A DNA stretch of 64,000 nt from Pseudomonadota bacterium. Its GTDB lineage: Bacteria > Pseudomonadota > Gammaproteobacteria > JAKAQQ01. Both the position numbers and the translations under genes were made by a program. Shown here in pieces: positions 1 to 64,000 of this stretch. Positions within the stretch are counted from its first letter, which is position 1; the number at the start of each line of letters is the position of its first letter. The notes beneath the pieces are model-generated. The model searched no databases. It saw only the letters and a program-made list of their open reading frames with translations, and had not been told where the DNA came from. Where the stretch lies: positions 32,001 to 96,000 of the forward strand of contig DAHVLZ010000019.1 of the NCBI GenBank assembly GCA_027320085.1, written 5' to 3'.

Positions 1-159
1 CGCACCGATGTGCCGGCCCTGGGATTCCAGGGACACCCGGAAGCCAGCCCCGGCCCACACGATGCGGCTGGCTTGTTTGACCAGTTCCTGGGACTCCTCA
101 CGGGATCCGGCACGAATGCGGGGAACGGACGGGAAGGCACACATGCCCAGACGGACTGA
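1..159 (+). CDS. carA: carbamoyl-phosphate synthase small subunit, 3' end (partial)
   Basis: Frame 1 reads [21 protein letters not shown]...QTD*, the CarA C-terminal FQGHPE motif; overlaps carB start. Not in ORF track. Confidence 0.93.
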
Positions 160-3100
160 TCTCGAAAGCATTCTCGTGATCGGGGCTGGCCCGATTGTCA
201 TCGGGCAGGCCTGTGAATTCGACTATTCGGGTACCCAGGCCCTGAAGGCGCTTCGGGAGGAGGGATACCGGGTCATTCTGGTCAATTCGAATCCGGCCAC
301 GATCATGACCGATCCGGAGATCGCCGATGCCGTCTACATCGAGCCCATTCGATGGCCGACCCTCGCCCGGATCATTGAGCGCGAGCGGCCCTCCGCACTC
401 CTGCCGACCATGGGCGGACAGACGGCGCTCAATACCGCCCTGGACCTTGTGCGTGAGGGCGTGCTGGGCGAGGCGGGCGTTGAACTCATAGGCGCCTCCC
501 GTGCCGCGATCGATATTGCGGAGGACCGGGAGCGGTTCAAACGGGCCATGACGGAGATCGGTCTCCTCACCCCGCGTTCGGGCCTCGCCCATTCGCTCGA
601 TGAGGCATTGGTCATCCAGAAAGAAATCGGATTTCCGACCGTGATCCGGCCGTCCTTTACGTTGGGGGGCTCGGGAGGAGGGATTGCCTACAACCGGGAG
701 GAGTTCGTCGCGATTGCCGAGAGCGGTCTATCCCAGTCGCCGACAGGAGAAATCCTGGTTGAGGCCTCGCTGCTCGGGTGGAAGGAGTTCGAGCTCGAAG
801 TGGTGCGGGACCGCCACGACAACTGCATTATCGTCTGCACCATCGAAAACCTGGACCCCATGGGCGTTCACACGGGAGACTCGATCACCGTGGCGCCAGC
901 GCTCACCCTGACGGACAAGGAAGCGCAACGCCTGCGGGATGATGCCATCGCCGTCCTCCGCAAGGTCGGGGTGGAAACGGGTGGATCCAACGTCCAGTTC
1001 GCCATCCATCCCCGGACCGGCGAGATTCACGTCATCGAAATGAATCCCCGGGTCTCGCGTTCCTCGGCCCTGGCATCCAAGGCCACGGGCTTTCCGATCG
1101 CCCGCGTCGCGGCCAAGCTCGCGGTTGGCTATACCCTGGACGAACTCAAGAATGAGATTACCGCCGGGCGTACACCGGCCTCGTTCGAACCGACGATTGA
1201 TTACGTTGTGACCAAGATCCCCCGCTTTAATTTCGAGAAATTCCCCGAAGCGTCGGACCGGTTGTCGACCCAGATGCGCGCCGTGGGTGAGGTCATGGCA
1301 ATCGGGAGCACGTTCGCCGAATCCCTGCAGAAAGCCCTGCGGGGTCTTGAGATCGGGGACGACGGTCTCGTTCCACGGATGCCGGCCGGACCGCTGGGCC
1401 CTGACGAGCGGGAACGCCTGATCCGGGAATTGCGGGTTCCCGGTCCCGAGCGGCTGTGGTATGTGGCCGATGCCTTTCGCCAGGACTGGACGTGCGAGGA
1501 AGTCTCCGAGCTCACGGCGATCGATCCCTGGTTCCTCGATCAGATTTGTTCACTGGTGGCCGAGGAACGGCAAGTGGTCCAAGCCGGTCTTTCCAGCCTG
1601 GATGGAGAACGCTTGCGGGCCCTCAAACGCATGGGCTTTTCCGACAGCCGGCTGGCCCACCTCGTCGGATCCACGGAATCCGAGATCCGCCAACTGCGGA
1701 CCGCACGGGGCATCCGCCCGGTCTACAAGCGGGTCGATTCCTGTGCAGCCGAGTTCCCAACCGAGACCGCTTACCTCTACTCAACGTACGAGGAGGAATG
1801 CGAGGCCTGCCCGACCTCGCGGCCCAAGATCATGATCCTGGGCGGGGGACCCAACCGGATTGGACAAGGTATTGAGTTCGACTATTGCTGTGTTCACGCC
1901 GTCCAGGCATTGCGGGAGGAGGGCTTTGAGACCCTCATGGTGAATTGCAATCCGGAGACCGTCTCCACCGACTACGATGTGGCGGACCGGTTGTATTTTG
2001 AACCGCTGACGCTCGAGGATGTGCTCGCCATTATCGAGACCGAACGCCCGCTCGGCGTCATCGTCCAATACGGCGGGCAGACCCCGCTCAAGCTCGCTCT
2101 GCCGCTGGCCAAAGCCGGTGTGACCCTGCTCGGTACCCCGGCGGATTCCATCGACCTGTCCGAGGATCGCGAACGCTTCAAGCAACTGGTCGCCGAGGTG
2201 GAGCTCCGACAACCGGCCAACCGGACCGTCCGAACGGCCGGAGAGGCCCGAGGGGCGGCCGAGGCACTCGGATTTCCGTTGCTGGCCCGGCCCTCCTACG
2301 TGCTGGGCGGACGCGCGATGGAGGTGCTTTTCAAGTTTTCCGAGCTCGATGATTACATGGCGCGGGTCGAGCGAACTCCGCAGGCCCTGCCTGTCCTCTT
2401 GGACCGCTACCTCGATCACGCAACCGAGGTGGACGTGGATGCAGTCGCGGATGGGACGGATGTCCTGATCGGCGGCATCATGGAGCATGTGGAACAGGCT
2501 GGAGTTCATTCGGGAGATTCGGCCTGTTCACTGCCTCCCCACCACCTCTCCCCCGAACTCCAGGATGTGCTCCGGAAGCAAACCACGGCCTTGGCCCTCC
2601 GCCTGGGTGTACGGGGACTCATGAACGTCCAGTTTGCCGTTCAGGATGGTGAGATCTACCTGATTGAAGTCAACCCGCGTGCGTCACGGACCGTTCCCTT
2701 CGTTTCCAAGGCGACGGGGTTGCCCCTGGCGAAGATCGCGGCACGGGTCATGGCAGGCAAGTCCTTGGCCGAGTTGGGGGTCCGAAGTGCGACGTCTTCC
2801 CGGCACTACGCCGTCAAGATGCCGGTTTTCCCGTTCGTCAAGTTCCAGGGTGCTGATCCCATTCTCGGCCCGGAAATGAAATCAACCGGCGAGGTGATGG
2901 GTTTTGGCCGCCATTTTGCCGAGGCTTATGCGAAAGCACAACGCGCGGCCGGGGTCGAACCACCGGACGCCGGAACCGTTCTGATCTCGGTCCGGAACTC
3001 CGACAAATCGGCTGCCGTGGATCTTGCGCGTGGCCTGGCCGAACGGGGATTCAGCCTCATTGCCACCCGGGGAACCGCAACCACGCTCCAGGCGGCCGGA

Positions 3101-3373
3101 TTGTCCTGCCGGGCGGTCAACAAGGTACGCGAAGGACGACCGCACGTGGTGGATCTCATCATCGACGGGGACATTGATCTCATCGTGAATACCACCGAGG
3201 GTCGTGAGGCCATCGCGGAGTCGCGTTCCATCCGGCGGGAGGCTGTTCACCATAAAATCGCCTACTATACGAGCGTGGAGGCTGCGCATGCGATGCTGAC
3301 CGCCCGGATTCACCGTGGGGAGAATGCGGTCTGCCCGCTCCATTTGTGGCTTGATGATGGAGGTTCCCGTTGA
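143..3373 (+). CDS. carB: carbamoyl-phosphate synthase large subunit
   Basis: [30 protein letters not shown] start, two ATP-grasp halves ([19 protein letters not shown]), MGS domain; start moved to ATG 143. Confidence 0.98.
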
Positions 3374-3864
3374 ATCCCCCAGGAGCACCGACCCGTTACC
3401 CGATGACGCAACGTGGAGCCGAGCGGTTGCGCGAGGAACTCAAGCGGCTCAAGGGAATCGAGCGTCCCCGCATCGTGGCAGCCATCGCCGAGGCGCGAGC
3501 GCATGGCGATCTTCGTGAAAATGCCGAATATCACGCCGCGCGCGAACAGCAAAGCTTTGTCGAGGGTCGAATCCGGGAAATCGAGGAGCGATTATCGAAT
3601 GCGGATGTCATCGATCTCCGGGACCGGGAGCCGGATGGCCGTGTGGTCTTTGGGGCAACCGTGATTGTCGAGGATACGGTCCGGCATGAACGGATCCGCT
3701 ATGAAATCGTGGGAGTCGATGAGGCGGAACTGGAACAGGGGCGGCTGTCCCACACCTCGCCCTTGGCCCGGGCCCTGATCGGCCGCGAGGAAGGGGACGC
3801 CGTGGAAGTGGTGGTTCCGGGAGGGATGCTTCATCTCGAGATCGTCGAGGTTCGCTACGAGTAG
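3370..3864 (+). CDS. greA: transcription elongation factor GreA
   Basis: [36 protein letters not shown] motifs; follows carB. Start TTG 3370 or ATG 3403. Confidence 0.96.
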
Positions 3865-3912
3865 GGGAGCCCGGGGGCTCACCGGGGCGGGTCATGGGAG
3901 TGCCCGTCTCCC

Positions 3913-4539
3913 ATGACCCGCCGTTCCACCCGCGGCTGGTTGTCGCGCCACCGGAAGGATCCCTATGTCCGCAAGGCCCGACAGGAAGGATTCCGGACCC
4001 GGGCCAGCTTCAAGCTCGCGGAGATCGATCGGCAAGAAAGGCTCGTCCCGGCCAGCGGGCTGGTTCTCGATCTCGGTGCGGCACCCGGAGGCTGGAGCCA
4101 GTACGTTCGCCGGCGCATGACGGGCGGAGGACGCCTTGTGGCCATTGATCGCCTGCCCCTGAGTCCGCTTCCCGGCGTGGAATCGCTCGTGGCTGATCTT
4201 GAGGATACGGACGGAGTGACCGGGCAACTTGAGACACTGGGTCTCGAGCGCGGCAGTGCAGCCCTCGTCCTGTCGGACATGGCACCCAACCTGACCGGTG
4301 ACCGCGTGGTCGACCAGGCCCACATGCTCACGCTCGGCCTGGCGGCGCTCGCTCTGGCCCGGATCTGGCTCGGGGCACGGGGCGCACTACTGATGAAATT
4401 CTTCCAGGGACCGGAGTGTGCCCACATGCAAAAGATGCTCGAAGAGGGCTTCGTTCGAGTCAAAATCCTGAAGCCCCAGGCCTCGCGCGCAGCGAGCGCC
4501 GAGCTCTACCTTTTGGCGCGGGATCCGCGCTTGGTGTAG
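3913..4539 (+). CDS. rlmE: 23S rRNA Um2552 methyltransferase
   Basis: DPYVRKA, DLGAAPGGWSQ, LSDMAPNLTG, KPQASR..S.E.Y; upstream of ftsH. Confidence 0.96.
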   Translation: MTRRSTRGWLSRHRKDPYVRKARQEGFRTRASFKLAEIDRQERLVPASGLVLDLGAAPGGWSQYVRRRMTGGGRLVAIDRLPLSPLPGVESLVADLEDTDGVTGQLETLGLERGSAALVLSDMAPNLTGDRVVDQAHMLTLGLAALALARIWLGARGALLMKFFQGPECAHMQKMLEEGFVRVKILKPQASRAASAELYLLARDPRLV

Positions 4540-4602
4540 GCTAATGGGGCTGAAGGAGTCGCCCCATGCGATCCGGGGATTCGGCAGCGGAGGTGAGTAG
4601 AC

Positions 4603-6525
4603 GTGAATGAACGGTTAAAGACGGCTTTGCTGTGGGCGCTGGTCTTGGCGGCCCTGTTTTTCTTTGTCATGCATTTCGGCCAGAGCCCGAAAACGACGCA
4701 GTCGATCACCTTCTCCCAGTTCATGCGGGACGTGCGTCACCATGACGTGACGGCCGTGACCCTGCAGGAGAGCCGGATCAGCGGCCAGTTGTCCTCGGGA
4801 ACCGCATTCGAGACCTATAACCCGCAGACCGACAATACCCAGCTCATCGCCGAACTCGATCGGGACCACATCCGCATCATCGGCAAACCCCCCCCTCAAC
4901 CCTCCTTTTTCATGACCTTTCTCGAGGATGTGCTGCCGTTCGTCCTCCTGCTGGGTCTTTGGTGGTGGCTCATGCGCAGCATGATGCAGGGAGCAGGTGG
5001 TCGGGGTGCCTTGTCCTTCGGTAAAAGCCGGGCCCGTCTCATGACAGAGGATCAGGTGCGGATCACCTTCAGTGATGTCGCCGGGGTCGACGAGGCCAAG
5101 TCGGAGGTCATGGAACTGGTTGATTTTCTGAAGGATCCGGGGAAGTTCCAGCGTTTGGGTGGACGCATTCCGCGGGGGGTCCTGCTGGTCGGTTCGCCGG
5201 GCACGGGCAAGACGCTCCTGGCCAAGGCCATCGCAGGCGAGGCCAAGGTGCCTTTCTTCAGTATCTCCGGGTCGGATTTCGTGGAGATGTTTGTCGGTGT
5301 CGGTGCCTCGCGGGTGCGCGACATGTTCGAACAGGCCAAAAAGCATGCTCCCTGCATTGTCTTTATTGATGAGATCGATGCGGTTGGCCGTCATCGCGGT
5401 GCCGGACTGGGTGGCGGACACGACGAACTCGAGCAGACCCTGAACCAGCTCCTCGTCGAAATGGATGGATTTTCGGGGAACGAAGGGGTGATCGTGATTG
5501 CTGCGACCAACCGTCCCGATGTGCTGGATCCGGCCCTGCTCCGGCCTGGCCGCTTCGACCGCCAGGTGATCGTTCCCCTGCCGGACGTCCGGGGGCGGGA
5601 GCAGATCGTCCGGGTGCACATGCGGCGCCTGCCGGTTGCCGATGATGTCCGTCCGGAAATCATCGCCCGCGGCACGCCCGGCTTTTCCGGCGCCGACCTC
5701 ATGAACCTCGTCAATGAGGCAGCCTTGATCGCGGCCCATAAGAACTCGCGATCGGTTGCCATGGCGGATTTCGAACGCGCCAAGGATAAGATCTTGATGG
5801 GGATCGAACGACGTTCGATGGTCATGAGCGAGAAAGAGAAACGGCTGACGGCCTATCACGAGGCCGGGCACGCCATTGTCGGGCTCAATGTTCCGGATCA
5901 TGATCCCGTCTACAAGGTCAGTATCATTCCCCGCGGCCGGGCCCTCGGGGTGACCATGTTTCTTCCCGAGACCGACCGCTACAGCTTGAGCAAGCAGCGT
6001 CTCGAGAGCCAGATCAGTAGCCTGTACGGAGGACGGATGGCGGAAGAGATCGTCTTTGGTCCGGACCAGGTCACCACGGGGGCGTCCAATGACATCGAGC
6101 GCGCCACCGAGATCGCCCGCAATATGGTCACCAAGTGGGGACTGTCGGACCGTCTGGGCCCACAGGCCTACAGCGAGGAGGAAGGCGAGGTGTTTTTGGG
6201 TCATGCGGTATCGCGACACAAGCAGGTTTCGGATGAGACGACCCACGTCATCGACGAGGAGGTGCGTACAATCATCGGCCGGAACTACGAGCGGGCCCGA
6301 GCGATTCTCATCAGCCATCGGGACCAGCTGGATCTCATGGCCGAGGCACTCGTCAAGTATGAGACCATCGATGACGCTCAAATCCGTGACATTCTCGCGG
6401 GCAAGGTTCCCCGCCCACCAGCGGGCTGGAATGATATGGGTGGTTCCCCGGCGGTTGCCACGCCGGTTCCTCCTGGAGGAGCACCCAAGGAAGGGACCAT
6501 CGGAGGTCCCGCCAGTCAGCACTGA
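4603..6525 (+). CDS. ftsH: ATP-dependent zinc metalloprotease FtsH
   Basis: Two N-terminal TMs, Walker [18 protein letters not shown] pore loop, [18 protein letters not shown] zinc motif. Confidence 0.98.
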
Positions 6526-6534
6526 TCGCATCCG

Positions 6535-7365
6535 ATGCGCTGGGCGACACTGGATTGCTCCCGACCGCGGATCGTGGGGATCCTTAATGTCACGCCCGAC
6601 TCCTTTTATGACGGTGGGAAAAACCGGACCGTAGAAGCGGCCTGTCGACGGGCGGCCGACCTGGTCGAACAGGGGGCGGATTTTATCGAGATCGGAGGTG
6701 AGTCGACCCGACCGGGAGCACAGCCGGTGTCCCTCGAGGAGGAGCGGGGACGGGTGATTCCGGTTGTGCGAGCGCTGGTCTCCCGGGGGATCCCACTGAT
6801 CGTGGATACCAGCCAGCCGGCCCTGATGGCCGAGGCCATTGAGTCTGGGGTGATTGCGATCAACGATGTCCGGGCCCTGGAACGGCCGGGGGCGTGCGAG
6901 ATCGTCGCCCGGAGCGGGGTCGCGGTTTGCCTCATGCACATGCAGGGTACTCCGCCCACGATGCAGGAAGCCCCGGCTTATGGAGAGGTTGTGGCCGAGG
7001 TACGGTCTGCACTCATCGGTTTTGTCGAGCGGGCGCAGGCAGCCGGCGTCGAAAATGACCAGATCGCCATTGATCCGGGGTTCGGGTTTGGAAAAACACC
7101 CGCCCACAACCTGACCCTCCTGCGCAAGCTTCGGACTTTTGTCGGACTGGGATTCCCCCTCATGGTGGGGCTATCCCGGAAGTCGTTGATTGGCCATCTC
7201 ACCGGACGCCCCTTGGATGAACGCCTGGCGGGCAGTGTGGCCGCCGCGCTCATGGCACTCGAGGCGGGGGCTCGTCTCATCCGCGTTCATGATGTGGCCG
7301 AAACTCGGGATGCGATCCGTATTTGGGAGGCGATACATGACGACGAGCCCTCGGCTGCCGCCTGA
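6535..7365 (+). CDS. folP: dihydropteroate synthase
   Basis: GILNVTPDSFYDGG, GGESTRPGA, DPGFGFGK, GLSRKS, RVHDV. Confidence 0.97.
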   Translation: MRWATLDCSRPRIVGILNVTPDSFYDGGKNRTVEAACRRAADLVEQGADFIEIGGESTRPGAQPVSLEEERGRVIPVVRALVSRGIPLIVDTSQPALMAEAIESGVIAINDVRALERPGACEIVARSGVAVCLMHMQGTPPTMQEAPAYGEVVAEVRSALIGFVERAQAAGVENDQIAIDPGFGFGKTPAHNLTLLRKLRTFVGLGFPLMVGLSRKSLIGHLTGRPLDERLAGSVAAALMALEAGARLIRVHDVAETRDAIRIWEAIHDDEPSAAA

Positions 7366-8758
7366 ATCGCCCCGGCCCAAGGATACAGCGGGCAAACCGG
7401 GTAGTCGGGCCGGGCACCTGTTTGGAACCGATGGCATCCGCGGGCGTGTCGGGCTCGAGCCCATGATACCCGAGACGGTGCTCAGGCTGGGCTGGGCCGC
7501 CGGCCGCGTCCTCGCCTCAAGGGACCGGACCGGTCGTGGGGTCGTGATCGGCAAGGATACCCGCAACTCGGGTTACCTGTTCGAGTCGGCACTGGAGGCG
7601 GGTCTCTCTGCCGCAGGGGTATCGGTTTTCTTGCTGGGTCCGTTTCCCACCCCGGGTGTATCCTTTGCCACGAACCGGCTCGGGGGGGCTGCGGGAATCG
7701 TCATCAGCGCTTCCCATAACCCCTACATCGACAACGGCATCAAATTTTTTGGTCCGGATGGCAAGAAACTCCCGGATGCCGTCGAACAGGCCATCGAGGC
7801 CCAGCTGGCTGAGCCCTTGGTTCCGGTTCCCGTCGCCGAGCTGGGGCAGGTCCGGAGACCCGAGGGAATCCGGGAGGACTACCTGGATTTCTGCTGTGCG
7901 TCACTACCGGACGGGATGGTCCTTCAGGGGCTCACCTTGGTTGTCGATTGCGCCCATGGGGCGACCTACCGGCTGGCGCCCGCACTTTTTGAGCGCTTGG
8001 GAGCACGGGTGATCGCTCTGGGTGTCCAACCGGATGGACTGAATATCAATGCGGGTGTAGGTTCTCTCCACCCGGAAATCCTGTCTCAAACCGTGCGTCG
8101 CGAGGGTGCAGACTGTGGCATCGCCTTTGACGGTGATGGCGATCGGGTCATTTTTGTCGACCCCAGGGGTGAGATCGTCGATGGAGACGGGCTGCTATAT
8201 GTACTCGCCATGGATCGGTTGGAAGAGCGCCGGCTCGAGGGTCCGGTGGTGGGAACCCTCATGAGCAATCTCGGACTGGAAGAGAGCTTGGGCCGTCACG
8301 GAATTCGGTTCTGCCGCAGTGCCGTGGGAGACCGTCATGTTTTGGCATGCCTGGAGCGGGAGGGAGGGGTGCTGGGCGGCGAAAGCTCGGGACACCTCAT
8401 CCATCTTGATCTCGCGCCGGCGGGAGATGGGCTGCTTTCGGCCCTGCAGGTCCTGCGTGCCATGTGGCGGCAGGGGCGGGGGCTCGACGAGTTGTGCCGG
8501 AATCTCCACCGTTATCCCCAGAGGATGGTCAACGTGCCGTGGCCGAAGGGCGTTCCGGTTCCGACCGAATCGATCCTGGGTCCCGATTACGAGCGTGCCC
8601 GCGGTTTTATTGGAGAACCGTCCCGGATCCTGATCCGTCCTTCCGGCACGGAGTCGGTTGTGCGGATCCTGGTCGAGGGCGGGGATGGACGGGGACTCGA
8701 GCCGGCCCTCACCCACCTGGTCGGGCGCCTGTGTGATCTTCGGGATCAGGCCTCATGA
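7337..8758 (+). CDS. glmM: phosphoglucosamine mutase
   Basis: LFGTDGIRG, ISASHNP, FDGDGDR, GGESSGH, RPSGTE; start uncertain (ATG 7337). Confidence 0.96.
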   Translation: MTTSPRLPPESPRPKDTAGKPGSRAGHLFGTDGIRGRVGLEPMIPETVLRLGWAAGRVLASRDRTGRGVVIGKDTRNSGYLFESALEAGLSAAGVSVFLLGPFPTPGVSFATNRLGGAAGIVISASHNPYIDNGIKFFGPDGKKLPDAVEQAIEAQLAEPLVPVPVAELGQVRRPEGIREDYLDFCCASLPDGMVLQGLTLVVDCAHGATYRLAPALFERLGARVIALGVQPDGLNINAGVGSLHPEILSQTVRREGADCGIAFDGDGDRVIFVDPRGEIVDGDGLLYVLAMDRLEERRLEGPVVGTLMSNLGLEESLGRHGIRFCRSAVGDRHVLACLEREGGVLGGESSGHLIHLDLAPAGDGLLSALQVLRAMWRQGRGLDELCRNLHRYPQRMVNVPWPKGVPVPTESILGPDYERARGFIGEPSRILIRPSGTESVVRILVEGGDGRGLEPALTHLVGRLCDLRDQAS

Positions 8759-9540
8759 CCCCGGGCCATCCACGCCGTCGCAAGGTGATGATCGCCAACT
8801 GGAAACTCAATGGATCCGCAGAAAGTGTTGGGACCTGGATCGAGACCATGAGCCCACTCGCCGAAGAGGGGGTATTGGACATTATTTTGATGCCGCCTGC
8901 GCTTTGGATGGAACGGGCCCGGACGCAGCTGGCCCGTCATCCATCCCGTTTGATGCTGGGTGCCCAGAATGTCGCCGCCTGGGAACAGGGAGCCTATACC
9001 GGAGAGATCAGTGCCCACATGCTGGCCGAGGCCGGGGCCCGCTATGCCTTGGTCGGGCATTCGGAGCGACGGCTGCTTTTTGGCGAAACGGACGACGTGG
9101 TGTCCCAGAAACTGGCTCGCTGCCGGACGGCCGGGTTGTCTCCGGTTCTCTGTATTGGGGAGACCGGGCGCGAGCGGGAGGCAGCTGAGACCGACTGTGT
9201 GCTGAAACGCCAACTGGGGGCCGTGGAGGGCTGGGTCCCGCCGTCTCCGGGAAACCCCTTGTGGATTGCCTATGAACCGGTCTGGTCGATCGGTACGGGT
9301 CGGGCGGCCACCCCGGACCTGGTCGCGGCGGTTTTGGCCGGGATCCATAGCCATTGGGCTGGACTCAATGCTACAATTCACGATCGGCCCCGGCTTCTTT
9401 ATGGGGGCAGTGTCAGTTTGGCCAATGCGGCTTCGCTCATTGCCTTGGAAGCGGTCGATGGGCTTCTCGTCGGTGGCTCGTCAGTCAATCCCGAATCCTG
9501 TGCCGACTTGTGTCGGTCCATGATCCGGGCCCTGGATTGA
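8755..9540 (+). CDS. tpiA: triosephosphate isomerase
   Basis: ANWK, GHSERR, AYEPVWSIGTG, LYGGSV. Confidence 0.96.
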   Translation: MTPGHPRRRKVMIANWKLNGSAESVGTWIETMSPLAEEGVLDIILMPPALWMERARTQLARHPSRLMLGAQNVAAWEQGAYTGEISAHMLAEAGARYALVGHSERRLLFGETDDVVSQKLARCRTAGLSPVLCIGETGREREAAETDCVLKRQLGAVEGWVPPSPGNPLWIAYEPVWSIGTGRAATPDLVAAVLAGIHSHWAGLNATIHDRPRLLYGGSVSLANAASLIALEAVDGLLVGGSSVNPESCADLCRSMIRALD

Positions 9541-9575
9541 GCCCTCGAACAATTATCTGGGGGGACCCGTTTGCG

Positions 9576-9977
9576 ATGCTCCTGAAATTGCTGACAGCCT
9601 TTCAGTTTATCCTGGCGATCGTCCTGCTCGTCAGCATTTTGTTGCAGCACGGGAAAGGTGCTGATGCCGGTGCGGGGTTCGGGTCAGGAGCTTCGGGGAC
9701 GGTGTTCGGTGCCCGTGGGGCGGCGAACTTTCTGAGCCGTACAACAGCCATTGCGGCCCTGCTCTTCTTTGCCAACTGTGTGGCACTGACTTACTTGACC
9801 CAGTCGACGGGACCTTCGGCGCAGAGCCTGGTCCTGGGTGCGAAATCCCACCATCCCGTCCCCGCACGGGTCCCGCTCCCTGCGACCCCCAAGCCGGCAC
9901 CTGTGAAACCCTCGACCCCGTTACCGGTTCCGCACCGGGCAAAGCCGGCGTTGCCCGCGGGAGGTCCAGGTCGCTGA
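9576..9977 (+). CDS. secG: preprotein translocase subunit SecG
   Basis: LLQHGKGADAGAGFGSGASGTVFGARGAANFLSRTT; two TMs; between tpiA and tRNA-Leu. Confidence 0.95.
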   Translation: MLLKLLTAFQFILAIVLLVSILLQHGKGADAGAGFGSGASGTVFGARGAANFLSRTTAIAALLFFANCVALTYLTQSTGPSAQSLVLGAKSHHPVPARVPLPATPKPAPVKPSTPLPVPHRAKPALPAGGPGR

Positions 9978-9984
9978 CCGTTTG

Positions 9985-10069
9985 GCCGACGTGGTGGAAT
10001 TGGTAGACACGCCGTCTTGAGGGGGCGGTGGCGAAAGCCGTGTGAGTTCGAGTCTCACCGTCGGCACCA
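9985..10069 (+). tRNA. tRNA-Leu(GAG)
   Basis: GCCGACG...CGTCGGC-A-CCA acceptor, TGGTAGA D-loop, anticodon loop TT-GAG-GG, long variable arm, GTTCGAG T-loop. Confidence 0.96.
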
Positions 10070-10182
10070 GAATAGAACCCGTGAATCATAAAACCGGTCG
10101 AGCGGGGCCGGAATCGGGAAAACAAAACGTCCGGGTTCGGTTAAAATAACGGGCGAACCCAGGGTTCCCGCGGCTGGATTCC

Positions 10183-10539
10183 ATGTTGCCCAACTACCTC
10201 ACCGTTCTCGTTTATCTCTTGGTCGGCATCGTGATCGGCGGGGCGCTTCTCACGCTCGGCTTCCTGCTGGGTCCCAGACAGCCGGATGCCACCAAAGTCC
10301 AGCCCTACGAGTGCGGATTCGAGGCCTTTGAAGATGCCCGCATGAAATTCGAGGTGCGTTACTACCTCGTGGCCATTCTTTTCATCCTGTTTGATCTTGA
10401 GATTACCTTTCTATTTCCCTGGGCTGTGGCGCTGCGGCGGATCGGTTGGCCGGGATTCGGAGCCATGATGTTGTTTCTCCTCGTGCTGGTCGTGGGATTC
10501 CTCTACGAGTGGGGCAAAGGAGGGCTCGAATGGGAATGA
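10183..10539 (+). CDS. nuoA: NADH-quinone oxidoreductase subunit A
   Basis: [31 protein letters not shown]. Confidence 0.97.
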
Positions 10540-11033
10540 GCGCAGAGCCGCTGCCGCCCCCTCTCGCGGGATTCGGCAGCCAGGGTTACGCCACGACCAC
10601 GCTTGATGCATTGATCAACTGGGCTCGTACCGGCTCGCTCTGGCCCATGACTTTCGGACTCGCTTGCTGTGCGGTCGAGATGATGCATGCGGGTGCCTCC
10701 CGTTACGATCTCGACCAGTTCGGAGTGATTTTCAGGCCGAGCCCCCGCCAGTCTGATGTCATGATCGTGGCCGGGACCCTGGTGAACAAGATGGCGCCTG
10801 CGCTCCGCCGCCTCTATGACCTGATGCCCGAACCGAAATGGGTCATTTCAATGGGCTCATGTGCCAATGGAGGCGGCTATTACCACTATTCCTACTCCGT
10901 GGTCCGAGGTTGCGACCGGATCATTCCGGTTGATGTCTATGTGCCGGGATGTCCTCCCACTGCCGAAGCCCTGATCTACGGCATCCTGCAGCTCCAAAGG
11001 AAGATCCGGCGCCAAAAAGCGCCGATTGGTTGA
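10536..11033 (+). CDS. nuoB: NADH-quinone oxidoreductase subunit B
   Basis: [25 protein letters not shown]; start ATG 10530 or 10536. Confidence 0.97.
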
Positions 11034-11752
11034 TGGTCATGACGGACGGGTCCGTAGACGAGGGGCAGGAACTGTGCGAAGCGGTCCGGGCCCGCTGGCC
11101 TGAAGCCCGCGTGAGCCGGTCGGCGCGGGGCGAGGTGACTTGGTCACTCACCCCGGATACCCTCCTTTCCGTGGCCCGGGTGCTCCAAGGGGATCCCCGA
11201 TTCAGTTTTGAACAGCTGATGGATGTGACTGCTGTCGATTACCTGGCCTACGGAAAAGAGGATTGGGTAACGGAGACGGCAACCGCGACAGGTTTCAGCC
11301 GGGCCCGGGTGGCGGTCCAGGCTCCCGCAGTGCACCCGCCGATGGGGGGGCGGTTCGAGGTGGTCTACCATCTCCTCTCGGTGAGTCGGAACGAGCGGCT
11401 TCGCCTCAAGGTGGTCCTGTCTCCCGATTGCCCCCCCCTGGTCCCCTCGCTTACCGGAATCTGGGCTTCGGCGGACTGGTTTGAAAGAGAAGTTTTTGAT
11501 CTATTCGGGATTCTTTTCGAGGGTCACCCGGACCTGCGCCGGATCCTGACCGACTACGGTTTCATCGGCCATCCCTTCCGGAAGGATTTCCCCCTGTCGG
11601 GCGAGGTTGAGGTGCGTTACGACCCCGAATCGAGACGGGTAGTCTATGAGCCGGTCAGCATCACTCCCAGAACTCTGGTGCCCCGGGTCATCCGGAACGA
11701 TGCCCGCTATCAAAATACGGATCCCGGGAAGAAGGAACCCTCCCATGACTGA
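11033..11752 (+). CDS. nuoC: NADH-quinone oxidoreductase subunit C (unfused)
   Basis: [37 protein letters not shown]. Confidence 0.96.
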
Positions 11753-12998
11753 AATCCAGAGCTACACCCTGAACTTTGGACCGCAGCACCCGGCGGCGCA
11801 TGGCGTTTTGCGGCTGATTCTTGAGATGGATGGAGAGGTGATCCGGAAGGTCGATCCCCATATCGGTCTGCTGCATCGCGCCACTGAGAAGCTGGCGGAA
11901 AGCAAGCCGTTCAATCAGAGCATCGGCTACATGGACCGTCTGGATTATGTCTCCATGATGGTCAACGAACATGCCTACGTATTGGCCATCGAGAGACTGT
12001 TGGGAATCGAGATTCCCATCCGTGCCCGCTATATCCGCGTGCTTTTCGACGAACTGACCCGCATCACCAACCACCTGCTCTGGCTGGGCAGCCATGCACT
12101 GGATATCGGGGCCATGAGCGTGTTTTTGTATGCGTTCCGCGAGCGCGAAGACATCATGGATATGTATGAGGCGGTCTCCGGAGCGCGCCTGCACGCCACC
12201 TACTACCGGCCGGGCGGGGTCCACGCCGACCTGCCCGACCGCATGCCGCAGCATGCCCCGTCCCGCTGGCGATCAAAAAAGGAACAGGCGGAGCACAACC
12301 GCAATCGTGCGGGGTCCTTGATCGATTTCATCCGGGATTTTACGAAACGCCTGCCGGGGCGGATCGATGAGTTCGAAAATCTCCTCACGGATAACCGGAT
12401 CTGGAAGCAACGGACTGTCGGGATCGGTGTGGTCAGCCCGGAACGCGCCCTCCAGCTTGGATTCAGTGGTCCCATGCTCCGGGGTTCGGGAGTGGCCTGG
12501 GATCTCCGGCGAACTCAGCCCTACGAGGTTTATCCGGATCTTGAGTTCGATATTCCCGTCGGTCGTGAAGGTGACTGCTACGACCGTTATCTGGTGCGCA
12601 TCGAGGAGATGCGCCAGTCCAACCGGATCGTCAGCCAGTGTCTGGACTGGCTTGTGGACCACCCGGGACCGGTGATTCTCGACGACTACAAAATCGCGCC
12701 GCCGCCACGCACGGTCATGAAGCACGATATGGAAGCGCTTATCCACCATTTCAAGCTGTTCACGGAGGGCTATACGGTGCCGGCGGGCGAGACCTATGCC
12801 GCAGTTGAGCACCCGAAGGGAGAGTTTGGCATCTACCTCGTCTCTGACGGGGCCAACAAGCCCTACCGGCTCAAGATCCGGGCAGCGGGCTTCGCCCATC
12901 TGGCCGCGCTGGACGAAATGGCCCGTGGCCACATGATTCCTGACCTCGTGGCGATCATCGGCACGCAGGATATTGTTTTCGGGGAGATCGACCGGTGA
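11745..12998 (+). CDS. nuoD: NADH-quinone oxidoreductase subunit D
   Basis: [21 protein letters not shown]-terminal DIVFGEIDR. Confidence 0.97.
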
Positions 12999-13486
12999 AT
13001 AAACCGACGACCTTGAGCCCGGAAATCTGCCGCGAGATTGACCACTGGATTGCCCAGTATCCGCCCGAGGGACGTCGTTCTGCGACCCTGGCGGCGTTGC
13101 GCATCGTTCAGGAGCATGAGGGGGGATGGATCCGCCCCGAGTCCATCCTGGCCATCGCCGAATACCTCGGGCTACCCCCGGTGGCGGTCGAGGAGGTGGC
13201 CCGCTTCTACTCCATGTACGAGCTCAAGCCGACCGCCCGGCACAGCGTTTCGGTTTGCACCAACGTGTCCTGTATGCTCTGCGGCTCCAGCACGATTCTG
13301 GACCATCTCGAAAAACGTCTCGGTATTCGTCCCGGACAGTCGACAGCAGATGGCCGTATCTACCTCAAGCCCGAGGAGGAGTGCCTTGCCGCCTGTGCGG
13401 GGGCGCCCATGATGATGGTCGACCATGTTTACTATGAGCACCTCACCCCGGAGCGGGTGGATGAAATCCTGGAGTCTCTCGAGTGA
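12995..13486 (+). CDS. nuoE: NADH-quinone oxidoreductase subunit E
   Basis: CTNVSC...[10 protein letters not shown] 2Fe-2S motif. Confidence 0.96.
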
Positions 13487-14805
13487 CCGGCGATAGCCAT
13501 GTGGGACCGCTCTGCTACGCTACCCTCGGCGAGCCCGAGCCGTGGAGCCTGGATACCTACCACCGGTTGGGGGGGTATCAGGCCTGGAAGAAAATCCTGA
13601 GCGGGCGGACGGCTCCTGCCACCATCGTCGAGCAAGTCAAGCAGTCGGGTCTGAGGGGACGTGGGGGCGCCGGTTTTCCCACGGGTGTCAAGTGGAGCTT
13701 CATGCCCCCGTCTCATCCGGGACCCAAGTACCTGGTCTGCAATTCGGATGAGAGCGAGCCTGGGACCTGCAAAGACCGGGATATCCTTCGATTCAACCCG
13801 CACGCACTCGTCGAGGGGATGGCGATTGCCTGTTACGCGATGGGAGTGCGGGTCGGATATAACTACATCCGGGGTGAGTTCCAGGATGAACCCTACCGCC
13901 GGTTCCGGACGGCGGTGGAGGAAGCCTATGCCGCGGGCTACCTGGGGGAAAACATCGGCGGCAGCGGAGCTTCGGTCGACCTCCGGATCCACCTCGGGGC
14001 GGGGGCCTACATTTGCGGGGAGGAGACCGCTCTCCTCGAGTCCCTCGAGGGCAAAAAGGGATTTCCACGTTTCAAGCCTCCCTTCCCGGCCTCTTTCGGA
14101 CTCTATGGGGCCCCCACCACGATCAACAACACGGAAACCCTGGCCTCCGTTCCCGGCATCCTGCGCGAGGGAGCCCAGTGGTTTCTCGGCATGGGGGTGA
14201 CCGGGGCTGGAGGACCCAAGATTTTCTCGGTGACCGGGCACGTCGCACGCCCGGGCAACTACGAGGTACCGCTCGGCACTCCATTCGCGGAACTGCTGAA
14301 GCTCGCGGGCGGTGTCCGCGCCGGACATCGGCTCAAGGCGGTGATTCCGGGTGGCTCTTCGGTCCCCGTTCTCCCGGGGGAGATCATGATGGAGACTCGG
14401 ATGGACTACGACAGCATCAAGCGGGCGGGCTCGCTCCTTGGCTCGGGTGCGGTCATCGTCATGGACGAGACCACCTGCATGGTCGAGGTGCTGGAACGGA
14501 TCAGCCGGTTTTATTATTCCGAATCCTGCGGGCAGTGCACCCCCTGCCGGGAGGGAACAGGCTGGCTGTACCGTATGGTCCGCGACATTGAAGCCGGGCG
14601 CGGCCACTCCCAGGATCTGGACCGTCTCGTGAAGGTGGCACACAACATCGAGGGACGCACGATCTGCGCGCTGGGGGATGCAGCCGCCATGCCGGTCTGG
14701 AGCTTTCTCCAGCATTTTGCCCCGGAGTTTGAAGCCCACATCAGCCACAAGGGTTGTCCATTCCGTAAATCGGAAGGGACATCCCGGGTCCGGTCGGTCG
14801 CATGA
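13483..14805 (+). CDS. nuoF: NADH-quinone oxidoreductase subunit F
   Basis: [41 protein letters not shown]. Confidence 0.97.
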
Positions 14806-17204
14806 ACGGGAACGTGACACCCAAAACCATCCACCTCGAGATCAACGGGGTTGCCTGCGAGGCCCACCCGGGGGAGATGATTATCCAAGTCGCGGATCGG
14901 GCCGGAATTTACATTCCACGCTTTTGCTACCACCCGCACCTCAAAATTGCAGCTAACTGCCGGATGTGTCTGGTCGAGGTTGAAAAGGCACCCAAACCCC
15001 TCCCTGCCTGTGCGACCCCGGTGACCGAAGGGATGTGTGTCCGTACCCATTCGGATGCGGCGCTCCACTCCCAGCGGGCCACCATGGAGTTCCTCCTGAT
15101 CAACCACCCCCTGGACTGCCCGGTTTGCGACCAGGGGGGGGAGTGCGAACTCCAGGACCTGGCCATGGGCTATGGCTTCGATCATTCGCGCTACGAGGAG
15201 CCCAAGCGTGTGATCGCGGACGAGAGCCTGGGTCCCCTGGTCAGTACCGACATGACCCGCTGTATTTTTTGTTCCCGTTGTGTCCGCTTCCTTGAGGAAG
15301 TGGCCGGAGCCCAGGAGCTTGCCATCGTCGGTCGTGGGGAACGCTCCGCCGTAAGAAGCTTTCTTGCGGGTGAAATCACCTCGGAACTGTCCGGCAATAT
15401 CATTGACTTGTGTCCGGTAGGGGCGCTCAACTCCCGACCGTTCCGGTTTGCGGCACGGAGCTGGGAATTGCTCGCACTGCCGGGCATTTCTGCTCATGAT
15501 GCCATGGGATCGAATCTGTACGGCCACACCTTGCGGGGACGTCTCATGCGGGTTGTGCCGCGGCCTGCCGAGGGGCGCAATGAAACCTGGCTGTCAGACC
15601 GTGACCGTTTCAGTTATGCCGGTCTTTATCACGAGGATCGGCTGGGTTCGCCCAAGGTGCGCGAGGGTGGCGTGCTCCGGGAGGCTTCATGGGACGAGGC
15701 ACTCGGGGTCTGCGCGAAAAAATTGGCGGAGGCGGTTTCCCGGGACGGGCCGGAGTCGGTCGGAGCCCTGATCTCCCCGCAGGCCACGCTCGAGGAACTC
15801 TACCTCCACGAGAAGCTGCTGCGCGGACTCGGCGTTCGCAACATTGACGCCCGTCTGTACCGGGCGGATTTCCGGGATGGCCCGAGGGGGGCACGGGCCG
15901 AGGTGCCGGGTGTTCTTTCGGCAACCGAATGGGAAAGCCGCAAGGCCTATCTCTTGGTGGGGACCGATCTCCGGTCTGAATACCCCCTGATCAGCTGGAG
16001 ACTCAGGCGGGCCGCGGAAGCGGGTGCCCGTCTGGCTGCCCTGAATCCCGTGCAGTTTGAAAGCCGCCTGCCGCTCTTTTTTGATCGGCCGGTCGGCCCC
16101 TGGGGGCTCGTGGCGGTGCTCGCTGCACTGCTGGGGAGACTGGATCCGTCGAGTTTTTCGGGCCATCTGGCCTGGGCCGCCCCGTGGGCCGAAGAGTCGC
16201 GGCTTTCGGCTGCGGAGCTCGGAGCGCTCGGCGAAATCCTCTCCGCCGGTTCGGAGGCGGTTCTCGTCCTGGGAGAGTTGGTGGAAGCGCATCCGGAAGG
16301 CAGCCGGATCCGTGCCTTGGCGGCAGCCTTGGCGCAGGCCAGTGGCGCCCGGCTCATTGACCTCCCGGTTGGAGCCAATGCACTGGGTGCGGAACGGGTC
16401 GCCCGGTATTGGCCGGATCAAGGAGATCCGCTTCCCCGCCTCTTTGACCACCCCAAAAAGCTCTATTCCCTGTTCGGTGTTGAGCCGGAATTCGATCTCT
16501 GGGATGGGGATCGGGCAGTCCAGGCCATTGCCCAAGCGCCGGAACTCCTGGTTTTTGCCAGTTGGCTGGCCCCTTCCCACGCGGCCCACGCATCGGTGGT
16601 CCTCCCCATTGCGGCGATTCCGGAGACGGGTGGAACCTATGTTGATCTCGCCGGCGAGGAACAGGGTTTCGAAGCCATGGTCCCGCCTTGGGGAGAGGCC
16701 CGGACCGGATGGAAAATCCTCGCGGTGCTGGGGCAACGGCTTGGACTTTCCGGTTTCCACTACGAGCGGCGACAGGAAATTCTCGAGGAAATGAGAGCCC
16801 GCGGGAACCATCCGGTGAGTGGGGCCAAAGCTGGCGTTCCTGAACTCGAAGGCCAAACCGGACCCCGGGTTGTGCGCTTTCCGTACCGGATGGGACGCAG
16901 GGCCGTTTACGGAACCGATCCCTACGTTCGCCGGTCGGCCCCGCTCCAGCAAACCCCGCTGGCCCGTCTCTCGCGTACGCTGTTCATGCATCCGGATGAC
17001 GCACGGGAGCAGGGCATTCAGCCGGGAGCCCCGGTGCGGCCGGCCGGAAGGCCCGATGCTCCCGTGCTGACGGTGGCCGTGAGCAACCGCCTGCCCCGAG
17101 GGGCCGTCTGGCTGGATTCCGGAACCGAGAGTGCGGTCGGTTGGGGGCCGAACTGGGGGAGACTGGAACTGGATTTCCCGATCTCAACGGAAGTTCCGAC
17201 ATGA
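14802..17204 (+). CDS. nuoG: NADH-quinone oxidoreductase subunit G
   Basis: [41 protein letters not shown]. Confidence 0.96.
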
Positions 17205-18238
17205 ATCCCTGGTTGACCGGACTCCTGTCGTGGTTCCTGCCCCGCCTGGTGGGCATCATTGTGGTTACGGTCGTGGTGATCCTGTCGGTGGCCTACCTGA
17301 CGTATGCCGAGCGCAAGATCATTGGATACATGCAGTTGAGGCTCGGACCCAACCGGGTTGGCAAATGGGGGTTGCTCCAGCCCTTTGCCGATGTATTCAA
17401 ACTTCTGCTCAAGGAAATCGTTTTTCCGGAACGCTCGAGCGTTACCTTGTTCGTGCTTGCGCCCATTCTCGCCATCGTGCCCGCGCTGGCCACCTGGGCC
17501 GTGATTCCTTTTGCCCCGCACGTCGTGCTGGCCAATCTCAATGCCGGCCTGATTTACATCCTGGCGCTGACTTCAATCGGCGTCTACGGCATTATCCTCG
17601 CGGGCTGGGCGTCGAACTCCAAGTATGCGCTTCTGGGAGCCATGCGATCAGCGGCCCAGATCGTCTCCTACGAGATTGCCATGGGTTTTGCCCTGATTGG
17701 TGTGGTCATGGCGGCCCGCACCCTCAACCTCGAGGCCATCGTCCGGGACCAGTCTGGCGGCATCGGGCACTGGTACTTCATCCCGCTCCTGCCACTCTTT
17801 GTCGTGTATTTCGTCTCCGGTGTGGCTGAGACGAATCGTGCTCCTTTTGATGTGGCCGAGGGCGAATCCGAGCTGGTTGCCGGTTTCCACGTGGAGTATT
17901 CAGGCACCACCTTTGCGGTGTTTTTTCTCGCCGAGTACGCCAATATGATTTTGGTCTCGGCTCTGGCTGCGACCCTGTTTCTCGGGGGCTGGTCGTCACC
18001 CTTGGCCGGGACCGGCGTTCCGTTGCTGGCCGCCAGCGGGCTCGCCTGGCTGGCGGCCAAAATCGCGGTCCTGCTGTTTGTCTTCTTGTGGCTCCGCGCG
18101 ACTTTCCCGCGCTACCGCTACGACCAGATCATGCGGCTCGGCTGGAAAGTCTTCATTCCGCTGACCTTGGTCTGGCTCGGTGTTGAATCACTCCTGATCG
18201 TGGGCCAGGTGGGGCCCTGGTTCCGGGGAGGTCTCTGA
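17201..18238 (+). CDS. nuoH: NADH-quinone oxidoreductase subunit H
   Basis: [43 protein letters not shown]. Confidence 0.97.
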
Positions 18239-18726
18239 TGAACCGGATCCGGCATTTTTTCAGAAGCTTTCTCCTGGTCGAACTGTTGACGGGTCTGGGT
18301 GTGACCTTCCGGGAGTTCGTTACACGCAAGTTTACGCTTCGTTACCCGGATGAAAAAACGCCCCAGTCGCCACGCTTCCGGGGCCTCCATGCGCTTCGGC
18401 GGTACCCCAATGGCGAGGAACGATGCATCGCCTGCAAGCTCTGCGAGGCAGTCTGCCCCGCCTTGGCCATCACGATCGATTCGGAACGTCGTGCCGATGG
18501 AACCCGGCGGACGACCCGCTACGATATTGACCTCTTCAAGTGCATTTATTGCGGATTCTGTGAGGAGGCGTGCCCTGTCGATTCGATTGTCGAGACCCGG
18601 ATTTACGAATTCCATTTTGAGGCCCGGGGCCAGCAGATCATGACCAAGGAAAAACTGCTGGCGATCGGGGACAAGTTCGAGGCCCAGATCGCCCGTGACC
18701 GCGAGCAGGACGCGGTTTATCGGTAG
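18238..18726 (+). CDS. nuoI: NADH-quinone oxidoreductase subunit I
   Basis: [12 protein letters not shown] and [12 protein letters not shown]. Confidence 0.97.
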
Positions 18727-18735
18727 GGGGAAGCC

Positions 18736-19359
18736 ATGAGTCCTTCCGCTTGGCTGCAAGAGACGGTGTTCTGGTTTTTTGGGGCGGTGCTCGTCATTGC
18801 CGCCTTGCGCGTCATCACGGCCAGGCACCCGGTCCACGCCGCCCTGTTTCTCGTGCTCTGCTTTTTCAACACCGCTGTCCTCTGGATCCTGTCGGGGGCC
18901 GAGTTTCTGGGCTTGGTCCTGATCCTGATCTACGTCGGCGCCGTCCTTGTGCTTTTGCTGTTCGTGGTCATGATGCTGGATGTCGAGGTGGCGAAGCTCC
19001 GTGAGGGTTTTGTCCGTCATGCCCCGCTCGGGGCGGTGATCGCCTGCCTGCTTGTCTTTGAACTGGCTTATGTGTTCTGGGCCCATGCCCTGGGTTTCCA
19101 CGCCTTGGGACACCTGCCCCGGGTTGCGGCCACGCATAACAACACCCGGGCACTCGGAACCACGCTCTATCGCCATGACCTTTACCCCTTTGAACTGGCC
19201 GGCATGATTCTTCTGGTCGGCCTGATTGCCGCGATTCTCTTGACCCTGCGCCGCCGCCCCGGGATCCGGAGCCAGAATCCGGCCCAGCAGGTTCTGGTGC
19301 GGGCTCGGGACCGGATCCGTCTGGTTTCCCTTCCCTCCGGTCGGCGTCCCTCGTCATGA
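18736..19359 (+). CDS. nuoJ: NADH-quinone oxidoreductase subunit J
   Basis: [24 protein letters not shown]. Confidence 0.96.
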
Positions 19360-19661
19360 TCACACTCACCGACTATCTCATTCTCGGGGCCCTTCTGTTT
19401 GCCATTGCAGTGATGGGCCTGTTCATCAACCGCAAGAACCTGGTCGTGCTGTTGATGTGTGTGGAGTTGATGTTATTGGCGGTCAATATCAATTTTGTGG
19501 CGTTTTCCCGCTACCTCGAGAACCGGACCGGCCAGATTTTCGTCTTCTTCGTGCTGACCGTGGCGGCTGCGGAGTCCGCGATCGGATTGGCGCTGCTCGT
19601 CGTGGTTTTCCGGCACCGCCGGAGTATCAACGTCCAGGATCTGGACCAGCTCAAGGGCTAG
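19356..19661 (+). CDS. nuoK: NADH-quinone oxidoreductase subunit K
   Basis: [21 protein letters not shown]. Confidence 0.97.
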
Positions 19662-21626
19662 ATGATGATGGGGCTCGTACTCACGATTGTTCTACTGCCG
19701 CTTGCGGCCGCCGCACTCACGGGCTTGGCGGGGCGAAGGATTGGCCGCCGGCTGACACATGCATTGACGGTAGCCGCAGTCGGTGTGTCGTGGGTGTTAT
19801 CCCTTTTCCTTCTGGAGCGGGTGATCGGGGGTGCGCGACTGGATCGTGTGCTCTACACGTGGATGGTGAGTGGCGGGGTCCGCTTCCCGATCGGGTTTTT
19901 GATCGACCCCCTGAGTGCCCTCATGATTTCGGTTGTGACCTTTGTGTCGTTCGCCGTTCATGTCTATAGCATCGGTTACATGAGGGGTGACCCCGGGGAG
20001 ATCCGCTTTTTCAGCTATATCTCGCTTTTTACTTTTGCCATGCTGCTGCTTGTCACGGCCAACAACTTTCTGCAGCTTTTTATCGGCTGGGAAGGTGTGG
20101 GACTCGTTTCCTACCTCCTGATCGGGTTCTGGTTTGAAAAACCCTCGGCCTCGGCTGCGGCCCTCAAGGCCTTTCTGGTCAACCGGGTGGGTGACTGCGG
20201 CTTTGTCCTGGGCATTGCCCTCCTGCTTCATGAGACCGGCTCACTCAGCTATTCCACCCTGTTCGCTTGGGCTCCCAAGCTGGTCGGGAGAACCATCGGC
20301 CTGGGCCTCGGTCTCCACCTCCCGGTTCTCGACCTGATGGGGGTCCTCTTGTTCGTGGGAGCCATGGCGAAGTCCGCCCAGATCCCGCTCCATGTCTGGT
20401 TGCCGGACTCCATGGAAGGTCCCACGCCGATTTCCGCCCTCATCCATGCAGCCACCATGGTCACCGCCGGGATTTTTATGGTGGCCCGTCTGTCCCCGTT
20501 CTACGTCGAGGCTCCGGGTGCGCTGAGCGTCATTCTCGTGATTGGTTCACTCTCGGCCCTGTTCATGGGACTTTTGGGCATTGTCGCGACGGACATCAAG
20601 CGGGTGATTGCCTACTCGACCCTCTCCCAGTTGGGTTACATGACCGCAGCCCTCGGTGCCTCGGCTTTTGCGGCCGGTATCTTTCATCTGGTGACCCACG
20701 CCTTCTTCAAGGCGCTTCTCTTCCTGGCAGCCGGCTCCGTGATCCTGGGCATGCATCATGAGCAGGACATGCGCAAGATGGGGGGGCTTCGCCGGTATAT
20801 GCCCATCACCTATATCACCTTCCTGGTCGGTTCCCTGGCTCTCGTGGCCTTCCCGGGTTTTGCGGGATATTTTTCGAAAGATGCCCTGATCGAGGCAGTC
20901 GGGCATTCGCGCATTCCCGGCGCCGGGGTGGCCTACCTCCTTCTGGTTCTCAGCGTATTCGTCACCGCCCTTTACACCTTCCGCATGTTTTTCATGGTCT
21001 TTCACGGGGAGGAGCGCATGGATGCAAAGACCCGTGAACATCTTCATGAGAGCCCGTGGGTCGTGACCCTGCCGCTCATCCTCCTGGCCATTCCCTCCCT
21101 CGGGGCCGGTTGGATCCTGTTCCATCCGCTGCTGGGCGGTGGCTATTGGGGTGGGGTGCTGGCCAATGTCGCAGGTAACCGGGCACTGGCTTCCTTCCGG
21201 ACGGAGAGTGCCTGGCAGTTCTTTCTCGGCGCCTTCACCTCTCCCACTTTTTATCTCATGCTGGCCGGCATCGGGGTTGCCGCCTATGGCTATCTCCTGC
21301 GACCCCGCTGGCCCGCCGCGGTCGCCGACCGTCTGGCTTCTCTCTACCGGATCCTCCTCGCGGGTTATGGATTTGACCGGCTTTACCTCTGGTTCGGAAC
21401 CCGGGTCTCACCGGGGATGGGCCGGTTCCTTTGGCGGCATGGGGATGAACAGGCCATTGACGGTCTTGCGGTCAATGGAACCGCCCATGGGGTGGGACGC
21501 ATCGGATCATGGGTGAGGCGGTTACAGACCGGACTTCTTTACCAGTACGCCTTCACCCTGGTGGCCGCCCTCGTCGTTTTGGTGTTCTGGGCCCTCATCC
21601 GCTCTCCGGGGGGGATTTTGGGATGA
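19662..21626 (+). CDS. nuoL: NADH-quinone oxidoreductase subunit L
   Basis: GWEGVG, KSAQIPLHVWLPDSMEGPTP, HAFFKALLFL. Confidence 0.97.
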   Translation: MMMGLVLTIVLLPLAAAALTGLAGRRIGRRLTHALTVAAVGVSWVLSLFLLERVIGGARLDRVLYTWMVSGGVRFPIGFLIDPLSALMISVVTFVSFAVHVYSIGYMRGDPGEIRFFSYISLFTFAMLLLVTANNFLQLFIGWEGVGLVSYLLIGFWFEKPSASAAALKAFLVNRVGDCGFVLGIALLLHETGSLSYSTLFAWAPKLVGRTIGLGLGLHLPVLDLMGVLLFVGAMAKSAQIPLHVWLPDSMEGPTPISALIHAATMVTAGIFMVARLSPFYVEAPGALSVILVIGSLSALFMGLLGIVATDIKRVIAYSTLSQLGYMTAALGASAFAAGIFHLVTHAFFKALLFLAAGSVILGMHHEQDMRKMGGLRRYMPITYITFLVGSLALVAFPGFAGYFSKDALIEAVGHSRIPGAGVAYLLLVLSVFVTALYTFRMFFMVFHGEERMDAKTREHLHESPWVVTLPLILLAIPSLGAGWILFHPLLGGGYWGGVLANVAGNRALASFRTESAWQFFLGAFTSPTFYLMLAGIGVAAYGYLLRPRWPAAVADRLASLYRILLAGYGFDRLYLWFGTRVSPGMGRFLWRHGDEQAIDGLAVNGTAHGVGRIGSWVRRLQTGLLYQYAFTLVAALVVLVFWALIRSPGGILG

Positions 21627-23134
21627 CGCACGGACCTTGGCTCAGCTTCCTGATCTGGATCCCGGTGCTGGGGGGGGTGCTCCTGCTTTTGCCCGGCTGG
21701 AAAAACCCGATCCTGAGACGCAGCTTTGCGCTGACCGTTTCTTTGCTGACTTTCGCGCTCAGCCTCTGGGTTGGGTTCCACTTTGAGGACCGGACGGCAG
21801 CCATGCAGTTTGTTGAGCGGGTGCCCTGGATCCCGTTCCTGCATGCCAACTACCATCTGGGGATCGATGGAATCTCGCTGCCGTTCTTGGTCCTCACGAC
21901 TTTCAGTACGGTCCTCGTGATTCTCGCCGGCTGGCGGATCATCGACTACCGCCAAGCCGGCTACTTCGCTGCGTTCCTCATCATGGAAGGTTTCATGAAC
22001 GGCGTATTCTCGGCACTCGACGGACTGTTGTTCTACTTTTTCTGGGAAGCCATGCTGATCCCGATGTTTTTGATCATCGGGATCTGGGGCGGTCCCCGGC
22101 GAATTTATGCCAGCTTCAAGTTTTTTCTCTACACCTTCCTGGGGTCGGTCCTCATGCTGGTGGCCCTCATCTACCTGGGCCAGCGTGTCGGCAGCTATGA
22201 TCTTTTGGCCTTTCAACGCGCACCTTTGGGACTGGGTGTGCAGATCTGGATTTTCATTGCCTTTCTTGTGGCCTTTGCCGTCAAGGTCCCCATGTGGCCG
22301 GTTCATACCTGGCTGCCGGATGCTCATGTCGAGGCACCGACCGGCGGATCCGTGATCCTCGCGGCGATCATGCTCAAGATGGGGGCATACGGCTTCCTGC
22401 GCCTGTCATTGCCCATTGCCCCGGATGCCAGCCGGTACTTTGCCGGACTCATGGTGGCTTTGTCGCTGGTGGCCATTCTCTATATCGGCTTCGTGGCCTT
22501 GGTCCAGACCGACATGAAGAAGCTGATTGCCTACTCGTCGATCGTGCACATGGGCTTTGTGACCCTGGGATTCTTTGCGCTTTATTTCATGATGGGTGCC
22601 TTCACGACCGAGGCTGCCCGGATGGGGGTGGAGGGGGGGATTTTCCAGATGATCTCCCATGGGCTGGTTTCGGCCGCGCTTTTCCTGTCGGTGGGTGTGC
22701 TCTATGACCGACTCCATTCACGCGAGATCGGAACTTACGGTGGGGTGGCCAAGGTGATGCCCGCGTTCGGTGCGTTGTTCGTCTTTTTCGCCATGGCGAA
22801 TGTGGGTTTGCCCGGAACGAGCGGGTTTGTGGGGGAGTTTCAGGTGATTCTCTCCACCTGGCAGGCCAACCCGTGGTGGAGCCTCGGGGCAGCGCTCAAC
22901 CTGATCATTGGTGCCGGTTTTACCCTGTGGCTCATGAAACGGGTGGTTTTCGGTCCGGTCCAGAGCGGGGCGGTTTCTGGATTGCCCGGTCTCGACTGGC
23001 GGGAGCGGCTGGTCTTGTTCAGCCTCGCTGTGCCGGTGCTCGTTTTGGGTCTGTGGCCGGCCCCTGTCATGAACGTCATGCGGGCTTCGGTGGCTCACCT
23101 GGTCCGTCAAGCCCTCGCGACGAAGATCGGATGA
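21623..23134 (+). CDS. nuoM: NADH-quinone oxidoreductase subunit M
   Basis: FWEAMLIPM, KVPMWPVHTWLPDAHVEAP, GLPGTSGFVGE. Confidence 0.97.
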   Translation: MTHGPWLSFLIWIPVLGGVLLLLPGWKNPILRRSFALTVSLLTFALSLWVGFHFEDRTAAMQFVERVPWIPFLHANYHLGIDGISLPFLVLTTFSTVLVILAGWRIIDYRQAGYFAAFLIMEGFMNGVFSALDGLLFYFFWEAMLIPMFLIIGIWGGPRRIYASFKFFLYTFLGSVLMLVALIYLGQRVGSYDLLAFQRAPLGLGVQIWIFIAFLVAFAVKVPMWPVHTWLPDAHVEAPTGGSVILAAIMLKMGAYGFLRLSLPIAPDASRYFAGLMVALSLVAILYIGFVALVQTDMKKLIAYSSIVHMGFVTLGFFALYFMMGAFTTEAARMGVEGGIFQMISHGLVSAALFLSVGVLYDRLHSREIGTYGGVAKVMPAFGALFVFFAMANVGLPGTSGFVGEFQVILSTWQANPWWSLGAALNLIIGAGFTLWLMKRVVFGPVQSGAVSGLPGLDWRERLVLFSLAVPVLVLGLWPAPVMNVMRASVAHLVRQALATKIG

Positions 23135-23165
23135 GGGGAGAGATGATGAGCCGGGGACACGCATC

Positions 23166-24608
23166 ATGATGTCTTTTTCAGCCATGGCTCCGGAAATTTG
23201 GATTGCCATCGGAGTGCTCGCGGTGGTGGGATTCGAGGCCCTGAGGTCGCGCCTGCCCGGGGATTTCTTGAAAACGGCAATTCCGGCCACGGCGCTATTG
23301 GCTCTGGCACTGGCCCTGATCGAGGCCCTGTTCTGGAATGGAGCCAGCCAAGGCGTGTTTTACGATGGAAGCCTCGTGATCGACGCGTTCTCGAGGGTTT
23401 TTGTCGCTGCGGCCTGCTTGGGTGCCTTGATCATCCTGTTTTACTCGGTGGCTGACATGGAGCGTCATGGCCTTGGGGGAGGGGAGTACCATGCCCTCGT
23501 GCTGACAGCAACGCTTGGTGTGGTCGTGATCATCACGGCCGCGAACCTCCTTGTTCTCTATCTCGGTCTCGAGTTGCTTTCCCTTTCCCTCTATACCCTG
23601 ATTTCGATTGATCGGGAACGAATTCCGGCTGCTGAAGCCGCGATGAAGTATTTTTTCCTTGGCGCCATCGCCTCCGGTGTTCTGCTTTATGGTTTGTCCC
23701 TGCTTTATGGATTGAGCGGCACGCTCTCGATTGCCGGACTGTCAGTCGATTTGATGGCGATGGGTTCCGGCACCATGCTGGCGTGGGTTGCCGCCGTTTT
23801 CGTGCTGGTTGCACTGTCCTTCAAGTTTGGGGCGGCACCCTTTCACATGTGGGTACCCGATGTCTACGAAGGCGCGCCTACCCCGATCACCCTCTTCGTG
23901 GCGACCCTGCCGGAACTGGCCTCCATTGCCCTCTTTGTCCGCCTGCTCAGTTCGGGTCTCGCCCCGCTGGTCCGTGACTGGAGCGCCATGCTCGTCGGGA
24001 TCGCGGTCCTGTCGCTTCTGGTGGGCAACCTGGGTGCGCTCTTCCAGACCAACTTCAAGCGTCTCCTGGCCTATTCGGCGATTGGGCATGTTGGATTTAT
24101 CCTGCTGGGCATCGCAACTGGGACGCTCCGTGGCGAGGTGGCTGCGGTTTACTACACGCTGGTCTACGTACTGATGACGGCGGTTGCCTTTGGTCTTCTT
24201 CTGGCTCTCCGGGCACGGGGTCAGGATATTGAGGCGATTGATGACCTTGCAGGACTGGGCCAGTCCCAGCCCTGGTGGTCCCTACTCATGCTTTTTGCCA
24301 TGTTTTCACTGGCTGGAGTCCCTCCCTTTGTGGGGTTCTGGGCCAAGTTGGCCGTGTTGCGGGCGCTCTTGAGTGCCGGTTTCCCCCCCGTGGCGATTTT
24401 TGCTGTCCTGATGGCGGTCATCGGCGCTTTTTACTACCTGCGGGTCGTCAAGATCATGTACTTTGACCGAACCGACCGGCCGCGGGCCACGGGGAATTTC
24501 TGGAATGTGCCCAATCTCATTCTCTCGCTCAACGGGCTCGCCCTTTTCATTCTGGGGCTTGTCCCGAGCGCCTTATGGGGGCTTTGCGCCTGGGCGATTC
24601 GGCATTAG
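23166..24608 (+). CDS. nuoN: NADH-quinone oxidoreductase subunit N
   Basis: EAAMKYF, FKFGAAPFHMWVPDVYEGAP, SLAGVPPF.GF.AK. Confidence 0.97.
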   Translation: MMSFSAMAPEIWIAIGVLAVVGFEALRSRLPGDFLKTAIPATALLALALALIEALFWNGASQGVFYDGSLVIDAFSRVFVAAACLGALIILFYSVADMERHGLGGGEYHALVLTATLGVVVIITAANLLVLYLGLELLSLSLYTLISIDRERIPAAEAAMKYFFLGAIASGVLLYGLSLLYGLSGTLSIAGLSVDLMAMGSGTMLAWVAAVFVLVALSFKFGAAPFHMWVPDVYEGAPTPITLFVATLPELASIALFVRLLSSGLAPLVRDWSAMLVGIAVLSLLVGNLGALFQTNFKRLLAYSAIGHVGFILLGIATGTLRGEVAAVYYTLVYVLMTAVAFGLLLALRARGQDIEAIDDLAGLGQSQPWWSLLMLFAMFSLAGVPPFVGFWAKLAVLRALLSAGFPPVAIFAVLMAVIGAFYYLRVVKIMYFDRTDRPRATGNFWNVPNLILSLNGLALFILGLVPSALWGLCAWAIRH

Positions 24609-24693
24609 CCGGGCTGGGTGGGATCAAACCAGAGGAGGGGATCGTTATTCACCCCATTCCTTGGGGACAGGGAGGCTTTGGACTGAGGTTAAA

Positions 24694-24722
24694 TTGCGAG
24701 TCCGTCTCGTACGGTTTACAAT
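24694..24722 (+). promoter_or_regulatory. sigma70-type promoter for tRNA-fMet
   Basis: TTGCGA (24694-24699) - 17 nt - TACAAT (24717-24722), 18 nt upstream of the tRNA. Confidence 0.6.
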
Positions 24723-24740
24723 GTTGCCCTGAAATAAGGT

Positions 24741-24817
24741 TGCGGGGTGGAGCAGTCTGGCAGCTCGTCGGGCTCATAACCCGAAGGTCGCAGGTTCAAA
24801 TCCTGCCCCCGCTACCA
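24741..24817 (+). tRNA. initiator tRNA-fMet(CAT)
   Basis: TGCGGGG...CCCCGCT-A-CCA with unpaired 1:72, three G-C pairs closing the anticodon stem (GGG-CT-CAT-AA-CCC), GTTCAAA T-loop. Confidence 0.96.
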
Positions 24818-24828
24818 GTCTTTTTAAG

Positions 24829-25366
24829 GTCCATACCGGGGCCGCAGGGGTGACGGATGATTCCGGGGACAGGGGTCACACCTTGGCCTCGAAGGGATGG
24901 TCTGTGCATTCGGCCCGATTGGTTTCGAGGTCGAAGAACCCCAAGTCGTCGTGCATGAAGGACACCCGCCAGAGCGGGTCGGCGATCTCGCGGATTCCGA
25001 CCTTTGGGCCGGCAAAGACCCGGCTGAGGTTGATTTTGCGCCGACCGCAGCAGAGACGACGGCCGCAGGCGGTCACGATGACGGTGCGATCGTGGAAAGG
25101 GTATTCGAGCCCAGGCAAGCCCTGATCGGGGCGTGAAGTGGTCGAACTTGGCCTGCTGCTGCAGGAAATTGCGGCCGGGTGGCTTCTTTCTTTAGTGTCA
25201 GGTGCATGCGCTCGTGGCGACCGTTTTGCTGGGGTTTGCCGGGTTTGATCCGTTCGATGCCGATCCCCAGTCTCAGCCACCAGACCGACAGTTTGCTCAA
25301 GCCAAAGAAAGCACTGCGGCTGGCGAAATCATCGGTGAGGGTCAGCGGAGAGCAGTAACGCCGATC
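24829..25366 (-). mobile_element. degraded IS481-family insertion sequence (transposase C-terminal fragments plus end repeats)
   Basis: Fragments in different frames: YCSPLTLTDDFASR, GLSKLSVWWLRLGIGIERIKPGKPQQNGRHERMHLTLKKE, NFLQQQAKFDHF, YPFHDRTVIVTACGR..RKINLSRVFAG..VSFMHDDLGFFD; two related sub-terminal motifs at 24836-24855 and 24863-24880. Confidence 0.8.
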
Positions 25367-25376
25367 ATGGCGGTCC

Positions 25377-25454
25377 TCATGCATTGCTCCAGGGGTTGAC
25401 AAGCTTGACCCCCAGCGCCTCGAAATCCGAGACGTTGCGTGTGACAAGGGTCAT
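25377..25454 (-). pseudogene. C-terminal remnant of a VapC/FitB-type PIN toxin
   Basis: Reads MTLVTRNVSDFEALGVKLVNPWSNA*, matching the LVTRN..DF...GV.L.NPW PIN C-terminus; in-frame stop 9 codons upstream. Confidence 0.75.
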
Positions 25455-25580
25455 GGGCGACCGTCCATGTCTTGATGCTCATGCCTTCGCTCCCCACGCG
25501 TGGAAGCGATACGGCCTGAATCGTGACAGGGGAACTCCGGTGGATCCGGATGCCTGGAACGCGAATCCCCTCTCGTCAAG

Positions 25581-25612
25581 AAAAAACCCGTGGTTCCTTG
25601 CGGAACCACGGG
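25581..25612 (-). terminator. intrinsic terminator of the TonB-dependent receptor gene
   Basis: 11-bp perfect stem CCCGTGGTTCC/GGAACCACGGG, 4-nt loop, followed on the minus strand by a T6 run. Confidence 0.85.
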
Positions 25613-25642
25613 CCAGGTTCTTTTGTTGTCGTTATAGGATCG

Positions 25643-28600
25643 TTAGAAGCGCACCCCGATCCGTCCGTAGATGAAGCGGCCCGGCACCTGGTATCCCAGG
25701 AAGGGCTGGTAGCTGTTCTTGAAGGCCGTCATCGAAATCGGCGGGTTCTTGTTGAACAGGTTCCGCACGCCGAGCGTGAAGTCCGTATTCCAGGTTGCGA
25801 GATTATAGGTCACTTGGATATTGTTGTAGACCGTGGTTCCCAGCCGGTTCAGGCCTTTAAAGGGGCTGTCGGGATGGGCACTCCCGGGACCCGAAAGGAC
25901 GTCGCTGCACCATCCGGTTCCGATTTCAGGGATACCGATGAATGCTGCCGCCCCCGAGTTTTGGCACTCCTCGTACATCGGGCCGAGGATGTTCAGGGTC
26001 CAGTTCGCGGACCATGGGCCGTAATCCCAGTCGAGGTAGATGTTGTATTTGTGCTTGGGAATGAGTGACGTCACGGAACCTGCCACTTCCTTGGTAAACT
26101 CCGTCGGCACGCCGGCAGCACTCAAGCCCAGAAACGAAGTCACGAAGTTCTGCGTGAAGGTCAAGTCGGCCGCGACGCTGAAGTCACCGATCGGAGTCGA
26201 GGGCAGACGGTAGTTCAGGTTGACGTCCCAACCTTCGGTCTTGATCGCCCCGACGTTCTGGTTGAGCGACAGGATGTCCGTGATGGCGCCGTTGGTGTTG
26301 TAGGAGGCATTCGCGCGCTGGATCAGGTTGCAATCGAGGCTGACTGCGCTGTAGCAGAACGCCAGGATGTTCTGTGGCCCGATTCCGCCGGGGGTGATGG
26401 CATTGACCACTTCCACCTTGTAATAGTCAGCCGAAATGTTGAATCCCGGGATGAAGTTCGGGCTGTAGACCACGCCAACCGTTCGGGAGATGGCCCGCTC
26501 CGGCGTCAGGTTGGCATTGCCCCCTATAGTGACCGGTAGCTGTGAGATCACCTGAACGGGGTGCGCCGGACAGTTCGGGAGCGTGGGGGTGGCCACGCAG
26601 GGATCGACCAGCGGATCGAAGCTCTGACCCTGTCCCGCAAAGAAGTTGCTGATCGTGGGAATCCGGAAGCCCTGGGACCAGCTGGCCCGGATGAGCAGGC
26701 TCCGGATGGGGGCGTACTTGATGGCGAGCCGCCCCGATGAGTTGTGCGCGAACTTCTGCGGAATGGGGGTAATGGGGTTTGCAAAACCCTGCCAGGTGGC
26801 TTGTGTCCAGCGTTCCGCCAGGTCAAAGGAGAGGTGGTGGACCAGGAACATGTCGCGCACGAGGGGGACGTCGAACTCGATGTACTCTCCGTCCTGGGCT
26901 TCACGACCCTGTGTGGGTTCGGCAATGTTGGTGGTGGAATCGCCAACGGCGATCAGGGGGTCCGGCGTGAAGTAGCCGTTGTCCTCGAGATACTCGTAGC
27001 CCACGGCGACACCCAAGGGACCGGCTGGCAGGTTGATGAGCGTTCCGGTCAGGTTGGCCGAGTAGTCGCGCTGGGTCACCGCATCTTCATTGAGGCTGGT
27101 GTATGTGATGTAGTTGGCAGCCGCCGGGGAGATCGTGCCCTGTCCCGTTGCCAGGTTGTAGCCTCCAAAGAGATCCAGAGGAACGCAACCCGGAGTCGCC
27201 TGGCAGGTCGAGAGTGGTCCCAGTGCGAGCTGCATCCGGGGCGTATCTTCTAGCCCCAGGTCGGTTGTCATATTGTTCCGGTTACCGTAGGAATAGTGGA
27301 CGTTCCAGTTCCAGTCATGCCCGATGGCGCGGAAGTAGCCCTTGAGCCCACCTTCGAAGAAGTAGGTCTGGACGTTGGTGGCGAAGACCCGGTCGCCGGT
27401 TTCCAGCATGCGGCGTGTCATGAAGAGCATGGAATCACTTTTGGTCAGGCAGTTGGGCGTCCCGTAGAGTGTGCACCAGTTGGCGTATCCGGCCGTACCC
27501 GGCAGGTAGGGTACGAGGTCGACCCCGAAGGGGTTGTAGGGGTTCGTGGCGGATACCCCCAGGAAAACCCCGTTCGCCGAACCATAACCGATCGCCCCGA
27601 AGGCACCCATCACGAGGGGAGTCGCAGCCAGCTGGGAGACCGAGGACCGGTCGTTATAAAGGATCGTGCTGTCAAACTCGAGGTGCGAGTTGAACCTGTA
27701 GTGAGCCTGCGTGTAGGCGTACCACTGCTCGGAAGGCGTCAGGAGATAGTAATAGTGTGCCCAGTTCCAGTTGTCGGCCGCAGTGAAATTGGTCGGGTTG
27801 GCGAAAGGCCCATTGAGCGGGCCGGCCAGGTTGCAACCGGAACTTCCATTGCTGGGTGAAGCGCCCGGAGTGCCTGCCGGCAGGCAGTTGCGGCCGGGCA
27901 GGGTGTTCGGCCCGTACGCGCCGTCGATCACAAACTCCCCACCCGCGGTGAACGGATTACCCAGGAGGACACCCGTCCCGATCACGGGCAGCTGGCCCAT
28001 GGTGGTCTGTGACGGCTGGATCGGCTGCTGTTCCCGGTAGCCCACGCTCAAAAGGGCGCCTTCCTTGCGGTTGCTCGCCCCGATCGTGAAGTCATACTCC
28101 TGGACCTTGCCAGTCCAGTGGGTGGCACCGGGAATCGCGGTCGTGATCCCGAGGGTGGGATTGGCCGCCACTGAGGCTTGGTTCTCCTGGTAGATTCCCA
28201 TGTAGGCGTGGGCTTCCGCACCGTTGAAGTTCTGCACGGTGATGATGTTGATCACGCCCGCAATCGCATCCGATCCGTAAATCGGTGAAGCCCCATCCAA
28301 CAGAATCTCGACCCGCGAGATGATCGCCGACGGGATCGTGTTGAGGTCCACCGGTCCGCCCAAAGTCGGAATCCAGCGGTGACCGTTCACCAGGACCAGG
28401 ACACGGGCAGGTCCCAGGTTGTGCAGGTCAATGAAGGTATCGCCGTCATTGCCGTTGTTGGTCTGGGCGTTGAGGGCCGCCCCCGACTGCGAGATCGACT
28501 GGAGAATGTTCCCAATCGTGACCTCGCCGGTCAGGTTGAGCTGTTGGCGCGTGAGCACCACGACCGGTTGCGCTGTGACCGTACTCGTGCGCAGGATCCG

Positions 28601-28747
28601 AGAACCCACGACCTCGATTTTCTGGAGTTTCGTGGACTTCTTCCCCTGCGCCAGCGCTGCCGGTGCGGCGATGACTGCGGCGGATGCGCCAGCCACGAGG
28701 GCCCCGCGTACCGCCTGCCGCACGAGATTTCGCTGATTTGCTTTCAT
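25643..28747 (-). CDS. TonB-dependent outer membrane receptor
   Basis: Signal peptide, EVVGSRI, plug motifs (LVLVNGHR, DLNTIP..IISRVEILLDGASPIYGSDAIAGVINII), C-terminal NLFNKNPP...GRFIYGRIGVRF; GGAGG RBS. Confidence 0.95.
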   Translation of the reverse strand: MKANQRNLVRQAVRGALVAGASAAVIAAPAALAQGKKSTKLQKIEVVGSRILRTSTVTAQPVVVLTRQQLNLTGEVTIGNILQSISQSGAALNAQTNNGNDGDTFIDLHNLGPARVLVLVNGHRWIPTLGGPVDLNTIPSAIISRVEILLDGASPIYGSDAIAGVINIITVQNFNGAEAHAYMGIYQENQASVAANPTLGITTAIPGATHWTGKVQEYDFTIGASNRKEGALLSVGYREQQPIQPSQTTMGQLPVIGTGVLLGNPFTAGGEFVIDGAYGPNTLPGRNCLPAGTPGASPSNGSSGCNLAGPLNGPFANPTNFTAADNWNWAHYYYLLTPSEQWYAYTQAHYRFNSHLEFDSTILYNDRSSVSQLAATPLVMGAFGAIGYGSANGVFLGVSATNPYNPFGVDLVPYLPGTAGYANWCTLYGTPNCLTKSDSMLFMTRRMLETGDRVFATNVQTYFFEGGLKGYFRAIGHDWNWNVHYSYGNRNNMTTDLGLEDTPRMQLALGPLSTCQATPGCVPLDLFGGYNLATGQGTISPAAANYITYTSLNEDAVTQRDYSANLTGTLINLPAGPLGVAVGYEYLEDNGYFTPDPLIAVGDSTTNIAEPTQGREAQDGEYIEFDVPLVRDMFLVHHLSFDLAERWTQATWQGFANPITPIPQKFAHNSSGRLAIKYAPIRSLLIRASWSQGFRIPTISNFFAGQGQSFDPLVDPCVATPTLPNCPAHPVQVISQLPVTIGGNANLTPERAISRTVGVVYSPNFIPGFNISADYYKVEVVNAITPGGIGPQNILAFCYSAVSLDCNLIQRANASYNTNGAITDILSLNQNVGAIKTEGWDVNLNYRLPSTPIGDFSVAADLTFTQNFVTSFLGLSAAGVPTEFTKEVAGSVTSLIPKHKYNIYLDWDYGPWSANWTLNILGPMYEECQNSGAAAFIGIPEIGTGWCSDVLSGPGSAHPDSPFKGLNRLGTTVYNNIQVTYNLATWNTDFTLGVRNLFNKNPPISMTAFKNSYQPFLGYQVPGRFIYGRIGVRF

Positions 28748-28834
28748 CGATATTATTCCTCCACATTAATGGATGCGGATTGTTTCTGTTGTCCCAGCTG
28801 CCTTGGGATGTCTCGGATATCCTGTCCTGTTGTG

Positions 28835-28862
28835 AGCGTACTACGCTGCGGAATTTTGTCAA
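28835..28862 (-). promoter_or_regulatory. sigma70-type promoter for the TonB-dependent receptor
   Basis: Minus strand TTGACA - 16 nt - TACGCT, about 90 nt upstream of the start. Confidence 0.6.
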
Positions 28863-29180
28863 GACAGGAATTGACTCCGGATCGCGCTCCACTGCTTTGG
28901 TGGAGACCAATCGAGTTTACGGTTTCAATTACCGAGAAAAAATGCTGAATTGAATTTTGTATGATTTAAGCAACAGGCAGTTGGTCCTGGCATCGCTTCA
29001 TCCAATCCCACCGCGATGAGATGCCTTTTGCGCATTTTTGAGATGCTTTCATGACCTGATCGATCGGAGGGGACCCCGGCTATCGGGAATTGGCGCGACC
29101 AGCAACTGTTATTTGAAAAGCGGAATCCATGGTCTGTTCGGGAAAGAGAGTGCCAGTACCATGACTTTCGACATCACCCG

Positions 29181-30110
29181 TCAGGCCTGAAAGCAGTTGG
29201 AATCATGCCATTGCAGCCGGTCGGGGTCGGGGCGGAGATTTTTGTCGTCGGGGATCACCGACAGGGGCTGACCATCCAGCCGGTAATACACCTGGCCGTT
29301 AAACCAGGTTTCACGGATCCGGGAGCTGACCTTGATCCTCAAGTTGGGCGTGATGCTGATGAGTCCGGCATCAAAAAGACGGTGAAAATCAGCCCCGAGG
29401 AGCAACCCGTTCGGGACGTCATGGGAATCCTCGTTTCTCCCATACGGGACGATATGAGCGGCTTCGAGTGTAACCAGCGCTTTCTCACCGGTCATCGCAC
29501 ATCGCCTTTTGTAGCCTTCAGTAACGAGTGCCCGGAAGGACGATTGGCCCAGACGTGGCCGGGACCAGTAGGGATGGCCGTACCGATCCTGAATCATGGT
29601 TTCTGTCATTGCGGCGGGATCGGGGGTGGTTGACGGAGCGGGTATCCGCCCCTGCAGGTGATCGAAGATACGACGGCCATCCGGCTCATCGCGATCGTAC
29701 ATTTTCCCGCGCATGATGGAGGAATCCCACCCTGGGGGATTTTCCAGCCAGTCGTCCGGATTCCAGAAAAAAGGCATGGCGAGAAGCGTGCATCCGATTT
29801 CGGGATCTCGTTGACTTGTGCGGTTGAGCGGGCAAATCCGGTCTTCAAGCTCATCGTGGGTGGGGGCACCATTTTTCTTGCCGAAAATTTCCCATGCGAG
29901 GGAAAGCGGGAGGTGCAGGTAGCCAATCAGAAACCCCCCTCCGGCGATGTGGTGGTGAGGTCTTTTGAGCTTGAACAGGAACAGCATCCCCGCCGGTATA
30001 TTGGTAAAAGGTGGCCGGGCGTTGGGCTGCCAGGAATTGACCTCGTCAAACGGGTGTTCTTTCAGGAATCCAAACCAGTGGGGATCCGTGACCCCGACCC
30101 AAAAGCGCAC
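29181..30110 (-). CDS. HNH endonuclease with N-terminal accessory domain (predicted restriction nuclease)
   Basis: RLGQSSFR..V..GY..RCAMTG...LEAAHIVPY...NGLLL.ADFHRLFDAG; GTG start at 30110 behind a GGAGG RBS. Confidence 0.85.
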   Translation of the reverse strand: MRFWVGVTDPHWFGFLKEHPFDEVNSWQPNARPPFTNIPAGMLFLFKLKRPHHHIAGGGFLIGYLHLPLSLAWEIFGKKNGAPTHDELEDRICPLNRTSQRDPEIGCTLLAMPFFWNPDDWLENPPGWDSSIMRGKMYDRDEPDGRRIFDHLQGRIPAPSTTPDPAAMTETMIQDRYGHPYWSRPRLGQSSFRALVTEGYKRRCAMTGEKALVTLEAAHIVPYGRNEDSHDVPNGLLLGADFHRLFDAGLISITPNLRIKVSSRIRETWFNGQVYYRLDGQPLSVIPDDKNLRPDPDRLQWHDSNCFQA

Positions 30111-30197
30111 AGGTACCCTCCCGGGACCTGTGAAGGGATGACTGGGGTGCTCCCTTGAGATGCTCTGACCATCATGGCACAAACAAGATCGGCATGG

Positions 30198-30226
30198 CTC
30201 GCCCCTTGTGGCACTCGCCCCTTGTG
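30198..30226. repeat. 13-bp direct repeat CTCGCCCCTTGTG x2 (period 16)
   Basis: Copies at 30198-30210 and 30214-30226 in the divergent HNH/yihY intergenic region. Confidence 0.7.
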
Positions 30227-30294
30227 AGACTGGACCCGTTCTTCCCCCTTTTTGCTATGCTTAAACGCATTCTGCGTTTTTCCGAGCCGGTTCC

Positions 30295-31722
30295 ATGAAA
30301 TTCCGAATTAAGGTTCGATCGCGGCTGGTCTGGCGCTCGTTGGTCCGCTGGGGACAGGAGATGCTGAGGGGTCTGCGCCATTCCTGGTTCTGGGGGCGTG
30401 CGCTGGTCCGGGAGTACGGCAGTTCCCAGATCAACCTGAGGGCCATGAGCCTGGTCTATACGACCTTTCTGTCCCTCGTTCCACTCATTGCCATTGCACT
30501 CTCGGTGCTCAAGGGCTTTGGCTGGCATCACGTGCTTTTGCCGTTTTTGATCCGCTTTGTCGCTCCAATGGGGAGCCATGGCATCCTGATTGCCCAGCGC
30601 ATCCTGTCCTTTATCCGACGAGTCAAGGCCAGTGTGCTCGGGTCATTCGGCCTCCTGTTGCTGCTTTACACCGCCGTGTCACTCCTGCAGAAGGTTGAAT
30701 CGGCCTGTAATCACATCTGGCGCGTCCGGAAATCACGCACCCTGCTGTCCCGTTTCAGTGATTATTTGAGTGTCCTGCTGATCGGGCCGGTACTGGTTTT
30801 CGCCGCCCTTGGCATGACCGCCGGGCTCCTCTCGAGTTATTGGAGCCGGCAGATCCTCGCCCTGCAGCCATTCGGGGTGCTTTATCTCACGGTAATTCGG
30901 ATCGCTCCCTACCTTCTGGTCATCAGCGCATTCACTTTCCTGTACATGTTTATTCCGAACACCCGGGTTCGACTACGCTCCGCCTTTATCGGCGCACTGA
31001 TAGCCGGGCTGGCATGGGAGGGATTGGGATGGGCATTTGCCAAGTTCGCCGCGACCACCTCAAGCTATACGGCGATCTATTCGGGTTTCGCGCTTCTTCT
31101 CTTGTTCATGATCTGGTTGTACCTCAGCTGGCTCATTTTTTTGTTCGGGGTCGAAATCAGCTTCCTGGTCCAAAATCCATCGGCGCTGCGCCTGCACGAC
31201 CTACGCTATACGCTGACCAACCGCGAACAGGAACGGGATGGTCTTCTCATCATGTACCTTGTGGCCCAGGCCTACCAGCGACGGGAGACGTTGTGGACGC
31301 TCGCGAATCTCAGCAAGCGGCTTTTTCTGCCTCCGGATGTGGTTCAGGGTTATCTGGACCTGTTCCAGGAAAACCGCCTGCTCCTGGTCACGGAAGGAGA
31401 TACGCCGGGTCTTGCGCCGGCCCGTGAGCTCACAGATATTTCCCTGATGGACGTTCTCTCGTCAATCCGTGGCCGCAACCCCGATCCCGATTTCACCCGG
31501 GCACCCGAAGGTAGCCCGGAACGGGCTGTCGATGAACGTCTCTCGGTGCTCGATCAGGCTATTGAGCGTGAGTTGGTATCGACTTCCCTCGGTGACTGGG
31601 TGGCCATGGGGCGACCGCTTCTGCCGGCACCCTCTGCGGAGGAGGCGGTGAGAAACGTAGCTGCGGCCGTCCGCCGCCGGCCTACGGGATCCTCCCGGGA
31701 TCCGTCCAAGGCTCCGGGCTGA
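30295..31722 (+). CDS. YihY/BrkB family membrane protein with C-terminal winged-helix-like extension
   Basis: RAMSLVYTTFLSLVP, N.IW, Y.FIPNTRV, YTAIYSGFA...WLYLSW.IFLFG.E; soluble C-terminal domain (PAREL.DISL.DV). Confidence 0.88.
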   Translation: MKFRIKVRSRLVWRSLVRWGQEMLRGLRHSWFWGRALVREYGSSQINLRAMSLVYTTFLSLVPLIAIALSVLKGFGWHHVLLPFLIRFVAPMGSHGILIAQRILSFIRRVKASVLGSFGLLLLLYTAVSLLQKVESACNHIWRVRKSRTLLSRFSDYLSVLLIGPVLVFAALGMTAGLLSSYWSRQILALQPFGVLYLTVIRIAPYLLVISAFTFLYMFIPNTRVRLRSAFIGALIAGLAWEGLGWAFAKFAATTSSYTAIYSGFALLLLFMIWLYLSWLIFLFGVEISFLVQNPSALRLHDLRYTLTNREQERDGLLIMYLVAQAYQRRETLWTLANLSKRLFLPPDVVQGYLDLFQENRLLLVTEGDTPGLAPARELTDISLMDVLSSIRGRNPDPDFTRAPEGSPERAVDERLSVLDQAIERELVSTSLGDWVAMGRPLLPAPSAEEAVRNVAAAVRRRPTGSSRDPSKAPG

Positions 31723-31798
31723 AGCCGTGTCCGTTTTCCGCTATAGTCGTCGCCCTGTCGCTCGGGTTTTGCCCATTTCACTGGGAAGGAGAACAACC

Positions 31799-33721
31799 AT
31801 GAAACCTGTATTCCGCAGATCCCCCGTTCCGGGCGTTCTGGCACTCGGCGCCCTGATGCTCGTCTGCTGGGTCCCCTCCCAGGCGCGGCCCAACGCGGAT
31901 GCCCGATCGTACAGCACCCCGACCCATCCGGAACGATTGTTCGTCGATGCCCGGATGGTGGCGAGGGGATTGGTCCCCACCCGCATGATCCTGCCGGTCC
32001 GTCCGGGACCCTTTACCTTCGTTTTCCCGAAGTGGCTACCCGGTTACCATTCGCCGGCCAATCCGCTCTGGGATTTGTCGCAGATCCGCGTGACGGCCCA
32101 TGGCCATCCCGTTGTCTGGAGGCGGGGCAAGGTGGATCTTTACGCCTTCCACGTTCAGGTCCCGGCTCACGTGCACCACCTCGTCATCCGCTTCACCGCC
32201 ATTCTGAATGGACCGGGACGTGTGATTTCGACTTCCCATCTCGCCGTTCTCAACTGGAACCGGTTTCTCTTTTACCAGAACGACACCAACTCTCATGATG
32301 ACTACTTCCGGGTCAGGATCCGTCTCCCCCGGGGGTGGCATTTTGGAACGGCCTTGCCCGATCCGCACCCTCTGGGACACGGCTGGGTCCGGTTTGGAGA
32401 AGTGAATCTGGCGACCCTGATTGATTCACCGCTGGATACCGGCTGCTACTTTAGACGCATCGTCCTCTGGCACCACGGAACCGCCCGGCAGGTTCTCGAT
32501 CTCTTCGCGGACCATCCTCAGGACCTTGAGATTTCGCCGCGTCTCATCGCCCACTACAAGCAGATGACTCCCGAAGCGCTTGCACTTTATGGTTCCCGCC
32601 ACTGGATCGATTACCACTCGCTTCTGGCCCTTTCGAATGCGCTTGGTTTCCAGGGGATCGAACACCACCAATCGAGCGATGACCGGGCACCCGGGGATTT
32701 CATGACCAATCCCCTCGAGCAGATGGTGGCCGGAGATCTCGTGACCCACGAGTTTTCACATTCCTGGAACGGGAAATATCGTCGTCCCGCGGATCTCACC
32801 ACCCCGAATTTCCAGGTTCCCCAGAAGACGGATCTGCTCTGGGTCTATGAGGGGATGAACCAGTATCTCGGCGACCTCTTGTCATTCCGGACCGGGATCC
32901 GCAAGCCCGCCGAGTACCCGTCCTACCTCGCCATGCTCTACAGTGAGATGGCGACCGAGCCGGGTCGACTGACCGAACCCCTGATTGACCTGACGACCGC
33001 AGCCCCCTACCTTTATGGTGCCCGCGGCGACTATCCCTCGATCCGGCGGACCGCCGGGGATTTTTATACGGAGGGAGAACTGCTCTGGCTGGATGTCGAC
33101 ACCCTGATCCGTACCCTGACGCACGACCGGAAGTCACTCGATACCTTTCTCCACCTCTATGCCGGTCCCCCGGATACGGGGCCCATCACCGTGACCTATA
33201 CCCGTGCCACGATCGAACATCTTCTCAATGAAGTGGTTCCCTATCACTGGCATGCCTTTTTCCAGAAGCATGTCTACGAGGTGGCTCCCCAGCCGCCGAC
33301 CGGGGAGCTGAGACGGGCGGGATGGCGCCTGGTCTACACGGCCAAGCCCAACCGGTTCATGGTCGCCCAGGAGAAACTCAGCCATACCAACAACCAGTGG
33401 TTGACCTACGGGATCAGGATTGGGGGAAGAGGCCAGATTTTCGACGTCCGGGAAGGCTCGCCCGCATGGCGCGCGGGATTTGCGCCGGGAATGGCGATTC
33501 GCGCGGTTGATGGCCAGAAGTACAAGCCCTCGGTTTTGAAATGGGTGCTCAAGGAGACTGCGCGAAACCACAAGCCGACAGTTTTTCTGGTCGTTGATGG
33601 TGGGTGGTACCGGACTCTCCGGGTTGATTACGATGGCGGTCCGCGTTTCCCGCACCTCGTCCGCATCCCCGGAACCGTCAATCTCCTCCGGCGCATCATG
33701 GCGCCACACGCGGGGCGCTAG
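31799..33721 (+). CDS. exported M61 (glycyl aminopeptidase) family metallopeptidase with PDZ domain
   Basis: Signal peptide, PKWLPG, LIDSP, GIEH, HEFSHSWNGKYRRP, LWVYEG, SPAWRAG PDZ; AGGAG RBS. Confidence 0.92.
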   Translation: MKPVFRRSPVPGVLALGALMLVCWVPSQARPNADARSYSTPTHPERLFVDARMVARGLVPTRMILPVRPGPFTFVFPKWLPGYHSPANPLWDLSQIRVTAHGHPVVWRRGKVDLYAFHVQVPAHVHHLVIRFTAILNGPGRVISTSHLAVLNWNRFLFYQNDTNSHDDYFRVRIRLPRGWHFGTALPDPHPLGHGWVRFGEVNLATLIDSPLDTGCYFRRIVLWHHGTARQVLDLFADHPQDLEISPRLIAHYKQMTPEALALYGSRHWIDYHSLLALSNALGFQGIEHHQSSDDRAPGDFMTNPLEQMVAGDLVTHEFSHSWNGKYRRPADLTTPNFQVPQKTDLLWVYEGMNQYLGDLLSFRTGIRKPAEYPSYLAMLYSEMATEPGRLTEPLIDLTTAAPYLYGARGDYPSIRRTAGDFYTEGELLWLDVDTLIRTLTHDRKSLDTFLHLYAGPPDTGPITVTYTRATIEHLLNEVVPYHWHAFFQKHVYEVAPQPPTGELRRAGWRLVYTAKPNRFMVAQEKLSHTNNQWLTYGIRIGGRGQIFDVREGSPAWRAGFAPGMAIRAVDGQKYKPSVLKWVLKETARNHKPTVFLVVDGGWYRTLRVDYDGGPRFPHLVRIPGTVNLLRRIMAPHAGR

Positions 33722-33739
33722 CGAAACACGGGCCGGAGA

Positions 33740-34582
33740 TCAGTAACCCACCGTAAGTCCCTCCGGGGTGGCCAAGCCGTGGAGCATCGAGGTCCCGGGG
33801 GAGGAGGCCCAGCCTGCTCTTCCCCCGGAGTCAACCAAGATGATCCCGGCGATGCCGGTCACCTCGAGGCCGAAGCGTTCGATCGCCTCGTGCGCAACGC
33901 GGGTGGGATCAGGCACCTCCCGGTAACGGCAGGCTGCCTCGTGGGCCAAAACCATCCGGATGATGGATTCACCGTCACCGGTACATGAAACGGCGAGCCT
34001 TGAGTCCGCGAAGGTTCCGGAGCCGATGAGCGGGGTATCTCCAAGACGACCGGGATGCTTTCCCGCGATGCCGCCGGTGGACGTGGCGGACGCGAGATGA
34101 CCCCTCTGGTCCGTGGCGACTGCGCCCACTGTGCCCCGGTGGTCAACCCAGTGCTTTTTCTGCGCGGCCGTGACGAGCATCTGGGGTTCGACCAACGGAA
34201 ACCGCTGTTGCCGCGCGTAACGAAGGGCACCGTCCCCGACCAGGAGGACGTGACGGCCTTCCTCCAGAAGGAGCCGGGCGAGTTCGACGGGGTTGCCAAC
34301 GCCACGGAGTGCACCCACGGCTCCAGCCCGCCGAGTCGCCCCGTCCATGAGGGCGGCGTCTGTTTCGACCTCACCGAGTTGGTTCAGAACGGATCCGATC
34401 CCGGCATTGAACGTGGGGTCATCCTCGAGCACGCGGACCGCTGCCTGGACTGCGTCCAGAGATTCCCCGCCGGCTTCGAGGATGGCGTACCCCGCCCGCA
34501 CGGCTTTCTCCATGCCCTGTTCACGCTCGGTCTGAAAATCGTGTGGCCCAACACCGCCATGGACCAGAATGGCGATCGACAT
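33740..34582 (-). CDS. iaaA: isoaspartyl peptidase/L-asparaginase (Ntn hydrolase)
   Basis: [23 protein letters not shown] nucleophile Thr, TSTGG, GRLGDTP, SCTGDGE. Confidence 0.92.
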
Positions 34583-34703
34583 GACCGGATCTCCTCGGGA
34601 TGATGAGTGCGGAAATTATACGTGGAGCATGGCGCCGCCGGTGCCGTCTCGCCCGGGTCCCTGTGTTAGTATTCCGTCGTCGCATTGCAAGCGAGAATCG
34701 GCC

Positions 34704-35225
34704 GTGAGCCGCGAGCATCCCAAAAAGAAACCCACCGTCCCGGTGGTCGGGGTGGTGATGGGGTCCCGTTCCGACTGGGAAACCCTGAAACACGCGGTCA
34801 AGACGCTCCGGGAATTCGGGATTGCGACAGAAAGTCGGGTTGTGTCTGCGCACCGTACACCGGATTGGTTGTTCCGCTATGCCGAGTCGGCTCCCGGCCG
34901 GGGACTCCGGGTGCTCATCGCCGGTGCCGGTGGAGCGGCCCATCTCCCGGGCATGCTGGCGGCCAAGACCGTTCTGCCGGTCTTTGGCGTGCCGGTTGAG
35001 ACCCGGGCACTGGGTGGGCTGGATTCCCTGCTATCCATTGCCCAGATGCCGGCTGGTGTCCCGGTGGGAACCCTCGCGATCGGGAAGCCAGGTGCCATCA
35101 ACGCAGCTCTCTTGGCAGCGGCCGTCCTGGCGCTCGAGAATCCGGGGTTGGCCCGGCGTTTGGCTGCCTGGCGACGGGATCAGACCCGTTTAGTGTTGCG
35201 TCAATCCGATCCGGAGGAGCGCTGA
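34704..35225 (+). CDS. purE: N5-carboxyaminoimidazole ribonucleotide mutase
   Basis: [32 protein letters not shown]; start approximate. Confidence 0.96.
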
Positions 35226-35226
35226 T

Positions 35227-36333
35227 ATGCGGGTTGGCGTGATCGGGGGAGGGCAGCTTGGACGGATGCTGGCTTGGGCAGGGCTTCCGCTCGGGCTGGA
35301 TTTTGTTTTTCTGGATCCCTCGCCGGATGCGCCAGCAGCCGCGTTGGGTCAGCTGATCGTGGCCCCGTTCGGGGACCGGGATGCGGTTTTCCGGCTTGCC
35401 GGATCCGTCGATGTCGTGACCTACGAGTTTGAGAACCTGGCCGCTCCCCTGCTTCGGGAAGTTGCCGCGGCCCGGGCAGTCCTGCCCCCACCCCTCGCCC
35501 TTGAAGTGAGCCAGGATCGCCTGCTCGAAAAACAACTGTTCCAGAAACTGGGAATCCCCACCACCCGCTTTGTCTCGGTTGCAAGCCGGGAGGAGCTCGA
35601 GCCGGCACTGGGCATCACCGGACTGCCGGCCATGCTCAAGACCCGGCGCTTTGGTTACGATGGCCGCGGTCAGGCGGTGATCGGGGACGCCGCTCTCTTG
35701 GATGCTGCCTTCCAGCGTTTCATGGGCGCCCCGGGCGGACTGCTTCTTGAAAACCGCATCCCCTTCGAGTGCGAGCTCTCTCTGGTGGCTTGCCGCGGTC
35801 GGGAAGGGGAGGTCGGTTTTTACCCGCTCGCCGAGAATGTGCATCAGCAGGGGATCTTGCGCAGTTCGCGGGTGCCGGCCCACGTGGATCCCGAAGTGGT
35901 CCGCCAGGCCATGGGTTACGCGAGGAGTCTCCTCGATCATCTGGATTATGTCGGCGTATTGGCCATCGAGTTTTTCCTCGAAAACGGCAAACTGATCGCC
36001 AATGAAATGGCGCCGCGGGTTCACAATAGCGGGCACTGGAGCATTGAGGCGGCCGAGACCAGTCAGTTCGAAAATCACCTCCGGGCCATCGCCGGTCTCC
36101 CGCTCGGCGAGACCCGCCTGCGCGGTGAGGCCTTTCTGGTCAATGCTGTCGGGCGGCTGCCCGATGTTCGTTCGCTTCTTGAACTGCCCGGCGTTCATGT
36201 TCACGACTACCGGAAATCGCCACGGCCGGGCCGCAAGGTGGGTCATGCGACGCTCCTTGCGGCTTCCGTATCCGAACTGGAAAAGATCACGCCCAAGTTT
36301 CTGGTCCAGATGCCCTTTGAGACCCCGTCCTAA
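35227..36333 (+). CDS. purK: N5-carboxyaminoimidazole ribonucleotide synthase
   Basis: GGGQLGRM, TYEFEN, GYDGRGQ, NEMAPRVHNSGHW, GRKVGH. Confidence 0.96.
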   Translation: MRVGVIGGGQLGRMLAWAGLPLGLDFVFLDPSPDAPAAALGQLIVAPFGDRDAVFRLAGSVDVVTYEFENLAAPLLREVAAARAVLPPPLALEVSQDRLLEKQLFQKLGIPTTRFVSVASREELEPALGITGLPAMLKTRRFGYDGRGQAVIGDAALLDAAFQRFMGAPGGLLLENRIPFECELSLVACRGREGEVGFYPLAENVHQQGILRSSRVPAHVDPEVVRQAMGYARSLLDHLDYVGVLAIEFFLENGKLIANEMAPRVHNSGHWSIEAAETSQFENHLRAIAGLPLGETRLRGEAFLVNAVGRLPDVRSLLELPGVHVHDYRKSPRPGRKVGHATLLAASVSELEKITPKFLVQMPFETPS

Positions 36334-36397
36334 ACCCGTCCGGGTCGAGACCGGTTTCCGGGTTTAAACTGGCTCTCCCAGACAGGTTCCAGATCCC

Positions 36398-37615
36398 ATG
36401 AGTGCGCTCAGTTCGGATCTTGCATGCCCACCGGCTCTTTCGGAAGGGATCCCGGAGGGGCGCCGTCGTCTCCGGCTCGCCGTCCTCACTTTTGTGCACT
36501 TCCTGAATGACGGTGCGGTCAATTTCCTGCCGGGTGTCCTGCCGGCCGTCCTGGTCCGGCTGGCACTCCCCGATGCGGATGCGGGACTCATCATGTCGGC
36601 TCTTCTGATCGGGCAGGGCCTGCAACCTGTCATGGGCTGGCTTTCCGATCGTTACGGGCAGGCCTGGTTTCTCGTCCCGGGTCTCTCGCTGAGCCTTTTG
36701 GGCGGAGCCTTCGTTGGTCTGGCAGGCAGTCTCTGGGTCTTGATTGCGATCCTGCTCACCATCGGGATCGGTAATGCTGCCTTCCACCCCCCCGGGCTGG
36801 CCACCGCGCGCCGGATGGCCCGCGAGAAACGAGCCAGCTTGGTCATGTCGGTTTTCCTCGTGGGCGGAGAGATCGGTCGTGGTCTGGGACCCCTGCTCGC
36901 CAGCCTGGTCATCCTGCAGTGGGGATTCCACGGTCTTTTGGTCCTGGCTGTGCCGGTTCTCTGTCTCGTGCCCCTGCTTCCACGCACGCTCCGCCCGGCA
37001 GGCCCCCAAACCAGAACCGTTCCGGGCGATCGGCATTCCTGGATGGAACGACTGCGCTCCTTGTGGCCCCTGTTGTTGTTCGCCGGGCTGAGATCCAGTC
37101 TGGTCTATGCCAGTGTGACCTTCATTCCGATCCTCTGGCATGAACGGGGAGGCTCCCTCATTGTCGGGGCTTCACTTGTGAGTGTGCAACTCTTGGTCGG
37201 CGTCGTCGGTAACCTGGGGGGCGGGTGGCTGGCCGACCGGATGGGGCGCCGTCCTCTCCTCGTCAGCATGAGTCTCATTTCGCCCCTCTTGCTCGGCCTC
37301 TTTGAGTTTCTCCCCATGCCATGGGCCTACCTGGATCTCGGCGTGCTCGGGATCAGCCTGTTTGCCACCCTGCCGGTCACGATTCTGATCGGCCAGGATC
37401 GTTCTCACGGCGAGCCGGCCTTCGGGTCTGGGGTGGCCTTGGGTCTCGGCAATGCGCTCGGCGCCGTCGGTCTCCTGATCCTGGGTGCCCTGGTCGGGCG
37501 GATCGGGGTCGAGGGCGTGCTCGACGGTGCCGTGGGGGTCGGACTGCTGGCCGTGCCGGTGGCCTGGTGGGGACTGGGAGGGGCCCCGCGTTCCGACCTG
37601 CTGCAGCCGGGCTGA
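36398..37615 (+). CDS. MFS transporter (Fsr-like)
   Basis: About 12 TMs, HFLND, GWLSDRYG and GWLADRMGRR motif A, AFHP. Confidence 0.88.
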   Translation: MSALSSDLACPPALSEGIPEGRRRLRLAVLTFVHFLNDGAVNFLPGVLPAVLVRLALPDADAGLIMSALLIGQGLQPVMGWLSDRYGQAWFLVPGLSLSLLGGAFVGLAGSLWVLIAILLTIGIGNAAFHPPGLATARRMAREKRASLVMSVFLVGGEIGRGLGPLLASLVILQWGFHGLLVLAVPVLCLVPLLPRTLRPAGPQTRTVPGDRHSWMERLRSLWPLLLFAGLRSSLVYASVTFIPILWHERGGSLIVGASLVSVQLLVGVVGNLGGGWLADRMGRRPLLVSMSLISPLLLGLFEFLPMPWAYLDLGVLGISLFATLPVTILIGQDRSHGEPAFGSGVALGLGNALGAVGLLILGALVGRIGVEGVLDGAVGVGLLAVPVAWWGLGGAPRSDLLQPG

Positions 37616-37739
37616 CGGGATGGTTGCGAGGCCATTCCCTTGGTGAAAACGATGGGCGAGGAGGGCGGATCCGTTCCGGAGCGGCTCTTTCATCCCCTGA
37701 CAGCCGCGCCTGGTTTTTTCAACGGGTGGGGAAGCCGCA

Positions 37740-38669
37740 TCAGGTCCCGGATGAGGCCTGGATGGCGATGCCCATGAGGCGTGAGCAGGCCTCGACGTAA
37801 CGGTCGCGGGTCGCGGCCAGGACGGGGGCGGGCAAGGACGGGGGCGGTGGTTTTTTGTCCCACCCGCTGATCTCGAGCCACTGGCGCAGGAACTGCTTGT
37901 CGAAAGAAGGGGGGCTGGATCCCGGACGGTACTGGTCCCGGGGCCAGTACCGGGTCGAGTCCGGTGTCAGGAGTTCGTCGATCAAAAAGAGGTTGCCGGC
38001 CCCGTCGATCCCAAACTCGAATTTCGCATCGGCGATGATGAGACCCCGAGTCTCGGCGTATCGGGATGCTTCCCGGAAAATGGCGAGCGATTGCTCGCGT
38101 ACCGCCGTGGCCAGGGTCCCGTTGCCGATGCGTCTCACCGTTTCGTCGAAGCTGATCGGGTGATCATGTTCTCCGGCAGGGGACTTGCTGGTTGGCGTGT
38201 AGAGAATTTCCGGCAAGGGATCGGCTTCCCGGAGCCCTGTCGGGAGATGGATGCCGGGTAGGTTGTCCCCTTTCCGGTAGGCCTGCCAGGCGGAACCGGC
38301 GAGATAGCCACGAACGACCGCTTCCAATGGCAGGGGTTGAAGCCGTCGCACGAGCATGCTCCGTCCGCGAAGATAGGGCAGGGCTTGGGAATGGACAAGA
38401 CGGGACCAGTCATCCTTGAGTTCGTGGTTCGGGATGAGTGACTCCATCCGGGCAAACCAGAATTTGGACAATGCGGTCAGCAGGCACCCCTTCTCCGGGA
38501 TGGTCTCCCTGAAAACGACATCGAACGCGGAAATCCGGTCGGACGCGACGATCAACAGGCGTTCGTGATCCACCTGGTAGAGATCACGAACCTTGCCCTG
38601 CCCGACCCGGGGCAGTCCGGGATCGGTGGGGCTCCCCGGCACTGTCCCTGCGGGAGGGGAGTCCTTCAC
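37740..38669 (-). CDS. purC: SAICAR synthetase
   Basis: GKVRDLY, SDRISAFD, EAVVRGYLAGS, KFEFG, DELLTPDS, SFDKQF.R. Confidence 0.96.
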   Translation of the reverse strand: MKDSPPAGTVPGSPTDPGLPRVGQGKVRDLYQVDHERLLIVASDRISAFDVVFRETIPEKGCLLTALSKFWFARMESLIPNHELKDDWSRLVHSQALPYLRGRSMLVRRLQPLPLEAVVRGYLAGSAWQAYRKGDNLPGIHLPTGLREADPLPEILYTPTSKSPAGEHDHPISFDETVRRIGNGTLATAVREQSLAIFREASRYAETRGLIIADAKFEFGIDGAGNLFLIDELLTPDSTRYWPRDQYRPGSSPPSFDKQFLRQWLEISGWDKKPPPPSLPAPVLAATRDRYVEACSRLMGIAIQASSGT

Positions 38670-40633
38670 GCGCGGCGACGTCTCGGAACGAAGGCTCCGG
38701 TCAACCCCAGAAGGAGCAGGAACAGAAGGCTGGTCGGATCGATGGCACTGCTCGTGTTCTGGACGACTTCGACGTCGAAGGCAACGGACGAAGTGAGACC
38801 GTTGCCATCGGTTGCGGTCACGGTCACGATGGCCGTGCCCAACTGGTTTGGGATGGGGGTCATCGTGATGGTCCGGTTGGTGCCGGTGCCGGCCAGCTTG
38901 ATCCCGCTGACTGGCAGGATGCCCGGATCGTCGCTGGATGCGGTCAGGGTGATCGGACTCGTTCCCGTGACGGTGAAGGGATAGGGCCCCACACTGCTGC
39001 TGACCGTGATGCCGTAGGGACCGACCAGACCGTTGATGACGGGCCGCTGGGCAACCGTGACCTGGAAGGTCTCGGATGTGGTGGCCTGGTTCGGGGCCGT
39101 TGCCACGAGATGGATGTGCGAGATCCCCGCGGCCCCGGAAGGGGCTTCGAGATTGACCGTCCGGTTGAGGCCGAGGCCCCCGAAGCTGATGCCGGAGTCC
39201 GGGATGACGGATGGGTTGGAGGAACTGGCACTGTAGGCGAGATCGCAGCCGCTATTGGGACTGAAGGGGATCACGCTCGTTGCGCCGGAGGGGATTGCCG
39301 TCGCCGGAATCGGGCCCAGACTGATCGTTTGCGGGATATCGCAGATCCGGACGGTGGCCGGAGCCGAGATGGGGTTCGTGGGCGCACCCGGACCGCTTGA
39401 GGCTTCGGCCTGGAAGGAAAAGCGGTCCTCGCCGGTATAGCCGGTCTGGGGAAAGTAGGTGAAGGAGCCGCTGCCGGCCAGGTTGAGTGTCCCATGGGCA
39501 GGAGGAGTCGTGACCAGGTAGCTCAGGGTCCGGTTCTGTGTGTCACTCGCATTGACGGCGGCTGAGAACGACATGTTCTCCGGCGTTGTAAAGGTGGCAG
39601 GGCTTGCCACGATGTCACCATTTCCGGAAAAATGACCTGAAAAGGCTGCAGCATTCGACAGGTTGAGGGTACTGACCAGCTGGTTGGTCGCCGTATTCAG
39701 GATGGAGAGTGCGGCTTTGTTTGCATCCAACACGTAAAGCCGTGTGCCGTCGGGAGAAAGCGCCAGGGTCGCGGGCGCCTGACCCACGCTCACGTTGGTT
39801 TCCTGTCCCGGGTTGGCGAGCGGGATCACGGTCACGATGCCCTGTTCGGTCGGCTGGGCGACATAGAGGGTCTGGCCGTTGGGGGAGACGGCGAGCGAGG
39901 TTGGAAATCCCGGGACGGTCAGCGAGGTCAGGAAGTTTCCCGTCCGGATGTCCAGGACATCAATTGTATCGTCGCCGGAGTTGGCGACGTAGAGACGGGT
40001 TCCCGCGGGTGAGAGCGCGAGCGCCAGGGGGTCAAAAGCGTCCGGGAGCGTGAGCGTGGAGATCGCACCGGTGGAGAGGTCGATCACCGAGAGCGTGTCG
40101 TCCCCACTCAGGCTGACATAGAGATGGCGGCCGGATAAACCGGCTGCAATTGCCGTGGGGGCGGTGCCGACGCCATAGCCGCTGAGGGTGTCGACGGAAC
40201 CGTTCGCCAGATGGAGGTCATATAACGTGCCGGTATCGGGATTGATGAAATAAAAGGTTTCCCCATTGGGAGCAATGGCCATGGCGCCCAGGCCAATGTT
40301 GGAGGTACCGCTTTGCAGGGTAAAAATCTGGACGATCCGTTCGGAGGCCAGATTGATCTCGGTGAGGCTGGATGTCACGACCCCGGAGACGGACGAGATG
40401 CCACCGACGTAGGCGAGGTCCGGGTCGGTGGGTGACATCACGACGTTCACCGGATCCACTCCGACCGGGAGTTCAGCCAGGAGGGAATTGGTTGCGGCGC
40501 TCACGATGTCGACACTGTTTTGCGAGGACTGCGGAATGGCGAGGTAGGGTTGGGCGAAAGCCACAGCCGAAAGGGAAAAAACCACGCCCAGGATCAGGGC
40601 CGGAAGCCAGCGGGAGGAATGCAGGGCCGTCAC
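38666..40633 (-). CDS. exported YVTN beta-propeller + Ig/cadherin-like repeat protein with C-terminal TM + Arg anchor
   Basis: Signal peptide, repeated P..lAlSP.G..LYV.N...D.I.V.D blades, PAHGTL..GSFTY.P..GYTGEDRFSF (Big_9-like), two ASSS.P..IP.SGI...G.G.NRT repeats, tail SSAIDPTSLLFLLLLGLTGAFVPRRRRA; GTG 40633 with GGAG RBS. Confidence 0.85.
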   Translation of the reverse strand: MTALHSSRWLPALILGVVFSLSAVAFAQPYLAIPQSSQNSVDIVSAATNSLLAELPVGVDPVNVVMSPTDPDLAYVGGISSVSGVVTSSLTEINLASERIVQIFTLQSGTSNIGLGAMAIAPNGETFYFINPDTGTLYDLHLANGSVDTLSGYGVGTAPTAIAAGLSGRHLYVSLSGDDTLSVIDLSTGAISTLTLPDAFDPLALALSPAGTRLYVANSGDDTIDVLDIRTGNFLTSLTVPGFPTSLAVSPNGQTLYVAQPTEQGIVTVIPLANPGQETNVSVGQAPATLALSPDGTRLYVLDANKAALSILNTATNQLVSTLNLSNAAAFSGHFSGNGDIVASPATFTTPENMSFSAAVNASDTQNRTLSYLVTTPPAHGTLNLAGSGSFTYFPQTGYTGEDRFSFQAEASSGPGAPTNPISAPATVRICDIPQTISLGPIPATAIPSGATSVIPFSPNSGCDLAYSASSSNPSVIPDSGISFGGLGLNRTVNLEAPSGAAGISHIHLVATAPNQATTSETFQVTVAQRPVINGLVGPYGITVSSSVGPYPFTVTGTSPITLTASSDDPGILPVSGIKLAGTGTNRTITMTPIPNQLGTAIVTVTATDGNGLTSSVAFDVEVVQNTSSAIDPTSLLFLLLLGLTGAFVPRRRRA

Positions 40634-40948
40634 GGATGGGTGTCTCCGAATAGTAGAAATGCCGTCTGCGCGAGAGGCGGTTACCTTGAGATTATAGTAG
40701 ATCAGCGTACAAATACCCATCCGCCTTGAGCGGCGGGTCGTCAAGCGCGGCTGCCCGCCAAGGGAGTTCCCCCACCCGTATTTCCCGGAGATGGCGAGGG
40801 TGAGCTGCGGGTGAGGCCTGCCCCGGCCGGATCTTGGCGAGGCGGGTCTGCAGAGGAGGGGGGTGGGGAAGTATGATACCGTTGCGTTGGGCGGTCTCCG
40901 GCGATGGCTGGAGGGTCGGCCCGCCTCGTCTTACCGGAGGAATGCGGA

Positions 40949-41701
40949 ATGAACCGGCCCCGGCCACCTGAGATCGTCCCTTCGCTGCTTTCCGCTGATT
41001 TTGCCCGGCTGGGGGAGGAAGCCCAGGCGATCGTTGCGATTGGGGCCCGGCGGCTTCATTTCGATGTCATGGACAACCACTACGTCCCGAACCTCACGGT
41101 CGGGCCCCTCGTGCTCGCGGCATTGCGCCGATATGGGGTTGAGGTTCCGGTCGAAGTGCATCTCATGGTTCGGCCGGTGGACCGGCTGATCGAGGAATTT
41201 GCCCGTGCCGGGGCGAATGTGATTTTTGTCCACCCGGAGGCTACCGACCACCTGGACCGCAGCCTCGGGCTGATACGGGATCAGGGATGCGAAGCCGGAC
41301 TCGTCTTCAACCCGGCTACTCCGCCCACTCTCCTGCCTTATGTTGCAGACCGCGTGGAACACCTTCTCGTCATGACGGTCAATCCGGGTTTCCCGGGCCA
41401 GGCGTTCCTGCCGGGGGTATTGCCCAAGATCCGGGAGATCCGGAGCTGGATCGACAGCCACGGCGGGTCGTGGGTCCTCGAGGTGGACGGCGGTATTCAT
41501 CCAGGAACCATTGCCCAGGCGCGTGCGGAGGGGGCCGAGCGTTTCGTGGCGGGATCCGCCCTCTTCAGTACCCGCGATCGGGCCCGGGCCTGGGCCGAGT
41601 TGCATGCGGCAATCGAGCGGTCGGGTGATCCAAAGGAGGTGCGGCCGACGCTCCGGCATCCAAAACCTGCGATAATGGACGAGGTTCCAGGCGGTCAATA
41701 G
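40949..41701 (+). CDS. rpe: ribulose-phosphate 3-epimerase
   Basis: [40 protein letters not shown]. Confidence 0.96.
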
Positions 41702-41733
41702 ACCCGGTGCATCGCTTTGGAGGAAAACCAAGA

Positions 41734-42606
41734 TTGGCCCATCCCACCCAGAAAGTCCGGCTCAACGGTTTCAATAACCTGACGAAGACGCTCAGTTTCA
41801 ATATCTACGATATCTGTTACACCAAAACCGAAGAACACCAGCGGGCCTACATCAGCTACATCGACGAGGCCTACAATGCCGAACGGCTGACCCAGATCCT
41901 GACCCACGTCTCCGGAATCATCGGCGCCAACGTGCTCAACTGCTCACGGCAGGATTACGATCCCCAAGGGGCCTCCGTCACCATGCTCATTTCCGAGACG
42001 ACGGTCGGTACCGATGCAGCCGTCCAGAGCGACCTTGAAACCCCAGGCCCCCTGCCGGAGGGAGTCGCCCTGCATCTCGACAAGAGCCACATCACCGTCC
42101 ATACCTACCCGGAAAGCCATCCGGACAACGGGATCAGCACTTTCCGGGCCGATATCGACGTCTCCACCTGTGGACGGATTTCACCCCTGCGGGCGCTCAA
42201 CTACCTCATCCACAGTTTCGAATCCGATATCGTCATGGTGGATTACCGGGTGCGTGGCTTCACCCGCGATATTCATGGACAAAAGCTCTTCATCGACCAC
42301 CACATCAACTCGGTCCAGAATTTCATGTCCCGGGACACCCGCGAGCGCTACCAGATGGTCGACGTCAACGTGTACCAGGAAAATATCTTTCATACGAAGA
42401 TGATCCTCAAGGAATTTGAGCTTTCGAACTACTTGTTCGGTACGGAAAGCGAATCCGTTGCACCCGACGAGGCCGAACGGATCCGGGATCGCGTGAAGAC
42501 GGAAATGCTGGAAATCTTTTACGGACGAAACATGAAACGGGGCTCCCTGGCCTCGATTCGGCGGCTTGACCCGGTTACCCTCTCGGCCAGCCCTCAGAAC
42601 AAGTAG
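41734..42606 (+). CDS. speD: S-adenosylmethionine decarboxylase proenzyme (E. coli type)
   Basis: [26 protein letters not shown] pyruvoyl site, DVSTCG; TTG 41734 behind GGAGG. Confidence 0.96.
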
Positions 42607-43199
42607 GAACCGTAGACCAGGGCACGCGAGGTCCAGTGCATGAGTCGCCGGACGGAAGCCGGCAGCACCCCGCCACCCGCGGCCCGCGCCCAGGCGCCGT
42701 GCGCGACTTCTTCTTCCCGCATGCGGTCCAGAATCCGGCGCGTCTCCTCGTCTTCGGGCGGCAGGCGTCCCAGATGGTCCGTGAGATGGGACTCCACTTG
42801 GGCCTCGGTTTCCACGATGTAGCCCAAGCTCGTCCTGCGTCCCAGGGAACCGGCCAGAAGCCCGCTCAGGAAAGCGAGCCCATACCACAGCGGGTTCAGG
42901 GAACTCGGATGGCCGCCGAGTTCGGCCAGACGCCTCTCGCACCAGACGAGGTGACGATGTTCCTCTTCACCCGCCTGGACCAGCTGCCGGGACAGGGCGG
43001 GGTCCTCGCGGGCCGTGAGGGCCTGGGCCCGGTAAAGGGCCTGTGCCGCCACTTCTCCCGCGTGATTCACCCGGAGCAACCGGATGCTGTGCCGCCGCCA
43101 AGCGGGGGCTGGGCCTGGGTGTGGGGAGGCTCCCTGGGTCAGGACCCAGCGTGCGTGGTCGATCTCTCCGATCAGCCGATCACCGAGATTCCGACCCAC
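42594..43199 (-). CDS. coq7: demethoxyubiquinone hydroxylase (di-iron)
   Basis: [35 protein letters not shown]. Confidence 0.93.
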
Positions 43200-43203
43200 G
43201 GGC

Positions 43204-43770
43204 CTAGAACGGAATCAGGGCGTAACCCCGGTTTTCATAGAGGATGAGCGTGCTGGGTCCGCTCGGTGCGACCCCGATGTGGGGCCAGAGAGAGGCGGGT
43301 GTGAATTTCCAGCCGGCCAGGGCAACGCCGCACACATAAAAGCGCACCCCGTGCCGGAGGAGGGCGGATACCAGCCGTCCGTTTGGGTTGGGATGACCGA
43401 ATCGCTTCTGGTAGGCGGCATTGGACAGTGCCGCGGGAATCGCACCTCCGTCGAAAACCACGACAAAGTGCAGGTTGCGGGTCGGCACCCTTTCAGCCTT
43501 GAAAATATTGAACATGCGGGCCACCCGGCCGAGTTCGGGATCGGCCTTGGTCTTGTTGGCGAGGGCTTGCGGAATGTAAAAAATGGCGTGGTATTGCCGG
43601 GTCCGGGGAAGACGCGCGCTTTCATGGGGCCAGAGGTGGATGGCGCCGTATCCGGGGATTGCCGGCGTCGTCCAGCCAGGAACCCGTCCCGGTGTCTTCA
43701 GGGGACCGGCCGAGGCCACGGAGGTGGCCAGGACGAATCCTGCCACGGTCGCGAGAGTAAGTCGTTTCAT
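43204..43770 (-). CDS. exported DsrE/DsrF-like protein
   Basis: Signal peptide MKRLTLATVAGFVL..ASA; RVARMFN, VVVFDGGA, NPNG.LV..L...GV.FYVCGVAL, Y.N.GYALI. Confidence 0.78.
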   Translation of the reverse strand: MKRLTLATVAGFVLATSVASAGPLKTPGRVPGWTTPAIPGYGAIHLWPHESARLPRTRQYHAIFYIPQALANKTKADPELGRVARMFNIFKAERVPTRNLHFVVVFDGGAIPAALSNAAYQKRFGHPNPNGRLVSALLRHGVRFYVCGVALAGWKFTPASLWPHIGVAPSGPSTLILYENRGYALIPF

Positions 43771-43829
43771 GGTCGTTCTCCCGTGGATCAACCCACGCAT
43801 TCTAGCAATTCCCCTACGGGATGGAGCCC

Positions 43830-45041
43830 TTACAGGGAGGGATCTCCGAGCGCCTCATCCAGAACCTCGACCGGATGTTGCACGGGAATCGCGAGTCGCG
43901 CCCGCCGAAGTGCGGTCTCGAGTTGCAGGCGGCAGCCCAGGTTGGTGGTCACGATCCGGTCCGGGAGGGGGTGGGGCAGGGCGTCGAGGAGTGTCGAGGC
44001 AAAGCGGTCGCTCCATTCGGGACGGTCGAGAAGATAGCTTCCGGCACCTCCACAACAACCCAGAGGCAGTTCGAACGGGAGCAGGATGGCTTGGCCAATG
44101 TGTCCGAGCAGTCTTTCTGCAGCGCGGGGGTTGTGGACTTGGCTGGACTGCGAACAGGGGACATGAACCGCGATCCGCTGGCTTTTGGCGAGAGTGGCTG
44201 GGGTTCCTTCGGGCCATGCCCGGACGAGGAAGGAAGTGAGTTCGAAGACGTCATCGGCGAGCCCCCGGGCCTCCTGCCAGCACCCGCTGTCTGCGACCAG
44301 CAGGGGGATCGAGGGATCCAGGCGGGCGCGGGCCTTCTGCCGTTGTCGTGTCGCGCGGGTTTCCTCACCACAATGCCGGGCGAGCGCCCCACAGCAAAGC
44401 GGGCTTTCCGGAATCTCGACCGGGTGCCCCCAGCGGGTGAGAACCCGGGTTGCGGCGCCGTATAACGCAGGTGACCAGAGGCTCGAGAAGCAACCGGCCA
44501 AAAGCGCAACCCCGCCGGCCGGCGGCCCTTGGGGGAGCCATCGTCCTTTTTGAACCGGCTTGGGGGGATAGGGCTGGGGTAGGAGACGGAGCGGCCGGCC
44601 GCCTTGGCCGGCCAGGATCCTCCCGAGAGCGCTGAGCAGACCGGTTCGGGCCAGGATCCGGAGCAGCCGGTCAAAGAACCGGAGTCGGCCCGGGTGTTCC
44701 GCAAACCCGATGACCCAATGCCTCAGGGAGAAACGGCGCCGGATCGGCATCACGGCCCGGACCCGGTCGATCAGGTCTCCATAGGGGACGGAAGCTGGGC
44801 AGACGGCCTCGCACGTGAGACAGCCGAGACAGTGATCGAGTGCGTCCACCACCGTGGGATCGAAGCCCACTTCCCCCCGGTCCAGTGCTTCCATGAGCCG
44901 GATCCGTCCGCGCGGAGACTCGGTCTCGAGGGCCGTGAGGCGGTAGGTCGGACACTGGGGCAGGCAGAGCGCGCATTTCACGCATTGGTCCGTCCGCTCC
45001 AAGCCGTAGCGGCCGGGTGACGGAGGGGAGGGGTCAGTCAT
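43830..45041 (-). CDS. GlcF-like Fe-S protein (2x 4Fe-4S + two CCG domains)
   Basis: CVKCALCLPQCPTY, SPRGR, CLGCLTCEAVCP, CCGA, SGC, HVPC, CCGGAG, TTNLGC. Confidence 0.88.
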   Translation of the reverse strand: MTDPSPPSPGRYGLERTDQCVKCALCLPQCPTYRLTALETESPRGRIRLMEALDRGEVGFDPTVVDALDHCLGCLTCEAVCPASVPYGDLIDRVRAVMPIRRRFSLRHWVIGFAEHPGRLRFFDRLLRILARTGLLSALGRILAGQGGRPLRLLPQPYPPKPVQKGRWLPQGPPAGGVALLAGCFSSLWSPALYGAATRVLTRWGHPVEIPESPLCCGALARHCGEETRATRQRQKARARLDPSIPLLVADSGCWQEARGLADDVFELTSFLVRAWPEGTPATLAKSQRIAVHVPCSQSSQVHNPRAAERLLGHIGQAILLPFELPLGCCGGAGSYLLDRPEWSDRFASTLLDALPHPLPDRIVTTNLGCRLQLETALRRARLAIPVQHPVEVLDEALGDPSL

Positions 45042-45178
45042 CGGGTTTCAGGTCGCGGTTTGGATACAATAGTAGATCCTTGGATCCCTGAGGTGAAGTA
45101 TGAAGGGGACCGCGCCCAAGGGTCCAGGTGGGGTGCTCCGGAATTGTCCGGACCCCCGAGGGATCCGAGGACTCGTTC

Positions 45179-45922
45179 ATGCCCCATGAGCTTTTCGGGT
45201 TGCGGCTCGTTGCCCGCCGCCCGCTCACGCCCCGCGTTTTGGAGTTTCGATTTGCGCGCGTCGATGGGCACCCCTTCGACTATATCCCCGGCCAGTTCAT
45301 CACCCTGCATTTTCCCAGCCCCGAAGGAGAACTGCGCCGGAGCTACAGCATTGCCTCGCCACCGGAGGAGGCGGCGGAGAACGGATCAATCGCCATCGCC
45401 GTCACTGAGGTGCCGAACGGTCGTGCCTGCCGTATCCTGTTCGGCCTGTCGTCCGGTGAGGTGGTACAGGCCTCCGGCCCGTTCGGCCGCTTTATCCTGA
45501 GGGATGATCCCGGCATGGACTACCTGCTCGTGGCAACCGGCACCGGCGTCTCGCCCTATCGGGCCATGTTGCCCAGCCTGGGCCAGCGTCTCGCCGGATC
45601 CGGTCGGGAGATCCGGCTCCTGCTCGGGGTGCGGGGTCCCGAGGAGTTGCTGTACGGCCAAGATTTCCTGGCTCTCGCGCAAGCCGTCCCGGCGTTTGGA
45701 TTTACCGCTTGCCTGAGCCGGTCCCTGTCCGATCCCGCGCGGGATTATGAGCACAAGGGTTATGTCCAGGAGACACTGAAATCATTGCCCCTGGATCCCC
45801 GTCGGCAGGTGGTTTACCTTTGCGGGAACCCGGAGATGATCGATGCCTCACTGGTCTACCTCAAGTCGCTGGATTTTGCCCTCCCGGCAATTCGACGTGA
45901 GAAATACCTCTCCGCAAACTAG
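45179..45922 (+). CDS. ferredoxin-NADP reductase-like FAD/NAD(P)H oxidoreductase (no Fe-S domain)
   Basis: PGQF, RSYSIAS, GPFGRF, ATGTGVSPY, YLCGNPEMI. Confidence 0.9.
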   Translation: MPHELFGLRLVARRPLTPRVLEFRFARVDGHPFDYIPGQFITLHFPSPEGELRRSYSIASPPEEAAENGSIAIAVTEVPNGRACRILFGLSSGEVVQASGPFGRFILRDDPGMDYLLVATGTGVSPYRAMLPSLGQRLAGSGREIRLLLGVRGPEELLYGQDFLALAQAVPAFGFTACLSRSLSDPARDYEHKGYVQETLKSLPLDPRRQVVYLCGNPEMIDASLVYLKSLDFALPAIRREKYLSAN

Positions 45923-47595
45923 CCGTCCCCGACGCGGTGGGAGGGATGCCGCGTAATAAACTCACTGTAGTCGCCTTCCTCGAACAGGGTCTGGCCGGTT
46001 CCATCGAAGGCCAGGATGTGGGTGGCGATACGGTCGAGAAACCAGCGGTCATGGGAGGTCACGAGGACGGATCCCGGAAAGGCCAGTAACGCCTCTTCCA
46101 GGGCGCGCAAGGTCTCGACATCGAGGTCGTTGGTGGGTTCGTCGAGAAGCAGCACATTACCGCCTTCGCGCAGGAGCCTTGCAAGATGGACCCGGTTGCG
46201 TTCTCCGCCCGCGAGCCGGCTCAACGGCTTTTGCTGGTCGGGACCCCGAAAGTTGAAGCGTCCCACATAGGCCCGGGAGGCCATGGTGAAACCGCCCACC
46301 ACGAGCTGGTCCACGCCGTCGGTGATGTACTGCCAGACGGTCTGCGTGCCGTCGAGATCCTGACGCAACTGGTCGACATGGGCAAGCCGGGTGGTCTCGC
46401 CCCGGATGATCTGCCCGCGGTCGGGTTTTTCCGAACCGGTGATCAGGTGCAGAAGCGTACTTTTGCCGGCCCCGTTGGGGCCGATGATGCCGATGATGGC
46501 CCCGCGTTCGACCTCAAAGCTCAGGTGATCGAACAGCAGACGCGGCCCGTAGCTTTTTCCCGCATCCTGGACCCGGATCACGACTTCCCCGAGCCGGGGG
46601 CCGGGGGGAATGTAGAGTTCCCGCGTTTCCTGGCGTTTCTGGAAGTCCCGCGAGCTCAGTTCCTCGTAGCGCTGGATCCGGGCCTTGTTTTTGGCCTGCC
46701 GGCCCCGGCTGCCCTGACGGATCCACTCGAGTTCGTCCTTGAGTGTTCTCCGGACGGCGGCTTCTTCGCGCGATTCCTGGGCCAGACGGGCCTCCTTGCC
46801 GGCGAGCCAGGAGGTGTAGTTGCCTTCCCAGGGCAATCCCCGGCCCCGGTCGATTTCGAGGATCCAGCCGACCACGTGGTCGAGAAAGTACCGGTCATGT
46901 GTCACCAGGATGACCGTCCCGGGATAGTCACGAAGCGTTTTTTCGAGCCAGGCGACCGATTCGACGTCGAGGTGGTTTGTGGGCTCGTCCATGAGAAGGA
47001 GATCGGGCTGTGAAAGAAGCAGTCGGCACAGCGCCACGCGCCGGCGTTCCCCACCCGACAAGGTGGCGATCCGGGCGGTGGGATCCGGGAGACCCAGCGC
47101 GGCCGAAGCCACCTTCAGGCGGTGTTCCCAGTTCCATCCGTTCTGGTGTTCGATGGCATCCTGGAGCTCAGCCTGTTCGGAGAGCAGGGCATCCATCTGC
47201 TCCGGCGTGAGCGGCTCGCCCAGCTTCTGGCTCACGGCATCAAAGCGGGAGAGCAGGGCACGCAGATCGGAGAGTCCCTCCTCGACGCTTTCCCGCACCG
47301 TTTTTTCCCCGTCCAGTTCGGGTTCCTGCGGCAGGTAACCGATGCGGGTTCCGGGAACCAAGAGGCGTTCCCCCTCGAAATCCGTATCCACACCGGCCAG
47401 GATGCGGAGCAGGGTCGACTTGCCGGCCCCGTTGATGCCCAGAATTCCGATCTTTGCGCCCTGGAGAAAGGAGAGGGAGAGACCCTCCAGAATCACCCGC
47501 TGGGGGGGGACCACCCGGCGCAGTCTCTGTACCGTGAGGAGAGGGGTGGCCACTTCGGTCTCGGGTGATGACGGGCAGGTGGGCAATTCTGCCAC
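45919..47595 (-). CDS. ettA: ABC-F energy-dependent translational throttle protein
   Basis: GAKIGILGINGAGKSTLLRILAG.D.DFEG, LSGGERRRVALCRLL, ELEWIR...GRQAK.KARI, RAYVGRFNFRG.DQQK. Confidence 0.9.
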   Translation of the reverse strand: MAELPTCPSSPETEVATPLLTVQRLRRVVPPQRVILEGLSLSFLQGAKIGILGINGAGKSTLLRILAGVDTDFEGERLLVPGTRIGYLPQEPELDGEKTVRESVEEGLSDLRALLSRFDAVSQKLGEPLTPEQMDALLSEQAELQDAIEHQNGWNWEHRLKVASAALGLPDPTARIATLSGGERRRVALCRLLLSQPDLLLMDEPTNHLDVESVAWLEKTLRDYPGTVILVTHDRYFLDHVVGWILEIDRGRGLPWEGNYTSWLAGKEARLAQESREEAAVRRTLKDELEWIRQGSRGRQAKNKARIQRYEELSSRDFQKRQETRELYIPPGPRLGEVVIRVQDAGKSYGPRLLFDHLSFEVERGAIIGIIGPNGAGKSTLLHLITGSEKPDRGQIIRGETTRLAHVDQLRQDLDGTQTVWQYITDGVDQLVVGGFTMASRAYVGRFNFRGPDQQKPLSRLAGGERNRVHLARLLREGGNVLLLDEPTNDLDVETLRALEEALLAFPGSVLVTSHDRWFLDRIATHILAFDGTGQTLFEEGDYSEFITRHPSHRVGDG

Positions 47596-47619
47596 ATTCG
47601 CGGAGTTTGGAATGGATCG

Positions 47620-48537
47620 TCAGGGAGGGGGCGGCCCGGATCGGGGAGGATGGGTCCGTCTTTCGAGAATGCGCCGTTCGAGGTCGCGGATCATGCGTCC
47701 CGCGATGTCGATCCGCGTCGCCTTCTCGACCCCCTCCAGTCCGGGCGTGGCGTTGACCTCGAGCACGACCGGTCCCGAGTCCGTTTCCAGGAGATCCACT
47801 CCCGCAACATGGAGCCCGAGAATCCGTGCCGCCGTCCGTGCCAGGCGGGCGGCCACCGGATCCTGAGGGATACGCCGGGCCGAGCCCCCCTGGTGGAGAT
47901 TGGCACGGAACCCGCCCTTGGGGTTCCTGCGCTCGATGGCTGCGGCGATCTCGTCTCCGATCACGAAATAGCGAAGATCCCGGCCGCGGGATTCGGTCAC
48001 AAAGCGTTGCACGAGAAAGTGGGCCATCAAGGCACGCAGGGTTTCGGTGACGCTTTCTGCGGCCTCGGGATTTTCCGCGAGTACGACTCCGATGCCTTGG
48101 GATCCTTCAATGAGCTTGATGATGAGGGGCGGGGGTGGCAACAGCCCGAGCAGGGCCGGATTGTCTTCGGGAGCGAAGGCCATGGCGGTTTCCGGGATCG
48201 GAATGCCGGCTGCGACCAAATGCTGCAGCATGCAGAGCTTGTTGCGTGTCCGGAGAATGGCCGCACTTGGATTCTGGACGGTGGCTCCCTGGATCTCGAA
48301 CTGGCGGACCACCGAGGTTCCGTAGCTTGTGATCGAGGTTCCGATGCGGGGGAGTACCCCATCAATTCCGGTAATCGCCCGGCCCTGGTAGTGAATGCCC
48401 GAATGCTGGGTGGAGAGGGAAAGGTAACAGCGGACGGGATCCACGATGCGGATCCGGTGGCCCCGTGCGCGCGCTGCTTCCACCAGGCGACGCGTCGAAT
48501 ACAGTTGAGCATAACGGGACAGGAGGATGAACCGCAT
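47620..48537 (-). CDS. rimK: RimK family alpha-L-glutamate ligase
   Basis: ILLSR...LYSTRRLVEAA..RGH, PRIG.SIT.YG, EGSQGIGVVLA, FRANLH.GG, EVNATPGLEG.E. Confidence 0.9.
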   Translation of the reverse strand: MRFILLSRYAQLYSTRRLVEAARARGHRIRIVDPVRCYLSLSTQHSGIHYQGRAITGIDGVLPRIGTSITSYGTSVVRQFEIQGATVQNPSAAILRTRNKLCMLQHLVAAGIPIPETAMAFAPEDNPALLGLLPPPPLIIKLIEGSQGIGVVLAENPEAAESVTETLRALMAHFLVQRFVTESRGRDLRYFVIGDEIAAAIERRNPKGGFRANLHQGGSARRIPQDPVAARLARTAARILGLHVAGVDLLETDSGPVVLEVNATPGLEGVEKATRIDIAGRMIRDLERRILERRTHPPRSGPPPP

Positions 48538-48691
48538 GACACCGGCGGGAGTGGATGGAACGGGCTCAGTGTAGCCCGGTCGGATCCCGGAAGCCTGGCA
48601 GGAAAAGCCCCTGGGCGGTTTGGGGGGCCTCGACGGTCCCCCGTGGAGGGGCTACAATTGCCATCGCCGAAGCATCTGCCCGAGACCCGCC

Positions 48692-49960
48692 ATGTCCCCA
48701 CTCCCACGCTACGGACGGATGACCTCCCTGGCCGACTACGATCCCGAGCTGGGACAGGCCATGGAACACGAACGGGAACGGCAGGAGCAATACCTGGAAC
48801 TGATTGCTTCGGAGAACTATGCGAGCCCCCGGGTTCTGGAAGCCCAGGGATCGGTCCTGACCAACAAGTACGCCGAAGGGTATCCGGGACACCGGTACTA
48901 TGGCGGTTGCACCTTTGTGGATGTGGCTGAAAACCTGGCGATTGAACGGGCCCGCGAGCTCTTTGGTGCGGACTACGTGAATGTACAGCCCCACTCCGGA
49001 TCGCAGGCCAACGCGGCGACGTATCTGGCGTTGATCCGCCCCGGCGACCGGATCGTGGGCATGAGCTTGGCCGATGGAGGCCATCTCACGCACGGTGCCA
49101 AGGTCAGTTTCTCCGGAAAATTGTTTCAAGCCTCTCAGTATGGCGTTGACCCGGTGACAGGTCTTCTGGACTACGAAAAACTCGAGGCTCTGGTTGATCG
49201 CGAACGCCCGAAACTCCTGATGGCGGGGTTTTCCGCCTATTCCCGGGTTCTCGATTGGGCCCGCTTCCGGGCGATTGCCGACCGGGTCGGGGCTTTCCTC
49301 GTGGTCGATATGGCGCATGTCGCCGGCCTCGTCGCGGCCGGGCTTTATCCCAACCCGGTGCCGCATGCGGATGTGGTCACTTCGACCACCCACAAGACCC
49401 TCCGGGGGCCCCGGGGTGGCCTCATTCTGGCCCGGCAAAACCCGGAAATCGCAAAAAGGCTGGCCGCGATGATTTTCCCGGGAACCCAGGGCGGACCGCT
49501 GATGCATGTGATTGCGGCCAAGGCCGTGGCCTTCAGGGAGGCCCTCGAGCCCGAGTTTCGGGAATATCAGGCCCAGGTTGTCGCCAATGCCCGTGCCATG
49601 GCCCAGGTGTTTTTGGAACGTGGGTTCAAGGTGGTTTCGGGGGGGACCGATAATCACCTGTTTCTCCTGGACCTGATCGGCCATCCGCTGACCGGTCAGG
49701 ATGCCGAGCACCGTCTCGAGGCGGTCCATCTGACCGTAAACAAAAATGCCGTTCCGAACGATCCCCGCCCACCCCGGGTGACGAGCGGTCTCCGAATTGG
49801 CACTCCGGCCATGACGACCCGCGGGATGGGACTGACCGAGTCCCGACGCGTGGCTGAAATCATCATCGAAACCCTGGATCCGGCCACGTCCGCCGTCCGT
49901 CAGGATGCGTTGCGTGAAGAAGTCACCGATCTCTGCCGGAGATTCCCGGTTTACGGGTAG
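48692..49960 (+). CDS. glyA: serine hydroxymethyltransferase
   Basis: [37 protein letters not shown]; start 48692 or 48719. Confidence 0.97.
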
Positions 49961-49964
49961 GCCG

Positions 49965-50462
49965 ATGCATTGTCCGAGTTGCGGACATGTCGAGACCCGG
50001 GTGATCGATTCCCGGCTGCTGAATGACGGGCAGGGAATCCGCAGGCGACGGCATTGCCTCTCATGCGGGGAGCGATTCACGACGCTGGAACAGGCGCAAT
50101 GGGCTTACCCGCGGGTGATCAAGCGGGATGGACGGCGCGAACCGTTCGAAGAGCAAAAAATCCGTGCGGGTCTCCTGCGTGCTCTTGAGAAACGGCCCGT
50201 CCCGACGGAGACACTCGAATCACTGATCCAGGATCTCCTGCGCCGGATCCGGACGGTTGGAGAATCGGAAATCGCAGCACGGCAGATCGGGGAGTGGGTC
50301 ATGGAAAAACTGCGTGATCTGGATCCGGTGGCCTACGTTCGTTTTGCCTCCGTTTATCGCGATTTCAACGATGTCCATGATTTTCGCAGGGCCATCGACC
50401 GCCTGTCCGAGCCCGCGAGCCGTCACGGGAATCGCAAAAACCGCCCCCCCCATTCCTCCTGA
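49965..50462 (+). CDS. nrdR: transcriptional repressor NrdR
   Basis: MHCPSC..TRVIDSR, RRRRHCLSC.ERFTT.E, VAYVRFASVYR. Confidence 0.96.
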   Translation: MHCPSCGHVETRVIDSRLLNDGQGIRRRRHCLSCGERFTTLEQAQWAYPRVIKRDGRREPFEEQKIRAGLLRALEKRPVPTETLESLIQDLLRRIRTVGESEIAARQIGEWVMEKLRDLDPVAYVRFASVYRDFNDVHDFRRAIDRLSEPASRHGNRKNRPPHSS

Positions 50463-50469
50463 AGTGCCC

Positions 50470-51582
50470 ATGCGGAGCGAGCCGGGTGAATTGCGGGACG
50501 CCTTCTACATGGCTGAGGCCTTGGAACTGGCGCGGCGGGGATGTTTCACGACGCGGCCCAATCCCTCTGTCGGTTGCGTGATCGTCCGTGAGGACACGGT
50601 GGTCGGCCGGGGTTTCCACCGTATCGCCGGAGGGCCCCATGCGGAAATCGAGGCACTCAAGGAGGCGGGTGAACTGGCGCGGGGAGCGACCGTCTATATC
50701 ACCCTCGAGCCTTGCTCGCACAGGGGAAAAACCGCGCCCTGTGCCTCCGCCCTGGCCGCAGCCGGCATCGGCCGTGTCGTCTACGCCGTGGCCGATCCCA
50801 ATCCGGCCGCGCGCGGAGGGGGGCTCTGGCTGGGCAAGGCCGGCATCCCGACCACCGCAGGTGTCCTGGCACAGGCGGCCCGGGAAATAAACCGTGGCTT
50901 TTTCAAGCGGTACGAGACGGGTTTTCCCTGGGTGACCCTCAAGCAGGCCTCCAGCCTGGATGGCCGGACCGCACTGGCTTCCGGTAAAAGCCGCTGGATC
51001 ACGGGATCGGCAGCTCGGGCCGATGTGCGTCGCCTGCGCGCCCGACATGGGGCCGTGCTTACGGGATCAGGCACCGTGCTGGCCGACAATCCCCGCTTGT
51101 CGGTCCGCGAGGGACCCGCAAGCCGTGAGGCCCCCGAGCCCCTCAGGGTTGTGCTCGATTCCCAGGCCCGCTCTCCGCCGGACTCCCGGGTCTTCTCTCC
51201 CGCCCAGGAATCGCTGCTTGTGACATCTCCCCAAGCCGATGCGCGACGGCATGAGGATGCCGGAATCCCGGTCGTTCGGGTGGCCCAGAGCGCGCGGGGG
51301 CTTGACCTCCGTGAGGTCCTGGTTCTTCTGGCCCAGCGGGAAATCAACGATCTTTTGGTGGAAGCCGGTCCGACGCTCGCGGGATCTTTTATCCGCGAGG
51401 GGCTGGTTGACGAATGGCGGCTCTACCTGGCAACCCGTCTTCTGGGCCCGGATGCCCGGCCCCTGGTGGATCTGCCCCGCCTCAATGTCCTCGAAGATGC
51501 ATCGGCGTGGCGGACGGCCGAGCTGCGACGCATCGGAGGCGATTTCCGTCTCGTCCTGCGCCCCGTCCGGGAGACCCGTTGA
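50470..51582 (+). CDS. ribD: bifunctional pyrimidine deaminase/reductase
   Basis: PNPSVGC, HAE, TLEPCSH.GKT.PC, SLDG, WITG, VEAG. Confidence 0.96.
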   Translation: MRSEPGELRDAFYMAEALELARRGCFTTRPNPSVGCVIVREDTVVGRGFHRIAGGPHAEIEALKEAGELARGATVYITLEPCSHRGKTAPCASALAAAGIGRVVYAVADPNPAARGGGLWLGKAGIPTTAGVLAQAAREINRGFFKRYETGFPWVTLKQASSLDGRTALASGKSRWITGSAARADVRRLRARHGAVLTGSGTVLADNPRLSVREGPASREAPEPLRVVLDSQARSPPDSRVFSPAQESLLVTSPQADARRHEDAGIPVVRVAQSARGLDLREVLVLLAQREINDLLVEAGPTLAGSFIREGLVDEWRLYLATRLLGPDARPLVDLPRLNVLEDASAWRTAELRRIGGDFRLVLRPVRETR

Positions 51583-52178
51583 TGTTTACCGGGTTGATTC
51601 AGAGCACCGGCGAGATACTGGAGAGTGTGCCCCGGGCGCGTGGAATCTCCCTGTGCATCCACCCGCTCGAGACCCGCTTCCACCCGGCCCTCGGGGCCAG
51701 TGTGAGCGTGAACGGCGTCTGTCTTACGGTTGTGGATCCCCGTCCGGACCGGCTGGTTTTCGATCTATCGCCGGAAACCCGCCGGCTCACCACCCTGGGG
51801 AGCCTGGGACCGGGGGATGGGGTCAATCTCGAGTCCGCGCTCCGGGTGGGGGATGAGCTCGGGGGGCACTTCGTTTCGGGGCATGTCGATGGCGTGGGGC
51901 GGGTTCGGATTCGGGGCGAGCAGGAGGACTGCCTGTTTTTCGAGATCGAGGTTCCATCCGGACTCGAACGCTGGATCGCCCCCAAGGGATCCATTGCGGT
52001 TGACGGGGTGAGCCTCACCGTGAATGCTCTCCAGGGACGGATTTTTTCCATCATGCTGATTCCGCACACGATCAGCCGGACCACCCTGGGTCGGCTTCAA
52101 GCTGGCGTGGTGGTCAATCTGGAGGTGGATCTCCTGGCTCGTTACCTCGACCGATTGCGCGAAGAGGCCCGGTCCTAG
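51582..52178 (+). CDS. ribE: riboflavin synthase (alpha chain)
   Basis: MFTGLI start, NGVCLTV, GGHFVSGHVDG, KGSIAVDGVSLTVN, VNLEVD. Confidence 0.96.
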   Translation: MFTGLIQSTGEILESVPRARGISLCIHPLETRFHPALGASVSVNGVCLTVVDPRPDRLVFDLSPETRRLTTLGSLGPGDGVNLESALRVGDELGGHFVSGHVDGVGRVRIRGEQEDCLFFEIEVPSGLERWIAPKGSIAVDGVSLTVNALQGRIFSIMLIPHTISRTTLGRLQAGVVVNLEVDLLARYLDRLREEARS

Positions 52179-52179
52179 T

Positions 52180-53760
52180 TCAGGGTCGGTGGCGGTTTTT
52201 GGCTGCGGGGTCACGCCGGGAGAGGAGGGATCCTGGCTTCGCGGTGAGCGGAAAGGGATAGAGCGTGTCCGTCTTGAGATTGAGGGCCAGGAGTCGGTTG
52301 GCTCCCGTATCGGCAATCAGGAGGGTGGTCTCGTTGAGCAGCGCGAGTCCTCCCGGCAAATCCAGTGGGCCTCCCCGCGCCAAGGTCGAGACCTGATCAT
52401 CGGCGAGATTGATGGCACGGATGGCGTTGTTGAAGGTATCGGCCACATAAAGCATCCGTCCTTCCAAAGCAAGGCCCTGGGCGTGTTGGAGTTCGGCCCG
52501 GGACACACGCCCATTGCGGAATCCCCAATGGAAGAGACCCTGACCCACCAGGGTGCCCACATGACCGCTGCTGATCGAAATCATCCGGATGGAAGAACTC
52601 TCCGGATCGGCGTCGTAGAGGATGCCCGGGGTTGAGGCCAAGCCACTCGGTTGAGCAAAGGTCGCCTCCCGCCGGGGGCCATCCGCCATGCCTTCCGAAC
52701 CCGTCCCGGCCCAGGCCTCGATCTCTCCCGTGGCCAGGTTGAGACGCCAGATCTGGTGTTCTCCGGACATGGCGATCCACAGGATCCGGCCCTGTTTGTC
52801 GAGTGCCCAGGGGGAGTTGAGCGGTACGGCCCGGCCCGGACCCTGTCCTGTGACATCGTAGGCACGATGCCCCGTGCCGGCAAGGGTCGTGACCTCGAAG
52901 GTGCTGAGACTGACCCGGCGTAGTGTGTTGTTGCCGGCATCGGCCACATATAAGAAATGGCGACCAAACGCCAATCCCTCCGGGTCATCAAACCGGGCGT
53001 CATGTGCCGCGCCATTCTTCCAGCCGGGCTTCCCTGATCCAATGACTTGGGTGATCTGACCCCTCCGGTTGGCCAGAAGCACCCGATGGTCGCCGCTGTC
53101 GGCGATGGCGATCCACTTTCCCCTGACGGCCAGCTTGTCCGGGGCGAAAAGAAGGCCCGCCGGCCGCTTGAGCGGTTTGAGCGGGAGAGGGCCTGGGTGG
53201 AGCGTTCCTGCCCGTCTGGCCTTCCGAATGACGGTCCGGATGGCCGCGGCCAGGTGGTCATAGGAGGTCTCACCGACGAAGGCATTGACCAGTCGACCCT
53301 GTGGATTGATCAGGATGAAAGTCGGCCAGGCCTCGACGCCATAGCGGTTCCAGAGAGAGAGTCCGGTATCGTCGAGGACGGGTTCGTGAACATGGAAGTC
53401 GACGAGGAACGTTCTCAGGTCCGCGAGGCTCGCGGAAGCCGTGAACTTCGGCGAGTCGATGCTGACCACGATAAAGCCGGAGCGGAAATGTTGCTCCAGC
53501 CGTTGCAGCACCGGGATCATCTGGATGCAGTTGATGCAGCCGGGCGTGAAAAAGTCGAGAAGGACCGCCCGTCCCCTGAGCATTCTGCGGTCGAGGGGGC
53601 GGGTCACGTTCAGCCACGTCTCCCCACGCGGGAAGGCCAGTGCTTTCATGCCGGCCGGATGGGCATGGCATGAGGCCAGCAAGGCACAGAGCGGCAGGAG
53701 ACCGGCGGAGGGGATCCATCCCGCCCGCCGGTTTCGTTTCCCTTTAGAACAGTTCCACAT
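52180..53760 (-). CDS. thioredoxin-like + NHL-repeat lipoprotein (NHLRC2/SOQ1-like architecture)
   Basis: Lipobox LASC; WLNV..PL, LLDFFTPGCINC, SPKF, AWPT; NHL blades (IADSGDHR, YVADAGNN, LNSPW, FAQPSGL, LQHAQG, VADTFNN). Confidence 0.85.
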   Translation of the reverse strand: MWNCSKGKRNRRAGWIPSAGLLPLCALLASCHAHPAGMKALAFPRGETWLNVTRPLDRRMLRGRAVLLDFFTPGCINCIQMIPVLQRLEQHFRSGFIVVSIDSPKFTASASLADLRTFLVDFHVHEPVLDDTGLSLWNRYGVEAWPTFILINPQGRLVNAFVGETSYDHLAAAIRTVIRKARRAGTLHPGPLPLKPLKRPAGLLFAPDKLAVRGKWIAIADSGDHRVLLANRRGQITQVIGSGKPGWKNGAAHDARFDDPEGLAFGRHFLYVADAGNNTLRRVSLSTFEVTTLAGTGHRAYDVTGQGPGRAVPLNSPWALDKQGRILWIAMSGEHQIWRLNLATGEIEAWAGTGSEGMADGPRREATFAQPSGLASTPGILYDADPESSSIRMISISSGHVGTLVGQGLFHWGFRNGRVSRAELQHAQGLALEGRMLYVADTFNNAIRAINLADDQVSTLARGGPLDLPGGLALLNETTLLIADTGANRLLALNLKTDTLYPFPLTAKPGSLLSRRDPAAKNRHRP

Positions 53761-56700
53761 CAGATTCCCGGGGCACCGGCAGCGGCGCGGGTTCTTGCAG
53801 GACCAGTTTCAGGGGTTTTTCTCCCCGGCCGAACCCCTGGTTGAGCTTCGCCAGTTCGGTCCGGATCCGGCGAAATGCCGACCGGAATGCCTGCAGGCGG
53901 ATCTCGGCCTGATGGAAGGCTTGCAACTGGCTTTGGGTCGGTGCGCGCTGGGCTCCATCGATCATGCCCAGGAGAACGCCAAAGTGACCCGCGAGGACTT
54001 CTGCCCGGGCTGCCTGGATGGCCTGGTTCAGGTGCCGGCTGAAGCGAGTCAGCTGTTGGCGGGGATTTCCGTGGCTGTGATGGATCCGCCCGCGAACTTC
54101 GGCAACCAGTCTCCCGAGGGCGTGACTCCGCGCGGTGATTGCCGTTATGGCGTTGGCGGTCTGGGCGGCCAGGCGGTATTGCACCCACGCCTCCTGGACA
54201 CTGAGGTGGCTGTTCGGATCGAGCCTCACGACCAGCGGCCGTTCATACCGGTGGCCGTCGACCTGGAGGATCAGGCGGTAACGGCCCGGGGGAACCAGGG
54301 GGCCCTCAGGGCTCACGGGTGTATTGTGCAGCAATCCGGGGCCACCCCATCCGTAGTGCAGGGCCCATGGTTGGCGGGTCCTCAGGTGCCAGACGAAGCG
54401 GTTAAGCCCCGGGTGGTTTGGCAGGCGGTTGATGGGTGCCTTCCAAAACCGGGGAAAGGGCGCGCGGCCCAGGGGTTGGGGATCGCTGTCTGTAGCGCTT
54501 GAAAAAACCCGGAGCACCGTCCCGGATCTGGTTTCGATGGTGAGTGTGATGGGCGTTTCGACTCGCGACTTCAGGTAGTAATCGACAATCGCTCCGGCAG
54601 GCGGGTTTTTGGCGTGCGGCACCTCCGGTGGAAAGGGCTCGGCGCGAAAACGGATGCGCGGGATGCGGTAGGCCGTCTCCGGCTGGTAGAGGAAAGCCGT
54701 TTTCCGGGCAATCCCGGACTTGTCCTGGAAAAGGGAGGTGATGTCATCCAGGACCCAGATGCCCCGTCCATGGGTTCCCACGATGAGGTCGTTGCCATGA
54801 ACGGCGATGTCATGGATGGCCGTGGTGGGCAGGTTGAGGTTGAATGGTTGCCAGAGCCGACCCTGGTTGAAGGACACGTAGAGGCCGAACTCCGTTCCGG
54901 CGAAGAGGAGGCCCCGGCGCTTGGGATCCGCCCGGACCACGTGGACGTAATCGTCAGAAGGCAGGCCTTTGACCAAAAGTGACCAGCGTCGACCGAAATC
55001 CGTTGTCCGGTAAATGTAGGGGTGGTCATCATTGACCCGATGTCGGTCGACTGCCAGATAAGCGGTGGCCGCAGAGAAAGGCGAGGCCTGGATCCGGTCG
55101 ATCCGGCTCCAGGGGTCCAGCCCGGCCGGTGTGACCTGTTGCCAGTAGTCGCCATTCCGGGTGAGCCATACCCGGCCGTTCGTCGTGCCAGCCCAGATCT
55201 CACCGAACCGGCGGGGCGAGGGGGCGAGACTATAAACAGTGCCGTAGCCGAGTGCCGTGGCATTTTGGAGCGTGGGCTTCGGAAGGGGGTGCTTTCCGGG
55301 TTTGGACGGACGGGCACCGGTCAGGTCGGGACTGATGATTTTCCAGCTCTGACCGTCGTTATCCGACTGCCAGACGATCTGGGCGCCCAGATACAGGATG
55401 TGTGGATTCTCCGGCGAGAAGGCCAGGGGGACAACCCAGGGATACCGGTACCGGACGAGCGGCAGTGGAGTTCCGAAGGTGCTGTAGATCCAGGGGGAGA
55501 TATTCTGGGAGTCCCCGGTGAGACTGTCATAGCGGGACACGCTGCCTCCGATGTCGGTCCCGAAGACAATGTGGGGATCCACAGGATCGGGGAGGGCGTA
55601 TCCGGCTTCCCCGCCAGCCGTAGGGTTCCAGGAGTGGTTGCTCAGGATCCCCCGACGGCTGCGGCTTGGGATATCCAGGCTCCCCGAATCCTGCTGGGTT
55701 GCATAGATGTGGTAGCGGAAGCGGTTGTCGGTCGTGAGCCGGTAGATCTGGGCCGTGGGCTCGTTGAACCAGGGTGTCCACGTTTTTCCGCCATCCATCG
55801 AAATGGAAGCCCCTTGGTCGACACCGATGATCATGCGATCGGGATTTTCGGGATCCATCCAGAGGGAGTGGAAATCGTCACCGCTGGGGGAGCCTTTGAT
55901 GCAGGTGAAATGCAGACCGCCATCGGTGGATTCGTACATCGCGGTATTGAGGACGTAGACCACCCGCGCATTGCGTGGATTCACGTAAACTCCGCCAAAA
56001 TACCAGCCCCGTCCCCACAGCCGATGGGTGTGGTTGATGAGGGTCCAGTGATGGCCTCCGTCGGTTGAACGATACAGTCCGCCACCCTGACGGGCACTGA
56101 CGATGGCATAAAACAGTCGCCCGTTGCCGGCGATGGCGAGCCCGATCCGGCCGGGATGGTGGGGCAGGCCAACCGTCCGGAGCGGTTGCCAATGCTGTCC
56201 ACCGTCCATGGAACGCCAGATCCCGCTGCCCGCACCCTGCAGGGGCGGGTACTGGCTCCAGGGGGGGCGGACCGCGTTCCAGAGCACGGCGTAGAGTTCA
56301 TCGCGGGGATCACGGGGGTTCGCGATCAGCTGGATCGCTCCGGTTAGGTCATTGTGGTAAAGCACCCGTGTCCAGTGACGACCACCATCCGTGGTCCGGA
56401 AGACGCCCCGTGTCCGGTTGGGTCCGAAAGCATGCCCCATGGCGGCGACCACGACGATGTTGGGGTTTTGGGGATTGACCCAGATGGAACTGATTTGCTG
56501 GCTTTGGACCAGCCCGATCCGGTGCCAGGTGAGCCCACCGTTGTCCGAGCGGAACATGCCGCCTCCGGTCGAGAGATCGGACCGCATGTCCGCCTCGCCG
56601 GTTCCGGCGTAGAGGATCCGGGGATTGGACGGGGCTACGGCGAGGGCGCCAATCGAGGAGACGGGCTCATGCTGGAAAAGCGGATGCCAGACGGTCCCGC

Positions 56701-56920
56701 CGTCGGTCGTCTTGAAGATGCCTCCATCGACGGACCCGAAATAGTAGGTTTCGGGCTCGTCGGAAACCCCCGCCACCGCGAGCACGCGCCCGCCCCGGGT
56801 GGGGCCGATGAAACGCCAGTGAAGGCCTTGGTAGAGGCTTTGCGGCATGGCCTGGACTGAAGGAGCCAGGCAGAAACCCAACAGGACGAGGAAAGCAAGG
56901 CGGAAACGAAAACGGGACAT
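53744..56920 (-). CDS. exported VPS10/BNR-repeat (sortilin-like) protein of unknown substrate
   Basis: Signal peptide; WRFIGPTRGGR, many S/T-x-D-G-G-x-x-W Asp-boxes, THGRG.W.LDD, Ig-like insert and helical C-terminus. Confidence 0.88.
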   Translation of the reverse strand: MSRFRFRLAFLVLLGFCLAPSVQAMPQSLYQGLHWRFIGPTRGGRVLAVAGVSDEPETYYFGSVDGGIFKTTDGGTVWHPLFQHEPVSSIGALAVAPSNPRILYAGTGEADMRSDLSTGGGMFRSDNGGLTWHRIGLVQSQQISSIWVNPQNPNIVVVAAMGHAFGPNRTRGVFRTTDGGRHWTRVLYHNDLTGAIQLIANPRDPRDELYAVLWNAVRPPWSQYPPLQGAGSGIWRSMDGGQHWQPLRTVGLPHHPGRIGLAIAGNGRLFYAIVSARQGGGLYRSTDGGHHWTLINHTHRLWGRGWYFGGVYVNPRNARVVYVLNTAMYESTDGGLHFTCIKGSPSGDDFHSLWMDPENPDRMIIGVDQGASISMDGGKTWTPWFNEPTAQIYRLTTDNRFRYHIYATQQDSGSLDIPSRSRRGILSNHSWNPTAGGEAGYALPDPVDPHIVFGTDIGGSVSRYDSLTGDSQNISPWIYSTFGTPLPLVRYRYPWVVPLAFSPENPHILYLGAQIVWQSDNDGQSWKIISPDLTGARPSKPGKHPLPKPTLQNATALGYGTVYSLAPSPRRFGEIWAGTTNGRVWLTRNGDYWQQVTPAGLDPWSRIDRIQASPFSAATAYLAVDRHRVNDDHPYIYRTTDFGRRWSLLVKGLPSDDYVHVVRADPKRRGLLFAGTEFGLYVSFNQGRLWQPFNLNLPTTAIHDIAVHGNDLIVGTHGRGIWVLDDITSLFQDKSGIARKTAFLYQPETAYRIPRIRFRAEPFPPEVPHAKNPPAGAIVDYYLKSRVETPITLTIETRSGTVLRVFSSATDSDPQPLGRAPFPRFWKAPINRLPNHPGLNRFVWHLRTRQPWALHYGWGGPGLLHNTPVSPEGPLVPPGRYRLILQVDGHRYERPLVVRLDPNSHLSVQEAWVQYRLAAQTANAITAITARSHALGRLVAEVRGRIHHSHGNPRQQLTRFSRHLNQAIQAARAEVLAGHFGVLLGMIDGAQRAPTQSQLQAFHQAEIRLQAFRSAFRRIRTELAKLNQGFGRGEKPLKLVLQEPAPLPVPRESDVELF

Positions 56921-57057
56921 GGACATACCCTCCACGGGACGGTTCCGGGCGTCCGCCTGATTCTATCACCCGGGTTTGCGCTCGCGGGCGGAAGCTCGAG
57001 GCGACGGGGTTTTTGCGATTCGGGTAAGCTCACGGTCTCGCCGCGAGTCTGTCCCCG

Positions 57058-57936
57058 GTGTCCCCGAACGAACCTCCGAGCATCGTCGTCCAGCGCCTTC
57101 CGGCCAATCGCAAGGGACGGGATTTTGTCCTGAGCGATGTGCATGGGTGCCGGAATACCCTTGAGCGGCTTTTGAACCGCGTCCGCTTCGACGCCGCCCG
57201 GGACCGGTTGCTGTCCGTGGGCGACCTGATCGATCGCGGACCCGAGTCGATGGCCTGTCTCGACTTTCTGGATGAGCCCTGGTTCCACGCGGTGCAGGGC
57301 AATCACGAGCAGATGCTGCTCCATTTCTGTGCGCGGTCGATGGCGGAGGGCGGGCGCGTGATTTGGGAAGAGAACGATGATTTTCTCCTGAATGGGGGCT
57401 ACTGGATCGAGCGCGAACTGGTGGACCGTCGCCGGCGTCTGGGGACACGTCTCATGGAGGTCCTGGAAACCGTGGGGCGTCTGCCCCACATCCTGGTGGT
57501 CGGGGAGGGGGCGGAACGCTATCAGGTCATTCATGCCGAACTTTCCCAGTCGAGCCTCGATTACGAGCCGCCGGTTTACGGGGACCGGGATATCGACCAG
57601 TCATTTGAAAACCTGGGTCCGGGGGAGCGTGAACAGCTCGGTGAAACCCTGACCTGGGGACGTCGGATCATGCACCTTCGTTCAAAGCGGAGCTGGCCCG
57701 AGCGTCATTCTGACCTGTCCGTCACCTACTGTGGGCATACGCCGTCACCGGAGGTGCGCCGGCGGCTGTCCCATGTCTGTATCGACACCGGAGGATATCT
57801 GCCGCTGGTTTCCGGGGAACGGATCGACCAGGAGTGGGGACTGACCATGATTGAGCCGGCGACCGACACGGTGTATTTCGCACAGACGGATGAGCGACCC
57901 GGCTGGGCCGCATGGCGCGGCCGGACTTATCGGTGA
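57058..57936 (+). CDS. PPP-family metallophosphoesterase (PphA/PrpA-like)
   Basis: SDVHG, VGDLIDRGPES, GNHE, HA, GHTP, IDTG. Confidence 0.9.
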   Translation: MSPNEPPSIVVQRLPANRKGRDFVLSDVHGCRNTLERLLNRVRFDAARDRLLSVGDLIDRGPESMACLDFLDEPWFHAVQGNHEQMLLHFCARSMAEGGRVIWEENDDFLLNGGYWIERELVDRRRRLGTRLMEVLETVGRLPHILVVGEGAERYQVIHAELSQSSLDYEPPVYGDRDIDQSFENLGPGEREQLGETLTWGRRIMHLRSKRSWPERHSDLSVTYCGHTPSPEVRRRLSHVCIDTGGYLPLVSGERIDQEWGLTMIEPATDTVYFAQTDERPGWAAWRGRTYR

Positions 57937-58205
57937 GGATCGCGGGCGCGCGAGGGGAAGTAGCCCGGGATCCGGTGAATCGTCGCAGCCGGACCGTAGC
58001 GGTTGTAGAGGTGGAGGAGCGGATCCTTCAGGGTCAGGCTGATCGCCATGATGAGATAGCCCCCGAGTGCCACGAGCCCGAGACTGATCCGCACGCGGGA
58101 GCGGGCCAGCTTCGGGAATCGCTGCGGTCGGATCAGCACGATGGCCAGCAGGAAAAATGCTGCGATCGAAAGGATCAGGAAAAAGGCAACGACAAAAGAC
58201 CACAT
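57927..58205 (-). CDS. small two-TM membrane protein, unknown function
   Basis: ATG 58205 with GGAG RBS; two hydrophobic stretches (WSFVVAFFLILSIAAFFLLAIVLI; ISLGLVALGGYLIMAISLTL); fills otherwise empty space. Confidence 0.6.
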   Translation of the reverse strand: MWSFVVAFFLILSIAAFFLLAIVLIRPQRFPKLARSRVRISLGLVALGGYLIMAISLTLKDPLLHLYNRYGPAATIHRIPGYFPSRARDPHR

Positions 58206-58324
58206 GGAACGCTCCGCCTCCGCGGAAAACCGGACAGGACAAAACCGCACATCGGGAACCCGCGTGCGCGGGGACCGCGTGACGGAGTGGATTCATCATA
58301 CTCGATTTACCGGACGGACTGCGG

Positions 58325-59617
58325 ATGATCCGGGTGGGGACGCTTCCCCAAAAGTTTGCGGGAATGCTCCGGCTCCCGGGCAGCAAGTACGTTGCCAATC
58401 GTGCCTTCCTCATGGCTGCACTCGCCCGGGGAACCAGTGTGATCGAAAACGCCCCGGACAACCAGGACATAGAACGGGCGCGTGATTTCGGTTTTTTCCT
58501 CGGTGCCGATCTTTGCCGGGACGGGGAGGAGTGGCTGGTTCGAGGTGTTGCAGGATGCCCGGAATGGAGAAAACCAAAGGTGTTTTTCTGTGGCGAGAGC
58601 GGGACCCTGGCCCGCTGGGCTTTGGCCCTGGCCACACTGTCTTCAGATCCGATCCGGCTCGAGGGTGCCCCGCGACTCCAGGAACGGCCGATGGCGGAAC
58701 TGGTGTCTGTGCTCATGAACCTGGGTGCGCGGATCGAGCCGGAAAACGCAAGGGGATTGCCGCTTTCGATATCGGGACCCCTGCGCGGTGGACGGGTGAC
58801 GCTTTCAGGACAGGTCAGCAGTCAGTTTGGCAGCGCCCTCCTCACGCTGGCACCCCTTTTGCCGGAGGGGCTGGTCATCGATTTCACCCATCCCCCCGTT
58901 TCCCGGAGCTATCTCGAACTCACGCTCGAAACCCTGCGGACCTTTGGCGTCTCGGGAAGATGCGATCCGGACTGGCATCTCGAGGTTCCGGGCGGACAGC
59001 ACTACCGGGCGACCCGCATCCGGATTGACCCGGATCCGGTCCTCGCGGGCTACTTCATGGCGTTGCCGGCCGTACTGGGCGGCAGCCTCCACCTGCCCGG
59101 CTTTTTCCCCAAGGATGCGGGTGAGGGGAGAGTGGCCACGCTCCTCTCCCGCATGGGTCTGTCGGTCCGCGCCGGCGCGGAGGGTCTCACGGTTCTTGCC
59201 TCCGGAGAACCGCTCTGTGCCTTGGGGACCGTGGATCTGTCGGATGCGCCCGATGGGGTCCCCACGCTGGCCGTTCTCGCTGCACTGGCGGAATCCGGGA
59301 CCACCCGGTTTACCGGCATCGGTCATTTGCGGTACAAGGAATCCGACCGGCTCCTGGATCTGGCCCGCGAGATGGTCGCGGCGGGCCTCAACGTCCGGGT
59401 CGAGGCCGGAGACTTGGTCATTCACGGGGGCGGGCGATTGCAGCCGGTGGTTTTGGACGCGCATGGGGATCACCGGCTGGCCATGAGTTTTGCCCTACTG
59501 GCGGTGGCCTGTCCCGGGCTTTCCATCCGCGGGGAAGCCAGTGTCGGGAAGTCTTCCCCGGATTTCTGGCGTAGACTCGAATCCCTCGGTATTTCCTGGG
59601 TTCCCGCCCGTGACTGA
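58325..59617 (+). CDS. aroA: 3-phosphoshikimate 1-carboxyvinyltransferase (divergent)
   Basis: LPGSK...NRA, SGT..R, ERPM, SSQF, KESDRL, DHRLAMSF, KS.PDFW. Confidence 0.85.
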   Translation: MIRVGTLPQKFAGMLRLPGSKYVANRAFLMAALARGTSVIENAPDNQDIERARDFGFFLGADLCRDGEEWLVRGVAGCPEWRKPKVFFCGESGTLARWALALATLSSDPIRLEGAPRLQERPMAELVSVLMNLGARIEPENARGLPLSISGPLRGGRVTLSGQVSSQFGSALLTLAPLLPEGLVIDFTHPPVSRSYLELTLETLRTFGVSGRCDPDWHLEVPGGQHYRATRIRIDPDPVLAGYFMALPAVLGGSLHLPGFFPKDAGEGRVATLLSRMGLSVRAGAEGLTVLASGEPLCALGTVDLSDAPDGVPTLAVLAALAESGTTRFTGIGHLRYKESDRLLDLAREMVAAGLNVRVEAGDLVIHGGGRLQPVVLDAHGDHRLAMSFALLAVACPGLSIRGEASVGKSSPDFWRRLESLGISWVPARD

Positions 59618-59726
59618 CCAGACGAAGAAAGATGGAACGGGGATGCCTGAACCCGGGATTGATGGGGGGGCTCCAGCCCGGGCGGTTTCAGGTGGCGGAA
59701 ACTTTGGGGTGGGACGGTGTCTCCCC

Positions 59727-60173
59727 ATGCGGTCCGGTTTAGTCGTGCTCCTCATGATCGGGCTTGCGGCATGCAACATGACCGGTTCCGCATCCGGACA
59801 TTTAGGACGCGACCGGAACCCCAGCCCGGTCACCGCTCCGGGCAAGACTTCCCGGGTGCTCCCGGCCCCAGTCACCCGTTTGACGTTACGCGTGCTGGCC
59901 CGGATGCGGGCCGGGCAGGATCCGGCGGTGCTCAGTGAAGCGGGGCGCTGGCAAGTCGACCGGAAGGGACGCTTGGATCTCGTGATCCGGCTCCAGGGGC
60001 ATTGGGCCCCGCTGGTCCGCTGGATCCGGCATCAGGGGGGGCGGGTTGTGGCCGTGGTTCCCCTGGTGCACGAGTGCGAGGCCTGGATTCCGGCGGATCA
60101 GGTGGCTCGTCTGTCCCGGAGACCAGGGGTGGTTCTTGTCCGGTTTCCGCATTATGCTATGAACCGAAGGTAA
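59727..60173 (+). CDS. lipoprotein resembling the propeptide of the downstream subtilase
   Basis: MRSGLVVLLMIGLAAC lipobox; C-terminal ~100 aa align by eye with residues ~50-149 of the next gene; stop overlaps that gene's TAAGGAG RBS. Confidence 0.8.
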   Translation: MRSGLVVLLMIGLAACNMTGSASGHLGRDRNPSPVTAPGKTSRVLPAPVTRLTLRVLARMRAGQDPAVLSEAGRWQVDRKGRLDLVIRLQGHWAPLVRWIRHQGGRVVAVVPLVHECEAWIPADQVARLSRRPGVVLVRFPHYAMNRR

Positions 60174-60185
60174 GGAGTATTCATC

Positions 60186-62252
60186 ATGATGAAAGCTGTT
60201 TTCAGACTGGTTGTCGCGTTCGGGCTCGTCACAGCCTCGATCGGACTGGCCAAGGCCGGCAACAACCCGGTGAACCTAAGCAAGCTGGCGCCCGCCCTGC
60301 GGGAGGTGGCGAATGCGGCCCATGCGCCTCAGGCTCTCGCACGTGTGCAGGCGGAAGGCTATGTGTCAGGGTTGAGCAATGAGGTCCGGCCGGCTCCCGG
60401 CCAGGTCCGGTGGAATCGGGAGGGTGCGGTCCAGGTGGACGTGCGCTTTGCCACACCGCTCGCTCTCGGGGCCACACAAGCGTCCTTGCGTGCACTGGGT
60501 GCGCGCGGACTCGTCACCGACCCGTACAACAGCATTGCCGAGATGTGGCTGTCTCCGGCCAGCCTGATGCAAGTGGCGGCCCTGCCCGGTGTCCAGGCGA
60601 TCACGGTGCCGCACTATGCGGTGGTGAGACGGGAGGTCGCCTACGGATCGAATCCAACCTACTACGATACCGCGGGGTCGAATGCCTTGGGAGCCGTTGC
60701 CTTCGCCAATGCGACGGGGGATATCGGGTCGGGAATCAGCGTCGGGGTGATTTCGGATGGCGCCCAGGACTACCAGACGGATGTCCAGCAGGGGTACCTT
60801 CCGAGCACTGTCTGGATTGATCCCAATGACTCGAAATACAAATCGTCGGGGAACGAGGGCGCTGCCATGATGCAGATCGTCTACGACTCGGCGCCCGGCG
60901 TGAAACTCGGATTTTGTGGGCCGTCGACGGACATCCAATTCCTCTCCTGCCTGAGCGACTTCGAGAGTTCGTCCTTCAAGGCCAACATCATTGTGGACGA
61001 CCTCGGTTTCCCGGGGGTGGCCATGTTCCAGAACGGGACGTTTGCGACGGGAGTCGCGAGTTTTGCCCAGTCCAACCCGAGCGTCCACCTGGTCACCGCA
61101 GCCGGCAACGACAACCAGGCCTTCTGGCAGGGGACGTTCACGCCGATGACCCTGAGTACCCCGCTGACTCTGAATGGGGTTACCTATACGGAAGCCAACA
61201 ATTTCGGGACCAGTGCCAATCCCAATCCTTATGCAGATGTGGGCATCGCGTCAACCGACACTGATTACTGGATTCTGGAATGGGCCGATCCTTGGGAAAG
61301 CCCGGTCGGGGATTACGATGTGGTGGTCTATGCCCAAAAGCCGGGTGGGACGCCCGTGGCCTGCAACCAGGGTGACCAGATCGATTCGACGGGCTGCTCG
61401 TTTTCGACCACGCCCGGTACGAGCCCGGGACCCAATCCGGTCCAGGGGAATGCCTATAAGAATACCGCGACGACTGCCCAGATCCTCTACATCGAGGTCC
61501 TGCTGCGCAACAGCACGACACCGAGTACCTCGCTCAAGCTCCTGACCGGATCGGTGAGTTCCCACGCGCTTTTCCTGAACCCGGATTCCCCGAACGGCAG
61601 CATCTATGGGCAGTCCGCCCTGCCCCAGGAGTTTACGGTCGGCGCCATGGATGTCGATGAAGTGGGTAGCAGCACCGCGAAGATCGAACACTACAGTTCG
61701 ACCGGTCCGGTTGATTTCGAGTACTCCTCCCTCACCTCGACGACCCCCTCGCCCACTTCGATTCCCAAACCGGACATCACGGGGGTGGACGGGGTCACGA
61801 TCAACCCGCTGAGCGGTTTCACCCCGCCCTTTTTTGGCACGTCGGCGGCCGCGCCCCACATTGCAGCGCTCATGGCCCTGCTTCTCCAGCACGCCCCCAC
61901 TACCAATCCCGAATCGACCCTGAAGACGGTTTCCAGCCTCCCCGGGGGGGCACCTGCGACCGGGGCCAGTAGCATTTATGGTGCCGGTGTGCCCTGCCTT
62001 GCGAAACTGACGGCTGCGGGTGTTTCGGCCTGCAATCCCGACTCGACGGCTACCATCACGGTGGGTGGCAGTTCCTCTTCCGGGAGCAGCAGCTCGAGTT
62101 CCGGTGGGGGAGGGGGGGGGCTGGGTCCGATCGTCCTTCTCCTGCTGGCCGGTTTTGCGTGGGGTGGTGGATGGGCAAGCCGCCGGCGGAAGGGTGTTGG
62201 GTGTCCAACCGATCGGGGAGGGCCACGAAATTCGGCGCTGTCATTGGAATAG
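60186..62252 (+). CDS. secreted subtilase (S8/S53-like, Glu at the His position) with GlyGly-CTERM-type anchor
   Basis: Signal peptide, propeptide, VGVISDG, GNEGAAMMQIVYD.AP, AAGND, YSS.GP, KPDITGVDG, FFGTSAAAPH; tail SSSSGGGGGGLGPIVLLLLAGF..RRRK. Confidence 0.9.
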   Translation: MMKAVFRLVVAFGLVTASIGLAKAGNNPVNLSKLAPALREVANAAHAPQALARVQAEGYVSGLSNEVRPAPGQVRWNREGAVQVDVRFATPLALGATQASLRALGARGLVTDPYNSIAEMWLSPASLMQVAALPGVQAITVPHYAVVRREVAYGSNPTYYDTAGSNALGAVAFANATGDIGSGISVGVISDGAQDYQTDVQQGYLPSTVWIDPNDSKYKSSGNEGAAMMQIVYDSAPGVKLGFCGPSTDIQFLSCLSDFESSSFKANIIVDDLGFPGVAMFQNGTFATGVASFAQSNPSVHLVTAAGNDNQAFWQGTFTPMTLSTPLTLNGVTYTEANNFGTSANPNPYADVGIASTDTDYWILEWADPWESPVGDYDVVVYAQKPGGTPVACNQGDQIDSTGCSFSTTPGTSPGPNPVQGNAYKNTATTAQILYIEVLLRNSTTPSTSLKLLTGSVSSHALFLNPDSPNGSIYGQSALPQEFTVGAMDVDEVGSSTAKIEHYSSTGPVDFEYSSLTSTTPSPTSIPKPDITGVDGVTINPLSGFTPPFFGTSAAAPHIAALMALLLQHAPTTNPESTLKTVSSLPGGAPATGASSIYGAGVPCLAKLTAAGVSACNPDSTATITVGGSSSSGSSSSSSGGGGGGLGPIVLLLLAGFAWGGGWASRRRKGVGCPTDRGGPRNSALSLE

Positions 62253-62275
62253 ATTCGGGTGGAATAGATTCCGGG
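62245..62275. repeat. near-perfect tandem repeat TGGAATAGATT(C)CGGG x2
   Basis: 62245-62259 and 62260-62275, spanning the subtilase stop codon. Confidence 0.6.
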
Positions 62276-62344
62276 TGATTCAGCCTGACCGCCCAGGGCG
62301 GGGAAGCTTTGAGCCCCAAGGTTGAGGGCCCGTCTGTTCCACCG

Positions 62345-64000
62345 ATGGTGCCAGATGCCGGTGGCTGGGTTGTTTTGGGCTGGCCTGCAGGGAGGATTCT
62401 CGGGGTCAGCCAAACCGTTGCCTCTGATTTCCAGGTTCTGAAAGAGGGTGCGGAACCTTCTTCGGATCGTCCCTCCACCGAATCCGGATTGCGCGATTGG
62501 CTGATCCGCGCGGTTCAGGAAAGCCAGAAAACAAACCCCCAACCACAGGATCCCCTCTCATCGCCAAACGGTCGGACCTGGTGGCTGTCAGGACATCCTG
62601 AACCCCTGGTTTTCAAGGGGCTTTCTTCATTTCTACTGAATCTCGTCGATCGGTCGCCCGCGCTCTCCGCACAGGTTCAGGATGGGTTTTCGGAAGAGGA
62701 GAGTCCGGATCGAGAGAATGCTTTCCTCAAGGAGCGCTACGACGTTTTGGTCGAGCACAGCCAGGACGGCGTGTTCCTGGCCCATGAGGGACGGTATCTC
62801 TACGTCAACCAGACCTATGCCAATATGCTGGGTTATTCCCGTGAGGAGATGGAAGGCTCTTCGTTCCTGCGTTTCATCGCCCCGGAGGAGCATGTTCGCA
62901 TGCTCGAGATCTGGCGGGAGCGGGAAGCCGGCCGCTGGGAAAAGTCCACCTATGAAATGTTTCTGCTCAAAAAGGACGGAAAGACCCGGGTTCTGGCGTC
63001 AGTCCGGTCCGGCCCCATTTTTTTCAATGGCAAGCTCTCGAGTACCGGGACCATCCGGGACATCACGGCGGAGCGGAGTGCCGCGCGGGCCTTGCGGAAG
63101 ATCGAGAGAGACTACCAGGCGATTTTCGAGAACTCGCTGATCGGAATCTATCAGAGCCTGCCCGAAGGTCGATTCCGGACGGCTAACGAGTCACTGGCGC
63201 GCATGCTGGGTTACGGAAGCGCCCATCAGCTCGTGGAGCAGGTCCAGAACATCGCCAATCTCTTTGTGGATCCGGCCGACCGCTTGCGGCTCAATCAACG
63301 GCTGGATAGTGATGACCATGTGACCGGATACGAACTGCGGTTGCGTCGGCGGGACGGAACACTGCTTTTCGCGGAAGCCAGCTCCCGTTCCATCCGGCGC
63401 AAGGATGGAAGCTTGGCCTATTACGAAGGCTCGCTCGTGGATGTGACCGAACGGAAACGGGCGGAAGCGGCCTTGATGCGATCGGAAATGCGGTATCGGA
63501 CACTCGTCGAGAACAGCCATGTCGGCGTCTTCATCCTGGAAAAGAATCGCTTCGTATACGTCAATGAATCGTTTGCCCATATGCTCGGATGGGAATCGGA
63601 ACAATTGGTGGGTCAGTCGTTCCGGGACTTGGTGCTGCCGAAGCTGCAGTCCGTGTGCGACGAATGTCTGGGCCGCCTGGCCCGTGCAGAATCCACCGTC
63701 GAATCGCGCGAATGGTCCTTGGTCCACCGGGATCCGGCAGTGGTTCCGACGGCGCTGGTCAGCATGCAGAGTCTCGTGACCGATCTGGGCACGATTCTCA
63801 TGGGCACTTCCGTCGATATTACCGAGCGCAAACGGATCGAGGCGCGCCTGATCCATCAAGCCGGACACGATCCCCTGACCGGTTTGCCTAACCGCGTTCT
63901 TTTCAGTGAACAACTCGATCAAGCAATCCGGGGATTCGAGCCCGATCAGCGTCCCTATGCGGTCCTCTTGTTTGAAGTCGATACGTATCAACTGGTCAAT
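62345..64000 (+). CDS. multi-PAS sensor with GGDEF domain, partial (runs off window)
   Basis: Not in ORF track (no stop). One frame gives ERYDVLVEHSQDGVF..YVNQ..MLGYSREEM, two more PAS/PAC repeats, then HDPLTGLPNR...YAVLLFEVDTYQLVN; start uncertain (TTG 62309/ATG 62345). Confidence 0.9.
   Translation, partial: MVPDAGGWVVLGWPAGRILGVSQTVASDFQVLKEGAEPSSDRPSTESGLRDWLIRAVQESQKTNPQPQDPLSSPNGRTWWLSGHPEPLVFKGLSSFLLNLVDRSPALSAQVQDGFSEEESPDRENAFLKERYDVLVEHSQDGVFLAHEGRYLYVNQTYANMLGYSREEMEGSSFLRFIAPEEHVRMLEIWREREAGRWEKSTYEMFLLKKDGKTRVLASVRSGPIFFNGKLSSTGTIRDITAERSAARALRKIERDYQAIFENSLIGIYQSLPEGRFRTANESLARMLGYGSAHQLVEQVQNIANLFVDPADRLRLNQRLDSDDHVTGYELRLRRRDGTLLFAEASSRSIRRKDGSLAYYEGSLVDVTERKRAEAALMRSEMRYRTLVENSHVGVFILEKNRFVYVNESFAHMLGWESEQLVGQSFRDLVLPKLQSVCDECLGRLARAESTVESREWSLVHRDPAVVPTALVSMQSLVTDLGTILMGTSVDITERKRIEARLIHQAGHDPLTGLPNRVLFSEQLDQAIRGFEPDQRPYAVLLFEVDTYQLVN

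Follow-up and report, generated by a model that had tools for sequence, protein, structure and literature searches.

Why would a bacterium whose subtilisin-like protease carries a prodomain of its own also encode, immediately upstream, a second and lipobox-bearing version of that prodomain? The question is raised by positions 59727 to 62252 of the window, by which we mean the whole 64,000-nucleotide stretch of DNA analysed here. The source is a mine-drainage organism, represented by a metagenome-assembled genome. An earlier note on this DNA had described a lipoprotein ORF with the lipobox LAAC and a protease ORF, and the ORF calls and sequences agree with that description. The features concerned are as follows.

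59727..60173, + strand: lipoprotein gene including its stop codon, 148 aa, encoding a free-standing paralogue of the propeptide (ORF and translation, orthologues, dN/dS)
59727..59774, + strand: signal peptide and lipobox LAAC, with the Cys16 codon at 59772-59774 (read from the translation)
59862..60155, + strand: propeptide-like core of the lipoprotein (AlphaFold2 pLDDT >90, Foldseek, hhalign to the protease prodomain)
60147..60170, + strand: last eight residues of the lipoprotein (141-148), PHYAMNRR, whose carboxyl end is free; the predicted cleft-binding warhead (complex prediction, conserved terminus)
60171..60177, + strand: lipoprotein stop TAA (60171-60173) overlapping a Shine-Dalgarno-like AAGGAG (60172-60177) of the protease gene (sequence)
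60186..62252, + strand: protease gene including its stop codon, 688 aa, subtilisin fold (PF00082, AlphaFold2, Foldseek)
60186..60257, + strand: Sec-type signal peptide, residues 1-24, ending GLAKA/G, a putative cleavage site read by eye (sequence; helix 2-26 in the model)
60258..60632, + strand: cis-prodomain, residues 25-149, ending PHYAVVRR (BLASTP, hhalign, model)
60669..62045, + strand: catalytic domain, spanning about residues 162-620 and interrupted by a beta-sandwich insert at about 313-456 (alignment, comparison with Tk-SP)
60756-60758, 60855-60857, 61107-61109 and 61842-61844, + strand: active-site residues D191, E224, N308 and S553, respectively (conserved columns)
62064..62192, + strand: sorting-signal-like tail, residues 627-669, with 19 residues beyond it (read from the translation)

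The upstream protein bears the signal of a bacterial lipoprotein, L-A-A-C at residues 13-16, within the segment MRSGLVVLLMIGLAAC. A Cys follows a hydrophobic stretch in 9/9 orthologues, six of which show an exact [LVI][ASTVI][GAS]C and three near fits (LGGC once, CAGC twice). The start ATG at 59727 is absent from two congeners, where a TTG is found 2-4 codons further on. The two genes lie 12 nt apart, with AAGGAG placed 8 nt 5' of the protease ATG, and the overlap between the lipoprotein stop and this ribosome-binding site, which had been noticed earlier, is borne out by the positions and recurs as the same TAA/AAGGAG junction in a genome of the same family (G001). A scan for promoters and terminators returned one promoter-like site, on the minus strand, and two terminator-like sites where 2.9 were expected; one of the two falls within the lipoprotein gene. 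The charge contrast between an Arg-rich lipoprotein and an acidic, Lys/Arg-poor catalytic domain is as marked as had been claimed: the mature lipoprotein has a pI of 11.9 and 20 Arg in 132 residues, whereas the catalytic region (residues 150-620), at a pI of 4.05, contains a single Arg and 11 Lys over 471 residues. Neither Pfam, whose sole row for the lipoprotein was TPP_enzyme_N at 19.1 bits, under its cut-off of 26.8, nor NCBIfam gave a match.

In sequence, the lipoprotein is paralogous to residues ~49-149 of the protease next to it. The homology to the prodomain proposed in the earlier note is significant in a pairwise alignment by BLASTP (lipoprotein 55-148 against protease 49-149, 27/104 identities, E 6e-6) and in a profile-profile alignment by hhalign, in which 11 free-standing copies were set against 72 proteases (probability 97.7%, E 1.4e-12, 86 columns). 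The last residue of the lipoprotein pairs with R149 of the protease in the hhalign alignment. Since residues 151-161 are disordered in the protease model (pLDDT <50), we place the end of the cis-prodomain at ~149; the lipoprotein therefore stops where the prodomain ends, as had been noted, at the position that the C-terminus of the cis-propeptide would take after processing.

The predicted structures point the same way. The AlphaFold2 model of the lipoprotein (strand 67-74, helix 78-87, strands 91-96 and 101-107, helix 108-115 and strand 120-124, pLDDT >90) has the topology of a subtilisin propeptide, and the cis-prodomain is modelled with strand 82-88, helix 91-103, strands 107-112 and 117-122, helix 124-131 and strand 136-140. 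The top PDB matches of the lipoprotein model in Foldseek are the propeptides of Tk-subtilisin and subtilisin BPN'/E; the best 20 rows listed are all subtilisin propeptides or pro-subtilisins at probability 1.00, with target-normalised TM scores of 0.69-0.78 against isolated propeptide chains and weak E-values (3.5e-3 to 5e-2), none of which reaches 0.001. Judged against the I9 type, the lipoprotein has the homology to a subtilase propeptide (BLASTP, hhalign) and the fold, and lies outside the Pfam sequence model: neither PF05922 (Inhibitor_I9) nor PF18425 (CspB_prodomain) matched it or 10 other free-standing homologues at E <= 1. A CspB_prodomain cluster was placed at a score of 0.88 for the lipoprotein in the ESM Atlas, as a lead only.

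The downstream enzyme is a divergent member of the subtilisin fold. It matches PF00082 at 26.2 bits against a gathering cut-off of 21.8, over residues 359-578 only, and the Foldseek matches of its model (AlphaFold2, pLDDT 82.5) are Csp and other subtilases. A phmmer search of PDB sequences with the protease gave 0 matches; subtilases were reached by profiles only, and mirolase was the top PDB sequence match in the profile search. Tk-SP can be aligned with the segments that hold Asp, Asn and Ser, and its beta-jelly-roll with the insert. The columns of D191, E224, N308 and S553 are invariant in alignment A2, and over 80 loci the counts are 80/80 for D, 79/80 for E, 80/80 for N and 78/80 for S. 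Asn308 aligns to AAGN of Tk-SP and is the oxyanion-hole Asn expected of S8, whereas the position of the catalytic His is occupied by Glu224, which the earlier note had missed, so that the Asp-His-Ser triad of S8 is not found; the 72-sequence protease alignment holds no His column that is invariant or conserved at >=90%. In sedolisins, an Asp lies four residues after the Glu and the oxyanion hole has an Asp. The protease does not share this pattern: Glu is present, but the residue at +4 is Met228 (EGAAMMQ) and the oxyanion residue is Asn308. The S53 sedolisins are the Ser-Glu-Asp triad type in the part of the source available to us (PMC11593635). Among the Foldseek matches of the protease, pro-kumamolisin appears only at rank 18. 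The genome encodes a second, paralogous protease, of 785 aa and 30% identity, on contig C42, with no small free copy adjacent to it.

The protease had also been called a GlyGly-CTERM protein, and here only part of the claim stands. In the available portion of the source, the GlyGly-CTERM is defined as a Gly/Ser-rich, hydrophobic and basic C-terminus (PMC6219818), and the tail has this three-part layout, with a Gly/Ser run at 627-645, a hydrophobic stretch at 646-665 and RRRK at 666-669. A rhombosortase is encoded on contig C29 (TIGR03902, 117.1 bits against a cut-off of 84), and the genome also has a type II secretin GspD (519 bits against 351). However, a genome-wide search with the curated model TIGR03501 matched four other tails and not that of the protease, and the sole match of the last 70 protease residues was the tail of the SVAGG family (GlyGly-CTERM), a weak one at E 0.002. 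The label is one of resemblance only for this tail.

Is the pairing a peculiarity of one genome? Matches to the lipoprotein are found in 9/9 genomes of the same family, and direct adjacency to the protease was verified in the window and in six of the nine (G001, G002, G003, G005, G007, G009); in two others (G004, G006) the lipoprotein lies 3-5 kb from the protease and a second, adjacent pair is present. Outside the family, four clear and one partial adjacent pairs occur among 70 protease loci, while the other 65 have no free-standing copy within 6 kb; the free copy is therefore an accessory and not a requirement. Small ORFs near the proteases of four loci (L094, L101, L092, L067) match the domain model in part only or look like split prodomains, and were not counted as pairs. 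A metagenome scan with the 17-row alignment A6 (the 51-row A5 was too diverse) found four loci with free-standing copies, three of which have the protease directly downstream; the fourth, L124, has no protease within 5 kb. Every pair keeps the cis-prodomain. The neighbourhood survey that had been suggested thus shows a pairing kept in relatives and recurring in unrelated lineages. When 400 more genomes of the phylum were sampled, with 9 candidates scored in each, the only match besides the window's own genome was a weak one with a stop codon (E 2.8e-5), so the domain is rare among the genomes searched. Matches beyond the family with E >= 0.013, many with stops and one of them in G047, were taken as noise.

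Purifying selection has acted on the free copy. Its dN/dS is 0.23-0.46 (18/21 pairs computable) and 0.23-0.33 in the three unsaturated close pairs; the values are 0.18-0.53 for the cis-prodomain and 0.06-0.16 for the catalytic part. The lipobox and the terminus are conserved over three genera at 42-78% identity, and at paired loci the free tail resembles the cis tail of the partner. In genus g2 the lipoprotein copy is not adjacent to a protease and has a different tail (FPTRAHGGN). Another means of tethering is also seen in that genus, a Sec signal with a Gly-rich/hydrophobic/basic C-terminal tail.

Beyond these loci, an exhaustive profile search uncovered similar small proteins, often with a lipobox, that form a family without a Pfam entry and number 243 representatives at E <= 1e-3; a word-indexed protein search had returned just two near-length homologues. 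In 57 of the 93 small homologues, no more than 7 residues separate the end of the domain from that of the protein; 27 of these 57 end exactly 3 residues past P-x-Y-A, and 23 carry a lipobox. In the domain tree, well-supported branches force at least four changes between free and cis labels, with 13 changes in total against 41.6 with shuffled labels, and the free clade has strong support, as has the cis clade (SH-aLRT 97 and 99). This topology suggests that free-standing copies arose repeatedly and independently from cis-prodomains.

Prediction of the complex placed PHYAMNRR in the active-site cleft, as the earlier note had anticipated for the C-terminus. The ipSAE of lipoprotein and protease was 0.84 (0.84, 0.82 and 0.84 in the three runs) against 0.02 for the best control, on a mark reached by 58/80 solved complexes and 2/110 mismatched pairs; the pLDDT of the partners did not fall below 87, and the runs agreed on at least 87% of their contacts. 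Residues 141-148 are predicted to contact protease strands 246-254 and 272-278 as well as D191, E224, N308 and S553. This result may reflect the model's memory of solved subtilisin-propeptide complexes, and we therefore read it as likeness rather than binding.

All the checks by computation that the earlier note had suggested turned out in its favour, and nothing computed here refutes it. With these observations in hand, we lean modestly towards a dedicated module of protease and tethered inhibitor that would work by propeptide mimicry, on the strength of sequence and modelled structure. After Sec export and lipidation, the lipoprotein would be anchored in a membrane, on its periplasmic side or at the cell surface. 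Like a cleaved propeptide, it would bind there to the acidic catalytic domain, its beta-sheet packing on two surface helices and its free tail PHYAMNRR-COOH reaching into the substrate cleft, next to Asp191, Glu224, Asn308 and Ser553. Since a cis-prodomain is retained in the protease for folding, the extra copy would most likely be a second, non-covalent and membrane-bound safety catch, which may trap enzyme molecules that have lost their own propeptide, before export or in the course of it, or may keep the enzyme latent at the surface. The close gene spacing would let both products be made together. We count the complementary charges of the two proteins in favour of this proposal, as judged from composition, and against it that the cis-prodomain would occupy the same site.

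The main rival is a trans-acting foldase, or steric chaperone, in which the tethered copy would template folding of the catalytic domain after Sec export and inhibition would be a by-product. Subtilisin propeptides are able to template folding in trans, and the lipoprotein shares its fold and predicted docking with a folding-competent propeptide; its gene is tightly coupled to that of the protease, and the cis-prodomain evolves fast enough, relative to the catalytic part, that the free copy could take on a share of its chaperone role. However, each paired protease has a full cis-prodomain, which favours a regulator over an obligatory foldase; of the 70 loci outside the family, 65 do without a free copy, and a free C-terminus that is conserved at the site of processing agrees with an inhibitor-like end state. 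We consider the foldase unlikely on balance. Less probable again is a partner for membrane docking or activation timing, which would anchor the enzyme, or compete with the cis-propeptide and alter the speed of its release, with no stable inhibition. Membrane tethering is indeed recurrent, by lipobox or C-terminal anchor, and competition with the cis copy is possible given that the predicted interface is the propeptide site; yet a partner docked in the cleft would stop catalysis and so in effect be an inhibitor, and the sorting tail that the protease bears itself is the remaining point on the side of this proposal.

The target could also lie elsewhere, in the C42 paralogue, which lacks an adjacent small copy, or in foreign subtilases of the community; potempin PotA, in the part of the source available to us, inhibits a host protease as well (PMC9890683). 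However, the linkage is to the neighbouring gene, and in independent pairs the free tail resembles that of the adjacent protease, so we regard a different target as very improbable. Hardly credible, finally, is a non-functional remnant from tandem duplication of the 5' end of the protease gene. The paralogy of the lipoprotein to the first 150 codons of its neighbour is what such an origin would leave, but a dN/dS well under 1 argues that the gene is no decaying truncated duplicate, the possibility that the earlier note had named against its own proposal. The conservation of lipobox and terminus across the three genera, the well-supported free and cis clades and the large family of similar free-standing proteins also speak against a remnant.

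If the tethered-inhibitor module is real, there is a simple route to a dedicated inhibitor, namely to duplicate the 5' end of a protease gene and add an anchor, and the domain tree suggests that it has been followed on several occasions. A Pfam-less family of small exported proteins would gain a name, and a His-less protease family, here from a mine-drainage organism, would gain inhibitors specific to their matched proteases, pairs of interest for acid-stable enzymes. As a tentative extension, which we hold to be possible rather than probable, the pair in the window may represent a single lineage within a widespread and as yet undescribed system of prokaryotic His-less subtilisin-fold peptidases (Asp-Glu-Ser with an Asn oxyanion hole, between S8 and S53), in which the propeptide was repeatedly released as a tethered gene and its free C-terminus at the processing site became an inhibitory warhead. 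Bacteria and archaea would then have a built-in inhibitor gated by export or pH.

Several known systems share parts of this arrangement. The cis-propeptides of subtilisins act as intramolecular chaperones and temporary inhibitors and are degraded after activation. Those of Tk-subtilisin and BPN'/E are the closest structures to the lipoprotein, which is likewise predicted to place its tail in the cleft, whereas they are a covalent part of the precursor and the lipoprotein is a separate, lipid-anchored product beside a cis copy. Lif of Pseudomonas and Burkholderia, a membrane-anchored periplasmic lipase foldase, is all-helical and unrelated to its lipase, which has no cis-prodomain; it resembles the lipoprotein as an anchored helper encoded beside a secreted enzyme and is an analogue for the foldase alternative only. 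Spi/SpeB of Streptococcus offers a propeptide-like inhibitor. The Csp subtilases of Clostridia (CspA/B/C) are the closest solved structures to the protease, at 12-15% identity, and share with it a prodomain, a subtilase domain and an inserted jelly-roll-type beta domain; the window protease differs from them in having Glu in place of the catalytic His. We know of no free-standing lipoprotein copy for Csp proteins.

Stand-alone I9-type inhibitors include Pleurotus POIA1, yeast PBI2 and Arabidopsis SPI-1, with TgMIC5 and Plasmodium SUB1-ProM as mimics, and in the accessible part of the source such propeptide-like subtilase inhibitors are characterised in eukaryotes only (PMC6993865). SUB1-ProM, a selective inhibitor according to the same text, is encoded beside subtilase genes (PMC6993865), as is the window lipoprotein. 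As far as that text describes them, the I9-type inhibitors are eukaryotic and soluble, whereas the lipoprotein is bacterial and lipobox-anchored; unlike them, it is a paralogue of its neighbour's prodomain, is translationally close-coupled to it and lacks a Pfam I9 match. The earlier note knew of no described bacterial pair of lipoprotein-propeptide and subtilase, and we found none in print; of bacterial operons that join a lipoprotein inhibitor to a peptidase, only the potempins, with unrelated folds, were found in the literature. In the portion of the potempin paper at hand, the KLIKK-peptidases of Tannerella forsythia, which are secreted and keep their own prodomain, have a small lipoprotein gene immediately upstream, whose stop overlaps the peptidase start or lies <=5 bp away; the potempin, a specific inhibitor, protects the outer membrane, and PotC inhibits the subtilase mirolase (PMC9890683). 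The window is potempin-like in this respect, with the lipoprotein ORF immediately upstream of the peptidase, a 12-nt gap and a stop overlapping the ribosome-binding site. Where described there, potempins are OB-fold or eight-stranded beta-barrels that act by inserting loops and are unrelated to the prodomain (PMC9890683), whereas the window lipoprotein has an alpha/beta propeptide fold in place of a barrel and a predicted free C-terminal warhead. The KLIKK-peptidases, on the same partial evidence from that paper, carry type IX secretion C-terminal domains, and the window protease a GlyGly-CTERM-like tail. An arrangement of this kind has been studied in eukaryotes and apparently not yet in bacteria, and the pair in the window combines two known kinds, the eukaryotic stand-alone I9-type inhibitors and the bacterial potempin lipoproteins.

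The gene pair is as the earlier note had described it: a 148-aa lipoprotein with lipobox LAAC, its stop codon overlapping the ribosome-binding site of the adjacent protease, and an Arg-rich product set against an acidic, Lys/Arg-poor catalytic domain. The features are:

59727-60173, plus strand: lipoprotein gene, an ORF of 148 aa with N-terminus MRSGLVVLLMIGLAAC and lipobox L-A-A-C
60171-60173 and 60172-60177, plus strand: lipoprotein stop TAA and the overlapping AAGGAG, the latter 8 nt before the protease ATG
60186-62252, plus strand: protease gene, an ORF of 688 aa starting 12 bases past the lipoprotein gene
60855-60857, plus strand: Glu224, in place of the catalytic His, in the motif GNEGAAMMQIVYDSAPG
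~61122-61553 (residues ~313-456), plus strand: inserted beta-sandwich domain, aligning to the Tk-SP C-terminal beta-jelly-roll

The mature lipoprotein has a pI of 11.9, with 20 Arg among 132 residues, and the protease catalytic region (residues 150-620) a pI of 4.05, with one Arg and 11 Lys. Pfam and NCBIfam scans gave no above-threshold match for the lipoprotein; the protease scores 26.2 bits with Pfam Peptidase_S8, whose cut-off is 21.8, and the match is confined to residues 359-578. In two congeners (L033, L037) the ATG at 59727 is not kept, a TTG lies two to four codons downstream, and gene callers gave the lipoproteins (P0003, P0004) much longer N-termini. Synteny with relatives extends to the flanking genes: among the loci compared (L032, L034, L037), the 430-aa ORF upstream (58325-59617) has a homologue at the same position in G002, and the long ORF downstream (62309-64000), by eye a repeat-containing signalling protein, has such homologues in G003 and G009.

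The similarity between the lipoprotein and the protease prodomain is real. BLASTP aligns lipoprotein residues 55-148 with protease residues 49-149 (27/104 identities, E 6e-6), and hhalign matches the profile of 11 free-standing copies to that of 72 proteases at 97.7% probability (E 1.4e-12, 86 columns), placing the last lipoprotein residue on protease R149. Since the last prodomain element of the protease AlphaFold2 model (pLDDT 82.5, pTM 0.81) is a strand at 136-140 and residues 151-161 are disordered, the lipoprotein ends where the prodomain ends, as had been claimed from sequence. The model of the mature lipoprotein (pLDDT 82.4 overall, above 90 over residues 31-128) contains the alpha/beta elements of the cis-prodomain (protease residues 25-149) in identical order, so that structure prediction, proposed earlier as a check, agrees for both proteins. 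Against the PDB, Foldseek returned no match to the lipoprotein model at E <= 0.001; the 20 best listed rows were all propeptides or pro-forms of Tk-subtilisin or subtilisin BPN'/E, at a probability of 1.00 and E between 3.5e-3 and 5e-2; isolated propeptide chains among them had target-normalised TM scores of 0.69-0.78. EpiP and the CspB prodomain came next. In the ESM Atlas, unnamed clusters of 117-151 aa came first, with a CspB_prodomain cluster at 0.88 serving as a lead only.

For the protease, the best solved neighbours are the Csp subtilases of clostridia, with E from 3e-16 to 1e-12, then other pro-subtilases, with pro-kumamolisin ranked 18th; by profile, its Asp, Asn and Ser segments align to subtilase Tk-SP. 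The beta-sandwich insert follows the Asn segment of the catalytic domain and precedes the Ser segment, giving the modelled protease a Csp-like architecture. Asp191, Glu224, Asn308 and Ser553 are invariant in 11 close relatives. Across 80 bacterial and archaeal loci (L038-L117), Asp and Asn are present in all, Glu in 79 and Ser in 78, both exceptions to Ser being truncated sequences. The family motif around Glu reads D/N-E-G-T-A-M-L-E-I-V-H-D, and no position of the 72-sequence protease alignment has His in >=90% of the sequences. Sedolisins have an Asp four residues after the Glu and an Asp as oxyanion residue, whereas the present protease has Asp at the S8 position and Asn as oxyanion residue; judged from sequence, this combination may represent a third way of arranging catalytic residues within the subtilisin fold. 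The GlyGly-CTERM label of the protease is a resemblance: its C-terminal tail has the three-part form given in the relevant section of PMC6219818, and the genome encodes a rhombosortase (117 bits, cut-off 84), but TIGR03501 was not reached. A type II secretin is also encoded (519 bits, cut-off 351). Similar Ser/Gly-rich, hydrophobic, basic tails end other frames of this genome (C23:18174-18359, C38:49-180, C12:168-344, C44:151-372), with 39-51% identity to protease residues ~603-682; in three of them a TAG interrupts the matched stretch. Another four tails of the genome do match TIGR03501.

The window's genome (2.14 Mb, 47 contigs) has a single free-standing copy, that of the window. Its second, paralogous protease (C42:81139-83163, minus strand; locus L004 1264-3618; 785 aa, 30% identity) has no small propeptide copy beside it; like the window's protease it carries the Glu motif, and its C-terminal tail is similar too. 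The lipoprotein was matched in all nine same-family genomes and lies directly next to the protease in six (G001, G002, G003, G005, G007, G009; the G001 contig stops ~270 nt inside the protease gene). G008, a 65% complete genome, is outside these six. In genus g2 (G004, G006), 3-5 kb separate the lipoprotein copy from a protease of 662-664 aa, and there is a second free-standing copy:

L028 2483-2974, minus strand: second g2 copy, with a 796-799-aa protease directly downstream
L029 3619-4110, minus strand: second g2 copy, likewise with a 796-799-aa protease directly downstream

In this second copy a lipobox is replaced by a Sec-type signal and by a Gly-rich/hydrophobic/basic (RRK) C-terminal tail, which no NCBIfam model matched; here the same domain has a different anchor. 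In all nine lipoprotein orthologues a hydrophobic stretch leads up to a Cys, and six show the exact lipobox pattern. Between genus g3 and the window, identity falls to 42-50% for the lipoprotein, compared with 65-66% for the protease.

The neighbourhood survey suggested in the earlier note extends this linkage. When the protease alignment was scanned against one genome of each species, it gave 80 loci in many bacterial phyla and methanogenic archaea. Within the window's family a free-standing copy occurs at 9/10 of these, the tenth being cut at a contig end; outside it, 4/70 loci have a clear copy next to the protease, directly upstream in L047, L056 and L103 and just downstream on the opposite strand in L046 (Mizugakiibacter). 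Four weak or split cases were left out of this count; L075 has a partial copy by the protease. A metagenome scan from the free copies gave four loci; a protease follows directly in three, and none lies within 5 kb in the fourth. Every paired protease has its own cis-prodomain, and the tail of the free copy resembles that of its partner (free/cis: LPTYGVSN-end/LPNYGFNN; LPRYARPR-end/VPRYARSRR; APSYASRR-end/PPSYSVRR).

Searching 1.84 billion representative proteins with the free-copy profile gave 243 at E <= 1e-3, 13 with E <= 1e-10. From the 150 matches listed plus P0003 and P0004, 147 were kept, after dropping the window's protease and five repeat-type matches; 93 of these have <=240 aa and 54 are longer. 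The domain begins inside the first 250 residues in all 54 long proteins; six of ten scanned matched Peptidase_S8 at E <= 0.001, five above the gathering score. Another of the ten, an FG-GAP repeat protein, was dropped. No Pfam family was found in ten small members scanned. Among the matches listed, the domain extends to within seven residues of the C-terminus in 57/93 small homologues, 51 of them outside the window's family and 23 with a lipobox pattern preceding the domain; in 27 of the 57 the protein stops exactly three residues past P-x-Y-A. In a subgroup of 17, 15 end in P-x-Y-A-x-x-R with nothing after, 13 of them in R-R. The remaining 36 have longer tails, several being plainly N-terminal protease fragments. 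In a domain tree (126 sequences, 115 columns, many forks unresolved), free and cis labels change 13 times, against 41.6 when shuffled, at least four changes being forced by well-supported branches, and the free copies of L049, L056 and L103 sit beside their own partner's cis-prodomain, suggesting that free-standing copies arose repeatedly. In the window's family the clade of free copies, with 10 rows and a support of 97, and that of cis-prodomains, with 6 rows and a support of 99, are both old; the free copy therefore predates the genus split.

The earlier note had also proposed predicting the complex, with the C-terminus of the lipoprotein expected in the active-site cleft. With protease residues 150-620 and mature lipoprotein residues 30-133 as inputs, each with its alignment, ipSAE was 0.84 (runs 0.84, 0.82, 0.84) compared with 0.02 for the best control; the mark used is reached by 58/80 solved complexes and 2/110 mismatched pairs. 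The partners were modelled at a pLDDT of 87 or higher, and the runs agreed on 87% or more of the contacts. The predicted interface comprises protease strands 246-254 and 272-278 and residues 190-191, 224, 305-308 and 549-554, including Asp191, Glu224, Asn308 and Ser553, and mature lipoprotein residues 124 and 126-133 (precursor F139, P141-R148). The tail is thus placed where expected, supporting the binding mode, with binding itself being predicted; because solved subtilisin-propeptide complexes exist, the result may stem from likeness.

By computation, the lipoprotein and the prodomain are paralogous and have a fold in common, the lipoprotein ends at the processing position, the linkage is conserved, the gene is under purifying selection and tethering recurs; the docking is predicted with confidence. 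As far as computation goes, this supports the proposed inhibitor/chaperone module. The lipoprotein would bind the catalytic domain the way a cleaved propeptide does, its free C-terminus blocking the cleft, and on balance we lean towards the extra copy being a tethered inhibitor of the protease. That it is a foldase we regard as rather unlikely, since a cis-prodomain is retained in every paired protease. A docking or timing partner is improbable, and an inhibitor directed at other proteases very improbable. That the gene is a remnant is hardly credible: its pairwise dN/dS is 0.23-0.46 (18/21 pairs computable, three saturated), and 0.23-0.33 in three close pairs with dS <0.7, so it is kept by selection and a decaying duplicate is ruled out. 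The cis-prodomain has similar values (0.18-0.53) and the catalytic part lower ones (0.06-0.16).

Under the E. coli sorting rule, lipoproteins without Asp at +2 go to the outer membrane. Asp is absent there in all nine orthologues, and by this analogy one could speculate that the tethered inhibitor would be sent to that membrane. It is equally speculative that low pH could loosen a pair formed by an Arg-rich inhibitor and a carboxylate-rich enzyme. Run labels suggest a mine-drainage habitat.

In Streptococcus, the cysteine protease SpeB has a propeptide-like inhibitor, Spi. Full-text literature searches, with most subscription journals outside their coverage, found no bacterial propeptide-like lipoprotein, in line with the earlier remark that no such lipoprotein-subtilase pair is described. 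The stand-alone I9-type inhibitors and mimics treated in the relevant part of PMC6993865 (POIA1, PBI2, SPI-1, TgMIC5 and SUB1-ProM) are all eukaryotic; the present lipoprotein is like the I9-type inhibitors in fold and ancestry. Potempins, as portrayed in the corresponding sections of PMC9890683, are bacterial outer-membrane lipoproteins with an OB-fold or eight-stranded barrel. Each is transcribed together with the gene of a secreted peptidase that follows it directly, and these peptidases, the subtilase mirolase among them, retain prodomains of their own. The present pair, as read from its genes, shares the gene organisation and anchoring of potempins.
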